In this document: positions 1 through 64,000 of the stretch, piece by piece | How positions within the stretch are numbered: position 1 is the first letter of the stretch | Layout of the letters: each line of letters opens with the position of its first letter | Assembly (NCBI GenBank): GCA_021771025.1 | Contig: JAETPW010000003.1 | Location: forward strand, 8,279-72,278 | Length of the DNA: 64,000 bases | From: Clostridiaceae bacterium | GTDB lineage: Bacteria > Bacillota > Clostridia > TANB77 > CAG-508 | Reading direction: 5' to 3' | Notes under the pieces: model-generated | Told to the model about the DNA's origin: nothing | What the model saw: the letters and a program-made list of their open reading frames with translations, nothing else | Database searches by the model: none | Program-made: the position numbers and the translations under genes

Positions 1-1
1 A

Positions 2-24
2 AAGCCTTGATTTTAAGGCTTTTT
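2..24 (+). terminator. Hairpin AAGCCTTGATTTTAAGGCTT followed by a T-run, probably the terminator of an upstream gene
   Basis: Perfect 7-bp stem followed by TTTTTT, read directly from the sequence. Confidence 0.5.
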
Positions 25-98
25 TATGTTATACTAAAACTAGTTTAAAAAACGGAATAAGTGAGGTGAAATCTTAGGGCAAACCCTAAGAAGAAAGT

Positions 99-449
99 AT
101 GAGCAATTCTGAAACAGTAAAAAAGATAAATCCCCTAATTTTATTATGGAGATCATTTACACAACCATCCCAAGGAATAGAGGAAGATTTAGAAGAAAGC
201 GATACTTTGTCAATAGAGATACAACAAAGTGACAAAATTACAGAAGACGTAAAAAAAGAACTAGAAGAATCATTAAAAAATGTAAAAACAATTAATGAAA
301 GACTAAATATAGTTAACTTTGAAAAAACACCTAGAGTTAGAAAAGCAGAATGGAATACACAAGGAAACACCCAAAGAAATGGAAAAGAGCAGACTCAGGA
401 TAATCAAGAACTAAGTCAAGAGAGAGAAGAAGAACAAGAACTTGGTTAA
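99..449 (+). CDS. Hypothetical acidic (Glu/Gln-rich) protein, 116 aa, no recognisable family
   Basis: ORF between two terminator hairpins with a weak RBS; the composition is low-complexity. Confidence 0.35.
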   Translation: MSNSETVKKINPLILLWRSFTQPSQGIEEDLEESDTLSIEIQQSDKITEDVKKELEESLKNVKTINERLNIVNFEKTPRVRKAEWNTQGNTQRNGKEQTQDNQELSQEREEEQELG

Positions 450-457
450 CCAAAAAA

Positions 458-488
458 ATACAAGAATTTCAAAATTCTTGTATTTTTT
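458..488 (+). terminator. Rho-independent terminator
   Basis: ATACAAGAAT/ATTCTTGTAT 10-bp stem followed by TTTTTT. Confidence 0.6.
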
Positions 489-490
489 GC

Positions 491-519
491 TTGACAAATG
501 GGAAAACTCAAGGTATAAT
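491..519 (+). promoter_or_regulatory. SigA-type promoter for the tRNA: TTGACA, 17-nt spacer, TATAAT
   Basis: Consensus -35 at 491-496 and -10 at 514-519 with exactly 17-nt spacing, about 22 nt upstream of the tRNA. Confidence 0.6.
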
Positions 520-541
520 AATTATCGTTAGTTACCAATAT

Positions 542-618
542 GGCGAAGTAGCTCAGTTGGCTAGAGCATTCGGTTCATACCCGAAGGGTCATGTGTTCGA
601 ATCACATCTTCGCTACCA
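542..618 (+). tRNA. tRNA with a CAU anticodon (Met, or Ile2 if the C34 is modified to lysidine); CCA is encoded
   Basis: Cloverleaf folded by hand: acceptor GGCGAAG/CTTCGCT, D-arm GCTC..GAGC, anticodon stem TTCGG/CCGAA with loop TTCATAC, T-arm ATGTG-TTCGAAT-CACAT, 3' ACCA. Confidence 0.9.
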
Positions 619-664
619 AAAAGAATGAAGTCTCGTAGAGGCTTTTTTTGTTGCTTAAATCAAA

Positions 665-1108
665 TTATACTTCAAGCAAATCAAATCCATAATCAGAAAA
701 CAGAATACCACTTTGAGCGTATTCAAAAGCCTTCTGAATATAAGGAATAATATTTTCAGGAAACCCACCAATGGGATAAAAAGATAACTCATCACATTTA
801 TTAGGTTCTTGAATAGAAACATCTCCCGAATAATGAGAACAAGACAAGAAATAATCAATACTTTCATCTCCATCTTTTCTGTGCATTACGTGAACTATTT
901 TCAAGTCATCTTCGTTAATTGTTATACCTGCTTCTTCTAGTGCTTCTCTTTTCATGGCTGAAAAAATTGTTTCATTTCCATCAACATGACCTGCTATAAC
1001 GCTATAATTTCCATCTTCGTACCCAGTATTAAATCGCCTTAATAATAAAAGTTCATCATTTTTTTCCAAAAATAAATGAACGGCTACTCTCATTTTAAAC
1101 CTTGCCAT
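665..1108 (-). CDS. NUDIX hydrolase
   Basis: Nudix box GHVDGNETIFSAMKREALEEAGI. The start is chosen at the ATG preceded by GGAGG (MARFK...); the longer ORF extends to 1129. Confidence 0.8.
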   Translation of the reverse strand: MARFKMRVAVHLFLEKNDELLLLRRFNTGYEDGNYSVIAGHVDGNETIFSAMKREALEEAGITINEDDLKIVHVMHRKDGDESIDYFLSCSHYSGDVSIQEPNKCDELSFYPIGGFPENIIPYIQKAFEYAQSGILFSDYGFDLLEV

Positions 1109-1354
1109 ATGATTTCCTCCATTTTTCACTTAATCGTTAATGTTAAAAATTACACAAAAATAAATAACATATTTTAAGTATATTCTATTTTATATTTTTG
1201 TCAAGTAAAATAGAAAAAGTATAGGTATGAAGAAACCAATGAATCAAAACAAACAAGAGCACAAAAGGCATTAAACTTAAATTAGTAAAATACTAATCAA
1301 AAGAATCCCTTAATTACTTTGGTAATTGTGGGATTCTTTTAAAAAGATCAATTT

Positions 1355-1894
1355 TTATTGGTTGTCGAGCAAAATATCCAAAATTCTAGGATAAATCGAA
1401 GAAGCATCTTGCTTCCAATGATCAACAATACGTTTTGCTCTCTCGCGAGAACCAGCAAACGTCCTTACTTCAAAAATCGTTTCGTTATTTTCTACAATTT
1501 TACATTTTATGGTATAATCATTTTCATTTTTAGGAATAAACTCAGCAATGACAGAAGTCTCTTCAGTAATGGAAGATAACTCTTCCTTAAAAACATTGTC
1601 AGCTTTTAATTTTAGTATTCCTGGTAGTACATCTTTCGTAAGTGATAAAGCATTTCTTCCTTCTGATGTAATTTTTAGCACAGGTTCTTCTTCGTCTTTC
1701 GTATAAATACCTACTAGCTTTGAATCCACTAAATCGGTTAAAATGGGTTTAAAATAAAAATAATTAACATCATTAATGGAAGAAATCATTTTATACAATC
1801 CATCTTCCAACATACCTTCTGGTAACTGATCTAAGATGTATAAAATTAAAACTTTATTTTCAGCCAAAGCAGTAGCATTATCTGAATGAGACAT
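1355..1894 (-). CDS. Hypothetical protein (possibly DUF4364-like)
   Basis: ORF with a GAGGAG RBS 9 nt upstream of the ATG (MSHSDNATALAENK...); the family assignment comes from memory only. Confidence 0.45.
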   Translation of the reverse strand: MSHSDNATALAENKVLILYILDQLPEGMLEDGLYKMISSINDVNYFYFKPILTDLVDSKLVGIYTKDEEEPVLKITSEGRNALSLTKDVLPGILKLKADNVFKEELSSITEETSVIAEFIPKNENDYTIKCKIVENNETIFEVRTFAGSRERAKRIVDHWKQDASSIYPRILDILLDNQ

Positions 1895-2070
1895 AAATAC
1901 ACACTCCTCACTTTGCTTTTTTGGCATTATATCACAAAAAAAACAAAAAGTAAACTTTTTTCCAAAAAAAGGAAAGAGAGCTTAAATAAAAAAATAAACG
2001 AAAAGGCATTTTCAATTCCCCAAAAAAGTAGTATAATCATACACGGAATAACAAGAGAAAGGATGATCAA

Positions 2071-3031
2071 AATGAAAAAAGGAAAAGTTGTTTTAGTAGG
2101 AACTGGTTTCGTAGGAATGAGCATGGCTTATTCTATGGTAAACCGAGGAGGTGTCAATGAATTAGTATTAATTGATATTGACAAAGACAAAACCATTGGT
2201 GAGGAAATGGATTTATCTCATGGATTGCCATTTGCTCCACAAAAAATGGTAATAAAAGCAGGAGATTATGAAGAATGTAAAGATGCTCAAATTGTTGTCA
2301 TCACTGCTGGAATTGCTCAAAAACCGGGGCAAACACGATTAGAATTGGCAGAAACGAATACGAAAATCATGAAAAGTATCACACAAAATATTATGGCAAG
2401 TGGATTTAATGGAATTATTATTGTCGCTAGTAATCCAGTAGATTTAATGACCTATGTAGTAGCAAAAGTATCAGGACTTCCAAAAAATCAAGTATTCGGC
2501 TCAGGAACAGTATTAGATACAGCAAGGCTTCGCTATTTAATGGCTGATTACTTAAAATTATCCAGCAAAAACATTCATGCTTACATCATGGGGGAACATG
2601 GAGATTCTTCATTTGTTCCTTGGGATCATGCGTATGTAGGGTGCAAACGAATAAAAGATGTAATGAAAGATAACCACCATCCAATGAATGATTTGAAAAA
2701 AATTCATGAAGGAGTCATTAATGCAGCATACGAAATCATTAACAAAAAAAGAGCCACCTATTATGGAATTGGTATGGCACTTAATCGTTTAGTAAGAGCA
2801 GTACTAGATAATGAAAATTCTATTTTAACCGTTTCTACGTATTTACAAGATGGCCAATATGGGCAAGAGGATATATACATTGGTATTCCAGCAGTCATCA
2901 ATAGTAAAGGGGTAAGAGAATTAGTGGAACTAAATTTAAATGAAGAAGAGCAAGGAAAATTAAACGAAAGTTGCCGTATCATTAAACAAATGAGAATCGA
3001 TTCGATTGAAAAAATAATTGAAGAAAAATAA
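2071..3031 (+). CDS. ldh: L-lactate dehydrogenase
   Basis: N-terminal Rossmann fold KVVLVGTGFVGMSMAY and LDH core motifs (ITAGIAQKPGQTR, IVASNPVD, MGEHGDSSF). The start is at the second ATG after the RBS. Confidence 0.9.
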
Positions 3032-3042
3032 CTAGTATAAAA

Positions 3043-3129
3043 GTTGTCTCGCTGTTTAATTTTGGGACCGTACATTTTGCACATGAATGTCCAAAACGTA
3101 CCCGTCCCAATTGGATAGCGAGACAACTT
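3043..3129. terminator. Long imperfect palindrome between the convergent genes ldh and the DUF3137-like gene, acting as a bidirectional terminator. It contains a copy of the GGGAC/GTACATTTTG motif family
   Basis: Outer 13-bp perfect inverted repeat AAGTTGTCTCGCT/AGCGAGACAACTT; inner TTTGGGACCGTACATTTTG / CAAAACGTACCCGTCCC. Confidence 0.55.
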
Positions 3130-4066
3130 ACCATTCAACTTCTAATATATTATTAAGTAAAGAATCACTTAAATTCATAATAGAATGAATAAAGGTATAA
3201 TGATTTTGGGTATCGCTATAATCTAATACACGTTTATACCAGTTTGGCTCAAACAATTTTTTACGAACAGAAAAACGAAGATAAAGACGATTTTCTTTTA
3301 TGGTGATTTCTGGGAATATACCATAATTTTGTTTAAAGTCTAAAAGCATTTGCATAATGTCAGACGTAAAAAGCTGCATGGTGAGAATGGGATTATCTGA
3401 ATACACATCATAGAGTTTTTCAAAATCATGAGAATCCATTTCAATACGTTCAGTTGGTAACGAAAGGATATTTTTACGTCCACGTGAAGAATTAGGATAA
3501 GAACGTTTTAACATTGCATTTTTGCGAACTTTAATTGTACAAGGAAGAAATTTAGGAAATTCTATTTTGATAAAGAAACCAGAAAAAATGGTAGAATAAC
3601 TAGTATGACCATCTTCATCAGTATAACGTACCTCTGTTTTTACTTCTCCCATGAGTAAAGAACAAAAATCTTTCCATTGGCCTGTAATTTTATCATCTGA
3701 AGTATAACGATCAAAATATGGTTCAAACTCAGCCTCACAATAGATAGAAGAAGGAATAGGGGATTGTGGATAATACTTAAAAGTATCGTCATAGGAATGG
3801 ATAATAGACCCGATTACATTCTTTTTATAATAGTGTACAAATTTAGTACTACGAATAGATCCAATCAGTAGAGCCAATAAAATAGCAAAAACAGTACCAG
3901 TAAGTCGGAAAACCGGATGAGAGAAACTAAGATAAAACAGAAAAAAGGCAAGGAGTAAACACACCCATAAAACAAGTTGTAAGCAGAAAGTGGTCCTCTT
4001 TAAATTGGATAATGTAGTAAAATGTGTACGATAGAGTTCTTGATAAATCGTATTAAAATTTTTCAT
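3128..4066 (-). CDS. Membrane protein with two N-terminal TM helices, DUF3137-like; a common partner of LemA
   Basis: 312 aa with an N-terminal hydrophobic pair, immediately downstream of lemA in the same orientation, AAAGGAG RBS. The family name comes from memory. Confidence 0.55.
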   Translation of the reverse strand: MKNFNTIYQELYRTHFTTLSNLKRTTFCLQLVLWVCLLLAFFLFYLSFSHPVFRLTGTVFAILLALLIGSIRSTKFVHYYKKNVIGSIIHSYDDTFKYYPQSPIPSSIYCEAEFEPYFDRYTSDDKITGQWKDFCSLLMGEVKTEVRYTDEDGHTSYSTIFSGFFIKIEFPKFLPCTIKVRKNAMLKRSYPNSSRGRKNILSLPTERIEMDSHDFEKLYDVYSDNPILTMQLFTSDIMQMLLDFKQNYGIFPEITIKENRLYLRFSVRKKLFEPNWYKRVLDYSDTQNHYTFIHSIMNLSDSLLNNILEVEW

Positions 4067-4080
4067 TGGTAAACTCCTTT

Positions 4081-4617
4081 CTAAGAATTGAAATGAACAG
4101 AGGTAAGATTATGCGCTGAATCTTCTGCTTCAAATAAAGGTTCTTCTTCAAAATGAAACAAAGAAGCAAGTAGTGAAAGCGGAAATAAGTGAATAGAAGT
4201 ATTGTAAGAAGTCACTACTGAATTATAAATTCTACGAGCAGCTTGCAATTGGTTTTCAATTTTAGCTAAGCTTTTTTGCAAGAATAAGAATTGTTCACTA
4301 GCTTTTAACTCTGGATATTGTTCAGCAGTAGCTAATAGACTTTTGTATTCAGCATTTACTTGTTCAGCATCTGTTAATTTTTTTGTTTTTAAATAACGAG
4401 AACGTAATTCAGTAATATGAACCAATACACTTTCTTCATAATCAGTATAGGCTTTAACACAAGTAACTAAATTAGGAATAAGATCAAAACGTTGCGTTAA
4501 ATACACATCTATACTTGATTTTGCTTGATTTACTTTGTTTTGTAAATGCACAAATGAATTATAACAGTAAATGACTAGCAAAAGAACACAAACCAAAACA
4601 AGGCTTAAGATAAACAT
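4081..4617 (-). CDS. lemA: LemA family protein
   Basis: N-terminal TM helix followed by the LemA pattern (YNSFVHLQNKVNQAKSSIDVYLTQRFDLIPNLV...); AAGGAG RBS. Confidence 0.8.
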   Translation of the reverse strand: MFILSLVLVCVLLLVIYCYNSFVHLQNKVNQAKSSIDVYLTQRFDLIPNLVTCVKAYTDYEESVLVHITELRSRYLKTKKLTDAEQVNAEYKSLLATAEQYPELKASEQFLFLQKSLAKIENQLQAARRIYNSVVTSYNTSIHLFPLSLLASLFHFEEEPLFEAEDSAHNLTSVHFNS

Positions 4618-4729
4618 AAAAACATCTCCTTAGTTACTTTTTCCCTATCATATTAAAAATGAAAGAAAAAGTAAAAAGATATTCGACAAATTTTTTGTCA
4701 ACAAATCAGGAAAAATTCTCCAAAAACCA

Positions 4730-4758
4730 TTGACATACGGATAAAAGCATTGTATAAT
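4730..4758 (+). promoter_or_regulatory. Promoter of the S10 operon: TTGACA, 17-nt spacer, TGTATAAT
   Basis: Consensus -35 and -10 with a TG extension; it lies 330 nt upstream of rpsJ. Confidence 0.6.
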
Positions 4759-4765
4759 AGTTAAG

Positions 4766-5091
4766 CATGAATGAAGCGTTGAAGCTGAATGTGGCTACAT
4801 CCTTACGGAACTAAGGGTGGAGGGAACTTCAGTGGAGTATGTCATGGCAAAGACCAGGCGGTAAGTTAACATCTCTTTAGGCGTAGAAGCGGTTAAAGAG
4901 AAAAAAAGCATGTATAAATACATACATAAAAAAGCACTTATCCCAAAAGTATCATGCAAATTTGGGATTTTAACTAGGGAACATTCAAAACACCAGAGTG
5001 CGTTTTAACTTGCTACGGTAATTTTGATAGCAACATAGCTATCTTATGGGAAAAACCCAAAAATAAATTTTTAAAAGGAGGGAAAATTACA
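4766..5091 (+). promoter_or_regulatory. About 325-nt 5' leader of the S10 operon with several hairpins; candidate autoregulatory leader (for example L4-mediated)
   Basis: A long untranslated region between a strong promoter and the rpsJ RBS, with hairpins such as ATCCCAAA..TTTGGGAT; it contains only a 15-codon ORF. Confidence 0.35.
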
Positions 5092-5418
5092 ATGGCAAAG
5101 GCAACAGTTGTAACAAGTGAAAAAATCAGAATTAGACTAAAAGCGTATGATCATGTAATTTTAGAACAGTCTGCTGAAAAAATAGTAGATACTGCTAAGA
5201 AAACAGGAGCAAAGGTTTCAGGTCCAATTCCATTACCAACCCAAAAAGAAATCGTAACGATCTTACGTTCTCCACACAAATACAAAGATTCAAGAGAACA
5301 ATTTGAAATGAGAACCCATAAAAGAGTTATCGACATTCTTTACCCAACACAAAAAACAGTTGACAGTTTAATGAAATTAGAATTGCCAGCAGGTGTTGAC
5401 ATTGAAATTAAATTATAA
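5092..5418 (+). CDS. rpsJ: 30S ribosomal protein S10
   Basis: Translation [11 protein letters not shown]...; conserved position ahead of rplC. Confidence 0.95.
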
Positions 5419-5511
5419 GTTTACGTTTAAGCAAACCAAAAAAGCCAAGCTGATCTCACATAGTATATGCGAAATTAAACGATCAGCCAATAGTTAGGAG
5501 GAAAATAAAAA

Positions 5512-6147
5512 ATGAAAAAAGGAATCATCGCCAAAAAAGTAGGAATGACACAAATCTTTGATGAAAAAGGAAATGTTATTCCCGTAACTGTTTTAGATGC
5601 TACACCAAACATCGTAGCACAAGTAAAAACAAAAGAAACCGATGGTTATCAAGCAATCCAATTAGGATTTGGAGAAATAAAAGATAAACACATCAATAAA
5701 CCAGAAAGAGGACATTTTGCTAAAGCAGGTCTTTCAAACAAAAAACATTTAAGAGAATTCAGACTAGAAACAGTAGAAACCTACAAAGTGGGAGACGAAG
5801 TAAAAGCAGACATCTTCGAAGCTGGAGAAAAAATCGACGTGCAAGGAACATCAAAAGGAAAAGGATTCCAAGGTGTTATCAAACGTCATGGACAACACAG
5901 AGGACCTATGGGACATGGATCAATGTATCATAGAAGACCAGGATCAATGGGATCAACATCTACCCCAGGTAGAGTTTTCAAAGGAAAAAAATTACCAGGA
6001 CATATGGGAAAAGTAACCATTACAATCCAAAACTTAGAAGTAGTTAAAGTCGATATGGACAAAAACGCTATTCTAGTAAAGGGAAGCGTACCTGGACCAA
6101 AAGGAGCAATCCTAAAAGTAAAATCAGCTGTAAAGGCTACTAAATAG
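5512..6147 (+). CDS. rplC: 50S ribosomal protein L3
   Basis: [16 protein letters not shown]...; conserved operon order. Confidence 0.95.
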
Positions 6148-6166
6148 AGGAAGGAGGAAACAGAAA

Positions 6167-6790
6167 ATGCCAAAAATAGATGTATATGATATCAAAGGGA
6201 AAAAAGTAAGTGATGTGGAATTAGCAGATAGCGTATTTGGAATTGAACCAAACGAAAACATCGTACACGCTGTTTTAGTTAACTATTTAGCTAACCAACG
6301 TCAAGGTACACAAAGTACAAAAACAAGAGCAGAAGTTCGTGGTGGTGGTAGAAAACCATGGAGACAAAAAGGAACAGGTAGAGCAAGACAAGGAAGTATC
6401 AGAGCTCCACAATGGATTAAAGGTGGTATCGCTTTAGGACCAAAACCTCGTTCTTACAAATATACCGTAAACAAAAAAGAAAGAAGATTAGCCATTAAAT
6501 CAATTTTAAGTGCTAAAGTCTTAGAAAAAGAATTAACCGTAGTAGATAAATTAGAACTAAACGAAATCAAAACCAAAAATATGGTAAAAGCACTATCTGA
6601 TTTAAAAGTAACCGGAAAAACATTAATCGTTCTTCCAGAGAAAAACGAAAATGTTTACCGTTCAGCTAAAAACATCGAGGGGGTAAAAACAATTTTATTA
6701 AACAATATCAATGTATATGATTTATTAAAATACAACAACCTAATTTTACCACTAGACACCGTTAAAAAATTAGAGGAGGTGTACGCATAA
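6167..6790 (+). CDS. rplD: 50S ribosomal protein L4
   Basis: Translation and operon position. Confidence 0.95.
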   Translation: MPKIDVYDIKGKKVSDVELADSVFGIEPNENIVHAVLVNYLANQRQGTQSTKTRAEVRGGGRKPWRQKGTGRARQGSIRAPQWIKGGIALGPKPRSYKYTVNKKERRLAIKSILSAKVLEKELTVVDKLELNEIKTKNMVKALSDLKVTGKTLIVLPEKNENVYRSAKNIEGVKTILLNNINVYDLLKYNNLILPLDTVKKLEEVYA

Positions 6791-7137
6791 TGTTACCTGA
6801 AGAAGTAATTGTAGCACCAGTGGTTACAGAAAAAAGTAATGATGAATTACAAGAAGGGAAATATACCTTCAAAGTCAATAAAAAAGCAACAAAAGTAGAA
6901 ATCGCAAAAGCAGTGGAAAAACTATTTGAAGTTAAAGTGTTAAAAGTAAACACCATGACAGTAAGAGGAAAAACAAAACGAGTTGGTTACCACACAGGAA
7001 AAACTTCTGATTGGAAAAAAGCCATTGTCACCATAGACACAAATCCAGGAGAAACAAGCTACCTAGCAAAAGGTGGTAAGGAAACAAAAGCAACGAAAAA
7101 ATTCAAAGATTCAATTGATGAATTTATGGGAGCATAA
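6790..7137 (+). CDS. rplW: 50S ribosomal protein L23
   Basis: Translation and operon position; the start overlaps the rplD stop. Confidence 0.93.
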   Translation: MLPEEVIVAPVVTEKSNDELQEGKYTFKVNKKATKVEIAKAVEKLFEVKVLKVNTMTVRGKTKRVGYHTGKTSDWKKAIVTIDTNPGETSYLAKGGKETKATKKFKDSIDEFMGA

Positions 7138-7139
7138 AA

Positions 7140-7310
7140 ATGGATATGAATCCAAGAATGATTGTTGGTCATCTAAAAATAATGGCTGATCGAATTGGAA
7201 GTCAGGATTATCAACTTTCAGAAAGGCAAATCAAAATGTTAACAACATTAATTCGAGAAATTAATTTAGAACAGCCAGAACCCAAACCAGATGATGAATG
7301 GGAAAGATAA
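7140..7310 (+). CDS. Small 56-aa ORF inserted between rplW and rplB (MDMNPRMIVGHLKIMADRIGSQDYQLSERQIKMLTTLIREINLEQPEPKPDDEWER); function unknown
   Basis: Clean ATG-to-TAA ORF in a 255-nt gap where rplW and rplB normally abut; a GGGAG motif lies 9 nt upstream. Confidence 0.35.
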   Translation: MDMNPRMIVGHLKIMADRIGSQDYQLSERQIKMLTTLIREINLEQPEPKPDDEWER

Positions 7311-7392
7311 TATCGAGAAAGACCTCGGAAAATAAAGAATATCTGCAAATGGAGCAGGAAAAAATCCATTAATAAGAAAGGAAGATTAAATC

Positions 7393-8220
7393 ATGGGAAT
7401 GAAACATTTTAAAGCCTATACACCTTCAAGAAGAAACATGACAGTATCAACATTTGATGAAGTTACCAAAAAAACACCTGAAAAATCTTTACTTGCGAAA
7501 AAGAAAGAAAAAGCAGGAAGAAACTCTTATGGTAGAATCACAGTAAGACATCAAGGTGGAGGAAACAGACAAAAATATAGAATCGTTGATTTCAAACGTA
7601 GAAAAGACAATATGGAAGCAACTGTTATCGGAATCGAATACGATCCAAACAGAAGTGCTAACATTGCCTTAATTCAATACCAAGATGGAGAAAAAGCTTA
7701 CATCTTAGCACCACAAGGATTAACCGATGGAGATAAAGTTATCTCAGGAGAAGCGGTTGATATTAAACCAGGAAATGCTATGCCAATTAGTTCAATTCCA
7801 GTAGGTACTTTAATTCACAACATCGAATTAAACCCTATGCAAGGAGGAAAATTAGTAAGAACTGCTGGGCAAAGTGCACAATTAATGGCAAAAGAAGGAA
7901 AATATGCACACGTTAGATTACCTTCTGGAGAAATGAGATTAATCTTAGCAAAATGTAGAGCAACAGTAGGAACCATTGGAAACGCAGATCATGAAAACGT
8001 AAAAATCGGTAAAGCCGGAAGAAAACGTCACATGGGATGGAGACCAGAAGTAAGAGGTTCTGTTATGAACCCAGTAGATCACCCTCATGGTGGTGGTGAA
8101 GGTAAAGCTCCAATCGGTCACGCTGGACCAATGACACCTTGGGGTAAACCAGCTCTAGGATATAAGACAAGAAACAAAAAGAAACCAAGCAACAAATTTA
8201 TTGTTAAGAGAAGAAAATAG
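7393..8220 (+). CDS. rplB: 50S ribosomal protein L2
   Basis: Translation includes the conserved [14 protein letters not shown] motif. Confidence 0.95.
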
Positions 8221-8265
8221 AAAATAACGAAATCAAAATAACTCTGGAAAGGAGGACATGTAAAC

Positions 8266-8547
8266 ATGTCAAGATCAAGCAAGAAAAAACCATTTGTGCA
8301 AGAAAAATTATTAAAAAGAATCGAAGCAATGAATGAAACAGGTGCTAAAGAAGTACTAAAAACATGGTCAAGAGCTTCTACTATTTATCCACAAATGGTT
8401 GGTCATACCATCGCCGTTCATGATGGAAGAAAACATGTTCCAATTTATATTAGTGAAGAAATGATTGGACACAAACTAGGCGAATTTGCTCCTACAAGAA
8501 CCTTTAAGGGACATGCGGGAGAAAAAACTTCAAAAGTTGGAAAATAA
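8266..8547 (+). CDS. rpsS: 30S ribosomal protein S19
   Basis: Translation and operon position. Confidence 0.95.
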
Positions 8548-8627
8548 AAAGAAAATGAAAGAGCGTTGGCTGTTAGCTAAAACGCTAACACCAACTGCTA
8601 ACCAATCAAGTTAAGGAGGGAAAACAA

Positions 8628-8987
8628 GTGCAAGAGCAAGAAATCGCTGTAAAAGAAGCAAAAGCAATGCTTAAATTTGCTAGAATTTCAGCAAGAAAAG
8701 TAAAAATTGTAGCAGACTTAATTAGAGGAAAAGACGTAAATGAAGCATTATCTATCGTAAAATTCACACCAAAAGCTTCTTCTGAAATTATTGAAAAACT
8801 ATTAAAATCTGCTATCGCCAATGCAGAAAACAATCATGATATGAAACAAGAAAATTTATATGTAGCAGAAATCTATGCTAACCAAGGACCAACACTAAAA
8901 AGAATTAGACCAGCAGCTAAAGGGTCAGCCGTTAGAATCAGAAAAAGAACAAGTCATATAACCATCGTATTACGCGAAAAAGAATAA
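8628..8987 (+). CDS. rplV: 50S ribosomal protein L22 (GTG start)
   Basis: Translation; GGAGGG RBS 7 nt upstream of the GTG. Confidence 0.9.
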
Positions 8988-9040
8988 GAGAGGAAAGGGA
9001 AGATATCCCTACTATCGTAAAAAGGAGGAAAAAGTTAGAA

Positions 9041-9697
9041 ATGGGACAAAAAGTACATCCAACAGGAGTTAGAGTTGGAATAATCAAAGACTGGAATTCA
9101 AAATGGTATGCCGATTCAAAAAACTTTTCTGACTATTTAGTAGAAGATCAAAAAATTCGTAAATTCCTTAAGAAAAAATTATATGCTAGTGGAATTGCCA
9201 AAATTGAGATCGAAAGAACTGCTAAAATGGTAAAAGTTAATTTGTATACAGCAAAACCAGGAATCGTAATTGGAAAAGGCGGAGCCGGAGCAGAAGCAAT
9301 CAAGGCTGAACTTGCCAAATTAATCGGAAAAGACGTTAACTTAAATATCGTAGAAGTAAAAAACGTAGACACAGACGCACAATTAGTTGCAGAAAATATT
9401 GCTGGACAATTGGAAAGAAGAATTTCCTTCAGAAGAGCCATGAAACAATGTATGCAAAAAGCAACTAAAGCAGGAGCTTTAGGAATCAAAACATCAGTAT
9501 CAGGAAGACTAGGTGGTGCTGATATGGCTAGAACTGAATTTTATAAAGAAGGAAACATTCCTTTACAAACCTTAAGAGCTGATATCGACTATGGATTTGC
9601 AGAAGCAGATACAACCTATGGAAAAATCGGTGTAAAAGTTTGGATCTATAAAGGAGAAATTCTTCCAAGTAAGAAAATGGAAGGAGGAGACAAATAA
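9041..9697 (+). CDS. rpsC: 30S ribosomal protein S3
   Basis: Translation [14 protein letters not shown]... with a KH domain. Confidence 0.95.
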
Positions 9698-10140
9698 TGC
9701 CATTAATGCCAAAAAGAACAAAATTTAGAAAAATGCAAAAAGGCAGAATGAGAGGAAAAGCAACAAGAGGAAATAAAGTAACAGACGGCGAATATGGAAT
9801 TCAAGCCGTAACCGGTGGATTAATCACAGGAAATCAAATTGAAGCAGCCCGTATTGCGATGACACGTTACATCAAAAGAGGGGGAAAAGTTTGGATCAAA
9901 ATCTTCCCAGACAAACCAATTACATCAAAACCAATTGGTACTCGTATGGGTAAAGGTAAAGGTGCTCCAGAATACTGGGTGGCAGTAACAAAACCAGGAA
10001 GAGTTATGTTTGAAATATCTGGTGTACCAGAAGAAACAGCAAGAGAAGCATTAAGACTTGCCATGAACAAACTACCTGTAAAATGTAAATTTGTCAGCAA
10101 AGAGGCAGAAAAGGTAGGTGAACATGATGAAGATAAATAA
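9697..10140 (+). CDS. rplP: 50S ribosomal protein L16
   Basis: Translation and operon position. Confidence 0.95.
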
Positions 10141-10333
10141 AATGAAAGAAATGTCTTCACCAGATTTAGAGAAAGAATTAGGTGAACTAAAAACAGAATT
10201 ATTCAAATTAAAATTTAGTTTAGCTACTAACGGATTAGATAATCCAATGAAAATTAAAGAAGTTAAAAAAGATATTGCTAGAATCAATACCATTTTAACA
10301 GAAAGAAAAATGTTAGAAAGCAAAAAAGCATAA
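10118..10333 (+). CDS. rpmC: 50S ribosomal protein L29 (start ambiguous among ATGs at 10118, 10124 and 10142)
   Basis: Translation ...[20 protein letters not shown]...; it overlaps the end of rplP. Confidence 0.8.
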
Positions 10334-10356
10334 ATCTGAAAAGGAGGATTTAAAAC

Positions 10357-10620
10357 ATGGAAGAAAGAAATCTTCGTAAAGTGATGACAGGAACTGTTGT
10401 ATCAGACAAAATGGATAAAACCGTTGTTGTAGCTGTAGAAACTAGTGTAAGCCATAAAGTTTATGGAAAAACAGTAAAAAGAACTTATAAATTAAAAGCA
10501 CATGATGAAGAAAACAGTTGCCAAGTCGGAGACAAAGTAAAAGTCATGGAAACAAGACCACTTTCCAAAGATAAAAGATGGAGAGTAGTAGAAATCGTAG
10601 AAAAAGCGATACTTAAATAA
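10357..10620 (+). CDS. rpsQ: 30S ribosomal protein S17
   Basis: Translation and operon position. Confidence 0.93.
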
Positions 10621-10671
10621 AAAGTAGCCTAAGCTACCAAAAAGAGAATCAAAAAAGGAGGAAACTTGACA

Positions 10672-11040
10672 ATGGTACAACAACAATCAATATTAAAAGT
10701 AGCTGATAACACAGGTGCTAAAGAAATTATGTGTATTAGATGTTTAGGTGGTTCTTTTCGTAAAACAGCTAACATTGGTGATGTCATCGTTGCTTCTGTT
10801 AAATCAGCAACACCAGGTGGCGTTGTAAAAAAAGGTGATGTTGTTAAAGCAGTTATCGTAAGATCAAAAAGAGGATTACGCAGAGCTGATGGATCATACA
10901 TCAAATTTGACGAAAATGCAGCAGTTATCATCAAAGACGACAAAACACCAAAAGGAACACGTATCTTCGGGCCAGTAGCAAGAGAACTAAGAGAACAAGA
11001 ATACATGAAAATCCTATCACTAGCCCCAGAAGTTCTTTAA
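10672..11040 (+). CDS. rplN: 50S ribosomal protein L14
   Basis: [18 protein letters not shown]...; the start is taken at the ATG 10 nt after AAGGAGG (the longer ORF starts at TTG 10666). Confidence 0.93.
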
Positions 11041-11087
11041 GCCGTTAACGACGAAGGAGTTTTACGGATTAAAGATGCAAAAATCAC

Positions 11088-11203
11088 GCAATGCAATGGA
11101 GTGATTTCTGCATACCTCAGAAAAGCTCCTACTGCCTAAGTAAAAAGCAACGAAAAGCAATGAAGTGATTTCTGCATACCTTAAAAAAGCTCCTACTGCC
11201 TAA
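11088..11203 (+). repeat. Tandem direct repeat, two units of about 50 bp at about 90% identity, in the rplN-rplX spacer
   Basis: GCAATG(CAATG)GAGTGATTTCTGCATACCT(C/T)A(G/A)AAAAGCTCCTACTGCCTAA occurs at 11088-11139 and 11157-11203; a hairpin GCAAAAATCAC/GTGATTTCTGC overlaps unit 1. Confidence 0.7.
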
Positions 11204-11334
11204 CCGAAGAACGGCACGCAATAGAGAGTAGTATATATACACAGGTAAAACAATAGAACAAAGAGGCAAGGAAACAGAAAAATCAAAATAACCCAAAAAG
11301 CCAATTATAAATTCGAAAAGAAGGAGGCAAAACC

Positions 11335-11643
11335 ATGAGAATCAAAAAGGGCGATACAGTCCAAGTTTTATCAGGAAACGACAAAGGAACAAAAGGAGAA
11401 GTTCTAGAAGTTCTTCCTAAAGCAGACAAACTTGTTGTCAAAGGTGTTAATGTAAGAAAAAAACACATGAAACCTAGAAAACAAGGAGAAGAAGGCGGAA
11501 TTGTTCCCGTAGAATGTGCAATTCCTAGTAGTAAAGTCAATGTAGTATGTCCAAAATGTGGAAAAACCACAAAAGTAGGATATAGTGTAGAAAAAGACGA
11601 AAAAGTACGTATTTGTAAAAAATGCGGAGCAAAATTAAAATAA
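11335..11643 (+). CDS. rplX: 50S ribosomal protein L24 with a C-terminal CxxC...CxxC zinc-ribbon tail
   Basis: Translation KGDTVQVLSGNDKGTKGEV...; C-terminus CPKCGK...CKKCGAK. Confidence 0.9.
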   Translation: MRIKKGDTVQVLSGNDKGTKGEVLEVLPKADKLVVKGVNVRKKHMKPRKQGEEGGIVPVECAIPSSKVNVVCPKCGKTTKVGYSVEKDEKVRICKKCGAKLK

Positions 11644-11675
11644 AAAGAAAAAAAGAGAGGAGGATTTAATTCGAA

Positions 11676-12215
11676 ATGGAAAAACTTAGAGAACAATATG
11701 AAAAAGAAGTAATCCCAGCATTAATGAAAAAATTTAACTATAAATCAGTTATGCAAGTTCCAAAACTAAATAAAATTGTCATCAACATCGGTTTAGGTGA
11801 CATCAAAGAAAACCCAAAATCATTAGAAAATGCAATGAATGATTTAATGCAAATTACCGGGCAAAAACCAATCATAACCAAAGCAAGAAAATCAATTGCC
11901 GCTTTTAAATTAAGAGAAGGTGTTAACGTAGGTTGCAAAGTAACCTTAAGAGCAGACAAAATGTATGATTTTGTTTACAAATTATTCAATGTAGCACTTC
12001 CAAGAGTAAGAGACTTTAGAGGAGTATCAGCAGATTCTTTTGATGGAAGAGGAAATTACGCTATGGGAGTAAAAGAACAATTAATATTCCCAGAAATCGA
12101 ATACGATAAAGTCGATAAATTAAGAGGTATGGATATCATCTTTGCCACAACAGCAGAAACAGACGAAGAAGCAAAAGAATTATTAACACTTCTAGGAATG
12201 CCTTTTAAAAGCTAG
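11676..12215 (+). CDS. rplE: 50S ribosomal protein L5
   Basis: Translation and operon position. Confidence 0.95.
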
Positions 12216-12283
12216 AGGTTGGAAGTTGGAAACTCCAACGTCAAACCTCCAATAAGATTAAAAAAGAGGAGGAAATATCAGGA

Positions 12284-12469
12284 ATGGCTAAAAAATCAAT
12301 GAAAATAAAACAAGCAAGACCACAAAAATACCAAACGAGAGAATACAACAGATGTAAATTATGTGGAAGACCACATGCTTACATTAGAAAATATGGAATT
12401 TGCCGTGTATGTTTTAGAGAATTAGCTCATAAAGGAGAAATACCAGGTGTAAAAAAAGCAAGCTGGTAA
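12284..12469 (+). CDS. rpsZ: 30S ribosomal protein S14, zinc-binding type Z (61 aa)
   Basis: [25 protein letters not shown] zinc ribbon; operon position. Confidence 0.93.
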
Positions 12470-12538
12470 ACCAATATAACCAAACAGAGGAATTTTAAGG
12501 AAATCCTCTAATCCAAAAAGAAAAAGGAGGAAAAAAAG

Positions 12539-12937
12539 TTGAATACTACAGATCCAATTGCAGATATGTTAACCAGAATTAGAAATGCCAATAGTGCAAA
12601 ACACAAAACCGTAGATATACCTGCATCAAATATGAAATTAGGAATTGCTGAGATTTTATTCAAAGAAGGATACATCAAATCTTTTGAAGAAATCAAAGAC
12701 GAAAACCAAGGAATGATTCGTATAACACTTAAATACGATGAAAAAGGAAATCGTATTATTGATGGATTAAAAAGAATTAGCAAACCAGGTTTACGAGTAT
12801 ATGCAGCAAAAGAAGAATTACCAAAAGTATTAAACGGACTAGGAATTGCGATTGTCTCTACTTCAAAAGGGCTAAAAACAGATAAAGAAGCAAGAGAATT
12901 AGGAGTAGGCGGAGAAGTACTAGCTTACATTTGGTAA
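12539..12937 (+). CDS. rpsH: 30S ribosomal protein S8 (TTG start)
   Basis: [15 protein letters not shown]...; AAGGAGG RBS. Confidence 0.93.
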
Positions 12938-13000
12938 TCCAAATCAAGATACTAAAAATTAGGTATCATAAACATTGACGAAAAGGAGGAAAACAAAACA

Positions 13001-13537
13001 ATGTCAAGAATAGGAAATAAACCTATTACCGTACCAGATGGTGTTGAAGTAAAAATTGACGGACAAAAAATTACGGTAAAAGGACCAAAAGGAACATTAG
13101 AAAGAGAAATACATAAAAATATTTCATTAAAAATGGACGGAAATACCATCAATGTAATGCGTTTGAATGATGAACCAGAAAACAAAAGTGTACATGGTTT
13201 AACCAGAACATTGATTAATAACATGATTATTGGGGTAAAAGACGAATTTACCAGAGAATTACAAATCAATGGAGTAGGTTACAGAGTGGCAAAACAAGGA
13301 AACAACTTAAACTTAACTCTTGGGTATTCACATCCAGTTATTTTTGATGCACCAGCAGGAATTACATTTGACGTACCAAATGCAAACACAATCATTGTTA
13401 AAGGAATCGACAAAGAATTAGTTGGGCAAACAGCAGCCGTAATTAGAACCAAGAGACCACCAGAAGTATATCGTGGTAAGGGTATTAAATACGCTGAAGA
13501 AGTAATCAGACGTAAAGAAGGAAAAACTGGTAAATAA
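13001..13537 (+). CDS. rplF: 50S ribosomal protein L6
   Basis: Translation and operon position. Confidence 0.95.
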
Positions 13538-13626
13538 AAAATAGAAACCAAACCAAGAAATTAGTTTATTTCTATTATACTATGGGAAAAGCCCATACCT
13601 TAGAAAAAAGGAAAGGAGTAACAAAA

Positions 13627-13986
13627 ATGGTAAAAAAGACAGATAGAAAAATGGAAAGAAGAAGAAGACATCTACGTGTAAGAACAAAAATATCTGGTAC
13701 TGCTGAAAGACCAAGATTATGTGTATATAGAAGCAATACCAACCTATATGTGCAAATCATTGATGACGTAGCAGCCAAAACACTAGTAAGTGCTTCTACA
13801 CTTGACAAAGAAATCAAAAACAAACACGCCAACAAAGAAGCTGCAAAAGAAGTAGGAACATTAATTGCCAAAAAAGCTAAAGATCTAAAAATTGAAAACG
13901 TAGTTTTTGATCGTGGTGGATACATCTATCATGGTGTAGTAAAAGAACTAGCAGAAGCAGCAAGACAAGGCGGTTTGAAGTTCTAG
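13627..13986 (+). CDS. rplR: 50S ribosomal protein L18
   Basis: [31 protein letters not shown]...; the start is at the ATG after AAGGAAAGGAG (the longer ORF begins at 13582). Confidence 0.9.
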
Positions 13987-14170
13987 TGTCTGTTTGCGAC
14001 GTAGGAGCTTATTCAGACACTTGATCCAAATGTGACCAGCATTTAGAAACCTTAAGAAAGTCTGCTTGCGAGTTAAGGGAATTATCCACATACTCGTTTG
14101 ACAGGCAAACTAAGCATCAGAAAACAAAAAAACAAAATAAAGATGAAAACAAGGAGGGAAAACAAAACCG

Positions 14171-14656
14171 ATGGAAGAAAAAAGCGAATTAAAAGAAAAA
14201 GTAGTTGCTATTAACAGAGTTGCTAAAGTAGTAAAAGGTGGTAGAACTTTTCGTTTTAGTGCAGTTGTTGTAGTTGGTGACGAAAACGGACACGTTGGCG
14301 TAGGAAACGGAAAAGCAGCCGAAGTTCCAGACGCTATCAAAAAAGCGATCCAAGAAGCTAAGAAAAACTTAGTAGAAGTTCCAATCGTGGAAACAACAGT
14401 ACCACATGAATACATTGGAAAATTTGGAAGTGCTAGGGTTATGTTAAAACCAGCAGCAGTTGGTACTGGAGTTATCGCTGGTGGAAGCGTTAGACCAGTA
14501 TTAGAACTTGCTGGATACAAAGACATCAGAACCAAAGTATTAGGAACCAATAATCCAAGAAACGTAGTATACGCTACAATAGAAGGATTAAAATCTATGC
14601 AAACTGTAGAACAAGTTGCCAAAAAAAGAGGTAAAAAAGTAGAAGACATCGTATAG
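14171..14656 (+). CDS. rpsE: 30S ribosomal protein S5
   Basis: Translation (dsRBD plus S5 C-terminal domain); operon position. Confidence 0.95.
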
Positions 14657-14725
14657 AAAATGTATTAACCAAAAATCGATATCTTATACGAGGGAAAAAA
14701 GATTTAAGGAGGTGCAAGAAAAGCC

Positions 14726-15160
14726 ATGAAAATAGACGAATTAAAACCAACAACTAGTAAAGAAAAAAGAACAAGAAGAGGACGTGGAATGAGTTCAGGT
14801 CTTGGAAAAACATCAGGAAGAGGGCATAAAGGACAAAAAGCAAGATCTGGTGGAGGAGTAAGAAGAGGATTCGAAGGTGGTCAAACACCATTATATAGAA
14901 GATTACCAAAAAGAGGATTCACAAACATCCACGCTAAAACCTACACAGAAGTAACATTTACTATGTTAAACAAAGTAAATAATACTGACGTAACTGCTGA
15001 AACTTTACTAGAAGAAGGAATCATTGGAAAAATCAATGAGGGAATCGTTGTTTTAGCAACAGGAAAATTAGAGAAAAAAGTAAACGTAAAAGCCGTAAGA
15101 TTTACAGCAAAAGCAAAAGAACAAATCGAAGCTTTAGGCGGAAAGGCTGAGGTGATTTAG
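14726..15160 (+). CDS. rplO: 50S ribosomal protein L15
   Basis: Translation and operon position. No rpmD (L30) gene lies between rpsE and rplO. Confidence 0.93.
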
Positions 15161-16480
15161 TTGTTTAAAACCATCAGAAACGCATTAAAGACCCCAGATG
15201 TAAGAAAAAGAGTTTTATATACACTATTACTTATCGTTGTCTTTCGTTTAGGATGTTATATCACCGTACCAGGAGTTGACAATTTTGCCCTAAACGATGC
15301 CATGGGATCAAACGAAGGAATAGCAGGACTAATTGATATTATCTCAGGTGGAGCTTTCTCAAGATTCTCTATCTTTGCCATGTCAATCAGTCCATACATT
15401 ACGGCATCAATTGTTATTCAATTATTAGGAATGATTATCCCATCTTTGGAACGTTTAACCAAAGAAGGAGGAGAAGAAGGAAGAAAGAAAATTAGTAAAT
15501 ATACCAAAATGTTAACCATTGTACTAGCATTAGTAGAAGGAATAGGAATTTACTTATCTTACCGTTCTTCAGGAATTTTCGTTAACCAAGAATTCTTAAC
15601 AGGATCATTAGTAGTAGGATCTCTAGTAGCAGGAACATCCATCTTAATGTGGCTTGGTGACCAAATTACTAACAAAGGAATTGGAAACGGAATATCCGTT
15701 ATCATCTTCACTGGTATTATTGCAGGACTACCAAGTTTTGTTATGATGCTTTGGGGATTAATCATGACAGCTAATGGATTTAGTACAACTGGATTATTAT
15801 TAGCTATCGGTATCTTAATTGGAGCAATTGTGTTAATAGCAGGAGTTGTCTTCGTACAACAAGCAGAAAGAAGAGTACCTGTTCAATATTCAAAAAAAGT
15901 AGTCGGAAGAAAAATGGTAGGAGCACAAAGTACACATATTCCATTAAAGCTAGCCATGGCTGGAGTTATGCCAATCATCTTTGCCTCCTCATTCATGACC
16001 TTCCCAGCGATGATCATTCAAATTTTTGTGCAAGATATCGCATCACAAACTGGATTCTTAGCAGGAATTTATAAATTTTCCATCGCAACCTCATCCTCAG
16101 CCGTAGGATTAGGATATTCCATTGGAAATGCCATAGTTTACTTATTATTAATTATAGGATTTACCTTCTTCTATACTTATGCTACCTTCAATCCAGCAGA
16201 AGTATCGAACAATATTAAGAAAAACGGTGGATTTATTCCAGGAATCAGAGCAGGAAAACCAACTACCGAATATCTATCTTCAATCATCTCTAAACTAACC
16301 TGGTTTGGAGGGCTATTCTTAGCATTAATTGCTATCCTACCAATGTTCTTAAGATTTACCAACCTAAACATTGCGTTTGGTGGTACATCTATCCTAATTG
16401 TCGTAGGAGTTGCCCTAGAAACAGTGCAACAACTAGAATCACAATTAGTCATGAGGCATTATAAAGGATTTTTAGAATAG
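15161..16480 (+). CDS. secY: Preprotein translocase subunit SecY (TTG start)
   Basis: 439 aa with 10 TM segments, MFKTIRNALK...; operon position. Confidence 0.93.
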   Translation: MFKTIRNALKTPDVRKRVLYTLLLIVVFRLGCYITVPGVDNFALNDAMGSNEGIAGLIDIISGGAFSRFSIFAMSISPYITASIVIQLLGMIIPSLERLTKEGGEEGRKKISKYTKMLTIVLALVEGIGIYLSYRSSGIFVNQEFLTGSLVVGSLVAGTSILMWLGDQITNKGIGNGISVIIFTGIIAGLPSFVMMLWGLIMTANGFSTTGLLLAIGILIGAIVLIAGVVFVQQAERRVPVQYSKKVVGRKMVGAQSTHIPLKLAMAGVMPIIFASSFMTFPAMIIQIFVQDIASQTGFLAGIYKFSIATSSSAVGLGYSIGNAIVYLLLIIGFTFFYTYATFNPAEVSNNIKKNGGFIPGIRAGKPTTEYLSSIISKLTWFGGLFLALIAILPMFLRFTNLNIAFGGTSILIVVGVALETVQQLESQLVMRHYKGFLE

Positions 16481-16531
16481 AATAAGAAGAGACAATCAAA
16501 TAAAAGCAAACGAAAGAAAAACGTAAGGATT

Positions 16532-16577
16532 CGTGGATAATAAAAATAGTATCATTATCCACGAGCCATCGTTTTTT
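16532..16577 (+). terminator. Hairpin CGTGGATAAT/ATTATCCACG followed by a T-run after secY
   Basis: 10-bp perfect stem, then AGCCATCG and TTTTTT. Confidence 0.5.
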
Positions 16578-16616
16578 CATCGTTTTTATCTTGTTTATCC
16601 ACCTAATGGGTAGGCA

Positions 16617-16675
16617 GGGTAGGGAAATAAAGGGGACGCCCTTTTCTTCCCTATTCAAAATTTCCCTATTTCAAG
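16617..16675 (+). repeat. GGGGACGCCC-core hairpin repeat, left-arm type (copy A)
   Basis: GGGTAGGGAAATAAAGGGGACGCCCTTTTCTTCCCTATTCAAAATTTCCCT is nearly identical to the left arm of the dnaK-dnaJ element. Confidence 0.8.
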
Positions 16676-16861
16676 TTAAAGGGGAAAGCCTAAAAATAAT
16701 GATTAGTTATCTAATCTAGGTAAGCTTTCCACGTACCAATACGATGAAAGAAAGAACAGATTGGCTTTAAAAGTTAGCAAATGTTAGGGAAAAAATAGGT
16801 AAATAAGATAAAGATTATGAAAAAACAATAATCTTAATTCAAAAGATAGGAAGTGTTTACT

Positions 16862-17518
16862 ATGGTCATTATCATGCTAGGAGCACCCGGAACAGGAAAG
16901 GGAACAGTAGCAGGAATCTTACAAGAGAAAATGGGAATTAAGCAAGTATCTACAGGAGATATATTTCGTAAAAACATCAAAGAAGGAACAGAACTAGGAA
17001 AATTAGCCGACAGTTACATATCCAAAGGAAATTTAGTACCAGATGAAGTAACCATTCAAATCGTTAAAGATCGTTTAAATGAGCCAGACGTAGAAAAAGG
17101 AATTATTTTAGATGGATTCCCAAGAACCATCGTTCAAGCAGAAGCATTAGAAAAAATGTTAGCAGAAAAAGGAAAAAAAGTCGATTTAGTCATTAATTTA
17201 GTTACCTCAGAAGAAGAAATTATTGAACGACTTGTTTACAGAAGAGTATGTCCAAATTGTAAAAGTATTTTCAATGTCATTCTACATCCACCAAAACAAG
17301 AAGGAATTTGTGACAATTGTGGACACGAATTAATCCATCGTGATGATGACAAAGAAGAAACCATAAAAGATAGATTTCAAACTTACTTAAAACAAACAAG
17401 TCCACTCATCGAGTATTATGAGAAAAAAGGCGTATTAAGAACAGAAGAAGTAAGCAAAAAAATCAATCGCATGGGAAAAGAAGTGGCAGAAGATATTGTT
17501 CAGGAATATCAATCCTAA
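16862..17518 (+). CDS. adk: Adenylate kinase with a zinc-binding lid
   Basis: P-loop GAPGTGKGT; lid CPNCKS...CDNCGHEL. The start is at the ATG 8 nt after AGGAAG. Confidence 0.93.
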   Translation: MVIIMLGAPGTGKGTVAGILQEKMGIKQVSTGDIFRKNIKEGTELGKLADSYISKGNLVPDEVTIQIVKDRLNEPDVEKGIILDGFPRTIVQAEALEKMLAEKGKKVDLVINLVTSEEEIIERLVYRRVCPNCKSIFNVILHPPKQEGICDNCGHELIHRDDDKEETIKDRFQTYLKQTSPLIEYYEKKGVLRTEEVSKKINRMGKEVAEDIVQEYQS

Positions 17519-17611
17519 ATTAGACGAAAAAGCAAAAAAGAAATCTTTAAGTTAGTACATCATTTGGGCTCACTCGCACCTGAATACCATCAGGGCAATT
17601 AAAGCAAAGGC

Positions 17612-17668
17612 AAATAGGGAAAAAATAGATAGGGAAAAAAAGGGCGTCCCCATAGGGAAGAAAGAAGG
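17612..17668 (+). repeat. GGGGACGCCC-core repeat, right-arm (inverted) type (copy B), 11 nt upstream of the map start codon
   Basis: AAATAGGGAAAAAATAGATAGGGAAAAAAAGGGCGTCCCCATAGGGAAGAAAG. Confidence 0.8.
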
Positions 17669-17678
17669 ATAACCAGAA

Positions 17679-18449
17679 ATGGTAACAATAAAGTCAAAAA
17701 AAGAAATCGAATACATGAAAGAAGCTTGTAAAGTAGTAGCTCTTACGTATCAAGAATTAGAACAAAAAATCAAACCGGGAATGACTACCTACGAATTAGA
17801 TCTAATAGCCGAAAGCACCATGAGAAAACTAGGAGCAATTCCAGCAGAAAAAGGATATGACATAGGAATTCGCGGAATTCCACCTTATCCGGCATCGATT
17901 TGTGTATCCATTAATGATGAAGTTATTCATGGAATACCCCATAAAAACAGAATCATCAAAGAAGGTGACATTGTCAGCATAGATACAGTAGCCTTAAAAA
18001 ATGGATTTCATGGAGATGCCGCAAGAACGTTTATGATTGGCAAAGTTTCCCATGAAGCTAAACGATTAGTAGAAGTAACCAAACAAGCCTTTTTTGAAGG
18101 AATTAAACAAGCTAAAGCTGGAAATCGCTTAGGAGATATTTGCCATACTATCGGCGAATACGTTCATTCACAGGGATATTCAGTAGTCAGAGAATTTCAA
18201 GGCCATGGAATAGGAAAAGAAATGCACGAAGACCCAGGAATTCCAAATTACGGAAAAGCAGGCAGAGGAATTAGGCTTGAACCCGGCATGACACTAGCGA
18301 TTGAACCAATGGTTATTCAAGGAAAACCAAACATTTTAGAATTAGAAGATGGATGGACCATTGTCACAGAAGATGGAAGTCTGGCAGCCCATTATGAAAA
18401 TACCATTTTAATTACAGAAAAAGAGCCAGAAATATTGACAATCCTTTAA
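17679..18449 (+). CDS. map: Methionine aminopeptidase type I
   Basis: Translation and conserved secY-adk-map-infA order. Confidence 0.93.
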   Translation: MVTIKSKKEIEYMKEACKVVALTYQELEQKIKPGMTTYELDLIAESTMRKLGAIPAEKGYDIGIRGIPPYPASICVSINDEVIHGIPHKNRIIKEGDIVSIDTVALKNGFHGDAARTFMIGKVSHEAKRLVEVTKQAFFEGIKQAKAGNRLGDICHTIGEYVHSQGYSVVREFQGHGIGKEMHEDPGIPNYGKAGRGIRLEPGMTLAIEPMVIQGKPNILELEDGWTIVTEDGSLAAHYENTILITEKEPEILTIL

Positions 18450-18535
18450 AATTATAGTATACTGGAATAGTTATAAGGCAAAATAGGAATATTTTGCAAA
18501 AAATACAAAAAAAGCTCTAAGTAGGAGGGGATATC

Positions 18536-18754
18536 TTGGCAAAGGAAGACGTAATTGAAGTTGAGGGAACAGTAGTGGAATCATTACCAAATACCAATTT
18601 TAAAGTAGAATTAGAAAATGGGCATCAAATTTTAGCTCATATTTCTGGAAAATTAAGAATGAACTACATTAAAATATTACCAGGTGACAAAGTTAAAGTA
18701 GAACTTTCACCATATGACTTATCAAGAGGCCGTATCACTTGGAGAGGAAAATAA
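18536..18754 (+). CDS. infA: Translation initiation factor IF-1 (TTG start)
   Basis: [18 protein letters not shown]... S1-like fold; AGGAGGGG RBS. Confidence 0.93.
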
Positions 18755-18864
18755 AACGTTAACAATTAACCCAGATAGACAAAACAGGGAGGAACAAAAC
18801 TTGCAAACAAACCATTTACATTCTTTCGTTCCAACCTCTACTAAAAAATAGGAGGTGCAAAAAA

Positions 18865-18978
18865 GTGAAAGTAAGACCATCAGTAAAGAAAATATGTGAC
18901 AAATGCAAAATCATAAAAAGAAAAGGGAAAATTCGCGTAATCTGCGAAAATCCAAAACACAAACAAAGACAAGGATAA
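18865..18978 (+). CDS. rpmJ: 50S ribosomal protein L36 (37 aa, GTG start); it is absent from the supplied ORF track because it is shorter than 60 aa
   Basis: [37 protein letters not shown]; GGAGGTG RBS. Confidence 0.9.
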
Positions 18979-19174
18979 GATCCTAAAAATTGTTGATAAC
19001 ACAAATGAGGTAGCGGCTGGTTCATCGGTCAAACGGTGACGTACCTAAGTTTGTGTTTCTATATATGTTTTAAAGGAGTTTTTCGAAGACCGCTTTCGAA
19101 GTGCATTTCACTTTGGAAAACAGAATTTAAGACAAGCTAAAACAAGAAAAATAAATTTGGAGGTGCAAAAACAT

Positions 19175-19543
19175 ATGGCTCGTATAGCAGGAGTAGACTT
19201 ACCTAAAGAAAAAAGAGTAGAAATAGGACTAACATATATCTATGGAATTGGTGTATCAAGTTCTAGAAAAATCTTAGAAAAAGCTGGAATCAATCCAGAT
19301 ACTAGAGTCAAAGACTTAACCGATGACGAAGTAAACGCAATCAGAAAAGTAATTGATGAATCATATCATGTAGAAGGTGACTTAAGAAGAGAAGTTGCTC
19401 TTAACATCAAAAGACTTACTGAAATCGGTTGCTACAGAGGATTAAGACATAGAAGAGGTTTACCAGTAAGAGGACAAAGAACAAAAACCAATGCTAGAAC
19501 TAGAAAAGGTCCTAGAAAATTAGTAAGTAAAAGCAAAAAATAA
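19175..19543 (+). CDS. rpsM: 30S ribosomal protein S13
   Basis: [26 protein letters not shown]...; the start is at the ATG after GGAGGTG. Confidence 0.93.
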
Positions 19544-19560
19544 GGAGGGAAAATTCAAAA

Positions 19561-19959
19561 ATGGCTAATAAAAATACAACAAGAAAACCAGTAGCTAGAA
19601 GAAATAGAAAAAACATCGAAAAAGGAGAAGCACACATTCACTCTAGCTTTAACAACACCATTGTTACTATTACCGATACACAAGGAAATACCATTTCTTG
19701 GGGAAGTGCCGGAGAATTAGGTTTTAAAGGATCTAGAAAAAGCACTCCATTCGCAGCAGGTCAAGTTGCTGAAACAGCTGCTAAAGCTGCCATGGAACAT
19801 GGATTAAAAGTAGTTGAAGTATATGTAAAAGGACCAGGTTCTGGTAGAGAAGCAGCAATTCGTGCCCTTCAAACAGCAGGACTTGAAATTAGCGCAATCA
19901 AAGACGTTACGCCAATTCCACACAATGGTTGTAGACCACCAAAACGTAGAAGAGTTTAA
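19561..19959 (+). CDS. rpsK: 30S ribosomal protein S11
   Basis: Translation and operon position. Confidence 0.95.
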
Positions 19960-20051
19960 GAAAATAAAACAGGGAAAAAAGAAGAAGAATCAAAAGTCAT
20001 TCGTCTTCTTAGTAAATATGTCCCATGCAAGTTAGTGAAAGGAGTAAAAAA

Positions 20052-20678
20052 ATGGCAAGATATAAAGACGAACAATGTCGTAGATGCCGTAGAGAAGGTC
20101 AAAAATTGTTCTTAAAAGGGTCAAGATGTTATACTGACAAATGCAGCATTTCGAGAAGAAATTATGCACCAGGACAACACGGACAAAAAAGAGCAAAACT
20201 TTCTGAATACGGTACTCAATTAAGAGAAAAACAAAAAACCAAAGCATATTACGGAGTAGGAGAAAAACAATTTAGAAAATACTTCGAAATGGCTTCAAAT
20301 AAAAAAGGAATTACAGGTGAAGTATTATTACAAATCTTAGAAAGTAGATTAGACAATGTTGTTTATCGCTTAGGATTTGGTACATCCAGAGCTCAAGCAA
20401 GACAATTTGTTAATCATGGACAATTTGAAGTAAATGGACAAAAAGTAGATATCCCATCTTACCTAGTCAAAGCTGGAGATGTAATTACCGTAAGAGAAAG
20501 CAAAAAAGACAACTCTACATTAAAAATAAATATCGAAGAAAGTGCTACAAGACCAGTTCCAGCATGGTTAGAAAAAGACAGTGAAAAATTAAGTGGTAAA
20601 GTAGTAAGATTGGCAGCAAGAGAAGATATCGACCTACCAATAGAAGAACATTTAATAGTAGAGCTTTACTCAAAATAG
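20052..20678 (+). CDS. rpsD: 30S ribosomal protein S4 with an N-terminal zinc ribbon
   Basis: [31 protein letters not shown]; it sits inside the alpha operon between rpsK and rpoA. Confidence 0.93.
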
Positions 20679-20791
20679 TAGTGTTTAAAAGTAAGTGTAA
20701 AGGTTTCATCAAAACGTTGAAATTTTACTTGAAAAACCTAAGCAAGTTTTTAGAAAGTTTGAGAATGGATTTCTCATATTAGGAGGTAAAA

Positions 20792-21739
20792 ATGATAGAA
20801 TTTGAAAAGCCAAATATTGAATGTCTAGAGGTTGATGATGCAAATAACTATGCAAAATTTGTATGTGAACCATTAGAAAGAGGTTATGGAGTAACCATTG
20901 GAAACTCACTAAGAAGAATCTTACTTTCATCACTTCCAGGATGTGCGATAACAAGTGTAAAAATAGAAGGCGTATTACATGAATTTTCTACCATTCCCAA
21001 TGTAGTGGAAGATGTACCAGAAATCATTGTAAACTTAAAAAACGTAAGACTAAAAACAGACGATAATGACGAAAAGATCTTACGTATAGACTTCAAAGGA
21101 GAAGGAGTAGTAACAGCAGCAGATATCCAAACAGACGGAACAATCGAAATCTTAAATCCAGAATTACCAATTGCAACTGTTTCAGAAGGTGGACAACTAA
21201 AAATAGAGATGACAGCCGAAAAAGGAAGAGGATACAATTCTTCTGATAAAAACAAAAAACAAAACCAAGACATCTCTGTATTACCAATCGATTCTATCTT
21301 CACTCCTGTAAAAAAAGTAAATTACCAAGTAGAAAATACCAGAGTTGGGCAAATGGTAGACTACGATAAATTAGTCATCGAAGTCTGGACAGACGGAAGC
21401 TTAAAGGCTCATGAATCATTAAGCCTAGCAGCAAAAGTCATGACAGGGCATTTAGAACTATTTATTGATCTATCAGAAGCAACCAAAAATACACAAGTTA
21501 TGATCGAAAAAGAAGAATCCAAGAAAGAAAAAGTACTAGAAATGTCAATTGAAGAATTAGAACTATCTGTTCGTTCATTCAACTGCCTAAAACGTGCAGG
21601 AATTCAAACAGTAGAAGATCTAATCAATAAATCAGAAACTGACATGATGAAAGTAAGAAATCTAGGAAAGAAATCATTTGACGAAGTAACCGCAAAATTA
21701 CATTCATTAGGCTTAGACTTTGCACAAGAAGATGAGTAA
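20792..21739 (+). CDS. rpoA: DNA-directed RNA polymerase alpha subunit
   Basis: Translation and operon position. Confidence 0.95.
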
Positions 21740-21823
21740 AAGCAAAGAAGAACATAGAAATCAGGGAGAAAAAAGCAAAAAGCCAATACTCCCATGAAAT
21801 TTAAGTAAAGGAAGGTGAAAGAA

Positions 21824-22351
21824 TTGGCTACCAACAGAAAACTAGGAAGAACAACAGATATCAGAATGGCAATGTTAAAATCATTAACAACTGATTTACT
21901 AGTACACGGAAAAGTAGAAACTACATTAGCCAGAGCTAAAGAAGTAAAAGCAATCGCAGATAGCCTTATCTCACTTGCCATCAAAGAAAAAGATAACTTT
22001 GAAGAAGTAGAGGTAAAAGTAGTAACAGCTAAATTAGACGCTAAAGGAAATAAAGAAACAGAATTAGTAAAAAGCAAAAATGGTAAAGAATACCTAAAAG
22101 TAGTTAAAGAAGAAAGAATGGAAAAAAGACAAAAAGATATGCCATCAAGACTAAATGCAAGAAGAAAAATGATCAGAAAATTAAACAAAGTGAAAGATTC
22201 TGAAGGAAAAAATATCGATGTTCCAGCAAAATTATTTAACGAAATTGCCCCTCAATATGCAGGAAAAAACGTTGGCGGGTTTACTCGTATCGTAAGAGTA
22301 GGACCAAGAAGAGGAGACGGAGCAGAAGTTGCTATTTTACAATTAGTTTAA
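21824..22351 (+). CDS. rplQ: 50S ribosomal protein L17 carrying an internal insertion of about 50 aa (TTG start; GTG at 21815 is also possible)
   Basis: N-terminus NRKLGRTTDIRMAMLKSLTTDLL and C-terminus FNEIAPQYAGKNVGGFTRIVRVGPRRGDGAEVAILQLV match L17; the middle 50 residues are a Lys/Glu-rich extra segment. Confidence 0.85.
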   Translation: MATNRKLGRTTDIRMAMLKSLTTDLLVHGKVETTLARAKEVKAIADSLISLAIKEKDNFEEVEVKVVTAKLDAKGNKETELVKSKNGKEYLKVVKEERMEKRQKDMPSRLNARRKMIRKLNKVKDSEGKNIDVPAKLFNEIAPQYAGKNVGGFTRIVRVGPRRGDGAEVAILQLV

Positions 22352-22363
22352 GAGAAAAAATGT

Positions 22364-22392
22364 CGCAAATGTATCATTTGCGGTATTTTTTT
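22364..22392 (+). terminator. Rho-independent terminator after rplQ
   Basis: CGCAAATG/CATTTGCG 8-bp stem followed by a T-run. Confidence 0.7.
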
Positions 22393-22725
22393 GTCCTTTT
22401 GGGGACGTTTCTGTTTGGGACATTTTGTCCAAGTACATTTTGGACTTTTTTTCAATAGAAATAGTGGAAGTAAAAGGGGATTGAATATAGTAACTCCCTA
22501 AAACATTTTAACGTCAACATTGCACTATTATTTCAGTTTCATTTTTATATTTTCTTGTTTATGATAACAAGAAAAAAGTAGAAATCAAATAAACAGATAA
22601 CTTGGGTTCAGTGCTACTTTAGTGTAAAAACATTATTTTGTAACTATCTTCTAATTAAAAAAGTATTTTACAAAAACGGATTTATTTGTTATACTAAAAA
22701 CGATAAAAAATGAGGAGAGATAAAA

Positions 22726-23253
22726 ATGGAAGAACTAATTGATGTTTTAGATGAAAAAGGAATTCATACGGGAAAAGTAGTAACTAGAAAAGAAGTACAT
22801 ACACAAGGACTATGGCACAAAGTGGTTGTAGTAGCCATTATGGATAAAAATGGTCATCTATTGATGCAACAAAGATCCAAAGAAGTAGAAAAAAACAAGG
22901 AAAAATGGGATGTAACTGCAGCAGGGCATATATCAGCAGGGCAAACATCAAAAGAAGCAGCAATAAGAGAAGTATTAGAAGAAGTTGGAATAAGAGTAGA
23001 GGAAGATGAACTAAAGTATAGGTTTACTTATAAAAATGAATCTTCCAGCAAAAAAGATTTTATCGATAATCAATTCTTTGATTTTTATCTTGTACAAAAG
23101 GATAAAATACCATTAGAAAGGATTAGCATACAAGAAAGTGAAGTGCAACAAGTAAAACTATGTAATTATCAAGAAGTTACCCAAATGATCAAAGATCAAG
23201 TAGTAGTAAAAAGAGATGCTGTTTACCAAGACTTATTGAAATACTTAAAATAA
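22726..23253 (+). CDS. NUDIX hydrolase
   Basis: Nudix box GHISAGQTSKEAAIREVLEEVGI. Confidence 0.8.
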   Translation: MEELIDVLDEKGIHTGKVVTRKEVHTQGLWHKVVVVAIMDKNGHLLMQQRSKEVEKNKEKWDVTAAGHISAGQTSKEAAIREVLEEVGIRVEEDELKYRFTYKNESSSKKDFIDNQFFDFYLVQKDKIPLERISIQESEVQQVKLCNYQEVTQMIKDQVVVKRDAVYQDLLKYLK

Positions 23254-23307
23254 CAAAATCGAAAAAAAGGGAAGGAGCCTATGTAATTTATTACATAAAA
23301 AGAAACA

Positions 23308-24114
23308 ATGAACTTAATTACCGCTATTATTTTATTTAATGTACTAATTTTAATTTATCAAATCATCATTGAAATATTTACCATTGCTTGTGGGATTAAT
23401 GGAATTAGCCTAGATAGAGCTAAATTTCAAGTAATTTCGCTTCTAACTGGTACAGGGTTTACCACTCATGAAAGTGAAACAATGCTGTTAACTAAAAAAA
23501 GAAGAAAATTAACAGAAAGAATTATGCTATTTAGTTATATTTTCAACATTTGTATTGTCTCGATTTTTATTAATATCTTCATTTCATTTGCTAATACTAC
23601 CATGAATGAAGTAAAAATAGGAGTCGTTCTTACTATATGGAATTTAATTCTGATCGGATTTCTCAACCATTCACGTACGATGAAAAAGATGCTTGACTGG
23701 TTAATTGTAAAAGTCATGAACTATAAAAACAAAAAGAAAGACAATTTTATTTCGATTTACGATACCTATGGTAATAAAGTAATCGCTGAAATTGAGATTA
23801 AACATTTGCCAAAAGAATTACGAAATAAAACAGTAGAACAAAGTAAGATTAAATATACACATAATATTCAATTATTAGTCATAAAAAGGAAAGAAGAGAT
23901 CATATCTGAAGTTTTACCAACCACAATGATAAAAGAAGGAGATGTCATCATTGTTTTTGGTAAATTGAAAGACATAAAAGAATTATTCATACGAATGATG
24001 AAACGCGAAGAAAAAGAAGAGAAACATCTTAAAAAACTGGATAAAATCAATACCCCAAAAGAATTTGCTTCTTCTATGATTAAGGAGTATCAAGAAAAAC
24101 AAGAGAACCATTAA
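23308..24114 (+). CDS. Membrane protein with a C-terminal TrkA-C/RCK_C-like domain
   Basis: N-terminal TM helices; the C-terminus ...IKEGDVIIVFGKLKDIKELF... resembles TrkA-C. Weak, by-eye assignment. Confidence 0.4.
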   Translation: MNLITAIILFNVLILIYQIIIEIFTIACGINGISLDRAKFQVISLLTGTGFTTHESETMLLTKKRRKLTERIMLFSYIFNICIVSIFINIFISFANTTMNEVKIGVVLTIWNLILIGFLNHSRTMKKMLDWLIVKVMNYKNKKKDNFISIYDTYGNKVIAEIEIKHLPKELRNKTVEQSKIKYTHNIQLLVIKRKEEIISEVLPTTMIKEGDVIIVFGKLKDIKELFIRMMKREEKEEKHLKKLDKINTPKEFASSMIKEYQEKQENH

Positions 24115-24153
24115 ACAAGAAAAACATATAATAAACCATAAGGAGGCAGCAAA

Positions 24154-24507
24154 ATGTTAGAATTCGTTTGTAACACCATATTCTGGACCTTAGCCCTTTA
24201 TGGTTTATTTGAAATTATCAAAACTATTTTACAATTACATACCTTTACTAAAATGAAAGCAGATGGTACCTATGTTATTATTGCCGTTAAAAATCAAGAA
24301 GAAAAAATAGAAGGCTTTTTACGTGCGACTCTTTTTAAAATTTTATATGGAAGAGAAGAATACCTAAAAAATATTATGGTAGCCGATTTAGGGTCAACAG
24401 ATAATACAAAAGAAATAGCCAAAAAACTAGCTAAAGATTATGAAATACTAAAAGTAGTGAGTTGGAAAGAATGTGAAGATCTCATGGATAATATTGATAA
24501 CATCTAA
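24154..24507 (+). CDS. Hypothetical small membrane protein with a GT2-like DxSTDNT motif, possibly a glycosyltransferase fragment
   Basis: One N-terminal TM helix; ADLGSTDNTKEIAKKLAKDY resembles the N-terminus of family-2 glycosyltransferases, but the protein is only 117 aa. Confidence 0.3.
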   Translation: MLEFVCNTIFWTLALYGLFEIIKTILQLHTFTKMKADGTYVIIAVKNQEEKIEGFLRATLFKILYGREEYLKNIMVADLGSTDNTKEIAKKLAKDYEILKVVSWKECEDLMDNIDNI

Positions 24508-24620
24508 AATGCAATTGTCATAAAATGTCGAAAACTTTTTCGGTGAAATTGGAGAAAAGTATTGACAAAGAAGGATAGAATAAATATAATATGGTTACCA
24601 TAAATAAGGAGGCGAAGAAA

Positions 24621-24863
24621 ATGAAAGTAATTACTAGAAAAGTAAAACAGAATAAAACAAAGAATAACCATAAACTAAAGAAAAAAATGAGCGTTATTTA
24701 TGACTCTAAATGGAAGATGATGTTCAATTCTGTACAAGAAAGAAAAAAATTTTTAATGGCAATAGAAGAAGCTGAAGAAGACATAAAACAAGGAAATATG
24801 CTAACTAGTAAAGAAATGTGGAATGAATTTAATCAAAAATTCAATCTAGAATTAGAAATGTAA
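24621..24863 (+). CDS. Putative type II antitoxin (RelB/DinJ/ParD-like)
   Basis: 80-aa basic N-terminus with an acidic helical C-terminus (FLMAIEEAEEDIKQGNMLTSKEMWNEF), immediately upstream of a ParE/RelE-like ORF; AAGGAGG RBS. Confidence 0.45.
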   Translation: MKVITRKVKQNKTKNNHKLKKKMSVIYDSKWKMMFNSVQERKKFLMAIEEAEEDIKQGNMLTSKEMWNEFNQKFNLELEM

Positions 24864-24921
24864 CAAAGAAAGGAAGAAAAATATTTACCAAATACACTAT
24901 ACAAAACGATTTAGCAAAGAC

Positions 24922-25194
24922 ATGGAAAAAACTTATTTGTATATCAGAAATCAGTTAAAATCAAAGATAGCTGCAGTTCGTTTTATTCATAAAATAAAAA
25001 AGGAAACAGAAGATTTATCTTATTGTGCTAGATCCTATTATTTAATTCATCAAACTAAAAATCATCAAAAAGAAAGACGAAGATTAGTCGTAAACAATTT
25101 TATTGTTATCTATGAGATTAATTTAGTGAGTCAAGAAGTATATTTACTTCACTTATTTTATTATCGAAAAAATAACTTATATTCTAAAAAATAA
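24922..25194 (+). CDS. RelE/ParE-family type II toxin
   Basis: C-terminal pattern RRLVVNNFIVIYEINLVSQEVYLLHLFYYRKN is typical of the ParE/RelE fold. Confidence 0.55.
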   Translation: MEKTYLYIRNQLKSKIAAVRFIHKIKKETEDLSYCARSYYLIHQTKNHQKERRRLVVNNFIVIYEINLVSQEVYLLHLFYYRKNNLYSKK

Positions 25195-25251
25195 AAATAT
25201 TATTTCTCATCAATAAGCCAAAAAAAGAAAAGAAAAAACCGAACAAACGGA

Positions 25252-27540
25252 TTGAAATTTTGTTCTCTTTATGATACACTACAAGAAAACCAAAAGAGGA
25301 GAAAAGCATTGGAAATTAAAGGCGAAATACAAGATATTATCTATCAAAACGAAGTAAACAGTTATACCATAGCCACCTTCCAAACAGACGAAGAAGAAAC
25401 AACAGTAGTCGGTTATTTACCATTTGTCACAAGTGGAGATAGCTTAATATTAGAAGGTAAATTCATCGAACACAAAGACTATGGAAGACAATTTAAAATA
25501 GAAACATTTCAAAAATTAATGCCAGAAACCTTAGCTGCATTAGAAAAATACCTTTGCAACGGAAATATCAAAGGAATCGGAAAAGCAACAGCCAAACGAA
25601 TTATAGACAAATTTGGAGAAAACACCTTATCTGTATTTGAATATGACCCTATCCGCTTAGCAGAAGTCAAAGGAATAACAGAAGAAAAAGCCAAAGAAAT
25701 GGCAGAAAGTTTTTTAGAAAACCAAGAAATATGGCAAATTGTAGGTTTTTTAGATCGCTTTGGAATAGGACCAGAACACGCGAAAAAAATTTACAACTTG
25801 TTAGGAAGAAACAGCATAGAACAAATAGAAAGTAATCCCTATTTATTAATTGACCTAACCAGAGGGGTGGATTTTAAACAAATTGACCAAATGGCATTAA
25901 ACTTAGGAATTAATTATGATAATGAAAAACGAGTACAAAGTGGAATAAAATACGCCTTAATTCGTACAACCTATAATGGCCATTCTTGCACGCTCAAAGA
26001 AAACCTAATCGATTTTGTGATTTCTCTTTTAGATGTTACCACAGAAACAATAGAAGATAATATCATCAATCTAAAAGTAAAAGGAGAAATAAAAATCCAA
26101 AAACGAGATGAGGGAGAATGGATATACCTAAGCAATTTTGATGAAACAGAAGAAGAAATTGCAAGAAGACTAATGATTTTAGACGAAAGCAATAATGCAA
26201 AAAAAATAACCAATATAGAAGCGGCATTAAAAAAAATAGAAGACAAATCAGATATGGATCTATCTGAAAAACAAAGAGAAGCAATTAAAGCCATCAATGA
26301 GCATAATGTAACCATTATCACAGGAGGACCAGGTACAGGAAAAACCACCATCATCAAAACAATCATTGAATTATACGAAGAAAGAAGTAAAAAAGTCATC
26401 TTAGCCGCCCCTACAGGAAGAGCAGCCAAAAAAATGACAGAAGCAACCGGAGAAGAGGCCTCTACTTTACATCGTTTATTAGGCATTGGAAAACTAGATG
26501 ATGAAGGAATTTTCAGTAAAAATAGTGATTATGAAGGGGCACCCATTGATGCCGACGTTGTAGTAGTAGATGAGTTATCCATGGTAGATATGTTTCTAAT
26601 GAAGTATTTACTAAGCTGTATTTACCGAGGAACCAAATTAATTTTAGTTGGTGATAGTGACCAATTGCCGTCTGTAGGACCAGGAAGTGTATTAAAAGAT
26701 ATTATTTCCTCAGGTAGAATAACCACAATACACCTTGACAAAATATTTAGACAAGCAGCCCAAAGTAGAATCATTCTAAATGCTCACCGTGTTAATCAAG
26801 GAGAATCTTTCTTAGGAAAAGAAGATTTAGAATTAGAACAAGGAACCAAAGAAGATTTCTTCTTTATCAAACATAACTTGCAAGAAAAAATGTTACAAGA
26901 AGTTATTTCTCTTTGTACAGGGAGACTAGAAAAATTCGGCAACTATGACTTTTTCCAAAATATCCAAGTACTTACTCCTACCAAAAAGGGATTATTAGGA
27001 ACAAGAGAATTAAACAAAGCCTTGCAACAAGTATTAAACCCAAATGTAGATCATCTACCAGAAAAAACAAACTCAGGAGCCATTTACCGAGTAGGAGACC
27101 GCATCATGCAAATCAAAAACAATTATGATATTACTTGGGAAAAAAAGCCACAAAGTGCTTTAGCAAAAACAGAAATAGGAAGTGGTGTCTTTAATGGGGA
27201 AATGGGAAGTATTACAGAAATAGACGAAAAAGAAAAGGTCGTAAAAATTCACTTTGATGACGATAAAATAGCTTGGTATGAATTTTCAGAATTAGACCAA
27301 ATTGAACATAGTTATGCCATAACCATCCATAAAGCACAGCGGAAGTGAATTTGATGTCGTCATTTTACTAGCACCAAGTTCATCGCCTATGTTATTAACC
27401 AGAAATTTACTCTATACAGGAATTACCAGAGCAAAAAAACTACTCATCATCATTGGTAGTGAAAAAGTAGTTGACTTCATGATCCAAAATGTAGACAGCA
27501 AAAAAAGAAACACAGGACTAACCAATCGATTACAAGAATA
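25252..27540 (+). pseudogene. recD2: RecD2-type SF1 DNA helicase disrupted by a single-nucleotide frameshift near 27334; the C-terminal 63 codons continue in the +1 frame
   Basis: N-terminal OB/HhH domains, Walker A GGPGTGKTT, DExx VVVDELSMVD, motif VI ITIHKAQ then stop; the next frame reads GSEFDVVILLAPSS...TRAKKLLIIIGS. An alternative TTG start at 25309 has a strong AAGAGGAG RBS. Confidence 0.8.
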
Positions 27541-27631
27541 AAGGAAAAATAAATGAGAAATAAAGGAGGAAAGAAACAAAAACAATAGTAGAAATGTTTT
27601 AGAAAAAATACTAGACCTAATTTATCCACAA

Positions 27632-28279
27632 GTGTGCGGAATCTGTGGAAAGCTAGACACAAACTCACTTTGCGGAAAATGTCGAATCCAATTAGAAGAA
27701 CACAAACAAATCCAGACGAATCAACCAAAAGAAAGCGAAGGAGAATTTCAAGAATTTATGTCCTTATTTTCCTATGAAGGAATCATTCGCGATCTACTCA
27801 TTGACTATAAATTTAAAGAAAAGCCATACCTAGCAAGAACTATAGGAAATTTCATCATTGACCAAAAAACAATCCAAGAAAAAATACAAACCTATGACCT
27901 ACTTATACCAGTTCCCATCAGTAAAAAGCGAAAAAAAGAACGAGGGTATAATCAAAGTCTATTACTAGCAAAAGAAATCAAAACAAACTCAAAACAACAA
28001 ATCAATAACCAATGTTTAGTAAAAGTGCAAAATATCATCGAGCAAAGTAAATTAACAAAAGAAGAAAGAAAGCTAAATATACAGGGCGTATATAGGTTAA
28101 AAAATGAGCAAACGATCGAAAACAAAAAAGTACTACTCATTGACGACATTTACACAACAGGAAGTACAATAAAAGAATGTTGCCAGACACTAGCAAAAGG
28201 AAAACCAAGTAAAATAGGAGTTTTAGTGGTAGCTAAAGATGAATTAACAAGAGGAAACGAAAGGATGATAGAAGTATGA
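27632..28279 (+). CDS. comFC: ComFC-type phosphoribosyltransferase (competence protein F)
   Basis: N-terminal CxxC...CxxC, PRTase motif VLLIDDIYTTGST. The annotated start is GTG without an RBS; the in-frame upstream region KILDLIYPQ also looks like ComFC but has no start codon. Confidence 0.75.
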   Translation: MCGICGKLDTNSLCGKCRIQLEEHKQIQTNQPKESEGEFQEFMSLFSYEGIIRDLLIDYKFKEKPYLARTIGNFIIDQKTIQEKIQTYDLLIPVPISKKRKKERGYNQSLLLAKEIKTNSKQQINNQCLVKVQNIIEQSKLTKEERKLNIQGVYRLKNEQTIENKKVLLIDDIYTTGSTIKECCQTLAKGKPSKIGVLVVAKDELTRGNERMIEV

Positions 28280-28747
28280 ATGATATAAAAAATGAAGAAG
28301 TGAAACCATTGAAATTTGTTTAACCAAGAATTCGAATTAACTAAAATTTATTTTGGTAAAAAGGTTTGTAAAGTAGAAATTCCAGAATAAAAAATAGAGG
28401 AACTAAAGAAAAGATCAAACATTTAAAACTTCCGGTATTGTATTGACACCGGAAGTTTTTTCTGGTATTAATATAATAAGATTAATTATCTTTGAGGTAG
28501 TTAAAATACTTTATGAATAAGCTATTAATTATTTTAATATATGTAGTTTGTACTATATTGATAAATCTCTTTCCTGCACTTGCAATTGAAATCTATGAGA
28601 CAATGTTGAGCTGTTACTTAACAATAATAGTGGAGGAGATGAAATCAATGAAAAATAAGGCTAATGGTGTACACTCTAGTAAATATGTAGGTTAAGATTA
28701 TGTCGGTAAGTACAGAATACGATTAAATATTAAAATTTAATAGATAT

Positions 28748-28780
28748 AGAGTGCTAGGTTCAAATCCTAGGCCTACACCA
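28748..28780 (+). other. tRNA 3'-half remnant (T-arm CTAGG-TTCAAAT-CCTAG plus acceptor 3' strand) with no 5' half; possible relic of an integration site
   Basis: A perfect T-stem/loop plus GCCTACACCA, but no matching 5' acceptor, D-arm or anticodon arm upstream. Confidence 0.4.
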
Positions 28781-28856
28781 AGAGGATCGAAAGAAAGGTT
28801 CTCTTTTTTATTTATATGTGATTGACAAGAACAAAAAAAGATGCTAAAATAAGCAC

Positions 28857-29190
28857 TACAAATGAATCTAGTTGTGTGATAAAGAAAATCCAGTAGAATT
28901 TTATGGTTAACAAATAGAGAGGTAATGGCAGGTGGAAATTACCAGAACATAAAATTTGAATTACCATTTTCAAAATGACTAGCGTGTAGCTACGAACAGC
29001 CAAGAATAAGGCAATAGTTATCTATTGTAAATAAAGGTGGTACCACGAGTCAATTCGTCCTTTAAGTAAGGATGAGTTGACTCTTTTGATTTTAGGAGGT
29101 GATGTTATGACCCAATGGTTTAGAATGAAAACAATAATCCAAGGGTTCTTCTACCATCATTCAAAGCGTAAACTAACAAAATAAAAAAGG
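28857..29190 (+). promoter_or_regulatory. T-box riboswitch leader of tyrS, with its own promoter (TTGACA, 17-nt spacer, TAAAAT at 28822-28850) and a terminator/antiterminator
   Basis: Conserved T-box sequence AAAGGTGGTACCACGAG overlaps the terminator stem GAGTCAA...TTGACTC followed by TTTTGATTTT, immediately upstream of tyrS. Confidence 0.8.
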
Positions 29191-29201
29191 AGAGAAAAGT
29201 A

Positions 29202-30371
29202 ATGAATGATTTAGAAATAATCAAGAGAAAAGCGGTACAAATTTTTTCAGAAGAAGAATTAGAAAAGAAAATAAATAGTGGAAAAAAACTAACCATAAAA
29301 TTGGGAGCAGATCCTTCAAGACCTGACTTGCATATAGGTCATAGCGTAGTTTTGCGAGTGTTAAAAAAGTTTCAAGATATGGGGCATGAAGTTGTTTTTG
29401 TGGTAGGAGACTTTACGGGAATGATTGGTGATCCATCAGGTAAAAATAAAACTAGACCAGCATTAAGTTTTGAAGAAACAAGAAAATCGGCTGAAACATA
29501 TTTGGCTCAGGCAAGTAAAATTTTAGATAAAAATAAAACGAGAATTGCCTTTAATTCAGAATGGTTATCAAAAATGAACTTTGCTGATGTAATTCAATTG
29601 GCTAGCAAATATACAGTAGCTAGAATTATGGAAAGAGATGACTTTAAAAATCGCTTTGAACACAATATGCCTCTTTCTATGCACGAATTGTTGTATCCAC
29701 TTATGCAAGGGTATGATTCTGTTGAATTAAAAGCAGATATTGAAATTGGAGGAACAGATCAAACGTTTAATTTATTAGTGGGAAGACAATTGCAAAAAGA
29801 TTATGGGCAAGAAAGTCAAGTCGTTATGACATTTCCTTTATTAGTTGGACTAGATGGAAAAGAGAAAATGAGCAAGTCATTGGATAATTATATCGGGCTT
29901 ACCGATTCACCGTTTGTGAAGTTACAAAAATGTATGAAAATACCCGACAATTTGTTAAAACAATATTTTGAGTTAGCTACTGATTTAACAAATGAGGAAA
30001 TAGAATCAATTATGGGGTTAGCGATTAGAGAAGCACATTTGAGATTAGCAAAAGAGTTAATCAAAATGTATGATAATGATAGTGATTTTGGACCAGCAAA
30101 AATACAATATGAGAAAATAGCTAAAGGTGAAATACCTGACAATATACCAGAAATTAACTTGAAAGAAGAGAAAATGAAGATAGTAGATTTATTGATAAAA
30201 GTAGGCTTTACTGAGTCTAAAAGTGAAGCTAAAAGAATGATCCTAGGGAATGGAATTAAGATTGAATCTAGCGTTAAGGATAAAGCGGATGAAATAGTTG
30301 AGATTAAGAATGGTATGGTAATTCAATGGGGAAAAAATAGGTTTGCGCGAGTGAGAAATAATAGAGTTTAA
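29202..30371 (+). CDS. tyrS: Tyrosyl-tRNA synthetase
   Basis: HIGH motif (DLHIGHSVV), KMSKS, C-terminal S4-like domain; downstream of a T-box leader. Confidence 0.88.
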   Translation: MNDLEIIKRKAVQIFSEEELEKKINSGKKLTIKLGADPSRPDLHIGHSVVLRVLKKFQDMGHEVVFVVGDFTGMIGDPSGKNKTRPALSFEETRKSAETYLAQASKILDKNKTRIAFNSEWLSKMNFADVIQLASKYTVARIMERDDFKNRFEHNMPLSMHELLYPLMQGYDSVELKADIEIGGTDQTFNLLVGRQLQKDYGQESQVVMTFPLLVGLDGKEKMSKSLDNYIGLTDSPFVKLQKCMKIPDNLLKQYFELATDLTNEEIESIMGLAIREAHLRLAKELIKMYDNDSDFGPAKIQYEKIAKGEIPDNIPEINLKEEKMKIVDLLIKVGFTESKSEAKRMILGNGIKIESSVKDKADEIVEIKNGMVIQWGKNRFARVRNNRV

Positions 30372-30584
30372 AAGAAGAGTGTTACAATTGATAAGGCTAT
30401 GAATAGTAAATGATGATTAAGTATTTCGAAAAAATAATACAAAATGAGTTGAAAAAAATCGAAGTTATGGTAAAATAAGGGTAATAGATTAAGAAGAGAA
30501 TGACAAAAGTATATAATGTAAAAAATTAGCTAATAATAAGTAATATGAAAACAGTCATATGAACGTAAAACAAAGGAGGAAATA

Positions 30585-32582
30585 ATGGAAGATTTAGTAG
30601 AAAGCATATTAGACTATGTAAGATCAGATTATACCGATTATGCAGTCATGATCAATGGTGAATGGGGATCTGGAAAAACTCATTTTTGGAACAATAAAAT
30701 TCGCAAAAAAATCGAATCCATGCAACTCAATGGCAAACGTTACACCACCATTTATATGTCGCTTTATGGAATTTCTAATTTAGAGGAAATCAGTAAAAAG
30801 ATTTTCATTGAAACAACACAATTGATGGACAAAAATTTAAGAAAATTCATGGATGCCAATGGGCAAACAACGATTCCTGAATATGCAAAAACAGGATTAG
30901 ATATGGCCAACTTTTTTGGTGTTACCCAAAATGGCGATAAAATCGATTATGCCGACTTTTTCTCCACAGATGATAAAGTATTATGCTTTGATGATTTAGA
31001 GAGGGCAAATGTTGATGTAATAGATATTTTAGGGTATATTAATAATTTCGTAGAACATGATCACATCAAAACCATTATCATTTGTAATGAAAAAGAATTA
31101 TCCACTAAATTAAAAAGTTCCAATCTAGAAATGAAAACCTTTATTGCTACGTATTTGCTAGATAAACAAGGAGAACTAAATAAAAGCGATAAACCAATGG
31201 TAGAAAAAATACAAAGCAAAATAGAGCACGTATTTGATAAAGCCAATGACTACGAAAGAATCAAAGAAAAATTAATCGGGGAAACATTTGAATATGCTCC
31301 CAAATTTGATTACATCATTAATGGAATATTAATGAGATATGAAAATGATCCAGAATTAATCCGTTTTCTCCGCGAAAATACAGGACTTATCATATCTACC
31401 TTTGAACGAAGTGGAACAAGAAACTTAAGAATTCTAAAACACGCCTTAAATGACTTTAAAAAGATTTTTGAAATGGTAAACAAAAGTTACCCAAATACCA
31501 GTCATCGAGTTATGCAAACCATGTTAATCTTTACCATTGCCATTTCCTTTGAAATCAAAGCAGGAAAAGTAACTAAAGATAAATTCATTAACATTGATGA
31601 CAACGAAGAATACCGATCAATTTTGGTATCTTCCCGTATATTAATGGATAATCGCCAGTTCTACATCAAAGAATTCGACAGTAACTATTATTACAACTTT
31701 AAAGCAGAATATCGATTCTTCAAATTTATTGAATATTACATCAGAACCAGAATCTTTGATATGAAAATCTTTAAACATGATATGGAAACCATTAGAAATA
31801 CCATCGACACAGAAAATCTACCGGGCTACAAACGCTTACTAACCGAAGAATACTGGAAAATTTCAGACGACGAATTCGATGGGGTAATCAGGTCAGTTGT
31901 TGAAGACGTAAAACAAGGCGAACTAGCCCTAATCGATATGGTCAAAATCTATGCTTATTTTAGTTATTTTTCCAAGAAAAATTTAATTGATTATGATAGT
32001 AAAACCATAAAAAGCATTTTCTTTAATGGAATGAACTTAGCCTCATTAAAATCAGAATATTGTCCAAATGTAGAAGAAGAACTAGGAAAAATTGCTTTAG
32101 AAGAGTTCACAGAAGATATGGAAGAAATCTTAAAACATTTCCATACCTTAAATAATCAATTATTAGATAAAATGTATCGTGAACAAGCAGAAGAAATTTT
32201 CAAATGTATCCCAATGAAAATGGAACAGTTCTATGAAAAATTTGATAAACAATGTATGAATGTACCAATCTTTAAATATTACGATCCATACCAATTGTTC
32301 CAAAGAATTTCTTGTGCAAGCAATGAAGATATTGTTTTAATTAAAGAAAAATTAGTCAATCGTGCAGACAAAAATCCAAAACAAATTGAAGCGGAAATGA
32401 AAAATATTAAATTATTAAAACAAATTTTAGATGATTACTTAAAAGAAAAAGAAACTACCATCAAAATTGTCATGTTAAAAGAATTCTCGAGAGAATTAGG
32501 TTATATTTTAGGAAAATATAAACCAACCTTTTTGCCTAGAAAAGAAGATAAAGAAGAAGTAAACGAAACAGTAGAAGGGTAA
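30585..32582 (+). CDS. KAP-family P-loop NTPase, 665 aa, solitary
   Basis: Walker A NGEWGSGKTHF, Walker B region LCFDDLERA, and a long helical C-terminal region typical of KAP NTPases. Confidence 0.7.
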   Translation: MEDLVESILDYVRSDYTDYAVMINGEWGSGKTHFWNNKIRKKIESMQLNGKRYTTIYMSLYGISNLEEISKKIFIETTQLMDKNLRKFMDANGQTTIPEYAKTGLDMANFFGVTQNGDKIDYADFFSTDDKVLCFDDLERANVDVIDILGYINNFVEHDHIKTIIICNEKELSTKLKSSNLEMKTFIATYLLDKQGELNKSDKPMVEKIQSKIEHVFDKANDYERIKEKLIGETFEYAPKFDYIINGILMRYENDPELIRFLRENTGLIISTFERSGTRNLRILKHALNDFKKIFEMVNKSYPNTSHRVMQTMLIFTIAISFEIKAGKVTKDKFINIDDNEEYRSILVSSRILMDNRQFYIKEFDSNYYYNFKAEYRFFKFIEYYIRTRIFDMKIFKHDMETIRNTIDTENLPGYKRLLTEEYWKISDDEFDGVIRSVVEDVKQGELALIDMVKIYAYFSYFSKKNLIDYDSKTIKSIFFNGMNLASLKSEYCPNVEEELGKIALEEFTEDMEEILKHFHTLNNQLLDKMYREQAEEIFKCIPMKMEQFYEKFDKQCMNVPIFKYYDPYQLFQRISCASNEDIVLIKEKLVNRADKNPKQIEAEMKNIKLLKQILDDYLKEKETTIKIVMLKEFSRELGYILGKYKPTFLPRKEDKEEVNETVEG

Positions 32583-32711
32583 AAAGATTAAACACAAGGA
32601 AATCATTTTTCATGAACCAAAAAACAAATGATAAAAACAAAAAATTAATGTATAATTTTTTCCTCAATTGTCATAATAAGAGTAGACATAAATTTTAAAA
32701 GGAGGAAAAAT

Positions 32712-33266
32712 ATGAAAGCAACCGGAGTGGTAAGAAGAATAGATGATTTAGGAAGAGTAGTCATTCCTAAAGAAATAAGAAAAACATTAAGGATAAAAGA
32801 GGGAGACCCATTAGAAATATTTACCGATAGAGAAGGGCAAGTCATTTTGAAAAAATATTCTCCAATAGGTGAACTTTCAGAATTTGCTGCAGGTTATGCA
32901 GAAACATTATCGAAAACAACAGGGCACATTGCTTGTATTACAGACAAAGACACAATCATAGCCGTATCAGGAGGAGCTAAAAAAGAGTTTTTAGAGCAAG
33001 ATATTAGTCCAGAGTTAGAACGTTTAATGGAAGACAAAGAAATTTACACCAGCAAAGAAAATAGTGATGTATCTATGCCAATTACCAAAAATGATAATAA
33101 AGAAAGAAAATTCAATGCACAAGTAGTATACCCAATCATTTCTAACGGAGACACCATCGGAAGTGTTATTCTATTATCAAAAGATACCAATAACAAAATG
33201 AATGAAGTAGAAAAAAAGGTAGCTCAGTCTGCTGCTACATTTTTAGGAAGTCAAATGGAAATATAG
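32712..33266 (+). CDS. spoVT: Stage V sporulation protein T (AbrB-type N-terminal domain plus GAF-like domain)
   Basis: MKATGVVRRIDDLGRVVIPKEIRKTLRIKEGDPLEIF... matches the SpoVT N-terminus almost residue for residue; the length is right. Confidence 0.85.
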   Translation: MKATGVVRRIDDLGRVVIPKEIRKTLRIKEGDPLEIFTDREGQVILKKYSPIGELSEFAAGYAETLSKTTGHIACITDKDTIIAVSGGAKKEFLEQDISPELERLMEDKEIYTSKENSDVSMPITKNDNKERKFNAQVVYPIISNGDTIGSVILLSKDTNNKMNEVEKKVAQSAATFLGSQMEI

Positions 33267-33297
33267 GAAAATAAGCATTTAAACGATTAGCAAAAAG

Positions 33298-33330
33298 AAA
33301 AGACTAGGTCTGTACACCCTAGTCTTTTTA
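33298..33330 (+). terminator. Rho-independent terminator after spoVT
   Basis: AGACTAGG/CCTAGTCT stem followed by a T-run. Confidence 0.65.
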
Positions 33331-33866
33331 TATTTGCAATTAAAGAACTCTTTTGCAATTGCTAAATATATATTAGCATATATTTTATCATATGTCAAAT
33401 TGTAAAAAGAAGTAATATAGGGAGATTTCGCACTTTTTTTGCAGATAGCTATATGCTAGAAGTATTGAAAATACTGCATTGCGAAGAATAATGTAAAAAC
33501 AATCTTAAAAACCGTTGATTTTCCAAGAAAAAATTTTTGATTCGTTATTACTGATGGTTTTGTTCAAAATTTGACTTTTATCAAGATCTAGTGTATAATA
33601 ATACCAATGTTTGCCAAAAAGGCAAAGGATGAGATTTTGTTTAAAAACCTAAAAAAATGGGTAAAAGAAAAAGAGAAGCGGTTCGGAAACGGAAAAAGAT
33701 TAACCCAATAAAGATCAAACTATCCAAGAGAGGATAAAATGTGATCAATCATCACGTTATTTTGAAGTGCAAAAACAAATGAGAAGGGTAAAAACTACCC
33801 ATTATTTTTAGTGATTTTAATAAAATTGAAACAAGAGAATTTTAAGAAAGAGAAAGGAAGAAAATT

Positions 33867-35924
33867 ATGACACAAGAAAATAATCATCAAGAAGAAAGAA
33901 AAACAAATCAAACAACCGAAAGGAACGAAAGACCAAGAAGGCAAAGAACACCAAGAGAAACAGCACAAAATGAAGGAGAAACTACTCAGAGAACTACCCA
34001 AAGAACAACAAGAACCCAAAGACCAAGAAGAAACAGCTATACCAAAAACGAAACGATAGCTGATGCGAACACTACTGCACAAGTTAACCAAATAAAAGGA
34101 GCAGAGGAAGAAAAAACAGAAAATACAGTAGGAACCAGAAATAGAACTAGAACAAACAACAACAGAAGAACAAATGCAGAAAGAAATAGAGGAGAAAATC
34201 AAAGAGAAAATAACTACCGCAGTAATACCAATACAAGAGAGAAAAAAGACAACTCCTTATTCAAATCCTCTAAACTAAAAATCATTCCTTTAGGAGGACT
34301 TCACGAAGTAGGAAAAAACATTACCGTATTTGAATACGAAGACGAAATCATTATCGTAGACTGTGGACTATCTTTTCCAGAAGACGATATGTTAGGAATT
34401 GACCTAGTTATTCCTGATATTACCTATTTAATCAAAAATCAAGAAAAAATCAAAGGATTAGTCATTACCCATGGTCACGAAGACCATATAGGAAGTATTC
34501 CCTATTTCCTAAAACAAATTAATGTACCAATCTATGCCCCAAGGCTTGCGATTGGACTAATTAAAAACAAGTTAGAAGAACATAAACTATTAAGAAGTAC
34601 CAAATTAAACGAAATAGTCCCAGGGCAAACCATTAAATTTGGAAAAAACTTTACGGTAGAATTCATTAGAAGTACACACAGTATTCCAGACTCCATGATG
34701 TTATCCATCAAAACACCAATAGGAACCATTCTACACACAGGTGACTTTAAAGTAGATTATACGCCAATTGACGGAAAAGTAATGGACTTTGGGCGTATTG
34801 CAGAACTTGGAAATGAAGGAATTTTAGCCTTAATGTCAGACAGTACTAATGCAGAAAGAAAAGGATTTACCATGTCTGAAAGTTCAGTAGGAGAAGTATT
34901 TGACAAACTATTTATTCACTGTACCAAAAGAATTGTCGTAGCAACTTTTGCTTCTAACGTACACAGAGTACAACAAATTGTCAATTCAGCCATCAAATAT
35001 GGAAGAAAAGTAGCCGTTTGTGGTAGAAGTATGATCAACATGATTAACACAGCACGTGATTTAGGCTATATTGAATGTCCAGAAGATTTATTTATCGATA
35101 TTGACCAAATGTCAACCTATAATGATGAACAATTAGTCATTATCACAACAGGAAGTCAAGGAGAACCAATGTCAGCTTTAACTAGAATGGCAGCAGGAGA
35201 CCACAGAAAAGTAAAAATCACACAAAATGACTTAGTTATCATATCAGCGAACCCAATACCAGGAAATGAAAAATTGGTATCTAAAGTAATTGATGACTTA
35301 ATGCAAATTGGAGCAGAAGTAGTATATAGTGCCTTAGCAGATATTCACGTATCTGGGCATGCTTGCCAAGAAGAACAAAAACTAATTTTAGCGTTAACCA
35401 AGCCAAAATTCTTTATACCTGTCCACGGAGAATATAGACAATTAATGTCACATGCAGAAACAGCTCAAAACATGGGAATACCAAGAAAAAATATCATCTA
35501 TCTATCAAATGGTAGAGTATTAGAAATTGACCCAGAAGAAGCCAAATTAACAGGAAACGTACCAAGTGGAAGAGTGCTAGTAGATGGACTTGGTGTAGGA
35601 GACGTAGGAAATATTGTATTAAGAGATAGGCAACATTTATCACAAGATGGACTAATTGTTATAGTATTAACCATGGACTCAAATACCGGAGAAGTAGTAG
35701 CAGGACCAGATGTTATCTCAAGAGGATTCGTGTATGTAAGAGAATCCGAAAACCTAATGGATGAAGTAAAATCAGTGGTAAAACACGAAATCTCTAAATG
35801 TGAAGAAAGAGGAGTTCGTGATTGGGCAACGATTAAATCAACAGTGAGAGACAATTTAAGAGATTACTTATTTGTGAAAACAAAGAGGAATCCAATGATT
35901 ATTCCAATTATTATGGAAGTATAA
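33867..35924 (+). CDS. rnj: Ribonuclease J (metallo-beta-lactamase/beta-CASP) with an N-terminal low-complexity extension of about 125 aa rich in Arg, Thr, Asn and Gln
   Basis: HGHEDHIG motif and the RNase J core starting at KLKIIPLGGLHEVGKN; the extension has no internal Met, so the ATG at 33867 with an AAAGGAAG RBS is the only start. Confidence 0.85.
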   Translation: MTQENNHQEERKTNQTTERNERPRRQRTPRETAQNEGETTQRTTQRTTRTQRPRRNSYTKNETIADANTTAQVNQIKGAEEEKTENTVGTRNRTRTNNNRRTNAERNRGENQRENNYRSNTNTREKKDNSLFKSSKLKIIPLGGLHEVGKNITVFEYEDEIIIVDCGLSFPEDDMLGIDLVIPDITYLIKNQEKIKGLVITHGHEDHIGSIPYFLKQINVPIYAPRLAIGLIKNKLEEHKLLRSTKLNEIVPGQTIKFGKNFTVEFIRSTHSIPDSMMLSIKTPIGTILHTGDFKVDYTPIDGKVMDFGRIAELGNEGILALMSDSTNAERKGFTMSESSVGEVFDKLFIHCTKRIVVATFASNVHRVQQIVNSAIKYGRKVAVCGRSMINMINTARDLGYIECPEDLFIDIDQMSTYNDEQLVIITTGSQGEPMSALTRMAAGDHRKVKITQNDLVIISANPIPGNEKLVSKVIDDLMQIGAEVVYSALADIHVSGHACQEEQKLILALTKPKFFIPVHGEYRQLMSHAETAQNMGIPRKNIIYLSNGRVLEIDPEEAKLTGNVPSGRVLVDGLGVGDVGNIVLRDRQHLSQDGLIVIVLTMDSNTGEVVAGPDVISRGFVYVRESENLMDEVKSVVKHEISKCEERGVRDWATIKSTVRDNLRDYLFVKTKRNPMIIPIIMEV

Positions 35925-35953
35925 AAGAAGAAAGGTAAACTTTCTTCTTTTAT
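35925..35953 (+). terminator. Terminator hairpin after rnj
   Basis: AAGAAGAAAG/CTTTCTTCTT 10-bp stem followed by a T-rich tail. Confidence 0.5.
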
Positions 35954-36111
35954 GACATAGAAAAGTTATGATGTCTTAGGGGCATAAGTCTAATTTTTTT
36001 ATGTTACTCTAAATAAACACACATAAGCAAATAAAAAAATTGAAAAAATTGCATGTTAGTAAAAAATATAAATTAGAAGAAAGGAGATTGTGTTAGTATT
36101 AAACTTAACAC

Positions 36112-36786
36112 ATGCAGAAAATAATGGAAGAAGTGAATCTAAAGGAAATAGCAAAAGAATTTCAAGAAGGAAAAACATTAGAACAATTAGAAGAAAAATA
36201 TAGAGTAAGTAAAAATAAATTAGCAATTCTGTTACCTAACTATTTCGCAATGAAAAGTGAAGATTTATCAGATATAGAAACATTTAAAAAAGAATATGAA
36301 TCTAGTGAAGGAAGAGATAAGAAAGTTAGAGTAGCTAAAAAATACGGTCTTACCATACGACAAGCATCTATGTTAATTAGACAAGTTAACTATAAGACAC
36401 CAAAATCAGGAGAAAGCAAAAAAAGAAAGTTAGACGAAAGATTATCAAGGGATCGACTAAATCCAGTATCTCAAAAAATAATGAGTGAATATGAAGATGG
36501 ATATACTCCAGAAGAAATTTTAATGTTACATGATGATCTGTCAATAGTATCGATAAGACAGAAATTAAGATATGGATATCAGGCAATAGGGCAAACAATG
36601 AAAAGACAATTGAAAAAAGAGATAGTCGAAAATAATATTCAACATTTTTTAAGAGAAGGAAGAACATTAGAACAAATATACACTTCATTACAAGAAACAG
36701 GAAGAATTATTCCCAAAACAATAAAAGAGAAATATTTTCAAGAAATAATACAAGCCCAAGCAAAAAGTGATGAGTTGGAAATATAA
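36112..36786 (+). CDS. Hypothetical protein built from four tandem HTH-like repeats of about 45 aa
   Basis: Internal repeats such as IAKEFQEGKTLEQLEEKYRVSKNKLAILL, VAKKYGLTIRQASMLIRQ, EDGYTPEEILMLHDDLSIVSIRQKLR and LREGRTLEQIYTSLQETGRII. Confidence 0.4.
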   Translation: MQKIMEEVNLKEIAKEFQEGKTLEQLEEKYRVSKNKLAILLPNYFAMKSEDLSDIETFKKEYESSEGRDKKVRVAKKYGLTIRQASMLIRQVNYKTPKSGESKKRKLDERLSRDRLNPVSQKIMSEYEDGYTPEEILMLHDDLSIVSIRQKLRYGYQAIGQTMKRQLKKEIVENNIQHFLREGRTLEQIYTSLQETGRIIPKTIKEKYFQEIIQAQAKSDELEI

Positions 36787-36858
36787 TTACCTTGATTTTA
36801 GGCAGAAAATATAGTAAAATAAGTCTATCCATAGAAAATAGAAGTAGGAGGAAGCCAA

Positions 36859-38520
36859 ATGAATTACCAAGAATTAGCCAACCTAATATTCCCAGAAGCA
36901 AAAGACATTAGTTATTACGAAGAAAAATACCCAGAAAGAAACCTACCAGAAGGAGCCATCGTTACTAGAATAGCTCCAAGCCCAACAGGGTTTAGCCACA
37001 TAGGAGGCTTATACCAAGGGCTAATTGCTCGTAAATTAGCTGATCAAACCAAAGGCGTATTTTTCTTAAGAATAGAAGACACAGACCAAAAAAGAGAAGT
37101 AAAAAATGGAACCAGCGAAATTGTAGAATCATTAACCAACTTTGGAGTAGCACCAGACGAAGGAATGATCAGTGAAACAGAAAGCAAAGGAGAGTATGGT
37201 CCATACAAACAATCAGAAAGAAAAGAAATCTATCAAGCTTATGCCAAATATGCCATTGCTCAAGGGAAAGCTTATCCTTGTTTTTGTACACCAGAAGAAA
37301 CAGAAGAAATCAGAAATAAACAAGAAGTAGCCAAAATCAGACCAGGATATTATGGCATTTGGGCAAAATGCAGAAACTTAACCCTAGAAGAAATGGCAGA
37401 AAAAATTAAAGCAGGAGAAAAGTATATCATCCGTTTTAAATCACCAGGAAGAGAAGATCGAAAAATTCAACACAAAGATATCATTAAAGGTAAAGTAGAC
37501 TTCCCAGAAAATGATCAAGACATCGTCATCATCAAAGCAGATGGCTTGCCAACTTATCACTTTGCCCACATTGTGGATGATCATTTAATGAGAACCACTC
37601 ACGTTATCCGTGGAGATGAATGGCTATCCTCTGTACCTTTGCATTTACAATTATTCCATGAAATGGGATTCAAAGCACCTAAATATGCTCATATTGCTCC
37701 TATCATGAAAAACGATAACGGAAATAAACGTAAATTAAGTAAGCGAAAAGATCCAGAGGCAGCAGTAAGATATTATGCAGAAATGGGAATTCCACCAGAA
37801 GCGGTAAAAGAATACTTATTAAATATTGCTAACTCAACCTTTGAAAACTGGAGAAGAGCAAACCCAGACAAATCAAGTGATGAATTCGAATTAACCTTAA
37901 CCAAAATGAGCGTAAGTGGAGCCTTATTTGATATGGTAAAACTATTAGATGTAGCCAAAACCGTTATTTCCAAAATGACAGCAGAAGACATCTATCAAGA
38001 AACCGTAGCATGGGCTAAAATTCACGATCTCAGCTTAGTAGAATTACTAGCAGATAAAGAATATGCTCTACAAATTTTTGGGATAGAACGTGGAAACAAA
38101 AAACCAAGAAAAGACATCAGCAAATGGTCAGACGTAAAAGAAAATATTGACTATATGTATGATGAACTATTTGAACAAAACCAAGACGAATATCCTTTGC
38201 AAGTCATTCAAGACCCGGAAAAGATCAGTCAAATTTTACGTTTATATGAAGAAAAATATTATGACGAAAATGACGACAAACAAACTTGGTTTAACAAAAT
38301 CAAAGCATTAGCAGGAGAAATGGGATATGCTGAAGAAGTAAAAGAATTCAAAGCAAATCCAGAAAAATACGAAGCACACGTAGGCGATGTAAGTACAGTA
38401 TTGCGTGTAGCCTTAACCAAACGAATCAATACACCAGATATGTATGAAATTATGCAGGTGTTAGGAAAAGAAAGAATCATGAACCGATTTAAGCAAGCAA
38501 TGAAAAAAGTGTCCAATTAG
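36859..38520 (+). CDS. gltX: Glutamyl-tRNA synthetase
   Basis: HIGH-type motif APSPTGFSHIGG, RIEDTD, KLSKRK. Confidence 0.85.
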   Translation: MNYQELANLIFPEAKDISYYEEKYPERNLPEGAIVTRIAPSPTGFSHIGGLYQGLIARKLADQTKGVFFLRIEDTDQKREVKNGTSEIVESLTNFGVAPDEGMISETESKGEYGPYKQSERKEIYQAYAKYAIAQGKAYPCFCTPEETEEIRNKQEVAKIRPGYYGIWAKCRNLTLEEMAEKIKAGEKYIIRFKSPGREDRKIQHKDIIKGKVDFPENDQDIVIIKADGLPTYHFAHIVDDHLMRTTHVIRGDEWLSSVPLHLQLFHEMGFKAPKYAHIAPIMKNDNGNKRKLSKRKDPEAAVRYYAEMGIPPEAVKEYLLNIANSTFENWRRANPDKSSDEFELTLTKMSVSGALFDMVKLLDVAKTVISKMTAEDIYQETVAWAKIHDLSLVELLADKEYALQIFGIERGNKKPRKDISKWSDVKENIDYMYDELFEQNQDEYPLQVIQDPEKISQILRLYEEKYYDENDDKQTWFNKIKALAGEMGYAEEVKEFKANPEKYEAHVGDVSTVLRVALTKRINTPDMYEIMQVLGKERIMNRFKQAMKKVSN

Positions 38521-38693
38521 GGACATTTCTGTTTGGGACATTTCTGTGTATATACAATTAAAGACGAGTACATTGAAGGCAAGAAATGCCCCCAATGTAC
38601 TCTTCCAATTTAACAAAAAGAAGAGGATTACCATTAATTAACCATGAGAACTAGATAAAACTGAAGTCAAAATTGGACGAAAAGGAGGACATT

Positions 38694-38891
38694 ATGCTAT
38701 ATGAAGTAGGAGATATTGTCAGAACCAAAAAAACACACCCTTGTGGAAGCAAACTATGGGAACTAACAAGAGTAGGAGTTGACTTTAAATTGAAATGCCA
38801 AGGGTGTGGGCATATCATCGTATTGGAACGAGAAAAAGCAAAAAAAATCATCACAAAAATAGAGAAAAAGGTAGCAAAAGAGGAAGAATAA
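38694..38891 (+). CDS. Small zinc-ribbon protein (DUF951-like)
   Basis: CGSKLWELTRVGVDFKLKCQGCGH; AAAAGGAGG RBS. Confidence 0.55.
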   Translation: MLYEVGDIVRTKKTHPCGSKLWELTRVGVDFKLKCQGCGHIIVLEREKAKKIITKIEKKVAKEEE

Positions 38892-38956
38892 AAGATATTG
38901 CTAAAAAATTTTTTTAGTATAATATAGTTACAGTAAATACGAAGGAGATAAAAACC

Positions 38957-39433
38957 ATGGAATTGAACTATAAAAAAGCAGAATTAAGCGATATAGACGA
39001 AATAGTAGAGTTAAAAATCAAACAAAATAAAGATATTTGCCAGCAAGACAAAATACCATTTGAGCAGGAAGAGATAACAAGAGAAAGCATTAAAAAAATC
39101 TTATTACAAGAATTAAATAAAACCATTCATTTTTTTATAGCCATAGATAAAAATGAAAATAAAGCAGTTGCTTGTAGTGGAGTAGTTATCTACCAAATGG
39201 TTCCTTCTAGTATATTTCTGAATGGGCTAAAAACCTATGTAACGAGTGTTTATACAGAAGATAATTATCGATGCAAGGGAATACAAAACAAATTAATGGA
39301 AATGATTTTAGAATTTCTGAAAAAGAAGGAATGTACAGAAGTAGAACTTGATGCAGATAATCCGTATGCCGTAAAATTATATGAAAAGTTTGGATTTAAA
39401 AAATATGATATTAAATATCGATTAGATTTATAG
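38957..39433 (+). CDS. GNAT family N-acetyltransferase
   Basis: About 158 aa; the C-terminal pattern ...RCKGIQNKLMEMILEFLKKKECTEVELDADNPYAVKLYEKFGF is typical of a GNAT acetyl-CoA-binding region. Confidence 0.65.
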   Translation: MELNYKKAELSDIDEIVELKIKQNKDICQQDKIPFEQEEITRESIKKILLQELNKTIHFFIAIDKNENKAVACSGVVIYQMVPSSIFLNGLKTYVTSVYTEDNYRCKGIQNKLMEMILEFLKKKECTEVELDADNPYAVKLYEKFGFKKYDIKYRLDL

Positions 39434-39534
39434 GATAAAACATTTTCTATTTTCCATTTTTCTATCACAAATGGCAAAATTCGACATAAGATATACTATA
39501 GTATCAAAGAGGTACTATATTGGAGGTGACTGAT

Positions 39535-39825
39535 ATGGAACCACAAGAAAACGTATATTGTTATGACAACCAAAATAAGCCATGCAAAGAATGTTGTAGA
39601 AAAATAAAATGTTTAGGTGTAGTTGCTTCTATTTTAGCAGTTGCATTATCTTTTGTCCTTGGATTATTAATTGGTGCAGCATTAAGTGCAGCCATTTTAG
39701 CGGCTTTACCAGCAATCATAGTATTAGCAGTTATTTTAGGATTACTTCTTATTTTAACTCTTATTCTTATGGGCTGTAATGCTTGTAAAAAAGAGAAAAA
39801 ATGTTGTTGTTGTAAATGTAAATAA
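39535..39825 (+). CDS. Small membrane protein with cysteine clusters at both ends of a single long hydrophobic segment
   Basis: N-terminus CYDNQNKPCKECCRKIKC, about 55 hydrophobic residues, C-terminus CNACKKEKKCCCCKCK; GGAGGTG RBS. Confidence 0.5.
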   Translation: MEPQENVYCYDNQNKPCKECCRKIKCLGVVASILAVALSFVLGLLIGAALSAAILAALPAIIVLAVILGLLLILTLILMGCNACKKEKKCCCCKCK

Positions 39826-39853
39826 ACAATCATAAAACAAGAGGAAATTTTCC

Positions 39854-40450
39854 TTAAAGGGAAATTTCCTCTTTTATGATGTTCCATACTTGATCCTGAT
39901 AAATTTTTCGTTCAGCAGAAAAAGGTAAAGTAGGAATATCGCCAATAGGATTCAAAATAGACTGAATTTGTTTTGTGGCTTCATCTACTTTCGTAATAGC
40001 TATTTTATCCGCTTTATTGGCTAAAATTAAACAAGGTAAACCAGAACGAATGATATAATCATACATCAAACGATCATTAGCGGATGGGCTATGGCGAATA
40101 TCCACCAAAAAAATAACTAAGGCAATCTCTTTACGAGAAAATAGATATTCCTCAATGAAAGAGCCAACTTGTTCTTGCTCTTTTTTGGACATTTTGCTAA
40201 ATCCATAACCGGGAAGATCAACAAAATAAAATAAATCATCCATACGATAAAAATTAAGTTGACGCGTTTTCCCCGGTTCACTACTGGTTCTTGCCAATTT
40301 TTTGCGGTTAATCATGGTATTGATAAAACTAGACTTTCCGACATTGGATTTGCCCACTAAAACAATTTCAGGAAGACCTGTTTTCGGGTATTGTTTTGGG
40401 CTAACTGCTGAGATTTCAAATTTTGGTTCTTTAATATTCATGGTTCTCAC
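39854..40450 (-). CDS. engB: Ribosome biogenesis GTPase YihA/EngB
   Basis: G1 motif GKSNVGKSSFIN and G3 DLPGYG. Confidence 0.85.
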   Translation of the reverse strand: MRTMNIKEPKFEISAVSPKQYPKTGLPEIVLVGKSNVGKSSFINTMINRKKLARTSSEPGKTRQLNFYRMDDLFYFVDLPGYGFSKMSKKEQEQVGSFIEEYLFSRKEIALVIFLVDIRHSPSANDRLMYDYIIRSGLPCLILANKADKIAITKVDEATKQIQSILNPIGDIPTLPFSAERKIYQDQVWNIIKEEISL

Positions 40451-40536
40451 TATAGGTTAGTTTTCAAAGCTAACCTAATTCCTTTCTCAAATTGATAAAC
40501 TAGTATAAAAGTGAGTTTATCTTCAATTTTTTATGA

Positions 40537-42228
40537 TTAGTTCTTGACGTTTAGTTGATAAATAGTCAGATAATCAATAGAAGTAATTTCTTGAAATTCA
40601 ATTTCCTTATCTTTAGCATAATGTTCCTTTAAAAAAGTAGAAATCATAGCCAAATGAGATAAATCCTGATGATCAATTAAATAATAATGATCATGAGTTA
40701 ACAAAGAAGAATAAAGACCATCAATTTCATATTTTTCTTTAAAACGATAATATTTACTATCATACATAGACCAACTTCCTAAAGGGTGAATATTTTGAAG
40801 AATTCCTTTAGGAGAAGTAGTAAATAGATTAGTTTGATAATAGCGTAATTGCAAAGCACGAGTAGGATAAACATAAGCATTTTCAGGATGACGGTTAAGG
40901 TAAGTAATCAACTTATTATAAGTCGCTTCATTATATTCGATATTTTCCCAAGTATCACTTATCGTAAAAAAAGCATAGGATAATGACTGAGCTAACAATA
41001 AAAAGACAAGTACGATATGAATAGTAATATGGCTAAGCAATAATTTACTCGATAGTCGACTGTTAAGAAGTAGCAAAAAAGCAGGAATAAACAGCACAGG
41101 ATAAACTACACGAAAAACATCTCTTCCTAATACAATAAATAACAAAAATTGCAAAATCCCGGGGAACAACAACCAAAACTTCTTTTTGGGGCTAGCTTTC
41201 AAAGTAAGGCATAAAAAGAGATAGATGAGTAGTAAATAAGTACTAGGTAGCAAAAAACAAAGGGCAAAAAACTGCTTACTATTCTCAAAGATAGAATGGA
41301 AAAAAGAAATTACATCAAAATGAAGGAAACGAGATATTCCATTCATCTCTTGATTCATCAGATTAATCGAAGCAACACGATCATGAGAAAATACCATTTC
41401 ATCACCAGCTGAAAATAAATGAAATAAGCGTAAATCATTTTCAGACCAACCAACTTGATCAGTTATTTGATTAGTTTCTTTAAAATAAGCAGTATCATTT
41501 AATATGCTACGTTCTTTATCGTATTGGTAATAATAAGATTTACGCTCATCTTGATAACCTTGCCAATGAAAAAAGAAAAGGATGCCATATACCATAAACA
41601 AAACAAGATTAATGCCGATAAACATACGCAAAGTAGAAAGTCTTCTCTTCGCTTGGTGGTGACGCATTATTTCATAAATACCGATGCCAATCGCAAAGAA
41701 TAGATAAGAAATAAACACAAGATGACGAATCAGAAGAGCTAGTACAAAAGTAATCATCAAAATGACAAAATCAGATTTCCTACGAAACGTATAATAGGAA
41801 AGTTGATACACTAAACTAAGTAGCAAATAACAATAAGCAACAATAGTGTATTGCAACTTCAGCGTAATAAGTACATAAACAGGAACAATAAAAAGGAACA
41901 AAACCAAATAACGAAGACGGGAATGTTTCTGTTTTTGCAGGAAACGATAAGTCAGAATAGTAAAAATAATCAGTTGGCTACCCACTAAGAATAAAGCATA
42001 CCAATTTAAGGAATGAAAAAGCCCAAACAAAAAAACGAATAAGTTAGCTAACCAAACATGAACATAAAGTACATGACAGTCAGATTGCCCATAATAACCC
42101 GCTAGCATTTCTTGGATCATATAATCATCAATTTCATTGTATTGAATGAGGTGTAAACCAAACAAAAGAAGAGTGATCAACACAAAGACAATACCAATGC
42201 TTATCCATTTTTTCATGAAAAAGGTCAT
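40537..42228 (-). CDS. Polytopic membrane protein, probably a GT-C fold glycosyltransferase
   Basis: 563 aa with more than 10 TM helices and a C-terminal soluble domain; a DDY-type motif sits in the first loop. Confidence 0.45.
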   Translation of the reverse strand: MTFFMKKWISIGIVFVLITLLLFGLHLIQYNEIDDYMIQEMLAGYYGQSDCHVLYVHVWLANLFVFLFGLFHSLNWYALFLVGSQLIIFTILTYRFLQKQKHSRLRYLVLFLFIVPVYVLITLKLQYTIVAYCYLLLSLVYQLSYYTFRRKSDFVILMITFVLALLIRHLVFISYLFFAIGIGIYEIMRHHQAKRRLSTLRMFIGINLVLFMVYGILFFFHWQGYQDERKSYYYQYDKERSILNDTAYFKETNQITDQVGWSENDLRLFHLFSAGDEMVFSHDRVASINLMNQEMNGISRFLHFDVISFFHSIFENSKQFFALCFLLPSTYLLLIYLFLCLTLKASPKKKFWLLFPGILQFLLFIVLGRDVFRVVYPVLFIPAFLLLLNSRLSSKLLLSHITIHIVLVFLLLAQSLSYAFFTISDTWENIEYNEATYNKLITYLNRHPENAYVYPTRALQLRYYQTNLFTTSPKGILQNIHPLGSWSMYDSKYYRFKEKYEIDGLYSSLLTHDHYYLIDHQDLSHLAMISTFLKEHYAKDKEIEFQEITSIDYLTIYQLNVKN

Positions 42229-42331
42229 TCCTTTCTTGTTTTGACTAGTACTAGTTATTGGTTAATAGCTTTTAGGAATAAGTCCGCTCAAACCCCAAGT
42301 CATCTATAGTATTTTTTAGATAAATTTAGTC

Positions 42332-42424
42332 TTCCATAGAGGGGGCTTTTTAAAACACTTAAGCCCCTAATAAAGAAGCCGGTTATTTAAGTGTTAAGCC
42401 TAACGTAGGCCTTAGGAAACTGTC
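42332..42424. repeat. Copy X of a conserved core of about 95 nt; it is homologous to the core of the inverted-repeat element at 49205-49304
   Basis: About 75% identity to the 49205-49304 core (shared TTCCATAG..AGGGG..CTTTTTAA..AAGCCTAACGT..GGAAACTGTC); flanked by a short inverted repeat AAATTTAG/CTAAATT. Confidence 0.6.
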
Positions 42425-42519
42425 TACCTAAATTAAAAAGGGGACAAAGGCTGGTTTTGGTCAACCTGTCCCTAAAAAGGTAATTTTACCATTTTTTACC
42501 CCGTCCCCAATTAGGTAAG

Positions 42520-43797
42520 CTAATTTAATTTTTCTAACCCACCCATATATGGTCTTAATACTTCTGGTACAGTAACTGTGCCGTCTGGCTGATAATTGTT
42601 TTCTACAATGGAAATTAACATACGAGGAGGAGCAACTACGGTGTTGTTTAGGGTGTGAGCAAAGTATGTTCCGTTTTCTCCTTTGATGCGTATACCAAGT
42701 CTTCTGGCTTGAGCATCTGTTAAGTTAGAGCAACTTCCTACTTCAAAGTATTTTTGTTGACGAGGAGACCATGCTTCTACGTCACACGATTTTGCTTTTA
42801 AGTCGGCTAGATCACCACTACAACATTCTAGGGTACGTACGGGAATATTCATACTTCTGAAAAATTCTACGGTATAAGTCCACATTTTTTCGTACCAATT
42901 CCAACTATCTTCTGGTTCACAAACCACAATCATTTCTTGTTTTTCAAATTGATGGATACGATATACGCCACGTTCTTCTATTCCATGAGCTCCTTTTTCT
43001 TTTCGGAAACAAGGAGAGTAGGAGGTCATCGTGTAAGGCATAGCTTCTTTTTTTAAGATTTGGTCTTTGAATTTTCCAATCATGGAGTGCTCACTTGTGC
43101 CAATTAGGTATAAATCTTCTCCTTCAATTTTATACATCATAGCATCCATTTCTTCAAAACTCATGACCCCTGTTACTACATCACTACGAATCATATAAGG
43201 AGGAATACAGTAGGTAAACCCTTTATTTATCATGAAGTCTCTAGCATAGGTTAAAACGGCAGAATGAAGGCGAGCTACATTTCCTAATAGGTAATAGAAA
43301 CCTTGTCCAGCTACACGTCTAGCACTATCTAAATCTAATCCATTTAAGGCTTCTAGTATTTCTCCATGGAAAGGGATTTCGTAGTCAGGCACAATTGGTT
43401 CACCGTATTTTTGAATTTCTACATTTTCACTATCGTCTTTTCCGATCGGAACAGATTCGTGCATAAAGTTAGGAATTTTCATCATACGCACTTTGATTTC
43501 TTCGGCGTACTGTGCTTCTAAAGCTTCATTTTTTTGTAGTTCTTCATTAATGGATTGAACTTTTGCTTTTATCGTTTCTGCTTCTTCTTTTTTTCCAGCC
43601 TGCATTAAGCTTCCAATTTGGCTACTTAAGGATTTTCTTTCAGCACGTAGGTTGTCACCTTTTAGTTTTGCTTCACGATTTTTCGTATCTAAAGATAAAA
43701 TTTCATCGACTAAAACAAGTTTATGATCTTGAAATTTTCGTTTGATGTTTTCTTTTACCCTATCTGGATTTTCTCTTAGTAATTTAATGTCTATCAT
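42520..43797 (-). CDS. serS: Seryl-tRNA synthetase
   Basis: N-terminal coiled coil and class II core (for example GAHGIEERGVYRIHQFEKQE). Confidence 0.9.
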   Translation of the reverse strand: MIDIKLLRENPDRVKENIKRKFQDHKLVLVDEILSLDTKNREAKLKGDNLRAERKSLSSQIGSLMQAGKKEEAETIKAKVQSINEELQKNEALEAQYAEEIKVRMMKIPNFMHESVPIGKDDSENVEIQKYGEPIVPDYEIPFHGEILEALNGLDLDSARRVAGQGFYYLLGNVARLHSAVLTYARDFMINKGFTYCIPPYMIRSDVVTGVMSFEEMDAMMYKIEGEDLYLIGTSEHSMIGKFKDQILKKEAMPYTMTSYSPCFRKEKGAHGIEERGVYRIHQFEKQEMIVVCEPEDSWNWYEKMWTYTVEFFRSMNIPVRTLECCSGDLADLKAKSCDVEAWSPRQQKYFEVGSCSNLTDAQARRLGIRIKGENGTYFAHTLNNTVVAPPRMLISIVENNYQPDGTVTVPEVLRPYMGGLEKLN

Positions 43798-43967
43798 ACT
43801 TTTTCATCCTTTCCATCTGCACAAGGACTATATTATTTTTTTAAGGTAAATAGTCCAATCGATTTTAAACTTTTCCATTTTATTTGAATAACATTATCAC
43901 TGGATAATGGTTTTAAGGTTATCTAGACCCTTAACTTAAGGGACAATGATTGTCCACTATTAGGTAA

Positions 43968-44228
43968 TTAGGAAAGATAATTTTTTTCCATGTCTTTGCT
44001 AATCACAAAACGAAATTTTTGCCCAGTTATGTTATCAGGTCTGTCAGGAATTGCTTCTAAAAACATTTTTTCAGGTCTTACCCAAATGGCACGTCCATCT
44101 TCTCTTGGGTATAAAGGTTTATAAACGACCATTCTTTCTTTTGTTTCAGAATCATAGGCAATGTTTTCGACAAAATAATAGTTTCCTTTAAAATGACGAT
44201 ATACTCTTCCGATTTGTACTTCTTCCAT
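43968..44228 (-). CDS. DUF1653-like protein
   Basis: GRVYRHFKGNYYFVENIAYDSETKE... pattern. Confidence 0.5.
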   Translation of the reverse strand: MEEVQIGRVYRHFKGNYYFVENIAYDSETKERMVVYKPLYPREDGRAIWVRPEKMFLEAIPDRPDNITGQKFRFVISKDMEKNYLS

Positions 44229-44427
44229 TTACAGATACCTCCTTGTTATGGATTTTGTTTCCATTTAATTTACTTTTTTAGTAACGTTATTATACAATAT
44301 TTTTACATAAATAGCAAGAAAACGGGCAAAATAAAATAGAAGGTAAAGAGAAGAAGATACGATAAAATCAACTTGACTTTTTTTTATGGTCACACTAAAA
44401 TGAAAGATAAGATAGGAGTGGTAAAGA

Positions 44428-44703
44428 TTGAACGATAAGGAAATAAAGGAAATGCAAACAGCGTTAGAAAAAAATCAAGACAAAATGGTATTAATCGAAT
44501 TAACAGGAATCGTAGAAGCAAACTGGAAAGAGAACCAGATCAATTTGCAAGTAACAGAAGAAAAAATCGTAATAACGAAAAAAACGGAAACAATAGTAGC
44601 TTTCAATCTTCATCAACTAATGAAAACTAAACGAGAAACAAATAAAAAAATACGATTTGAATTTGATCCATTGCAAACCGTAATTTTGACCATAATGGAA
44701 TAA
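44428..44703 (+). CDS. Hypothetical protein (TTG start)
   Basis: ORF with an AGGAGTGG RBS and a TTGACT-17-TAAAAT promoter upstream. Confidence 0.4.
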   Translation: MNDKEIKEMQTALEKNQDKMVLIELTGIVEANWKENQINLQVTEEKIVITKKTETIVAFNLHQLMKTKRETNKKIRFEFDPLQTVILTIME

Positions 44704-44710
44704 AACACCA

Positions 44711-45001
44711 TTATTTTTTGAATGTATTAGCTAAATTTTCACATAAATCCAAATACAAATTTCGATGTTCTTCAGGAATAGAGTTTAGTAATTCACCGAA
44801 AGTGGTATCTACATTACTTAGGTTAATTCCCAATACAAGATAATCTAAATTAAGTGCTAAAACAGAGGCAATTTTAGTAATAGTGGATAAACTACAAATA
44901 CTTGTTCCACGTTCAATTTCACTCACATAAGAGGGAGATACATCAATCAATTCAGACAACTTTTCTTGTGTTAGTTTTAGTTCAACTCGTTTATTTTTCA
45001 T
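44711..45001 (-). CDS. XRE-family HTH transcriptional regulator
   Basis: LKLTQEKLSELIDVSPSYVSEIERGTSICSLSTITKIASVL. The start is chosen at MKNKRVEL; the longer ORF extends to 45193 through a hydrophobic segment. Confidence 0.55.
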   Translation of the reverse strand: MKNKRVELKLTQEKLSELIDVSPSYVSEIERGTSICSLSTITKIASVLALNLDYLVLGINLSNVDTTFGELLNSIPEEHRNLYLDLCENLANTFKK

Positions 45002-45167
45002 TCGTTTTCCGATTTCTACATAATTTAATTCATCCGTTTTTTTCACCTCATATATTATACCATATTGTATAACGAAAAAAATTCCAATAAAACCAACTAT
45101 AACTGTTGAAGATATACTATGACTGTGATAGAATAAAGAAAAAAAGGGAACGAAAGAGGAGATAAAA

Positions 45168-46369
45168 TGAACAAAGTTAAAAGAAAGTATCAATTAAAAA
45201 AAGCTCAAAAAATAATGGGGGATTACTTTAATTGCTTTAGTCATCACCATCATCGTACTTCTTATTTTAGCAGGGGTAACGATTGCTACATTGACAGGTA
45301 ATAATGGAATATTAACCAATGCTAATGAAGCCAAGAAAATGACCAAGATAGGAGAAATAAAAGAATTACTTCGGGATCAAACAAGCAGAACAAATTGAGG
45401 ACGATAACGTAGTAGAAAACTATGACAAATTAATTCAAAAACTAGAAGAACATCCTGAATATCTAATCATAGGAAATACCGTCAAAGCCAACTATCAGAA
45501 CTTTACTTGTGTAGAACAACAACTATTAGTACAAGATGCACACGTAGAAATAACAGGGGAAAACACAAAACCATATGGTAGTATAGAAAAAGAAATGAAA
45601 GACGGAAAAGTGATATTAACGATTTATGGCGTAGATGATGATACAGACATCAAAACAATCATTAGCCCTAATGGGGAAGAAAAGAAAATTAATTATGAAG
45701 AGGATAGAATTATTAATATAACTGACTTATTAACAGAGGTAGATCCATACGTTCAAACAACAGTAAAAAATTTTCACCATTATTTAAAAGAAATAGTTTA
45801 TCATGTACAAGATAAAAAAAGTGAAGAAATAGATTTACAAAAAGATAAGAAAAATATCATCGTAAATACTACTTGGTATTGGGGAATAAAGAAACCAAAG
45901 GTAATAAATCAATGTTTTGAAAATGGATTTTCTGTTTTAACAAATGGAAATGATAATAAAAGTGATCTAAAAATTATTAAGAGTTATGAACAAGGAAGTG
46001 CAGAAGAAATTCAAAATACTAAGATACTAAAATCTAATGAAATCACGTCACAAGACATCAATAGTAGTGAACAGGGGGAAGATGGCAAATCAATTACAAC
46101 GATCAAGTAGAAGTATGGAAAAAAGAGATAAAAACAGATGGAAGTGAAAGAGATTTAATTGGCTGTTGGAAAGGAGAAAAAGAAAATAAATGGATTGACC
46201 TTCATAATGAAAATATAGAAAATAATACAATATTCCGTAATAGTATTTATCGCCTTTCCGGAACGCGTAGCTTAACGTATGAAGTAACCCAAAACGGAAC
46301 ATACACATTTACATTAGTGGATTTGTGTGGGAATAGAGCTGAATTAAATGTTGATGTAAATGAATTATA
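45168..46369 (+). pseudogene. Type IV pilin-like/pseudopilin-like gene broken by three frameshifts (near 45215, 45360-45396 and 46108)
   Basis: MNKVKRKYQLKKAQKIMG then a frame change to ITLIALVITIIVLLILAGVTIATLTGNNGIL (prepilin-like hydrophobic N-terminus, no Glu at +5), then two further frame changes; the first occurs in a GGGGG run. Confidence 0.45.
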
Positions 46370-46406
46370 AGATATAAAAGAAAATGAAGAAGATAATTAA
46401 AAATTA

Positions 46407-46440
46407 AATTGGTCAGTGATGTCTGACCAATTTGATTTTA
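46407..46440 (+). terminator. Rho-independent terminator
   Basis: ATTGGTCAG/CTGACCAAT stem followed by a T-run. Confidence 0.65.
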
Positions 46441-46792
46441 TAAAATAGGTAAAACTTTAAGAGGGGCATATAATTAATGAATAAAATAATGTACCCAATT
46501 TTAAAGAAAGATAGAGAATATTTCACTAATGAAGTGGAGCATATTCTCTATTTTTACACCAAAAGACAAGATAATCAAAGATAAACTTAATATCAAAAAT
46601 GAATGATAAAATTAACAAAATCCAATGACAAAAATTATTTTTTATTGTATAATATAAAAGTAAAGATGAGTAAGACAAAAAAGCAAAGCTCAAAAATAAA
46701 TAGCAAAAGGGTTTATGGGTATCCACGGAAAAACCTAAATAGATTATACAAGGAAAATATGCTAGCAGACAAGCTAACATAAGCAAAGAAAA

Positions 46793-48022
46793 ATGAAATG
46801 TATATTAATGAATAAAAATACTCCTATAGCTTTAATTGAATACAACACTACCTATCACGCCATGGAAAAAATAGATAAAGAATACAACATAGACTATGCA
46901 CCTCTTTCTTTCATCAATGCGAAAAAAAATAGATCATTAAATGAAGTAAAAGTATTGAACGAATGGTTTAAAAGTAGAGGAATTCCATCATGGAGAAAAG
47001 ACTTAGAAAGACTATTAGAAAGGCTAAACATTACCTCACCAGATGAACTATTAACGAAAGCTTTTGCCTTATCTTTATCAGACCAATATTGGATAAAAGA
47101 AAAAGATAGTCATATCGAATGGAAAGATATTAACTTTTTCATGAATGATTTTGAATACAAAGGTTATCTAGCAGCCTCTTTAAGTAGCATAAACAAAACG
47201 GAAAAAATTAGTCTTCATTCACCTAATAATACAACAGATGGAATGTTACAAAAAGGCTGGATAATCGAAAATGGGAAAAGAATTCTAGTAAAGGGAACAT
47301 ATGCACCAAGCAGACAAGAACCAATCAATGAATGGTTAGCCTCTACCATAGGAAAAAGGCTAGGATTTGATTATTGTAACTATACTGTTGAAATTTCAGA
47401 CAATAAAATTATTTCAAAATGTGAAAATTTTGTTCATGAAAACGAAGAAATAATCACCGCAAAAGACATCTTTTCATCAGAACAAAAAAATAATAACGTA
47501 AGTGACCTAGAACATTATATTAACCTATTAGAAAAACACGAAGTGCCAAATGCAAGAGAAAATGTAGAAAATATGCTTATACTAGACTATATCATGATGA
47601 ATGACGATAGGCACCTAAGAAATTTCGGGGTAATAAGAAATGTTGATACACTAAAATGGGTAAAAACGACCCCTATCTTTGATACAGGAGAATCAATGCA
47701 ATGTAGAAAGTTGACTAGCGAAATCAACTTTTTAGATGGAGAAGGCAAGTTTTTTACCAATACAGAACGAAAATTTTCTACTTATTTAAGAGAAATAAAA
47801 GAAATAGAAAGAATTCCCTACCAAAAACTAAATAGAGTACAAGAAGAATATAAACAAATGCTAATAGATACTCAAAAATACACAGAAATAACAGAAGAAA
47901 GAACAGAAAAATTAGTACAAGGACTAGCATTAAGAATTGCACTTTTAGGAAAACAAATTGAAAAAGCAAAACATCGGTTAATGAGAAATCAAGAAAAAAT
48001 ATACTTAAACATAAAATGGTAA
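46793..48022 (+). CDS. HipA-like serine/threonine kinase (type II toxin family) without an obvious HipB partner
   Basis: HipA C-terminal catalytic motif LILDYIMMNDDRHLRNFGVIRN and N-terminal LSDQYWIKE-type region. Confidence 0.65.
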   Translation: MKCILMNKNTPIALIEYNTTYHAMEKIDKEYNIDYAPLSFINAKKNRSLNEVKVLNEWFKSRGIPSWRKDLERLLERLNITSPDELLTKAFALSLSDQYWIKEKDSHIEWKDINFFMNDFEYKGYLAASLSSINKTEKISLHSPNNTTDGMLQKGWIIENGKRILVKGTYAPSRQEPINEWLASTIGKRLGFDYCNYTVEISDNKIISKCENFVHENEEIITAKDIFSSEQKNNNVSDLEHYINLLEKHEVPNARENVENMLILDYIMMNDDRHLRNFGVIRNVDTLKWVKTTPIFDTGESMQCRKLTSEINFLDGEGKFFTNTERKFSTYLREIKEIERIPYQKLNRVQEEYKQMLIDTQKYTEITEERTEKLVQGLALRIALLGKQIEKAKHRLMRNQEKIYLNIKW

Positions 48023-48163
48023 TACTAAATAAATACAAGTATTACCATTTTATGTAGTATAACTATTTGTTACTGCTTTAGCTAAAAAATAAGAAACCAA
48101 CAAGAAATACTTAGAATAAAAAAGGAAAATAATGGACAAACTAAACCCAAAAGGAGAAATATT

Positions 48164-49009
48164 ATGTTTTTTGAAATCATTCAATTTTTCGTTTACTCTG
48201 CCCTAATCATTCTAATTTCCAAATACATTCTCGTAAAAACCTTACGAAAATTAGCAGAAAACTTAAACTTAAAGCCACAAACAGTAGGAGATATTGCAGG
48301 ATATGCTACCTCAGTTCCTGAATTGTTAACGATTGGTGCATCTAGCTTTAGGAGATTAATGGGAGCAAGCATTTACAATATTTTAAGTTCTAACATCATC
48401 AATTTAATTCAATACTTAGCCTCTGTTTTCATGAGTAAGAACAAAAAGGCATTTCAAAACAAAGCAATTTTAACCGATATAGGGCTAGTCATCATAACGA
48501 TTATTATTCCGATCCTATTCATGTGGGCTAATATAGAACTAAACCTAAGTATTGTACCTATTTTCATTTTACTTTATTTTCTATTTCGTATCATCAACCA
48601 AAATGTTCACAAAGTATACCTGAAAAAAGAAGACGAAAAATTAGCCAAACAAATCGAAGAAGAAGAGCAAAAGGAAAAAGGAAACACCAAAAAGACATTA
48701 TTGTATACCATTACATTATTAGGTACAGGAATACTTCTATTTGTGATTGGAGATGCTCTAGGAAATACCTTAGAAAACTTAGCCAATACTTTTGGCATTT
48801 CTCAAACATTTCTAGGAATTTTATTAGGATTTGCTACTAGCTTGCCAGAATTAATTACCTTTTTTGAAGCACAAAAACATTATCAAGAGCAAGAAGCAGA
48901 CGATATTTTAGGAGTGGTGGAAGCAACTAATAATTTATTGACGTCTAATATATTAAACTTGTTTGCCATTCAGTCGATTGGAATCCTCATTTTCCATATT
49001 TTTCATTAA
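48164..49009 (+). CDS. Ca2+/cation antiporter (CaCA/YrbG-like) membrane protein
   Basis: Two alpha-repeat motifs GYATSVPEL and GFATSLPEL. Confidence 0.65.
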   Translation: MFFEIIQFFVYSALIILISKYILVKTLRKLAENLNLKPQTVGDIAGYATSVPELLTIGASSFRRLMGASIYNILSSNIINLIQYLASVFMSKNKKAFQNKAILTDIGLVIITIIIPILFMWANIELNLSIVPIFILLYFLFRIINQNVHKVYLKKEDEKLAKQIEEEEQKEKGNTKKTLLYTITLLGTGILLFVIGDALGNTLENLANTFGISQTFLGILLGFATSLPELITFFEAQKHYQEQEADDILGVVEATNNLLTSNILNLFAIQSIGILIFHIFH

Positions 49010-49134
49010 ATTCGTTACAAGTGCCTGATCTTATTGAAGGAGTTTTCTTTAAGGAGGTCAGGTCTTTACCATTTATTAGGGCATCCACCTCAAAAGTGGA
49101 CTAAATCAAAGTGGATGTGAATTATTGCTGTTAC

Positions 49135-49385
49135 TATTTACCGTTTGCTGTAATTCTATCCGTGTAAAAAGGTAAGCCTAGCTAATGGTGATCCTATTAA
49201 TTTAACCTTCCATAGCAGGGTCTTTTTAAGACCTTTAGGTCCCTCTACACCGAAGCCTGTTATCGGGTTTTAAGCCTAACGTGGTCTTAGGGAACTGTCA
49301 GGTATAAATTAATAGGATCACCATTAGCTAGGCTTACCTTTTTACACTACTCTACAATTTATACGGCTGTAAATGGTAAAATTTT
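49135..49385. repeat. Inverted-repeat (MITE-like) element of about 250 bp: 43-bp perfect arms (49162-49204 and 49305-49347, extended imperfectly to about 80 bp) around a 100-nt core homologous to 42332-42424
   Basis: GTGTAAAAAGGTAAGCCTAGCTAATGGTGATCCTATTAATTTA and its exact reverse complement flank the core. Confidence 0.7.
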
Positions 49386-49457
49386 CACAAAGAATTCACA
49401 AAAAAATGAGCAAAAGGTATTGACTTTTGCTCATTTTGGATATAATATAATACAAGA

Positions 49458-49484
49458 TTAGCAATCGAAACAAAAGAGTGCTAA
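49458..49484 (+). promoter_or_regulatory. CIRCE operator (HrcA binding site) with promoter TTGACT...TATAAT at 49420-49446
   Basis: TTAGCAATC-N9-GAGTGCTAA matches the CIRCE consensus TTAGCACTC-N9-GAGTGCTAA, directly upstream of hrcA. Confidence 0.8.
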
Positions 49485-49500
49485 AAGAGGTGAAAAAAAC

Positions 49501-50526
49501 ATGGAAGACAATTCCTTAGATAACCGCAAAAAAAAGGTATTACAAGCTATTGTCGAAGAATACGTCAATACAGCAGAGCCAGTTAGTTCTACTGCTCTAA
49601 CAGAACACGAAGAACTAAACTACAGTAGTGCAACCATCCGTAACGAAATGGCAGACCTAGAAAAAGCGGGATTTTTAGAAAAAACGCATACCTCAAGTGG
49701 AAGAATACCATCTGAAAAAGGCTATCGCTATTACGTAGATGAATTACTCAAAGACGACAATATCAGTCTAGAAGAAATCAAATACATCAGTGAAAAACTC
49801 GAAACAAAAGTAAACGAAATAGAAGAACTAACCAAAATAACCACAACCACCATTTCAGAAATAACTCACTATACCACGGTAGCCATTGGACCAGAAAAAG
49901 AAGCACAACTAATTGAAGAAATGAAATTTGTCTTATTAGGGCCAAGAATGTTAATGGCTATCATTTTAACCAACAATGGAATGATCAAAGAAACCATCAT
50001 TAAATTTGAAGAAGACATCACAGACAAGCAAGTAGAAACCATAGGCTATATGTTTAACCAAAAATTAAGAGGGCAACCGCTTGCCGTAATTGATGTTCCA
50101 CTAGAAGAATACTTAATTAACGAAATGAAATACAGCGTAAAAGTCATCAAACCAATCATCGAACAAATCAAAAAGGCCATAGATCAAGACAGGCAAATTT
50201 ATTTAGAAGGAGCCAACAAATCATTTGACTTACCAGAATTTAATAGCCTAGAAGTAGCCAAAAACTTTGTCAACGTGATTGACGAAAAAGACTTAGTAGC
50301 CGATATGCTAAATACCGGGTTTGCCGAAGACATCAATGTCTATATTGGAGAAGAAAACGAGAAACAAGAACTAAAAGATTTTAGCATAGTCACTTTTAAA
50401 CACCGAGTAGGGGACAAAGACTTAGGCACAATAGGAATTATTGGACCAAAACGAATGAACTATTCGAAAGTCATTTCTGTCATGAAATATATCAATAATA
50501 AATTAAACAATAAAAATATAGAGTAG
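49501..50526 (+). CDS. hrcA: Heat-inducible transcription repressor HrcA
   Basis: Translation and the hrcA-grpE-dnaK-dnaJ context. Confidence 0.9.
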   Translation: MEDNSLDNRKKKVLQAIVEEYVNTAEPVSSTALTEHEELNYSSATIRNEMADLEKAGFLEKTHTSSGRIPSEKGYRYYVDELLKDDNISLEEIKYISEKLETKVNEIEELTKITTTTISEITHYTTVAIGPEKEAQLIEEMKFVLLGPRMLMAIILTNNGMIKETIIKFEEDITDKQVETIGYMFNQKLRGQPLAVIDVPLEEYLINEMKYSVKVIKPIIEQIKKAIDQDRQIYLEGANKSFDLPEFNSLEVAKNFVNVIDEKDLVADMLNTGFAEDINVYIGEENEKQELKDFSIVTFKHRVGDKDLGTIGIIGPKRMNYSKVISVMKYINNKLNNKNIE

Positions 50527-50641
50527 CCTCAACAATAAATTTCATCATTCAATAAAATAAAGTTCATCATTTAATCTAGGTGAAATTTTAAAAGTTACTC
50601 ATTTTAAGAAAGGAGGATATGTTGGCAATAAAGGCTAACAT

Positions 50642-51169
50642 ATGCTAGAAATTATGGAAGAAAAAGAAGAAAAGAAAATCAGCGAACAAGAAGAAAACAA
50701 AAAAGAAAAACAAAACAAGCCAGAAGAAAAAGATAGGTTAAAAGCAAAACAAGAAGAATTAGACGACGTTACCGATCGTTACAAACGAATTTTAGCAGAA
50801 TTTGAAAACTACAAAAAAAGAAGTCAAAAAGAAAGAGAAAACCTATATGGATCTATCCTATCAGAAATAGTAGAAACCATTTTGCCCGTACTAGACAACC
50901 TAGAAAATGCAGCAAAAGCTGAAACCAAAGACGAAGAATACAAAAAGGGAGTAGAAATGGTATTAAAACAATTACAAGACGTGCTAAAAGCACAAGGAGT
51001 AGAAGAAATTAAAGCCTTAGGAGAAACCTTTGATCCAGAAGTACATGAAGCAGTAAGTAGCATACAAGATGACACCAAAGGAGAAAAAGAAATCGTACAA
51101 GAATACCGTAAAGGATACAAAACAGGAAGTAAAGTCATTCGTCATTCCATGGTAGTCGTAGCCAATTAA
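50642..51169 (+). CDS. grpE: Nucleotide exchange factor GrpE (start ambiguous between 50642 and 50654)
   Basis: Translation and operon context. Confidence 0.88.
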   Translation: MLEIMEEKEEKKISEQEENKKEKQNKPEEKDRLKAKQEELDDVTDRYKRILAEFENYKKRSQKERENLYGSILSEIVETILPVLDNLENAAKAETKDEEYKKGVEMVLKQLQDVLKAQGVEEIKALGETFDPEVHEAVSSIQDDTKGEKEIVQEYRKGYKTGSKVIRHSMVVVAN

Positions 51170-51431
51170 CCGAAGAGCAGGATTAATTCAATGGCTATGT
51201 CAACATTCCATGGCAGTCATAGCTGATTAACTAGTTAAAAGGACAAAGAAAAGAACCCTTATTTAAGTCATGCTAACAAATTTGCCAAGAACCAAAATGA
51301 TCGTTGAAGATAATGAAATGAAATAGACAAGGAAATGGGGATCAAGATAATTTTTAGCATCCAGTCTAGTAAGATCTCGAAGTTTACTAATAGGGGAAAG
51401 GGAAAATAGGTTTAGCTTTGAAAACTAACCT

Positions 51432-52049
51432 ATGCTAGAAAAAATGAAACAAGAAATTGAAAGAAAATACGCCTTAAACCAAATACCAGAAAACTTAAGG
51501 ATAGAAAAGGCAGAAATAATAGAACAAGGATTTATTTATCGTGATTTTTCAACCATCATTCGTGTAAGAAAAATCACTCCTGTATATCCTCAAAAAGAAG
51601 AGCCATACTATATCTATACCGTAAAAACAAAAGGAGATATTAACTATACAGGAGATTACACCCTAGGGCAAAAATACGAAATAGAAAATGAAATCAGTAG
51701 GGAAGAATATGAAAAGGTAATTCCTCATCGAATTAGCCAAAAAATAATAAAAACCAGAATAGTAGTACCAATCGAAAATCAGTTAAAAGTAGAAATAGAC
51801 CTCTATGACGATTACCTAACTGGTTTACTAACAGCAGAAGTGGAATTTCCTGATCAAGAAGCAGCAAAGCATTTTCATCAACCAGAATGGCTAGGGGAAG
51901 AATTAGGGTATAAAGAACTATCCAACCGAAAACTAGCCGAAATGACAAAAGAAGAATGGCAAAGCAAAGTAGGACCAAAAAGAATAAAACAAAATGAAAA
52001 TTTAATTGTTAAGCTAAAAGAAAAAATAAAACAAAATGGAAACCAATAG
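51432..52049 (+). CDS. CYTH-domain protein (triphosphate tunnel metalloenzyme family) inserted between grpE and dnaK
   Basis: N-terminal EIERKY (ExExK motif), about 200 aa, alternating acidic beta-strand pattern. Confidence 0.55.
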   Translation: MLEKMKQEIERKYALNQIPENLRIEKAEIIEQGFIYRDFSTIIRVRKITPVYPQKEEPYYIYTVKTKGDINYTGDYTLGQKYEIENEISREEYEKVIPHRISQKIIKTRIVVPIENQLKVEIDLYDDYLTGLLTAEVEFPDQEAAKHFHQPEWLGEELGYKELSNRKLAEMTKEEWQSKVGPKRIKQNENLIVKLKEKIKQNGNQ

Positions 52050-52169
52050 TGCCATTACCCTAATCAACGACCAAATTAGGGAAGATGCCAATGAAAACTT
52101 GATTGTCAAGCTAAAATAAAAAATAAAATAAATCAAAACTAAATCAGTTATTTAATTTTAATCAAATAA

Positions 52170-54095
<1,926 letters not shown>

Positions 54096-54118
54096 GAGAG
54101 AAAAGAAAAAAGACAGGT

Positions 54119-54258
54119 AGGTAGGGAAATAAGGGGGACGCCCTTTTCTTCCCTATCTAAAATTTCCCTCTTTCTCCTAATTTAAAAATAGAAAAATCAA
54201 TACAATAGAAAGAAGTTATGGGATAGGGAAGAAAAGGGCGTCCCCCTTATTTCCCTAC
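54119..54258. repeat. GGGGACGCCC-core element, complete copy C: perfect 37-bp inverted arms (54121-54157 and 54222-54258) separated by 64 nt, between dnaK and dnaJ
   Basis: GTAGGGAAATAAGGGGGACGCCCTTTTCTTCCCTATC and its exact reverse complement. Confidence 0.85.
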
Positions 54259-54287
54259 TTACTACATAAAATGGAGGAAGTTAATCA

Positions 54288-55451
54288 ATGGCAGGAAAAA
54301 GAGATTATTATGAGGTATTGGGAGTTAGCAAAACAGCGACAGATGATGAATTAAAAAAGGCCTATCGAAAATTAGCCAAAAAATATCATCCTGATGCCAA
54401 TCCTGACAATAAAGAAGAATCAGAAAAAAAATTCAAAGAAGTAAATGAAGCATACGAAACCTTATCAGACCCACAAAAACGTAAAATGTATGACCAATTT
54501 GGACCAGATGGACCACAAGGGTTTGGCGGAGCAGGAGGACCTTTTGGTGGACAGGGCGGATACTATTCTTATAATGGATCAGGTTTTGATGGATTTGGTG
54601 ACTTTGGCGATTTAGGAGACATCTTCTCCTCATTCTTTGGAGGAGGCTTTGGAGGAAGGCAATCGAGAAAACCAAATGGACCAAGAAAAGGAGCAGACTT
54701 AAACCTAAATATAGACATTTCCTTTGAAGAAGCCTATTTAGGAATCGAAAAAGAAATTGTTATCACAAGAAACGAAACCTGTACAACTTGCCAAGGAACA
54801 GGAGCAAAACCAGGGACCAATCCAATCAAATGCCCTGAATGTCAAGGTTCTGGTCAAGTAAGGCAAGTACAAAACACCATTTTAGGGCAAGTTCAAACAA
54901 CAAGAACCTGTTCTACCTGCCATGGAACAGGAGAGATCATACAAGAACCTTGTGAAACCTGCCGAGGAAAAGGAACCATTCGAAAACAACCAAAAATCAA
55001 AGTAAAAATACCAGCAGGAATTGACGACAATCAAACAGTAGTCCTACGTAACGAAGGAGACCCCGGAGAAAAAGGTGGACCAAACGGAGACCTATACATC
55101 ACCGTAAGAATCAAACGCCATAGTATATATACCAGAAAAGGAAATAATGTTCTATGCGAAGTGCCAATCACCATCACTCAAGCAACATTAGGAGCAGACC
55201 TAGAAATTCCTATGGTAGATGGAAGTAAAGAAACGTATAAAATACCAGAAGGAACACAAACAGGCACTAAATTCACTATTCGTAATAAAGGATTTAAAAT
55301 GGTTAACTCTTCTGCACAAGGAGATTTCATTTTCACCGTCACTGTACAAACACCAAAACGATTAAGTAAAGAACAAAGAGAATTATTGGTTCAATTAGCA
55401 AAAACGATGAATGAACAACCACCAGTAAAAAAACGTGGGTTGTTTGGATAA
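54288..55451 (+). CDS. dnaJ: Chaperone DnaJ
   Basis: J domain (HPD), Gly/Phe-rich region, four CxxCxGxG repeats. Confidence 0.95.
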
Positions 55452-55562
55452 CCAAAAAAGAAACTCATTGTGAAGTATCACTTATTTAGTAGCTACTAAA
55501 TGAGTAAGTACTTTACGATGAGTTCTTTTTAGAAATAAAATAAAATCATTTTAATTTATCAC

Positions 55563-56072
55563 TTAAGAACGAATAAATATTTTTTTAATTTCAGAAACAT
55601 ACATCGTATGATAATCTTTTTCGCTATACCACTGATCATCAAGAGAAGAATCAATAAAACAATCAGGTAGCATATCTTGAACATATAATTTTTGGGCAAT
55701 AACAACTAAATTAGCCTCTTCAAAACAAGGTGTTCCCTCCATAAAACAAGGTGTCAAACTGGAATTTTTCACCTTATCTTCATCTCTACCTGAAACAGTA
55801 CCTAAATAAGACAAAGTTTTACGATAAGACTCATCAAAAAAACAAAGGGAAAAAGTATCATGAGAATCGATAAACTCCTTAGTATAACGCTGAGGACGAA
55901 TAAAAGTAAAAGCCACAGGCTTTCCCCACATAATCCCTAAACTTCCCCAAGAAGCAGTCATGGTATTTATTTTTTCTTCATCACCAGCAGTAACTAACAT
56001 CCAATCTTTTCCAATTTGATTAAAGGGATTTATTGTTAAATCATTAGCTGATATTTCTTTCCATAAATTCAT
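55563..56072 (-). CDS. Flavin reductase-like/flavoredoxin (FMN-binding split barrel) protein
   Basis: TMTASWGSLGIMWGKPVAFTFIRP...; length about 169 aa. Confidence 0.6.
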   Translation of the reverse strand: MNLWKEISANDLTINPFNQIGKDWMLVTAGDEEKINTMTASWGSLGIMWGKPVAFTFIRPQRYTKEFIDSHDTFSLCFFDESYRKTLSYLGTVSGRDEDKVKNSSLTPCFMEGTPCFEEANLVVIAQKLYVQDMLPDCFIDSSLDDQWYSEKDYHTMYVSEIKKIFIRS

Positions 56073-56248
56073 TTTTTAACCTCCTATTTTTTCTCTTATT
56101 ATACTATGTAAAAGGGGAAAAATAAATACAATAAAATAAAAATGAAAAAATAGGAGCCAAAAGGGTCATAGCATATAGAAAAATTTTTTCTATATGAATA
56201 ATCAATAACTTAAAAACTAAGAGGTTAACTCCAGCACAAAAAAGCCAG

Positions 56249-56607
56249 AACTAACCTCTAATATATTTAAATAATAACATTTACATCTCCTGCTCGGAGC
56301 ATTTCCATAACCATATTTACATTCTAATATATTTAAACAATAACTGTGCTACTAAACTTAAAAAGAATTGATTAATTCCACTTTATATTCTAATATATTT
56401 AAATAATAACTTAACATTTTAACAATATACAAGAAACCAAGTCGACCTTTATATTCTAATATATTTAAATAATAACGTACAAACATAGCAGAATTGCCAA
56501 ACAATTTAACAGTCTTTATATTCTAATATATTTAAATAATAACAAAACAGAAAATATAAATTCGTAAAAAATTATAACTTTATATTCTAATATATTTAAA
56601 TAATAAC
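56249..56607 (-). CRISPR. Orphan CRISPR-like array: six 30-bp repeats (consensus CTTTATATTCTAATATATTTAAATAATAAC on the + strand) with five unique spacers of 34-37 bp. The leftmost repeat is degenerate, so the leader is inferred on the right and transcription on the minus strand
   Basis: Repeats at 56249-78 (degenerate), 56315-44 (3 mismatches), 56381-410, 56447-76, 56514-43 and 56578-607; spacers are 36, 36, 36, 37 and 34 nt. A candidate minus-strand promoter TTGATT-16-TATGAT lies at about 56650-56695. No cas genes are in the window. Confidence 0.6.
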
Positions 56608-56918
56608 AGGTAGCCCAACAACCCCACCATTTTTCTATATTTTCTTCTTCCATTCTGTCGATCTATACCAATCATACCACAAATTATCATAAAATCAATA
56701 ACATTTTCAAAAAAGTTAATATGACTAGCTTTTCAGCATCTGTCGTACTCCCCAATTTTTTACATTATTAAAGGTCGACAGATTTATCTAAAAAACGAAA
56801 AAGAAACTTCCCATAAAAACATTCTCTCTCAAAACAAAAAATACCTCAAACACTAGACATTACTCCCAAAAAAAGATATAATAACCTTAGCAAAATCAAG
56901 AGAGGATACAAAAAGGAA

Positions 56919-57395
56919 ATGAGAAAAAAAGTATTATTCATCTCCAGCACAGGAGGGCACTTAAGCGAATTATTAGAACTAAAACCACTATTTGAAAAAT
57001 ACGATTATCACATCATCACCGAAAAAGATAAAGCAAACGAAAGTCTAAAAGAGATATACGGAGATAAATTATCATTTTTGCCCTATGGTACAAGAGCTAA
57101 ACTTTTGTCTTATTTAGTTAAGTATTTTCTTTTATGTTGTCAAACAGTGTATTATTATTTTAAGATTAGACCTAAAGTAATCGTAACCACAGGAACTCAC
57201 ACAGCTGGGCCAATGTGCTTATTAGGAAAACTATTGGGAAGCAAAATTATCTATATCGAAACCTATGCCAATACTAATCAAAAAACAGCAACAGGAAGAT
57301 TATTATACCCAATTGCTGATTTATTTATCGTGCAATGGGAAGAAATGTTAACCATTTACCCCAAAGCAGTATATGGAGGGACAATCTATTCATGA
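56919..57395 (+). CDS. Alg14-like glycosyltransferase membrane-anchor subunit (PssD/Cps14F/EpsE-like)
   Basis: LFISSTGGHLSELLEL matches the Alg14 GSGGHTxEM motif; the stop overlaps the start of the next gene (ATGA). Confidence 0.7.
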   Translation: MRKKVLFISSTGGHLSELLELKPLFEKYDYHIITEKDKANESLKEIYGDKLSFLPYGTRAKLLSYLVKYFLLCCQTVYYYFKIRPKVIVTTGTHTAGPMCLLGKLLGSKIIYIETYANTNQKTATGRLLYPIADLFIVQWEEMLTIYPKAVYGGTIYS

Positions 57396-57889
57396 TTTTT
57401 GTAATGTTAGGAACTCAAAATAATAGTTTTCATCGTTTATTAGAAAAAATAGATGAATTAATTGAAAAAGAAGTCATTCAGGAAGAAGTAATTGTACAAG
57501 CAGGATACACAAAATATGAATCAAAGAATATGGAAATATTTGATATGATCCCTAGAAATGAATTAGAAAATTACCAAAAGGAAGCAAGTTTAATCATTAC
57601 TCATGGAGGGGTAGGATCAATTGTTTCTTCATTAAAACAGGGAAAAAAGGTAATTGCTGTACCTCGCAAGCACGAATATGGTGAACACGTAAATAATCAT
57701 CAACAAGAGATCATCAAAGAGTTTGAAGAAAAAGGGTATATCATTGGTGTTTCAGGAGTAGAAGAATTACCAAAAGCATGGGAAAGATTAACTACCTTTA
57801 AACCTAAACCATATCAAGCGGGCAATCAAAAAATGTTATCGCTTATTGAAGATTTTATTGATTCTCAAATGACAAAAGAAAAGAAGTAA
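57392..57889 (+). CDS. Alg13-like glycosyltransferase catalytic subunit (PssE/Cps14G/EpsF-like, Glyco_tran_28_C)
   Basis: IFVMLGTQNNSFHRL... and ITHGGVGS motifs; GGAGGG RBS; translationally coupled to the Alg14-like gene. Confidence 0.7.
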   Translation: MIFVMLGTQNNSFHRLLEKIDELIEKEVIQEEVIVQAGYTKYESKNMEIFDMIPRNELENYQKEASLIITHGGVGSIVSSLKQGKKVIAVPRKHEYGEHVNNHQQEIIKEFEEKGYIIGVSGVEELPKAWERLTTFKPKPYQAGNQKMLSLIEDFIDSQMTKEKK

Positions 57890-57914
57890 AAAGTAGCAAA
57901 ATAAGGAGAACCAA

Positions 57915-59916
57915 ATGAACATTAACGATAATACCACAAATCAAAACCAAGAAAAGACTAACCATCAAGAAAAAGAAACAAAATCAAAAAATAAAGAAAA
58001 AGTAGCTTTAACACAAAATCAAAATAGCAAAAGAATTCTGCAAAAAGGATTGAATTCTATCGCTTTTCCGATAGTAATAGGAATAGGGCTACTCATAAAA
58101 ACAGTATTTTTTTATACACAAACTATAGCAAGTACAGAAGGTCTAGCTATGGAAACAATGATAGGAACGACTATTATTTTAACTACTCTTACCTGCTTTC
58201 TAGCAATGTTACCAAATCGTGCTAGAATTTTAACAACATTAGGATTAGATGCTGTCTTAAGTCTGATTTTATGGGGTGATGGGTTATATTATCAATACTC
58301 CAATAATGTATTATCCGTTTCCCAAATTACCAACTTACAATATGGAGAAGAAATCATGGGAACTCTTCCTATGTTACTACAGGTAAATCAACTGATCTAT
58401 ATGATCGATATCTTAATTGTCATTGGATTAATCCTAGGAAAAGTAATCTCCATTAGCCAAAAACCAAAAAAATCAAAGAAACAAAGACTAGGAAAAATCC
58501 TATTTGGCATAATAGGAAGTATTTTATTTGTTGCCACCTGTGTACATTATGGGGAAAAGGGAATCGATAAATCATATAATAAAGACCTACAAATTAGAGA
58601 AGCAACCATTTTTGGATACCATCTGCTAGATATAGAAAGTATGATCAATAGTAAAAAACAAGCACCATTTAAGACAAAACAAGAAATGCTAGCTATTTAT
58701 GAACCGCTAAAAGAAAGGTATGAACAAAATTACGGAGATCAGGTAATAGAGGGGTTAGAAGGAATAGCCAAAAATAAAAATGCCATCATTGTACAATTAG
58801 AATCATTTCAAGAATTTGTTTTGCACCAAACCATTGATGGGCAAGAAATCACACCAAACTTGAACCGCTTTTTAACAGAAAATATTGAATTTACAGATAT
58901 GCACATGCAAAGTTACTCATCTACCGCAGATTCAGAATTTTCAACAATAACCTCTTTCTATCCTATGGAAAATGGAATGTCATTTAGCCGCTATGATGGA
59001 AATCACTATGATGATATTTTTGCTATGTTCCATGAAGCTGGTTACCAAACAGGATATATGCACGGAAATGTCCGGATCTTTCTGGAATCGAAATAATGTG
59101 TATAAACGTTTGCCGGTAGATCATATCGACTTTATTGATCAATTTGAAGACACATCAGAAATGGTAAATGGCTATCTATCCGATGAACTACTATATATTC
59201 AGGCTGTACAAAAACTAAAAACGAGGCAAACACAAGATAAACCGATTTTTCAATTTATTGTAGCTGCCTCTTCGCACACAGGGTTTGGCTTAGAAGGTCT
59301 GCAAGACAGAAGCAAAATTTCCATTGATGTAGGAAAATACCAAGACACATATTTTGGTCATTATCTAGAAGCGGTAAACTATGCAGACTATGCCTTTGGT
59401 GTATTATTAGAAAAATTAAAACAAGAAAATTTATACGAAGACACGGTCATTTTAGTTTTTGGGGATCATAATGGGCTACCTATGGTTAACGAAGAATTAG
59501 AAGACTTTCTACAAGAACGTCATGGAGAAATAAAGGAAATTGACCGAAAACTAACCTATACACGAGTAGCTGCTGGCATGAGAATTCCGGGAATAGAGCC
59601 ACTAAAAATCAATAAACCAATTAGTAAACTAGATATTAAACCAACTTTCTCTATTCTTTTTGGTCTATCAGACGGAATCTCATTAGGAACTAGTTTTTTT
59701 GGAACCAAAGATTACGTTTCTTTAAACAACGAAAGAATTATTGCAGAAGATAGTTATTTTGACGAAGTTTGGTACAAGCGATCAACAGGAGAAATCATTG
59801 ACGAAGAAAATTGTGCAGAAGACCAAAAACAAAAATTAATCCAAAGAGTACAAAACATGAAAGAAGAATTAGCCATTTCTTTATCAACCAATATTCATAA
59901 CCTGCTAGCACAATAA
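57915..59916 (+). pseudogene. LtaS-family sulfatase-domain protein (lipoteichoic acid synthase-like) split by a +1 frameshift near 59070
   Basis: N-terminal five TM helices; frame 1 ends ...YMHGNVRIFLESK, frame 2 continues GSFWNRNNVYKRLPVDHIDF...FGDHNGLP. This matches the contiguous LtaS region HG..FWNR.QVYK. Confidence 0.7.
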
Positions 59917-59933
59917 AAGGAAAATAAGAAAGG

Positions 59934-60965
59934 ATGTCAGGCATGGAAGAAGAAAGAATCATCAATCCAGAACTAGAAAATCAAGGAGAAGAACGCTTAG
60001 AAAATTCATTGCGTCCGAAAACATTAGAAGAATATATAGGGCAAGACAAAATAAAAGAACACATGAAAATATATATTGAAGCAGCGAAAAAAAGAGGAGA
60101 ACCACTAGATCATGTTCTCCTTTATGGACCACCGGGATTAGGAAAAACAACTCTCTCCAATATCATTGCTAACGAAATGCAATCCAATATCAAAATTACT
60201 TCCGGACCAGCCATAGAAAAACCAGGTGACTTAGCCTCTATTCTAACAAATTTATGCGAATATGACGTCCTTTTCATCGATGAAATACACCGCTTAAGCA
60301 AAAGCGTAGAAGAAATTCTCTATCCGGCCTTAGAAGATTACACACTAGATATTATGATCGGAAAAGGACCAAGTGCGAGATCAATTCGCTTAGATCTACC
60401 CAAATTCACTTTAATTGGAGCGACCACAAAAGCAGGATCATTAACCACACCATTAAGAGACCGATTTGGCATAGTTGATCGACTAGAACTCTATAATGAA
60501 GAAGATTTAACCAAAATCATCAAACGATCAAGCCATATCTTAGACGTAGAAATACAAGAAGAAGCAGCCATAGAAATGGCACGAAGATCAAGAGGAACAC
60601 CAAGAATAGCCAACCGACTACTAAAACGAGTAAGAGACTACGCATCAGTCATCGGAAATGGAACAATCGATCTAAAAATAGCCAAACACGCATTAAACAA
60701 ACTAGAAATAGACGAATTAGGTCTAGATGATATCGACCGAAAACTCCTAGACACCATGATCACCCAATATGCCGGAAAGCCAGTAGGAATAGAAGCATTA
60801 GCAGCAACCATAGGAGAAGAATTAGACACTATAGAAGATGTCTATGAACCATACCTAATCCAAATTGGATTCATTGCTAGAACACTAAGAGGAAGAATGG
60901 TTTTACCACCAGCGTATCATCATTTAGGGTACCCTTATTTAGGGGACTCAGGGAGAAGGAACTAG
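59934..60965 (+). CDS. ruvB: Holliday junction branch migration helicase RuvB
   Basis: Walker [10 protein letters not shown], RuvB domain architecture. No ruvA lies upstream. Confidence 0.9.
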
Positions 60966-61102
60966 GGAACTAGGGAAAAAAAGGGGACGCCCTTAATTTC
61001 CCTATCCAAAATTTCCCTGTTTTAACAATAGCAGTAATATTCAGCAGTAAATCAATAGGGAAAAAAAGCATAGGGAAGAAAAGGGCGTCCCCTAAGGGAA
61101 AG
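60962..61102. repeat. GGGGACGCCC-core element, copy D: an imperfect inverted pair separated by about 70 nt. It overlaps the ruvB stop and ends about 10 nt before the next ATG
   Basis: Left arm AGGGAAAAAAAGGGGACGCCCTTAATTTCCCTATCC; right arm ATAGGGAAGAAAAGGGCGTCCCCTAAGGGAAAGG. Confidence 0.8.
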
Positions 61103-61111
61103 GATATAAAT

Positions 61112-62671
61112 ATGAGGAACAAAGCAAAAAAAATAGCCATATTTGCTTTCTTATTTGTGATGATATTATCATTATTACTCATCAAACCAATTGAAGATTT
61201 AGATGAAATATGGAATTATAATACAGCCAGAGCAATTGCCTCAGGCTTAACACCTTACCGAGAAGTTAGCATGATCACCACTCCATTTTTACCCATGATA
61301 AATTCTCTTTTTTTGCACGGGATAGCCAATCAAGTGATTACCATGAGAGTGTTAGCAGCTTTATTAGGAGCAGGAATTTGCTATTTACTTTACCGTATAT
61401 TTCAGCACATTTGGCACGAAACCAATATCAGTTTAATAGCAACAGCAGGAATAGGGTATTTACTTCATGAATTTTTCTGTTTAGACTATAACTTTGCCAA
61501 TCTTTTTATCGCTCTCCTATTGTTGCTGATTACGATAAACCAAAATCAAAAACAACAATCCATACAAGAAATCACTCTCCAGAAGAATAAACAAATAGGA
61601 ATGGGGTTATTAGCGGGAATAGCGATAGGAATTAAGCAAACAACAGGACTTACCATTTGCTTAATTACCTTACTACTACCTCTGCTAGAAATACGAAAAA
61701 AAGAAGACTTAAAAGCATATGGGAAAATAACAGCCTATCGCATAATAGGAATGGCGATTCCCATGATAGGATTACTAGGATATTTAATCATCACACAATC
61801 TTTACCTGACTTTATTTCCTACTCTATACAAGGAATATCAACATTTACCAATCAAATCCCATATGAACGATTATTAGAAAGCGACAAAACAGAAATAAAA
61901 ATACTAGCTAGATTAGTACCAATCTCATGGCTTATTCTATTAATAACAAGTATAATCACAAGAAAAAAACACCAAGAAAGAAACAATTGGCTAAGTATGC
62001 TAGGATATGGACTAGCCATGATTATTATGATCTATCCTATCTCAGACGAAATACATTTTATCATTGGAAGCACAATTTTTATTCTAGCCGATATAGCTAT
62101 TTTAGGAAGCTTTGGAAAATATGTCCTACAAAAATTAATCATCAAATTCCCCAAACTACACCTAAAAAGAACCTATAAAATCATCACATTATTGCTATTT
62201 TTAGGAATCTATGGCTGGATAGCAAGTAAAGGCATAACCAACCTAAGGAAATACGATACCTTAGAAAAAAACGAAACAATCGCTCACTACCAAGAAATCG
62301 AAATAAAAGACTATTTAAAGCAAAGAATTAATGAAATAGACCAATACATCACCGAAAAAAACAAGCAAGGAAAAACAGTGTATATCCTAGATGCAGAAGC
62401 AGCAATTTACCAAATCCCATTAAACCACTATCACAAAAACTTTGATATGTTCTTAAAAGGAAACTTAGGAAAAGAAGGAGAACAAGGAATAATCAAACAA
62501 ATCCAAGAACTACAGCAAGACCCTAACAACCTATTTCTCATTCGTCATCCAGACTGGCGACAAAATTGGCAAACACCAATGGAAGTTATTCAGTATGTAA
62601 GAAACAATTTCATTAAAACGGGAGAAATATCGTTTTATGAAGAATTTCTTCCTTCTGGGGACGGTTCCTAA
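61112..62671 (+). CDS. Polytopic membrane protein, GT-C fold glycosyltransferase-like (ArnT/PMT/YfhO-like)
   Basis: 519 aa with more than 10 TM helices and the loop motif DLDEIWNYNTARAIASG. Confidence 0.5.
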   Translation: MRNKAKKIAIFAFLFVMILSLLLIKPIEDLDEIWNYNTARAIASGLTPYREVSMITTPFLPMINSLFLHGIANQVITMRVLAALLGAGICYLLYRIFQHIWHETNISLIATAGIGYLLHEFFCLDYNFANLFIALLLLLITINQNQKQQSIQEITLQKNKQIGMGLLAGIAIGIKQTTGLTICLITLLLPLLEIRKKEDLKAYGKITAYRIIGMAIPMIGLLGYLIITQSLPDFISYSIQGISTFTNQIPYERLLESDKTEIKILARLVPISWLILLITSIITRKKHQERNNWLSMLGYGLAMIIMIYPISDEIHFIIGSTIFILADIAILGSFGKYVLQKLIIKFPKLHLKRTYKIITLLLFLGIYGWIASKGITNLRKYDTLEKNETIAHYQEIEIKDYLKQRINEIDQYITEKNKQGKTVYILDAEAAIYQIPLNHYHKNFDMFLKGNLGKEGEQGIIKQIQELQQDPNNLFLIRHPDWRQNWQTPMEVIQYVRNNFIKTGEISFYEEFLPSGDGS

Positions 62672-62862
62672 AACGAAAAAATTTTCCTTTTAGGGACAGG
62701 TCTATTAAGAAAGATAGAAAAGACCAAGAAATGGGAACCATTGATTTAAACGGAAAAACTCCATTAAGAAAAAATAAAAATAGATAATAGCAAACGGTAA
62801 GACGTGTCCCAAAAACGAAAAAAACTTCGTTTTGAGAACCGTCCCCAAAACGAAAAAAGGAG
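62657..62862. repeat. Intergenic repeat cluster: inverted GGGGACGGTTC/GAACCGTCCCC about 180 bp apart, plus three copies of AAAACGAAAAAA
   Basis: 62657-62667 is the reverse complement of 62838-62848; direct repeats GTCCC(C)AAAA(A)CGAAAAAA at 62805 and 62842; hairpin AAAACGAA..TTCGTTTT. Confidence 0.6.
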
Positions 62863-62868
62863 ATTAGC

Positions 62869-64000
62869 ATGGAAAATGGAAAAGAAAAACTAACGAAAAA
62901 CCAAATCATCACACTAGTTGTTATTCTCCTTTTACTAATAGGAGCATTAGCACGTTTCTTAGGGTTAGGGTCATATCCTAATGCTCTAAATGTGGATGAA
63001 GCGTCTAGTGGATATGAGGCTTTTTCTCTTCTTCGTTTTGGTATGGATCGTAATGGCAATTCTTTTCCTGTTTTTTTACAAGCTTGGGGAAGTGGGCAAA
63101 ATGCACTTTATACCTATTTATTAATTCCTTTTATTGCTTTTTTGGGGCTTAGTGAACTTACCATTCGATTACCTATGGCAATAGTAGGGTGCATCAGTTT
63201 ATGGATGTTTTACCAATTATTGAAAAGAATAGGAAACCAGAAAATAGCGATCATTGGCTTGTTTTTTTTCAGTATTTGTCCTTGGCATATCATGAAAAGT
63301 AGATGGGGGCTAGAGTCCAATCTGTTTCCTGACTTGATTTTATGGGGAGTTTATTTTCTAGTCAAAGGAATTACAGAAAATAAAAAAGGTTTTTTCTATG
63401 GTAGTTTTGTTCTCATGGGATTGTCAGCTTATAGTTATGGAACTTCGTATTTTTTCTTACCATTGTTTGTGATTCCTACTTTAATGATACTTGTTAAACA
63501 AAAGAAGATAAAGCTAAAAGACTTTTGGCTAGCACTAGGAACAATCAGTTTAGTCACTTTACCGATGATTTTATTTGTGATTATTAATACATTTCACCTA
63601 CCACAAATAGAAATATTGGGAATTACCATTCCTAAACTAGAAGTCAACCGTTTTCAAGAGATAACTTCTGTGTTTTCAACTGATTTCTTAACACAAAGCC
63701 TACACAATTTTACCGAAAGCATGAAAGTACTCATTGCCCAAAATGACCATTTACCATGGAATGCGATAAAGCCGTATGGAACAATTTATCTATTTTCTAG
63801 TGTTTTTACCATCATTGGATTAGTAACCAGCTTACGAAGAAAAAATAAAAGACCCTATGAATATTTAATCCATTTATGGTTTATCATAGGAATATTACTT
63901 ACCTTTATTTGTGAACCCAATATTAACCGCTTAAATATAATTATGATCCCTATTATTTATTATACCGTACGAGGCATAGAAGAAGCGATTCCTAACAAAA
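62869..64000 (+). CDS. GT-C fold membrane glycosyltransferase (family 39/83-like), 5' part only; it runs off the window
   Basis: MENGKEKLTKNQIITLVVILLLLIG..., NALNVDEASSGYEAFSLL loop motif (DE..Y type), many TM helices. The frame is open to the end of the window. Confidence 0.6.
   Translation, partial: MENGKEKLTKNQIITLVVILLLLIGALARFLGLGSYPNALNVDEASSGYEAFSLLRFGMDRNGNSFPVFLQAWGSGQNALYTYLLIPFIAFLGLSELTIRLPMAIVGCISLWMFYQLLKRIGNQKIAIIGLFFFSICPWHIMKSRWGLESNLFPDLILWGVYFLVKGITENKKGFFYGSFVLMGLSAYSYGTSYFFLPLFVIPTLMILVKQKKIKLKDFWLALGTISLVTLPMILFVIINTFHLPQIEILGITIPKLEVNRFQEITSVFSTDFLTQSLHNFTESMKVLIAQNDHLPWNAIKPYGTIYLFSSVFTIIGLVTSLRRKNKRPYEYLIHLWFIIGILLTFICEPNINRLNIIMIPIIYYTVRGIEEAIPNK

Follow-up and report, generated by a model that had tools for sequence, protein, structure and literature searches.

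REP sequences and REPINs are the described repeats closest to those analysed here. They are known from Pseudomonas and Enterobacteria and are mobilised by RAYT transposases (PMC3116915, PMC3337134). A REPIN consists of two inverted REPs around a spacer that varies in both length and sequence, with singlets occurring as remnants; excision of the interior of a doublet leaves a palindromic singlet, and several sequence groups are found per genome (PMC3337134). The Correia elements of Neisseria, which belong to the bacterial MITEs, are targets of RNase III (PMC2649163). Repeats of the REP/REPIN type have mostly been described in Proteobacteria, and the family described below, which comes from Clostridia and comprises singlets and doublets with strain polymorphism, extends this picture. 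The DNA that we analysed is a stretch of 64,000 nucleotides from a Clostridiaceae bacterium, referred to as a whole as the window. Two of the repeat arms in it stand on either side of adk.

The core of the repeat, GGGGACGCCC, occurs six times in the window against an expectation of 0 (64 kb; 0 in 100 shuffles). The sites, 16632+/17642-, 54134+/54236- and 60983+/61083-, form three head-to-head pairs. A search for the 23-mer GGGGACGCCCTTTTCTTCCCTAT with up to 3 mismatches matches the identical six sites in the window, and an nhmmer profile of 56 unique arms recovers the six with E values of 1e-14 to 3e-10 and no further significant arm in the 64 kb. All six are intergenic. From the outer end inward, the unit of ~50 nt presents TAGGGAA, 2-5 nt, GGGGACGCCC, ~5 T-rich nt, TTCCCTAT, 7 nt and again TTCCCTAT, with one or two TTCCCTAT motifs per unit at a spacing of 15 bp. 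The outer TAGGGAA is complementary to the first TTCCCTA, and a single arm is therefore able to fold on itself. The left arms at adk and dnaK, taken alone, are predicted to form RNA hairpins of -23.5 and -24.9 kcal/mol, respectively; as DNA, left arms are predicted at ~-10 kcal/mol (-10.8 kcal/mol for the one at adk). In the right arms of the window's lineage the outer motif is direct and not inverted (…GGGCGTCCCC-A-TAGGGAAG…), so these arms have no fold of their own, and the predicted RNA fold of a right arm by itself reaches only -4.7 kcal/mol (z +0.5). Arms are seen either as singlets or as head-to-head doublets with long hairpins. In a sister group of repeats the core is retained, with an outer stem, TGTCAAA/TTTGACA, that differs yet is complementary. 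GTAGGGAA is present in four arms from the window's lineage; elsewhere this position reads TTAG, ATAG, AGAG or AAAG, and no invariant tetranucleotide was identified.

We found the family neither in Rfam nor by a literature search on sequence strings. At gathering score Rfam recognises only a tRNA in the window and matches no arm, and in E-value mode it returns only sub-threshold, generic long-hairpin models (miRNA precursors). The literature search gave unrelated eukaryotic and viral matches only, and no arm copy was matched in viral contigs. A reading of the arms as transcription terminators was considered and is disfavoured by the weakness of the stem and by their location within operons. The terminator scan marks a marginal 5-bp minus-strand stem within the right arm at adk; the core stem holds 3 G-C pairs and takes in the T run. 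The related contig L011 has a canonical terminator, which looks unlike the arms. Promoters (sigma-70 or ECF-like) were rejected as well: no suitable hexamer spacing is apparent by eye, and the promoter scan is blank at the arms.

Two of the pairs in the window are compact doublets, one in the gap between dnaK and dnaJ and one in that downstream of ruvB (Table 1). The former has perfectly paired arms of ~43 bp around a spacer of 66 nt. In the latter, the first TAGGGAA includes the stop codon TAG of ruvB (60963-60965; the ORF ends at 60965), and an exact-protein look-up of the gene downstream of ruvB found no polymorphism. Over seven doublets, taken from the window and related sequences, the distance from core to core ranges from 49 to 173 nt, and the interiors are non-homologous, with local alignment scores equal to background. 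Strain L120, whose DnaJ is identical, has a single arm at dnaK-dnaJ and is 102 bp shorter there than both the window and L119. The break maps to two TAGGGAA copies in direct orientation (54122 and 54224). From the alignment, the L120 doublet may have collapsed to a singlet by a 102-bp deletion, the direction of the event (deletion versus gain) not being polarised. The dinucleotide TA borders some doublets (dnaK-dnaJ, L115), is absent at others (L039, L063, L011) and also occurs in the inner motif copies. No empty-site allele was recovered among the related sequences.

Table 1. Positions of the repeat arms and of the surrounding features in the window.
Feature	Position	Strand	Evidence
secY, upstream neighbour	15161..16480	+	TIGR00967, 3e-118
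Hairpin CGTGGATAAT / ATTATCCACG with T-rich tail, between secY and left arm	16531..16612	+	conserved vs L012
Left arm (REP-like unit)	16620..16673	+	nhmmer E=1.4e-14
Repeat unit of 37-40 bp, between left arm and adk	16760..16799	+	alignments; nhmmer E=4.4
adk, adenylate kinase, 218 aa, between the arms	16862..17518	+	NCBIfam NF001380, 6e-86
Right arm, the left arm's unit on the opposite strand	17611..17660	-	nhmmer E=3.2e-12
map, methionyl aminopeptidase, downstream neighbour	17679..18449	+	TIGR00500, 5e-93
Compact doublet, dnaK-dnaJ gap	54120..54261	.	hairpin -87.4 kcal/mol, z -13.9
Compact doublet, gap between ruvB and the gene of a 519-aa membrane protein	60958..61095	.	hairpin -54.1 kcal/mol, z -6.1; nhmmer matches

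The third pair presents a whole gene between its arms. A preliminary description of this DNA had reported repeats bracketing adk between secY and map. The bracket is real, in that a repeat search returns an inverted pair of 40 nt with 85% complementarity (16632-16671 / 17612-17651) built on two of the six GGGGACGCCC copies, and the profile matches in Table 1 confirm the three gene names. The arms do enclose adk, but the stretch between them measures 940 nt, not the 960 given at the time. The left arm is laid out as TAGGGAA(16620)-ATAAA-GGGGACGCCC(16632-16641)-TTTTC-TTCCCTAT-N7-TTCCCTAT, and the right arm, on the + strand, as ATAGGGAA-N8-TAGGGAA-AAAAA-GGGCGTCCCC(17642-17651)-A-TAGGGAAG; direct TAGGGAA copies are also present on both sides of adk. 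The left arm is identical to the left arm of dnaK-dnaJ at 51/59 positions, while the right arm shares 47/52 positions with the right arm downstream of ruvB and 36/54 with that of dnaK-dnaJ. From the secY stop codon to the start of the left arm there are 136 nt, and to its core 151 nt; from the end of the right-arm core to the start codon of map there are 27 nt. The left-arm core is unusually far from the stop codon, compared with 6-43 nt at other sites.

Two further sequence features occupy the gap between secY and adk. The hairpin between secY and the left arm stands outside the repeat family; in contig L012, from a relative with 90% Adk identity, its stem is retained and its loop is altered. 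The 37-40-bp unit before adk is present in 0, 1, 2 or 3 copies according to strain (alignments; TRF period 37 in contig L002). Within it, TAGGGAAAAAATAGG at 16785-16799 was considered as the remnant of a right arm, matching at 16/17 bases, and was rejected, because the arm profile gives it only E=4.4 and it is part of this repeat. As it is the best candidate, no partner-arm remnant is detectable beside adk with the arm profile.

Beyond the window, a metagenome scan yielded 94 human-gut loci, which reduce to ~40 unique sites, mainly singlets. These loci were picked by the core pattern, and the conservation of their cores is therefore excluded as evidence. The genome collection gave a single match, L011, a MAG labelled Lachnospiraceae bacterium, which has three arms in 8 kb: a singlet that immediately follows gdpP, and a doublet in the dnaB-tilS gap. 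Singlets follow a clear rule of orientation. The TAGGGAA side points toward the nearer gene boundary in 26/28 unique singlets (binomial p=3e-6). Where this outer side faces the end of a gene, the core lies 6-43 nt past the stop codon, and in several genes, ruvB among them, the stop codon is the TAG of TAGGGAA itself; where it faces the start of a gene, the core precedes the start codon by 19-27 nt, and 0-3 nt separate the end of the hairpin from the ribosome-binding site. Many short-read contigs begin and end inside the arms, in line with a multi-copy repeat. The arms hence break short-read assemblies at fixed points, and adk is often isolated as a contig of ~1 kb.

No other pair of arms enclosing a gene was found among the metagenome contigs examined. 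Candidates for such an arrangement were inspected and rejected. In L050 and L034 the arms, separated by 2.9 kb and 7.5 kb, respectively, are unrelated singlets that occupy different gene gaps, and one of these lies between convergent genes. In L011, the solo arm that follows gdpP is not half of a wide pair either: it is followed by a 433-aa ORF without a Pfam match, and no arm stands before rplI. That ORF closes with an ordinary terminator.

The arrangement at adk was compared over contigs with an identical Adk and over relatives with 98% and 90% Adk identity. Every contig that crosses the arms reads secY-arm-adk(forward)-arm-map: the window, L001 (JGI), L016 (98%), L012 (90%) and L133 (NCBI GCA_021768165.1), the last of which is identical to the window at 677/677 positions over a stretch of the adk region. 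L002, L003, L013 and L015 are collinear across the right arm. The left arm is at the orthologous site in L001, L016, L133 and L012, and the right-arm core is kept in L012, where ~90 bp after adk are missing. Assemblies that are broken at the arms cannot show rare variants. In a lineage with 75% Adk identity there are no arms at adk, and two extra ORFs lie between secY and adk; a lineage more distant than that of L012 has no arm at dnaK-dnaJ or at adk.

Alignment with L012 provides insight into how the arms have diverged. Over their full length, the arms match those of the 90% lineage at 79% and 73% of positions, against 60-83% identity at four-fold degenerate sites, which suggests that whole-arm divergence is roughly neutral. 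The block after secY is identical at 122/130 positions and, with the 65 nt before adk, makes up sequence conserved at 94-100%. Within the arms the cores agree at 10/10 and 9/10 positions, and the TTCCCTA motifs are retained while the bases between the motifs have diverged. As judged from these alignments, motif retention in the arms points to constraint on the motifs or to their homogenisation. The right arm of L012 consists of one motif and the core, and the facing bases of its left arm have changed from TTTTC to CAAAC with no compensating change.

Taken together, we consider it probable that the arms at adk are separate singlets from an extragenic family of short, imperfect palindromes of the REP/REPIN kind. 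The left arm takes the position after a stop codon in the gap between secY and adk, and the right arm takes the position just before a ribosome-binding site in the gap between adk and map. Both TAGGGAA sides point outward, toward the neighbouring genes, and the arms are inverted with respect to each other across adk without any need for a split element. For two independent singlets in consecutive gaps, the observed combination is one of four possible. Of the two origins put forward in the preliminary description, insertion of two independent half-elements agrees with our data, since the family occurs most often as singlets and each arm at adk obeys its orientation rule. The other origin, one element expanded or split by adk, is not supported by them: adk is at its universal place between secY and map, also in the relative that has no arms, and the profile detects no partner-arm remnant. 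On this reading the bracket around adk is a stable, passive by-product, not a switch. The family may have spread by means of an enzyme acting in trans (RAYT-like or other) or by recombination, and its hairpins could affect the mRNAs that carry them. A counterpoint to an account as plain REP-like singlets is that the arms stand tight on ribosome-binding sites and stop codons, which is not a described property of REPs. Such placement at gene boundaries may indicate a host function rather than pure selfishness. Two further points weigh against it: the left-arm core stands unusually far from the secY stop codon, and the arms are head-to-head in 3/3 pairs of the window, which could mean that the pair at adk is a true wide doublet instead.

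An alternative raised in the preliminary description is that the inverted arms recombine with each other and thereby invert or excise adk, making the segment a switch or a composite mobile unit. The inverted repeat of 40 nt on both sides of adk would provide the substrate, and the direct TAGGGAA copies that flank the gene have counterparts at dnaK-dnaJ between which a deletion would account for the L120 allele. In addition, the low-coverage metagenome contig L045 fuses the flanks of two distinct arm sites; its junction may be a recombinant, but at this coverage it may equally be an assembly chimera. Against this, neither an inverted adk nor an adk-less junction was found in the arm-crossing assemblies, which cover several samples and two lineages; at the level of assembled contigs, the relatives have the repeats and no rearrangement polymorphism, the outcome that the preliminary description had named as refuting its reading. 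The longest uninterrupted identity between the two arms is 14 nt. RecA-dependent exchange usually needs roughly 20-30 bp of identity, more than the arms offer. Furthermore, recombination between inverted repeats results in inversion and not in excision. The adk gene is essential in the bacteria examined to date; inversion would orient it opposite to its operon, in which the neighbours are ribosomal-protein and translation genes (gene tables of L001 and L012), and a deletion between the TAGGGAA copies across adk would entail loss of the gene and would not survive. A scan of 33 window ORFs, a set that leaves out the intervening ribosomal-protein ORFs, revealed neither a recombinase nor a transposase. 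We regard an invertible or excisable adk as very unlikely and give next to no credence to recombination between the arms.

The remaining alternatives assign the arms a role in RNA. As hairpins with a host function they might punctuate operons, shielding the 3' end of the upstream message or shielding or tuning the 5' end of the downstream one, in which case the arms at adk would serve the 3' end of secY and the 5' end of map, not adk. Their tight placement against ribosome-binding sites, or on and just past stop codons, speaks for such a role, and conservation of the motifs at orthologous sites with divergence between them, the changed but complementary stem of the sister group and the presence of a gene for RNase J, a 5' exonuclease (33867-35924), are in agreement with it. 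On the other hand, the right arms of the window's lineage fail to fold alone, the identity of whole arms to the 90% lineage is about neutral, L120 has one arm fewer at dnaK-dnaJ, the distant lineage has arms neither there nor at adk, and the downstream genes have no functional theme in common; punctuation of this kind is, on balance, an unlikely explanation. The arms could also pair with each other across 940 nt of the secY-adk-map transcript as one wide doublet, making a stalk of ~40 bp of the RNase III type that would release or regulate the adk cistron, in the manner of the processing stalks around rRNAs. The predicted duplex of the two arms, at -56.2 kcal/mol, is more stable than the arms folded separately (-28.2 kcal/mol), their orientation is head-to-head as in the compact doublets with long hairpins, the 90% lineage keeps both arms, and the Correia elements set a precedent for recognition by RNase III (PMC2649163). 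Yet the left arm has a stable local hairpin of its own that forms first during transcription, this arm is separated from secY by a conserved terminator-like hairpin, and ribosomes on adk would break the long-range pairing. Reduction of the right arm in L012, together with the uncompensated change in its left arm, also argues against the stalk, as does the lack of a second gene-enclosing pair once L034 and L050 are recognised as unrelated singlets; we hold it to be highly improbable. Lineage-specific punctuation of cistrons, by hairpins fixed on stop codons and ribosome-binding sites that would determine the ends and the stability of mRNAs, in which adk is deliberately bracketed, and is released from the spc operon transcript by pairing (-56 kcal/mol) or by processing, is improbable too.

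The locus and the family were compared with known systems. With invertons the locus has in common a segment that lies between inverted repeats. Unlike invertons, it holds adk in one orientation in all assemblies, and no recombinase is found among the scanned ORFs; the arms enclose a housekeeping gene instead of a promoter or some variable gene, and the arm repeat recurs at many unrelated sites, where it is mostly single.

Bacterial MITEs such as Correia, ERIC and the RUP and BOX elements of Streptococcus pneumoniae resemble the family in being ~100-170 bp long, in having terminal inverted repeats and in residing in gene gaps (PMC2649163, PMC2229807, PMC10969869, PMC3049150). Shared, too, are hairpins in transcripts, presence that varies between strains and the ability to supply or abut expression signals. 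Copies of a MITE, however, share their interior, whereas the Clostridia family shares its arms only. There is no clear target-site duplication; the TA at the flanks belongs to the motif and recurs in its inner copies. Nor did we see a parent insertion sequence whose ends match. A TA duplication of the mariner/IS630 type was considered for the TAG stop codons and for the TTCCCTA-AAGGAGG junctions, and was rejected because TA also occurs in the inner motifs and several doublets are without it.

The closest match is with REP/REPIN sequences. Like these, the family consists of short, imperfectly palindromic units that are G+C-rich at the centre, its left arms are predicted to form hairpins, and it is strictly extragenic and multi-copy (six arms/64 kb). 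Singlets coexist with inverted doublets that have long hairpins and spacers of differing length and sequence; a doublet has a palindromic singlet as its counterpart in L120 (direction not polarised), as would result from REPIN excision, and several sequence groups, with TAGGGAA and TGTCAAA outer stems, follow one design. A RAYT gene cognate to a REPIN is single-copy and usually flanked by the repeats. No RAYT (Y1 HUH transposase) was found with Pfam among 30 window ORFs, and an E. coli RayT query (tblastn, phmmer) against 0.9 Mb gave nothing better than E=2.6, this being an insensitive search with a distant query. The family would appear, from this comparison, to be a new one that is REP/REPIN-like, with its RAYT partner not found within the window or the 0.9 Mb searched.

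The family also differs from REP/REPIN. The host is an uncultured, low-G+C gut lineage of Clostridia and not one of the Proteobacteria, and the Clostridia unit presents extra direct TTCCCTAT copies at 15-bp spacing. No GTAG-type tetranucleotide conserved across the family was identified, GTAG being the cleavage site beside the palindrome in E. coli. Singlets outnumber doublets in the Clostridia family. Finally, the Clostridia arms obey a strong rule, with the outer end placed either on a stop codon or next to a ribosome-binding site. Such strict placement makes the family a good case for asking whether repeats of this type are tolerated only at these positions or are used there by the host.

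The block directly downstream of secY, which folds into a hairpin (Table), is 94% identical between the window and the lineage whose Adk is 90% identical (L012), compared with only 60-83% at four-fold sites, and the hairpin differs between the two in its loop while the stem is retained. Three DnaA-box-like TTATCCAC strings lie within this block. The hairpin probably serves the spc operon as a conserved terminator or attenuator. The 65 nt immediately 5' of adk (window 16795-16861) are identical in the same lineage, a conservation far above that of neutral sites, and contain a small hairpin, AAGATTAT…ATAATCTT; this stretch likely represents the adk leader or promoter region.

The repeat unit of 37-40 bp upstream of adk occurs once in the window, twice in L016 (Adk 98% identical) and three times in L002 and L004. 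It is absent from L001, another contig with the adk locus, which has no DNA equivalent to window 16689-16793. L012 lacks the approximately 90 bp 3' of the adk stop codon (window 17519-17610), with a small hairpin CCTGAATACCATCAGG inside, which the window shares with L016 and L001. A relative whose Adk is 75% identical carries two ORFs between secY and adk, neither with a Pfam match; therefore, this gap seems tolerant of insertions in the clade.

Strain differences are seen also between dnaK and dnaJ. In a strain of identical DnaJ (L120, 1410-1500) a singlet arm replaces the doublet of window 54096-54287, making the gap 102 bp shorter, and a more distant lineage (L117, DnaJ 87%) has a different hairpin, without an arm, between the two genes. 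On metagenome contig L045 the flanks of two different arm sites, the left of one and the right of the other, meet precisely at an arm, the product either of recombination between arms of different loci or of a chimera in metagenome assembly. A sister group of repeats shares with the arms the core GGGACGCCC and the T run, but has the outer stem TGTCAAA/TTTGACA; it includes a doublet with a perfect 31-bp stem (computed as DNA, -40 kcal/mol). The ORF that follows the singlet in the related MAG L011 has no Pfam match and ends in a canonical terminator.

Features of the window and of related contigs
Feature	Location	Strand	Remark
Hairpin CGTGGATAAT-loop-ATTATCCACG, then T-rich tail	window 16531-16612		directly 3' of secY
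37-40-bp unit	window 16760-16799		5' of adk; copy number strain-variable
Two ORFs, 150 and 240 aa	L020 674-3000; L022		between secY and adk, 75%-Adk relative
433-aa ORF	L011 4122-5423		between gdpP and rplI, directly 3' of singlet arm
Arm sites compared for L045 junction	L045 1316; L037 10618; L050 1476
Sister repeats (TGTCAAA/TTTGACA stem)	L108 74-122; L042 3347; L086 7685; L099 8252
KAP-family NTPase	window 30585-32582	+
HTH protein	window 44711-45193	-
HipA-like kinase	window 46793-48022	+	close to HTH protein
Sulfatase-domain protein, apparently split across two overlapping ORFs	window 57915-59096; 58972-59916		Pfam positions 1-100 and 100-300

Elsewhere in the window, Pfam gives no match to the ORFs at 40537-42228 (563 aa) and 61112-62671 (519 aa). 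A frameshift could account for the apparent split of the sulfatase-domain protein, as could a pseudogene or a sequencing error. The HTH protein and the nearby HipA-like kinase may form a module of the toxin-antitoxin type.

Follow-up and report, generated by a model that had tools for sequence, protein, structure and literature searches.

The DNA lying immediately upstream of the hrcA–grpE–dnaK operon in an uncultured gut bacterium is probably a non-autonomous, MITE-like palindromic insertion into a variable intergenic spacer, and most likely a composite one. It was analysed within a stretch of 64,000 nucleotides (the window) with a GC content of about 32%. According to this reading, a unit of ~117 bp with short AT-rich terminal inverted repeats (ATTAATTTA...TAAATTAAT) would be carried in the loop of a ~150-bp hairpin element, itself made of 43-nt perfect inner arms and imperfect outer arms. 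The architecture of this hairpin would be the same as that of the palindromic repeats that populate the intergenic DNA of related species, and an architecture like that of one such family (F1, described below) would account for the two tiers of arm identity. The solo copy found by serS shows the unit existing without arms. The element seems to have been mobilised in trans by a transposase encoded elsewhere, a nested insertion seems preferable to a single element with long terminal inverted repeats (TIRs), and the element seems to have no dedicated function. Regarding the host, the exact HrcA protein has been found only in mouse-gut and related metagenome assemblies, and the nearest named relatives by HrcA (77–87% identity) are MAGs deposited as "uncultured Clostridia bacterium" or Clostridium sp. 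CAG:575 / CAG:440.

A repeat search of the 64-kb window returned a perfect inverted repeat whose two 43-nt arms, 49162–49204 and 49305–49347, are 100% complementary and enclose a 100-nt spacer, in agreement with a first-pass annotation that had described 43-bp perfect arms around a 100-nt core. Within the window, a 33-nt pattern from the arms matches at the two arms only, where shuffled sequences would be expected to give 0 matches. With a custom inverted-repeat finder the arms lengthen to 48 nt at 94% identity, as pairing resumes for 4–5 bp into the spacer (ACCT/AGGT) beyond a 2-nt bulge. Outside the perfect arms, complementarity falls abruptly from 100% in the inner 43 nt to about 60–65%. 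The reverse complement of 49090–49161 aligned to 49348–49420 gives a local score of 21, compared with 14.3 ± 2.5 in shuffles, and a score of at least 21 was reached in 21 of 1000 shuffles (p about 0.02). In the predicted RNA fold (dG -121.5 kcal/mol, z = -11.7) the outer flanks are paired to about 49116/49400. The imperfect outer arms of ~80 bp that had been proposed are therefore plausible, but their significance is weak. No ORF of at least 20 aa is present within 49131–49380. The features of the locus are as follows.

49010–49379, unstranded: all the species-specific DNA, from the exchanger stop codon to the conserved hrcA upstream box; 71 unrelated nt stand here instead in the relative L114.
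49131–49161, unstranded: outer left imperfect arm, beginning GTTACTATTTACC, with imperfect pairing to 49348–49380 in the fold.
49162–49204, unstranded: left perfect 43-nt arm, from the repeat search; it carries a 1-nt deletion in assemblies L110 and L111.
49196–49312, plus strand: copy 1 of the 117-nt repeat unit, that is, the 100-nt spacer and the inner 8–9 nt of either arm, from local alignment to 42320–42437 (nhmmer E = 6e-35).
49305–49347, unstranded: right perfect 43-nt arm, from the repeat search; the hrcA-side Logan contigs start inside it, at 49318.
49348–49380, unstranded: outer right imperfect arm (TACTCTACAATTTATACGGCTGTAAATGGTAAA), ending where homology to element-less relatives picks up.
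49384–49484, plus strand: native hrcA control region, outside the element, with the TTCACAAAGAATTCACA box, the promoter TTGACT...TATAAT (promoter scan) and the CIRCE-like operator; conserved in all the relatives aligned.

The element is thus flanked by the stop codon of a Na/Ca-exchanger gene (48164–49009) on one side and by the hrcA promoter and CIRCE operator on the other. A promoter scan placed TTGACT at 49420, downstream of the element, in line with the earlier placement of the palindrome upstream of the hrcA promoter, and the CIRCE-like operator TTAGCAATC-N9-GAGTGCTAA follows at 49458–49484. Since all 370 nt are lineage-specific, no left edge can be assigned to the insertion. Several features of the control region itself have also been observed. 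Across the clade, hardly any variation is seen in a tandem TTCACAAA(A/G)AATTCACA box (window 49384–49400) that immediately precedes the hrcA promoter, and in some relatives (L079, L038, L014) an inverted TGTGAATT copy is found upstream of it. Regulators of the TGTGA/TCACA type (Rex- or Crp-like) have half-sites that this tandem box resembles. The hrcA -35 element is overlapped by a CIRCE-like TTAGCAAAAGGTATTGACAAGTGCTAA in most relatives; the window (49403–49437) and L114 read TGAGCAAAAGGTATTGACTTTTGCTCA, a different yet perfect 10 to 14-bp inverted repeat in the same place, as if the operator palindrome had been remodelled on both halves in these two species.

The element is not an assembly artefact. 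The JGI metagenome contig L110, from a strain that is 99% related, contains all of it in the same orientation; here the left arm has lost 1 nt, one T in the core has become A, and the right outer flank has two substitutions. The same left-arm deletion has been found in the independent Logan assembly L111. Two Logan unitigs, L091 and L111, cross the left arm and reach the core, and the orientation is like that of the window in all four assemblies that cross an arm (window, L110, L091 and L111). Many other Logan unitigs, coming from either side, break about 30 nt into the arm, we infer because the perfect repeat exceeds the assembler word size. The 1-nt arm deletion in one strain argues against an active process that keeps the arms perfect.

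The 117-nt unit recurs on the same strand at 42320–42437, with ~75% identity (local alignment; nhmmer E about 1e-34). The core had already been noticed at this second locus, over 42332–42424, and the alignment extends the shared stretch in both directions. The second copy is bordered on one side by the 3' end of serS and on the other by the start of orf563, which encodes an uncharacterised membrane-anchored protein of 563 aa; the coordinates are as follows.

42320–42437, plus strand: copy 2 of the 117-nt repeat unit, with a mere 7-nt terminal inverted repeat (AATTTAG/CTAAATT), from alignment and nhmmer.
42222–42429, unstranded: additional DNA in the serS–orf563 spacer compared with the sister species, with copy 2 at its right edge; 17 nt are present here in L107 and L108.

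The two copies keep long identical blocks, TTAAGCCTAACGT and CTTCCATAG. Around copy 2 there is no sequence like the long arms, and its 7-nt terminal repeat is not significant alone. Past the 117 nt, the flanks of the two copies have no significant similarity except for the 11-mer TAAAAAGGTAA (6 of 500 shuffles), which falls within the native serS terminator repeats. The window contains two units and one pair of arms. Since the second copy is without arms, it may be that the 117-nt core moves by itself and that the arms are no part of the mobile unit. No Pfam domain was found in the orf563 product (40537–42228, minus strand), encoded downstream of copy 2, and a search of 5.8 billion proteins gave just three homologues (100%, 76% and 23% identity); the protein is essentially an orphan confined to this species and its sister.

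Relatives lacking the element have been found for both sites. In L114/L115, where the exchanger gene is 86% and hrcA–grpE 89.5% identical to the window at the nucleotide level, copy 1 is absent, and the 71 nt of L114 give way to homology at 49380, where the right imperfect arm ends on its outer side. In L116, homology picks up at 49384, after 2.5 kb of other genes. In L107/L108 (83–89% nucleotide identity) copy 2 is missing, the 17 nt standing in place of window 42222–42429. The first-pass annotation had suggested looking for insertion polymorphism in related strains, and these alignments have shown both copies to be, on sequence comparison, insertions relative to close relatives; the site of copy 1 in L114 bears no clean excision footprint. 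The units are ~75% identical, yet both insertions post-date splits at 83–90% identity, which points to source copies that had already diverged. The two would therefore not be recent copies of each other, and the repeat family must, on this reasoning, exist beyond the window. The absence of the element from L114 also implies that the whole assembly is young, which is enough for perfect arms. Thus, of the two explanations that had been advanced for the perfection of the arms, a recent origin suffices, whereas active maintenance is contradicted by the arm deletion seen in two independent assemblies.

Close relatives have entirely different DNA in the spacer that separates the exchanger gene from the hrcA box: L114 has 71 nt and the window 370 nt, whereas L116 has about 2.5 kb carrying two ORFs, L113 other genes over at least 3.8 kb, and L098 a gene of the SPL family. 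Judging from these alignments, the spacer is a hot spot at which lineage-specific DNA has inserted repeatedly. In the window, an island at about 44230–48022, between DUF1653/serS and the exchanger gene, contains an Xre-type HTH gene (44711–45193), small ORFs and a HipA-like kinase (46793–48022). In more distant relatives serS adjoins the exchanger gene; L114 has Tn916-type Xis and integrase genes upstream instead, and L113 a type I restriction subunit, all of which marks about 44230–48022 as a variable region. In another species (HrcA 88%; P0003 contigs L101–L106), six independent Logan contigs all start 197 or 210 nt upstream of hrcA, which suggests a further repeat or palindrome boundary at the equivalent place.

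The core had also been described as structured, and as a possible ncRNA carried in a long hairpin. On that view the core would be a gene for a small structured RNA, or else a cis-regulatory RNA, present as two paralogues of which one is displayed in the long hairpin; we consider this very unlikely. Conservation of two copies over about 117 nt with long identical blocks would be compatible with such a gene, as would a GGGGCTT/AAGCCCC helix of copy 2 that is partly kept in copy 1, its U–G pairs being allowed on the plus strand only. The structural evidence points the other way. At the gathering threshold, Rfam matched nothing in the whole window except a tRNA at 542–615, and permissive scans of both copies (E <= 10) gave miRNA and snoRNA models far below threshold, so the proposed scan of the core matched no family. 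When both strands of the core were folded, the MFE z-scores were -0.7 and -0.5 for copy 1 and -1.6 and -0.7 for copy 2. RNAalifold found 0 compensatory pairs between the two copies on either strand, with a positive covariation term, that is, a penalty. In addition, a consensus scan predicted no promoter or terminator in the core of either copy, and the unit is missing both at the orthologous sites of the sister species and in 1.4 Mb of relatives, a pattern unexpected for a useful RNA gene. The claim of a structured ncRNA core is thus not borne out.

The position of the element could alternatively be explained by an inverton, in which a site-specific recombinase would flip the 100-bp segment (49205–49304) between the 43-bp repeats and so aim a minus-strand promoter-like block towards or away from hrcA–grpE–dnaK. 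The junction of the reverse orientation would read, for example, ...ATTAATTTA followed directly by TACCTGACAG. As in the invertons described in PMC11602134, most of which are shorter than 300 bp, perfect inverted repeats bracket a short segment directly upstream of an operon, the host here being a gut bacterium, and on the minus strand the blocks best conserved in the unit read CTGACA/TAGACA, 17/18 nt and TAGGCT, the block of copy 2 facing orf563. However, unlike in those invertons, no second orientation has been seen, the four assemblies crossing an arm sharing one, and a convincing internal promoter is missing: the promoter scan was blank in the core, TAGGCT is a poor -10, and the minus-strand GACA-N17/18-TAGGCT is weak. 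In addition, the scan of neighbouring genes revealed no recombinase, hrcA is served by a conserved promoter of its own farther downstream, the segment in copy 2 is not flanked by usable inverted repeats, and an arm indel is present in one strain. We therefore give the inverton hardly any credence.

For the preferred reading, a MITE-like insertion, the traces of transposition and the source of the element have been sought with largely negative results. Target-site duplications (TSDs), for which a check at the element flanks had been proposed, are found neither at 49131/49380 (TTATTGCT compared with ATTTTCAC) nor at 49162/49347 (TTCTATCC compared with TACTCTAC), and none is present at copy 2. 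The ends of the 117-nt unit share self-complementary AT-rich words alone, which for that very reason are uninformative as a TSD. The missing duplication is not decisive, because TSDs decay with age (PMC10969869). No further copy of the 43-nt arms turned up in the 64-kb window or in the ~1.4 Mb of sequence from relatives, and an nhmmer search of the same DNA with the unit recovered the two copies and the L110 orthologue and nothing else. Further copies of core and arms, for which a database search had been proposed, have thus not emerged beyond these. Exact-pattern scans of genome, metagenome (two patterns) and viral (three patterns) contigs gave 0 matches, weak negatives given that the metagenome set is evidently without L110, and blastn against plasmids and phages gave 0 matches as well. 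No transposase or recombinase is encoded in the neighbouring genes scanned, and no parent IS with matching ends was found, the arms having no second occurrence in the window; a matching IS would be recognised by ends reading ATTAATTTAAC... or GTTACTATT....

Other palindromic repeats exist in the same spacer of relatives. Examples are L014 8972–9208 (61-nt arms at 98%, 115-nt spacer), L026 3031–3125, and others in L043 and L098. The L014 palindrome and the other spacer palindromes of relatives are unrelated in sequence to the window element. Homology of its arms to those of L014 and L026, by concerted evolution of an ancient hairpin, was considered and dropped (z < 1 in shuffle tests). The L014 hairpin is followed (9215–9990) by a seemingly duplicated hrcA-type promoter driving a small ORF (9309–9665) and then by the real hrcA promoter, and partial relatives of the L014 element are found at L018 7907–8051 and L020 9025–9083. 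The repeat of the L026 type, here called F1, is about 165 bp long and multi-copy; the 5.9-kb contig L026 alone contains three copies, and further ones are found in L016, L011 and L090, as listed below.

L026 960–1121: F1 copy.
L026 2096–2259: F1 copy.
L026 3000–3157: F1 copy.
L016 17983–18149: F1 copy.
L011 14899–15051: F1 copy.
L090 13071–13177: F1 copy.

The F1 ends read GTTAC...GTAAC, and two of the copies are flanked by perfect 8-bp target duplications, AAAAATAG and CTTTTTCA. From its sequence, F1 looks like a bona fide MITE family of this uncultured clade and, being multi-copy with 8-bp duplications, indicates that active palindromic MITEs exist in it. The window element resembles F1 in its two-tier hairpin, with imperfect outer and near-perfect inner arms, in its ends (GTTAC.ATT.A ... 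ACTACTCTACAA..AATAGTAAC), and in its place, since the copy L026_c likewise adjoins the TTCACA box that precedes hrcA. On the other hand, the inner arms and loop of F1 are unrelated to those of the window element, its loop is about 25 nt long instead of a 100-nt unit, and its 8-bp TSD is not seen at the window element. At the termini, the window reads GTTAC at 49131 and GGTAAA at the right end, compared with ...AGTAAC in strain L110. The right outer arm (49348–49380) aligns with the right ends of the F1 copies L026_c and L026_b; the start of the outer left arm resembles the F1 left ends, a resemblance that is not significant in a pairwise test (z < 1). Searched with a profile of five F1 copies, nhmmer gave no match at E <= 1 across the window; when the search was confined to the 321-nt region, the profile matched only a 24-nt segment, with E = 0.075. 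Taken together, the resemblance of the window element to F1 is no more than suggestive, and kinship is statistically weak.

A second, unrelated family of hairpin repeats, rich in GGGGACG/GGGACAGG motifs, was observed in the window at 54117–54262 (in the dnaK–dnaJ spacer), 60968–61093, 62645–62858, 16619–16670, 17612–17651 and 42440–42515. Its dnaK–dnaJ member has 41-nt arms at 98% and a 64-nt loop. Nested hairpins containing GGGAC are frequent after genes in many relatives, for example at L013 13646–13728, L016 13532–13626, L086 14212–14388 and L090 16404–16692, among others.

The uniqueness of the arms bears on a different origin for the palindrome, in which the 117-nt unit would have landed first and fold-back or template-switch repair would then have duplicated its flank in inverted orientation, so that the arms would not be transposon ends at all. 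Such formation in place is unlikely, although of some weight: the arms have no other copy anywhere searched, copy 2 has none, their perfection fits a single recent duplication, and the short complementary ends of the unit (ACCT...AGGT) could prime the fold-back. However, the step from 100% to about 60–65% identity is not expected of one duplication event, neither arm resembles the empty-site sequence of L114, and the similar two-tier palindromes of unrelated species are multi-copy repeats with TSDs.

The MITE-like insertion favoured here can also be compared with known classes of repeats. Prokaryotic MITEs have been described as elements of <500 bp with TIRs, typically of 4–30 bp, that target AT-rich intergenic DNA, give stem-loop transcripts and lose their TSDs over time (PMC10969869); their general features are also covered in PMC3184786. 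The window element, at ~250 bp, is likewise non-coding, AT-rich, bounded by inverted termini, intergenic next to a promoter, predicted to give a stem-loop transcript, and variably present between close relatives. It differs in that its arms are 43 nt long and perfect, no TSD has been detected, the arms are single-copy as far as searched, no parent IS has been found, and its centre is itself a separate repeat unit. The earlier proposal of a non-autonomous transposon is therefore supported in part, as regards the extra lineage-specific DNA, the inverted termini and the core repeat, which is inserted elsewhere too, and is weakened by the lack of a TSD and of a second copy of the arms. Prokaryotic MITEs that are imperfect palindromes over their whole length include ERIC, Correia/NEMIS, RUP and Bacillus bcr1. 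With REP/BIME-type palindromes, the element shares an intergenic location, hairpin formation and lineage specificity; REPs, in contrast, are about 20–40 nt long, GC-rich and highly multi-copy, whereas the element is 250 nt long, AT-rich and seemingly low-copy. Any effect on hrcA may be incidental, for example through a hairpin in read-through transcripts from the exchanger gene, and insulation of hrcA would be possible. A long RNA hairpin arising from read-through could be cut by RNase III.

A further view, which we regard as distinctly improbable, is that the 117-nt unit is one of a class of very small mobile elements, as yet undescribed, which home to centres or loops of palindromes already present and so build nested hairpins, or that the 43-bp repeats are inverton sites before hrcA–grpE–dnaK. 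If the nested insertion or the inverton were true, the locus would become a model for palindrome-targeted transposition or for phase-variable control of chaperones, respectively; present evidence favours neither. The element explains the breaks in the short-read assemblies of this species at the locus. Its value is above all one of annotation, since next to a core stress operon it flags mobile, junk-like DNA in a low-GC gut lineage of uncultured Clostridia whose repeats are undescribed.

Follow-up and report, generated by a model that had tools for sequence, protein, structure and literature searches.

The spacer between dnaK (52194-54095) and dnaJ (54288-55451; both genes assigned by Pfam) holds a long inverted hairpin element in the 64-kb stretch of DNA analysed here (the window), and related arms recur in other spacers of the same AT-rich sequence (32.8% G+C). 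The question raised by this locus is what such an element is, since a miniature mobile element, a regulatory RNA structure and a recombination site were all put forward in the original prediction. The evidence presented below indicates that the six arms of the window are very probably non-autonomous repeats of the REP/REPIN type, resembling those named TIRYT or 'TIRtron' repeats, and that they were most likely spread by a Y1/HUH transposase of the RAYT/TIRYT kind.

Arms and their positions in the window

Six arms sharing GGGGACGCCCTT-N3-TTCCCTAT were identified in the 64-kb window, spread over four intergenic spacers. They form two inverted doublets (dnaK-dnaJ and ruvB-GT) and two single arms on either side of adk. 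Pfam analysis of the flanking genes identified SecY, ADK and Peptidase_M24 (map), HSP70 and DnaJ, and RuvB with a GT87-like protein. The sequence GGGGACGCCC occurs six times in the window (16632+, 17642-, 54134+, 54236-, 60983+ and 61083-) against an expectation of 0.27, and none of 100 shuffles contained six or more copies. The longer pattern GGGGACGCCCTTNNNTTCCCTAT matches all six arms at zero mismatch (expectation in the window, 0.00), and a profile HMM trained on 123 different arms returned exactly these six and nothing else (E 1e-8 to 8e-12). The count of six related arms that had been made from inspection of the window was therefore reproduced by both pattern and HMM. Identity among the arms is 84-93%.

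In the dnaK-dnaJ doublet, the left arm (54117..54157, plus strand; HMM E 1e-10) has the stem TAGGGAA/TTCCCTA with GGGGACGCCC in its loop and folds as DNA at -10.1 kcal/mol (z -3.3). It is followed by an AT-rich spacer of 64 nt (54158..54221), which carries a second TTTCCCT sub-repeat near its left end (54163-54169), and by the right arm (54222..54262, minus strand), which ends 25 nt upstream of the dnaJ ATG (54288). The arms had been described as complementary and 64 nt apart, and this is confirmed for arms of 41 nt that are 98% complementary and contain a perfect 37-nt core. The single arm of the secY-adk spacer (16609..16669, plus strand; HMM E 8e-12) consists of a hairpin at 16620-16653 and an inner TTTCCCTAT at 16661-16669, with its inner side toward adk (DNA fold -11.9 kcal/mol, z -3.6). 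The single arm of the adk-map spacer (17614..17660, minus strand; HMM E 3e-10) is degenerate: the core and inner TAGGGAA repeats are retained, while ATAGGGAAG stands in place of the outer stem half and therefore no hairpin is formed (DNA fold -2.7 kcal/mol, z -0.85). This arm extends into the ribosome-binding region of map.

The left arm of the ruvB-GT doublet (60942..61018, plus strand; DNA fold -13.5 kcal/mol, z -3.5) comprises a degenerate outer unit, an intact hairpin at 60971-61005 and an inner TTTCCCT at 61012-61018. The degenerate outer unit, with GGGGAC at 60942-60947 and TAGGGAA at 60963-60969, encodes the final codons of ruvB and its TAG stop. Following the spacer (61019..61055), the right arm (61056..61104, minus strand; HMM E 5e-10) is also degenerate, lacking the outer stem half and forming no hairpin, and its purine-rich end, AAGGGAAAGGA, lies 7 nt upstream of the ATG at 61112. 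The statement that each arm is itself a hairpin accordingly holds for four of the six, which fold alone as DNA (-8.7 to -13.5 kcal/mol), and fails for the map-proximal and GT-proximal arms, where the outer stem half has been lost. Similarly, the copies were said to be wholly intergenic, which is true of the other sites but not of ruvB-GT, where 60942-60965 of the outer unit encodes the last residues of RuvB and the stop.

The gene adk is bracketed by inverted arms that are 940 nt apart and 85% complementary. Such an arrangement could be read as a pair of sites for a site-specific recombinase, at which enclosed DNA such as adk would be inverted, or as integron-like cassette sites; bacteria do have recombination sites that act as folded single strands, attC among them. 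However, with two orientations per arm the arrangement around adk has a chance of about 1/4 and is compatible with two independent single arms, and secY-adk-map is a standard gene order. Most copies enclose only an AT-rich loop of ~30 nt with no promoter, and no recombinase or integrase was present among the Pfam-checked ORFs adjoining elements. No specific support was found for the recombination-site option, and it is regarded as extremely improbable.

Presence and absence at orthologous sites

In species with 85-87% identical DnaJ, the dnaK-dnaJ spacer is 47 or 117 nt in length and has no element. In the place occupied by the doublet in the window, sister species possess a small GC hairpin and T-run after dnaK. 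The ruvB-GT spacer measures ~5 nt in Clostridium sp. 26_22 and 17 nt in L080, whereas the window has ~145 extra nt, so that at both of these sites the spacers of sister species are without the element. Alignment with the orthologue of Clostridium sp. 26_22 shows the C-terminus of RuvB as ...YLGDSGRRN* in the window versus ...YLGE* in the orthologue. The stop codon of the window's RuvB is the TAG of the first TAGGGAA and the five-residue extension comes from the element, by which the alignment shows the extension to be a side effect of the repeat.

The element also varies within the species. One contig (L068, JGI; 98.8% identical) carries the full dnaK-dnaJ doublet, and another (L069, Logan; at least 99% identical in dnaK and dnaJ) carries the right hairpin only, as the result of an exact 102-nt deletion between the two TAGGGAA direct repeats. 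Judged from these contigs, doublet and singlet forms are both present within the species at flanking identity of at least 99%, the singlet being represented by a lone de Bruijn contig from short reads (L069). In the species, most contigs assembled from short reads end within the arms that precede dnaJ and map, and all Logan contigs with map break inside the arm, as is expected where a repeat is dispersed. For the annotation of gut Clostridia MAGs, the repeats thus account for short-read contig breaks just upstream of these two genes.

Repeat anatomy and spread in related genomes

When one genome per species was scanned, at least 64 loci of uncultured Clostridia MAGs contained the pattern. Among the matches listed, the source is mostly one rabbit-gut MAG (Lapin-008 bin75), together with Clostridium sp. 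26_22 and four other MAGs. At least 132 arm matches are contained in the 64 loci and the window, and 122 exact matches in 53 loci (380 kb) of the rabbit-gut MAG; these loci were picked by the pattern itself, and the copy density in them is not a genome-wide estimate. The presence of the arms in many independent assemblies rules out a local duplication artefact, and the view of them as a dispersed, structured, non-coding repeat family that behaves as miniature mobile DNA is upheld.

The repeat unit reads GGGAA-N2-GGGGACGCCC-T5-7-TTCCCTA, followed on one side by sub-repeats of the form TTTTCCCT(A/C)T. It corresponds to a hairpin of ~30 nt with the stem (T)AGGGAA/TTCCCT(A) and a loop of 15-17 nt opening with GGGGACG, and one to four TTTCCCTAT sub-repeats are found on one side of it. 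Two inverted units around a short AT-rich spacer make up a doublet, as between dnaK and dnaJ. The typical form in the rabbit-gut MAG is an inverted doublet of 112 nt core to core; in some copies there, each side is built of two or three 32-nt units in tandem, and others reach ~244 nt with longer interiors. For 23 of the 27 simple doublets in this MAG a 96-99% identical partner exists, in either orientation, and the identity includes the non-palindromic central loop. The whole doublet is therefore the multiplying unit.

Clusters in the rabbit-gut MAG are intergenic in 40 of 42 evaluable cases, in a sample of 380 kb that is ~88% coding. The genes around them are convergent in 14 cases, tandem in 16 and divergent in four, and many copies abut stop codons. 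Three arms with a common inner sequence at contig ends (L022, L025 and L047) were considered as the end of an autonomous IS and were found to lie upstream of paralogous surface-protein genes. No match to the element was obtained by blastn in plasmid and phage collections, nor by the pattern scan in viral contigs.

A classical MITE, that is, a deletion derivative of an IS with a DDE transposase, mobilised in trans via terminal inverted repeats and generating target-site duplications as described for ERIC, Correia/NEMIS and RUP, would also be a non-coding element with long inverted ends located in spacers, and the doublets, at 110-250 bp, are of this kind. At some copies (L062, L055 and L042) the element is bounded by TA...TA, as a TA duplication would leave it. 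This boundary is not general, however, being absent at L009, L030, L045 and L046; only the TAGCC/TAACC subset fits, which the CCCTAG-CC junction of tandem units can explain, and the idea of a TA duplication was rejected. The 37 complete elements listed, of which 34 come from the rabbit-gut MAG, showed no consistent target-site duplication, a weak negative given that the ends are not defined to the base. Moreover, single hairpins and tandem 32-nt units are REP/BIME-like features, the 380 kb sampled yielded no DDE transposase carrying such ends, and the only gene bracketed by the arms encodes an enzyme of the Y1/HUH type. A MITE origin is accordingly given only a slight chance.

A Y1/HUH transposase bracketed by the same arms

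The first lead to an enzyme was a tblastn search using IS200 and YafM sequences; the weak match that it gave in locus L051 was then confirmed independently. The ORF in question (L051 5167-5934, minus strand, rabbit-gut MAG) encodes a putative Y1/HUH transposase of 255 aa with a Pfam Y1_Tnp match at 3e-9. Among NCBIfam models its best match is REP_Tyr_transpos (NF047646) at 67.1 bits, which does not reach the cutoff of 80 bits of this curated RAYT model, compared with 19 bits for the IS200 model. A profile of 29 homologues searched against the PDB matched E. coli TnpA-REP (4ER8) at 9e-7 and no IS200/IS605 transposase chain. In the fold comparison, too, 4ER8 ranked first for the AlphaFold model of the protein (mean pLDDT 88), at E 2.5e-8 and with a TM-score of 0.71 when normalised by target length (TMt); IS608 and ISDra2 TnpA came below it. 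Invariant in the 29 sequences are N59, H60, H62, Y120, N124, P125 and S140, which comprise the HUH motif N-H-x-H and the Y---NP motif of the Class 2 catalytic signature, and a later Ser. The C-terminal ~100 aa form an all-helical domain in the AlphaFold model. Pfam gave only scattered sub-threshold matches for this domain (HTH_37, HTH_3, HTH_24, HTH_28 and HTH_23) and the profile search of the PDB a weak one to sigma-28 (FliA) at 0.017, which hint weakly at an HTH nature of the C-terminus.

The L051 gene is bracketed by inverted copies of the family arm of ~60 nt, at 5107-5175 and 6026-6090. It is the sole homologue in loci L001-L083 (including the 380 kb of the rabbit-gut MAG) and the window taken together, and none is encoded in the 64-kb window itself. 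In the rabbit-gut MAG the gene lies beside genes for PSP1 and ferredoxin, and the order PSP1-ferredoxin (Fer4)-transposase-PFOR is found in three other lineages with 45-46% protein identity. Two further homologues (57-61% identity) have kept at least the PFOR side. A neighbourhood conserved in this way speaks for a single-copy gene that has been passed on vertically. Each homologue is accompanied by a lineage-specific variant of the arm, for example GGGATTTTGGGGACGGACTC...TTTCCC and GTGGGGATTGGGGGCCAGGTCT...AATCCCCAC. The arms of L084/85, which flank the 61%-identical homologue, are 86-92% identical to the arms of the window, and the terminal inverted repeats at L051 and L084 measure 60-78 nt. 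In related genomes, then, the sequences show a candidate cognate enzyme that is Y1/HUH, single-copy, vertically inherited and bracketed by the very arm found in the window.

A GGGGAC-loop hairpin common to the transposase family

A metagenome scan with the transposase protein profile yielded 80 loci of 26-49% identity. Inverted flanks above the level of shuffles were detected at the majority of 40 genes, comprising 34 metagenome homologues and six clade loci. These flanks are hairpins in which a stem of 5-10 bp, variable in sequence, carries a loop of 13-17 nt with GGGGAC(G/A) at its start. Covariation was assessed on 60 different GGGGAC sites, each no more than 350 nt from one of 36 mostly distant homologues, in an alignment anchored on GGGGAC alone, with a 7-bp stem around a 13-nt loop being counted. 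Paired cells made up 73% of the total, compared with 42.5% in shuffles (0 of 500 reached 73%) and 35-44% when the partner was slid. Double-compensatory cells numbered 145 where 54.5 were expected, and the covariation score was 0.68 against 0.19 in the control.

The loop motif is GGGGACGC in the window and GGGGACGG, GGGGACGT or GGGGACAG in homologues. GGGGAC is invariant and position 7 is more often G than A, which can be compared with the published GGGGWSAS. In the lineage of the window, the loop gains a small inner GGG/CCC stem. Since hairpins with this loop and with covarying stems occur across the homologues, GGGGACGCCC is, on this comparative evidence, the lineage-specific version of a loop motif common to the whole transposase family. 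The designation of GGGGACGCCC as the 'core' of the repeat family is thus right in so far as all six arms contain it; what it represents is largely the GGGGAC loop motif that is common to hairpins flanking the whole transposase family.

Comparison with known systems

The likening of the element to ERIC and Correia repeats was not sustained. The Correia/NEMIS, ERIC and RUP MITEs resemble the element in size, in their inverted ends and intergenic location, in co-transcription with their neighbours and in the strong hairpins that they form as RNA, but they have TA or other target duplications and DDE-type parents, neither of which is seen here. As no consistent target-site duplication was found and the sole transposase with these arms is Y1/HUH of the RAYT/TIRYT type, the right comparison is with REP/REPIN/BIME and 'TIRtron' repeats.

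REP, REPIN and BIME sequences with their RAYT enzymes in E. coli and Pseudomonas fluorescens SBW25 (PMC3116915, PMC3337134, PDB 4ER8) are alike in being short imperfect extragenic palindromes whose inverted doublets are copied whole. Variable unit number per cluster, reduction of doublets to singlets and a preference for the 3' ends of genes are also held in common, as is a vertically inherited single-copy Y1/HUH enzyme bracketed by its own repeats (REPtron), with repeat and enzyme co-diversifying. Several differences from these systems were observed. The unpaired 5' tetranucleotide GTAG (GT[AG]G) of canonical REPs is not conserved in the family: GTAG in the window overlaps the stem (GTAGGGAA), and the arms of the rabbit-gut MAG begin CCGGGAA or GAGGGAA. 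The conserved part is the 13-17-nt loop initiated by GGGGAC and not the foot of the stem, and the arms bear additional TTTCCCTAT sub-repeats. The C-terminus of the enzyme extends ~100 aa further and its score falls short of the NCBI RAYT cutoff, and the host is an AT-rich Firmicute instead of a proteobacterium.

RAYT-like genes with long inverted flanking repeats were described by Di Nocera et al. 2013 (PMC3733652) and named TIRtrons/TIRYT. Their repeats have the common motif GGGGWSAS and in some species are moderately abundant as singles, dimers and clusters (PMC3733652). Most TIRYTs fall into TnpA-Y1 subclass 2.1 of Quentin et al. 2018 (PMC6006769), which is marked by a Ser motif and by an HTH-like extension at the C-terminus, of the Bac_DnaA_C, HTH_23 or HTH_28 type, and no REP-like structures were found adjoining genes of this subclass (PMC6006769). 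It corresponds to RAYT Group 1 of Bertels et al. 2017 (PMC5581495), as noted in PMC6006769; Group 1 is also present in Clostridia, and highly abundant flanking words were reported only for Groups 2 and 3 (PMC5581495). The system described here is alike in its long inverted repeats with a GGGG motif (GGGGWSAS as published; here GGGGACGC or GGGGACGG), in the C-terminal extension and the conserved Ser after the catalytic Tyr of the enzyme, and in its Clostridia host. The L051-type protein probably belongs to subclass 2.1. In contrast to TIRYT/subclass 2.1 as published, clear flanking hairpins with covarying stems are present here, and one MAG has well over 100 arms.

IS200/IS605 elements (IS608, ISDra2) likewise have the Y1/HUH fold, lack a target-site duplication and carry subterminal hairpins that are recognised as single-stranded DNA. 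These elements are autonomous and multi-copy, their ends are not mutual inverted repeats and their Tyr motif is different, whereas the gene found here occurs as a single copy in a fixed gene order, and the multiplying elements are the small doublets. A literature search found no description of this family, nor of REPINs in Clostridia. REP-type systems are well known in Proteobacteria, and this lineage-restricted family is a new example from uncultured gut Clostridia.

Possible effects on host genes

As RNA, the dnaK-dnaJ spacer region is predicted to fold at -87 kcal/mol (z -9.3) with a 43-bp stem. The dnaK-dnaJ transcript would carry this very stable stem where sister species have their small terminator-like hairpin, and the stem could act as a 3' stabiliser, an attenuator or a target for a double-strand RNase. 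The right arms were correctly described as lying close to start codons, their ends (54262, 17660 and 61104) preceding the ATGs at 54288, 17679 and 61112. At map and GT the purine-rich arm ends are 7-18 nt upstream of the start codon, and an effect on the mRNAs of both genes is possible.

It could be argued from the strength of this fold, from the GC hairpin and T-run at the same place after dnaK in sister species and from right arms ending 7-25 nt before start codons that the arms are cis-acting RNA structures selected by the host for dnaK/dnaJ, adk/map and ruvB/GT, whether as intercistronic terminators or attenuators, RNase III stems or modulators of translation. Against this, the orthologous spacers of close relatives do not have the sequence, and the copies stand beside unrelated neighbours, in both orientations and chiefly where genes converge. 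Of the three arms near a start codon, two are unable to fold. At gathering scores, Rfam yielded one tRNA only in the window and no family for the element; at permissive E-values the dnaK-dnaJ spacer gave only sub-threshold matches to generic long-hairpin miRNA precursors. No terminator-like tail (a GC stem directly followed by a T-run) is present in 53900-54400. The terminator scan gave one weak site on the opposite strand at 17659-17647, and terminator or promoter function was rejected as the scans were no higher than shuffles. The option of a regulatory RNA is left without specific support and is considered very unlikely. A secondary use of the repeats by the host is possible.

Proposed mechanism and significance

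Hairpin recognition on single-stranded DNA with HUH/Tyr cleavage and rejoining is known from the IS608 and E. coli TnpA-REP systems. By analogy with the TnpA proteins of both, the enzyme would recognise the hairpin where the DNA folds as a single strand, for instance at a replication fork, and its HUH/Tyr site would then cut and rejoin beside the hairpin. The whole doublet would thereby be copied or moved with no target-site duplication. More speculatively, the C-terminal domain might bind the TTTCCCTAT sub-repeats. For the transposase class itself, transposition had not been demonstrated experimentally (PMC3733652, PMC6006769). The arms of the window, which are 84-93% alike and of which two are decayed, appear to be old, and these copies may be relics, probably tolerated because they are located in spacers.

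The repeats of the window are explained in this way as REP/REPIN-type elements and not as a new kind of regulatory RNA. The RuvB tail illustrates how such an element can rewrite the ends of genes. For the REP/RAYT field, the family is a case from a Firmicute in which enzyme and repeat are clearly linked, and it provides a testable GGGGAC-loop hairpin substrate for a transposase class whose DNA target was undefined in PMC3733652 and PMC6006769.

A broader proposal, which we hold to have about an even chance of being correct, is that subclass 2.1/Group 1/TIRYT, the largest RAYT-like class, has a defined single-stranded DNA substrate, namely a hairpin whose stem of 5-10 bp covaries freely and whose loop of 13-17 nt starts with GGGGAC. 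In AT-rich, small-genome gut Clostridia this class would maintain REPIN-like populations that exceed 100 copies and are passed on vertically, its gene being locked in the PSP1-ferredoxin-transposase-PFOR synteny. If true, this would supply a concrete oligonucleotide substrate for biochemistry and would extend the REPIN-RAYT model of a 'within-genome replicator' from Proteobacteria to Firmicutes.

A second family of GGGGAC-type repeats

Beside the main hairpin family (REP/REPIN-type arms with a GGGGAC loop), a second GGGGAC-type repeat family is present in the window. A doublet of this family (62645-62716 and 62800-62858) occupies the spacer after the GT87-like gene, the next one on from the ruvB-GT spacer. 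Its 59-nt arms show 80% complementarity and are separated by 96 nt; the doublet overlaps the GT stop codon, and 11 nt separate its end from the following ATG (62870). Related single copies are located at 22392-22425, 38510-38543 and 42464-42509. The family's motifs (GGGGACGGTTCC and GGGGACGTTTCTG, then (A/G)GGGACA) are similar to the loops in hairpins that border remote homologues of the Y1 transposase (a RAYT/TIRYT-type HUH enzyme), and on this sequence likeness the window's genome may host two such families.

A main-family arm was also seen in a rabbit-gut MAG, where three paralogous genes (L022 5924-6725, L025 1-360 and L047 1-240) have in common a conserved 5' region that starts with one arm, its inner side facing the gene. 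These paralogues encode large proteins, probably located at the cell surface.

Other repeats in the window

An inverted-arm element upstream of hrcA (49162-49347) consists of two perfectly complementary 43-nt arms with 100 nt between them, its interior being similar to 42400-42430. A conspecific short-read contig (L069) begins within this element, which suggests that it is another dispersed repeat. The palindrome TAGGTTAG-N-TTT-N-AAA-N-CTAACCTA occurs twice (40437-40480 and 51405-51448), one copy lying just upstream of an unannotated ORF (51432-52049) between grpE and dnaK. A CRISPR-like mini-array (56256-56613), located between a flavin-reductase-like gene and Alg14, comprises six direct repeats of ~30 nt (CTTTATATTCTAATATATTTAAATAATAAC) with unique spacers of ~36 nt; no cas gene was seen among the neighbouring ORFs. 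Within the ribosomal-protein gene cluster, a 61-nt segment is duplicated in tandem with 87% identity (11079-11203).

Repeats in spacers of other species

In a sister species, the ruvB-GT spacer (L078 16830-16990) holds a palindromic element of ~160 nt, unrelated to the main family. Comparison of two loci of another species (L080 11165-11445 versus L082) showed a 148-nt insertion/deletion after dnaJ, bounded by direct repeats of ~40 nt. Small repeats seem to land repeatedly in the ruvB-GT and post-dnaJ spacers.

Follow-up and report, generated by a model that had tools for sequence, protein, structure and literature searches.

The array and its genomic setting

The window, by which is meant the whole 64,000-nucleotide stretch of DNA that was analyzed, has a GC content of 32.8% and a strongly A-rich plus strand. 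Its genes include a ribosomal protein operon, RecD2, TyrRS, RNase J, GltX, SerRS, SpoVT, DUF4364 and hrcA-grpE-dnaK-dnaJ. To judge from SpoVT, DUF4364, RecD2, RNase J and LtaS, the host appears to be a Clostridia-type member of the Bacillota. Past dnaJ the gene order is a flavin-reductase-like gene on the minus strand, a repeat array, a 311-nt gap, an Alg14-like gene, an Alg13-like gene, a frameshifted LtaS gene, RuvB and a GT87-like gene. The flavin reductase-like and Alg14/Alg13-like flanks named in the original prediction were recovered at the coordinates listed below. The array occupies positions 56249-56607 and consists of six 30-nt repeats and five unique spacers, with start-to-start distances of 64-67 nt. 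Repeat coordinates are given on the plus strand, and the sense of the array is the minus strand.

55563-56072, minus strand: flavin-reductase-like gene
56180-56209, minus strand: candidate relic repeat past the hairpin (GTTATTGATTATTCATATAG...), with an orthologous site at 746-775 of contig L002
56210-56259, minus strand: terminator-like hairpin (hairpin 56259-56220) of 16 pairs with a T-rich tail; one found against 0.2 expected in shuffles
56249-56278, minus strand: terminal repeat R1; first 22 nt (transcribed sense) intact, last 8 nt swapped for the 5' arm of the hairpin
56279-56314, minus strand: spacer 5 (oldest), 36 nt
56315-56344, minus strand: R2, older variant GTTATTGTTTAAATATATTAGAATGTAAAT (G7, G25, T30), closest to the sister-strain and Clostridium I-B repeats
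56345-56380, minus strand: spacer 4, 36 nt
56381-56410, minus strand: repeat R3, same sequence as R6
56411-56446, minus strand: spacer 3, 36 nt
56447-56476, minus strand: repeat R4, same sequence as R6
56477-56513, minus strand: spacer 2, 37 nt
56514-56543, minus strand: repeat R5, same sequence as R6
56544-56577, minus strand: spacer 1 (newest), 34 nt, unique; unmatched in the window, fetched loci, phages and plasmids
56578-56607, minus strand: R6, the leader-proximal and newest repeat, minus strand GTTATTATTTAAATATATTAGAATATAAAG; abuts the conserved leader
56608-56918, minus strand: leader and divergent intergenic region, 311 nt, with 1 SNP relative to the JGI strain
56683-56710, minus strand: best array promoter-like site (TTGAAA, 16 nt, GATAAT; 10 of 12 consensus matches), about 75 nt upstream of R6
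56919-57395, plus strand: Alg14-like gene
57335-57889, plus strand: GT28 C-terminal (Alg13-like) gene

The six 30-bp repeats and five spacers of 34-37 bp that had been predicted are borne out by these coordinates and by the count of a 23-nt repeat core (TTCTAATATATTTAAATAATAAC). This core has six matches at no more than one mismatch in the 64-kb window, every one of them within the array, where chance would give 0.00 (100 dinucleotide-preserving shuffles). The spacers are 36, 36, 36, 37 and 34 nt long from left to right on the plus strand, are mutually unrelated and have no relative in the window or in the loci fetched from other assemblies. The locus is therefore built as a CRISPR array is defined, with near-identical repeats in the range of 23-50 nt placed regularly between unique spacers of similar length. 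The repeat contains 10% GC (three C and no G), not the approximately 13% first given. On the minus strand it starts with GTTATT, and its older form ends with GAATGTAAAT. The repeats are unstructured (minimum free energy of 0 to -0.9 kcal/mol, not better than shuffles) and show little dyad symmetry.

Repeats R3-R6 are mutually identical, and R2 differs from them at three positions. These three mismatches were already counted correctly in the original prediction, but R2 is an older variant that is also found in sister strains and not a product of decay. Likewise, the leftmost repeat had been called degenerate, and its eight left-end nucleotides are indeed replaced; however, it was cut after 22 nt and fused to the hairpin, and was not worn down by point mutation.

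In the leader, a GC-rich block adjoins the first repeat, and promoter-like sites are present on the minus strand for the array and on the plus strand for Alg14. A second minus-strand site (56698->56671) overlaps the best one. The minus-strand sites lie approximately 65-100 nt upstream of the first repeat; they are consensus matches only, and shuffled sequence gives no fewer such sites. The leader also contains three TCTGTCG motifs within 130 nt, two direct (56654-56660 and 56739-56745, plus strand) and one inverted (56776-56782, minus strand), and only one further copy occurs elsewhere in the 64-kb window. These motifs may be operators, bound by a regulator that acts either on the array promoter or on the divergent one of Alg14. 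At the other end, the trailer hairpin probably stops read-through from the array ahead of the flavin reductase promoter.

Variation between strains

The same locus was retrieved from other assemblies by exact-protein look-ups of the flanking genes. Six contigs of the same strain (L008 and L013-L017) are 100% identical to the window over their overlap and break inside the array, with L013-L017 starting in the leader-proximal repeat and L008 in R3. Two further strains were recovered, one from JGI metagenome 3300044856 (the JGI strain; contigs L012 on the leader side and L034 on the trailer side) and one designated strain 2 (L002, L003 and L007). The flanks of both are 98.3-98.8% identical to the window at the DNA level. 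L012 contains 19 full repeats and one partial repeat, and L034 contains two consensus and two decayed repeats. The array of the JGI strain has at least 23 repeats and at least 22 spacers, compared with five spacers in the window strain, and strain 2 has at least three repeats with spacers of its own. None of the 27 complete spacers is common between the three strains, while the repeats are kept in all three. Over all strains the spacers measure 34-40 nt, with a mean of 36.1 nt (n=27).

The comparison also settles the polarity of the array. The 311 nt on the Alg14 side are near-identical in the other strains while the spacers wholly differ, which places the leader on the right, as proposed from the window alone. 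In all three strains, truncated or decayed repeats are confined to the flavin-reductase side, opposite the leader. At the position of the candidate relic repeat, strain 2 (L002 746-775) retains nt 1-18 of the repeat unchanged. Thus, a conserved leader lies at one end and degenerate repeats lie at the other. The proposed minus-strand orientation stands as well, since these repeats and a minus-strand terminator-like hairpin lie at the left and it is the minus-strand repeat that aligns with the Clostridium I-B repeats described below.

Each strain has a homogeneous repeat variant of its own, GTTATTATTTAAATATATTAGAATATAAAG in the window strain, GTTATTGTTTAAATATATTAGAATATAAAT in the JGI strain and GTTATTGTTTAAATATATTAGAATGTAAAC in strain 2, and the last base of the repeat varies by strain (G, T or C). 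Repeats R3-R6 carry A7, A25 and G30, whereas the older R2 carries G7, G25 and T30 like the sister strains. The three derived changes common to R3-R6 fit a process in which each acquisition duplicates the repeat next to the leader. In addition, four perfect strain-specific copies indicate that several acquisitions took place after the split from the sister lineages.

Several other differences were seen at the locus. A segment of approximately 500-600 nt between the trailer and the flavin reductase gene is present in the two other strains and missing from the window strain, and the terminal repeat R1 of the window looks like the junction of the deletion of that segment. The segment encodes a charged protein of 59-60 amino acids (L034 12116-12295, plus strand; L002 263-445, minus strand) that appears ribbon-helix-helix-like by eye and has no Pfam or PADLOC family. 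This ORF was rejected as a part of the system; its product is charged, whereas the type I toxins that adjoin C. difficile arrays are hydrophobic. In strain 2, the sequence upstream of Alg14 (L020 1-72) has an 11-nt stretch in common with the leader. Only 72 nt are present there, and strain 2 seems to have a deletion of approximately 190 nt inside the leader. Such a deletion, if true, would have left strain 2 with one of the three TCTGTCG motifs and without the minus-strand sites that best resemble promoters. It was also considered whether cas genes lie between leader and Alg14 in this strain; this is unlikely, as the 72 nt covered look like a leader deletion. Beyond the Alg13-like gene, the LtaS gene (57915-59916, plus strand) is split by a frameshift into two overlapping ORFs of 393 and 314 amino acids. 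The split is also present in independent Logan contigs (L013-L016) and the gene is intact in the JGI strain (666 amino acids, L012 2587-4587); thus it looks like a strain-specific pseudogene and not a sequencing error.

In a relative that is further removed (84% identity in Alg14; L031 5067-6937), Alg14 comes immediately after dnaJ, across a gap of 167 nt. This adjacency indicates that the flavin reductase gene and the array are an insertion specific to the lineage of the window. Neither an array nor cas genes were present at this locus in the relatives found via Alg14 homologues.

Repeat family, spacer matches and cas genes

A full-text search showed that subtype I-B repeats published for C. 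difficile, C. tetani and C. septicum have GGAATGTAAAT at their 3' end. The published repeats are GTTTTAGATTAACTATATGGAATGTAAAT in C. difficile (PMC7064742), GTATTAGTAGCACCATATTGGAATGTAAAT in C. tetani and GTTTTATCTTAACTAGTGGAATGTAAAT in C. septicum (PMC6677821, PMC8696124). The older variant R2 was compared with these and with a type II repeat of C. tetani, and each alignment was set against 2000 shuffles.

R2 and C. difficile I-B: 24 identical positions, 0 of 2000 shuffles as good
R2 and C. septicum I-B: 22 identical positions, 0 of 2000 shuffles as good
R2 and C. tetani I-B, locus 1: 23 identical positions, 0 of 2000 shuffles as good
R2 and C. tetani I-B, locus 2: 17 identical positions, 119 of 2000 shuffles as good
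R2 and C. tetani type II: 23 identical positions, 15 of 2000 shuffles as good

For the other three repeat variants, 0-3 of 2000 shuffles were as good against the first three I-B repeats, and 40-386 were as good against C. tetani locus 2 and type II. The C. tetani locus 2 repeat thus shows no excess similarity over shuffles. The similarity extends to the 3' eight-nucleotide tag of the I-B repeats (ATGTAAAT), with R2 ending in AGAATGTAAAT, and the current consensus tag (ATATAAAG) is off the Clostridium tag at two of eight positions. Spacers of 34-40 nt also agree with the variable lengths of approximately 35-39 nt that are usual for the Clostridium I-B family. That family is further characterized by cas6-cas8b-cas7-cas5-cas3 effector genes and a 5' CCN PAM, and neither cas genes nor protospacers were located in the DNA and collections searched. 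When the repeat was compared with reference repeats, three of the published Clostridium I-B sequences matched and the Rfam CRISPR-DR families did not, even at E = 10. On these alignments, the repeat quite probably belongs to the Clostridium I-B family.

The likeness to C. difficile I-B (PMC4556805, PMC7064742) covers low-GC, unstructured repeats of 29-30 nt ending in ...GAATGTAAAT, spacers of approximately 36-37 nt (35-39 nt, mean 37, in C. difficile), leaders of approximately 200-300 nt and degenerate terminal repeats. In contrast, the current tag here is AUAUAAAG and not AUGUAAAU, the last repeat base varies by strain, and no cas operon or second array was located in the approximately 76 kb and the collections searched. 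The host also differs, being an uncultured, gut-type member of the Clostridia with 33% GC whose array is known from sequence. The C. tetani locus 1 and C. septicum I-B arrays (PMC6677821, PMC8696124) have repeats of the same family, with 22-23 and 21-22 identical positions respectively. C. tetani repeats are also unstructured, and C. septicum arrays have strain-specific spacer content. However, those arrays lie beside cas6-cas8-cas7-cas5-cas3-cas4-cas1-cas2, whereas the neighbors here are housekeeping genes.

A type II (Cas9) array was rejected for several reasons. The repeats are 30 nt and not 36 nt, the spacers are 34-40 nt and not fixed near 30 nt, and no Cas9 was present among the best 25 of 59 PADLOC families matched. 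The sole inverted match that could represent a tracrRNA anti-repeat is 15 nt long, 87% identical and within the Alg14 coding sequence. In addition, the C. tetani type II repeat is only weakly similar, with 15-386 of 2000 shuffles as good compared with 0-3 for I-B.

The spacers were compared with phage, plasmid and self sequences, as had been suggested for the array, and no match was obtained. There was no significant match among INPHARED phages or PLSDB plasmids, no exact match in IMG/VR for seven spacer cores, and no protospacer in the window and fetched loci. One plasmid match (H49, C. beijerinckii) was discarded as a chance AT-rich match, as it carries no repeats. For an uncultured host these results carry little information, and its phages may be unsampled.

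The original prediction also stated that the window has no cas genes, and this agrees with both searches. No Cas family was present among the best 25 of 59 PADLOC families matched (102 ORFs of at least 75 amino acids), and Pfam identified none in approximately 40 ORFs. A further 12 kb of flanking sequence was taken from other assemblies, so that approximately 76 kb in total was inspected. No cas genes were present in the approximately 10 kb further right (PMT_2, QueH, RhuM, three unknown ORFs, an HD protein and Fic) or the approximately 2 kb further left (a PNP/UDP phosphorylase and a DapB-like gene), and cas10, csm and cmr genes were not seen in the 76 kb. A second array with the same repeat was sought in GTDB species representatives, with exact and degenerate cores, and in IMG/VR, with no match in either. 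One metagenome scan also gave no second array; its sole match (L001) was rejected as a chance match within a coding region. Finally, repeat-encoded peptides (LYILIYLNNN and YYLNILEYK) were sought as spurious ORFs across sister arrays, and nothing scored.

Other features were observed in the window. The ORF at 30585-32582 (plus strand) encodes a 665-amino-acid KAP-family P-loop NTPase that matches the PADLOC candidate defense family PDC-S49 (E = 2e-81). At 44711-48022 lie an XRE-type HTH gene (minus strand), an unknown ORF of 171 amino acids and a HipA-like kinase of 409 amino acids (PADLOC PDC-M03A, E = 2e-22), which may form a toxin-antitoxin or defense module. Additional small ORFs occur in this region in the JGI strain (L034 169-2496). 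An ORF of 563 amino acids between a GTPase gene and serS (40537-42228, minus strand) has no Pfam or PADLOC match. In the ribosomal protein operon, a 64-nt unit is tandemly duplicated (11079-11203, two copies, 88% identical) within the unusually long L14-L24 gap of approximately 290 nt.

Interpretation of the array

The locus is almost certainly a genuine CRISPR array. Its anatomy and polarity, the turnover of spacers within one species, the way in which repeat mutations spread from the leader side and the membership of the repeat sequence in the I-B family were all observed directly. Constant repeats and leader, full replacement of spacers, polar repeat variants and a terminator at the trailer are what would be expected of an active or recently active CRISPR locus. 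The interpretation that best accommodates the data, and which we consider rather more probable than its negation, is a Clostridium I-B-type array sited apart from its cas genes; it is likely that those genes lie elsewhere in this genome. On this interpretation the array adds a hitherto uncatalogued member to the Clostridium I-B-type repeat family, in a cas-distal arrangement that is already known. In C. difficile, 12 expressed arrays are spread over the chromosome, with just two near cas operons (Boudry et al. 2015, PMC4556805). Those arrays contain 3-19 spacers, and most are far from the two cas operons and are thought to be served in trans (PMC4556805).

Transcription, Cas6 processing, a I-B effector and cas genes elsewhere in the genome are the four elements that we infer for such an array. 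The transcript would start in the 311-nt leader beside Alg14, run leftward on the minus strand from R6 to R1 and end at the hairpin (56259-56220). By analogy, a Cas6-type endoribonuclease encoded elsewhere would cut the unstructured repeats eight nucleotides before their 3' end. The resulting crRNAs would be approximately 66 nt long with the 5' tag AUAUAAAG, or AUGUAAAU in the oldest unit, and the corresponding tags would be ...AAAU in the JGI strain and ...AAAC in strain 2. The crRNAs would direct a Cascade/Cas3 complex to spacer-matching DNA, and Cas1-Cas2(-Cas4) would add new spacers at the leader-repeat junction, duplicating the first repeat each time. The array of the window strain is possibly inactive now, given its short length (five spacers) and truncated trailer.

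Other explanations were weighed against the cas-distal I-B array. The array could be real and yet an inert relic, in a lineage that recently had Cas but lost the cas operon, leaving five spacers that are neither used nor renewed. The absence of a cas gene from approximately 76 kb would agree with this, as would the small number of spacers (five, where the JGI strain has at least 22), a trailer deleted up to a repeat, and the observation that approximately 10% of C. difficile strains are without a complete cas operon. However, the leader and repeats show no decay, the four perfect strain-specific copies R3-R6 record several acquisitions after the split, and the DNA inspected is a minor part of the genome. 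A relic is therefore the less probable outcome, although one that deserves some weight. Orphan CRISPR arrays are similarly isolated between unrelated genes but are often decayed or frozen, whereas the window array was recently active, as indicated by its homogeneous new repeats and by spacers that are wholly replaced from one close strain to the next. It is improbable that the array serves an RNA-targeting effector of type III, whether by itself or jointly with I-B through a shared Cas6 as in many Firmicutes. Unstructured 30-nt repeats with an eight-nucleotide tag are also typical of type III. Read in the crRNA sense, T-rich spacers outnumber A-rich ones by 16 to 7 (window, L012, L034 and L002), and 85% of host coding-strand 36-mers are A-rich, a weak hint that crRNAs lean antisense to transcripts. 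This bias is not significant (binomial p = 0.09), cas10, csm and cmr are absent from the inspected DNA, and the closest published repeats are all reported with I-B gene sets.

The original prediction left room for a CRISPR-like array of another kind, such as regulatory or structural repeats or the iterons of replication or partition. The lack of cas genes in the 76 kb, of spacer matches and of an Rfam CRISPR-DR match in the databases searched, together with the little dyad symmetry of the repeat, would be compatible with that reading. Nevertheless, iterons and regulatory repeats do not swap all inter-repeat DNA between strains that are 98.5% identical. The repeat length, the 64-70 nt spacing, the one flank conserved despite spacer replacement and the significant similarity to experimentally used type I-B repeats also argue against it, and strain-wise spacer turnover combined with the I-B similarity makes a non-CRISPR array very unlikely indeed. 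Only slightly less remote is a lineage whose array diversifies fast with no recognizable cas genes, acquisition and interference being performed by mobile-element machinery or an undescribed protein set. If that were true, the shifted and strain-variable 5' tag (AUAUAAAG, ...AAAU, ...AAAC) would reflect a different partner.

Current understanding is not challenged by this locus, since C. difficile offers well-documented cases of arrays that lie far from cas genes and are used in trans; the only route to a surprise would be a whole genome shown to be cas-less despite the evident recent spacer turnover. The chief value of the finding is in annotation, in that it marks this uncultured Clostridia species as one with adaptive immunity like that of Clostridium type I-B, either now or in the very recent past. 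In addition, a hypervariable array at the fixed dnaJ/Alg14 locus may serve as a marker for strain typing, and its spacers may provide a link between host and phage in metagenomes.
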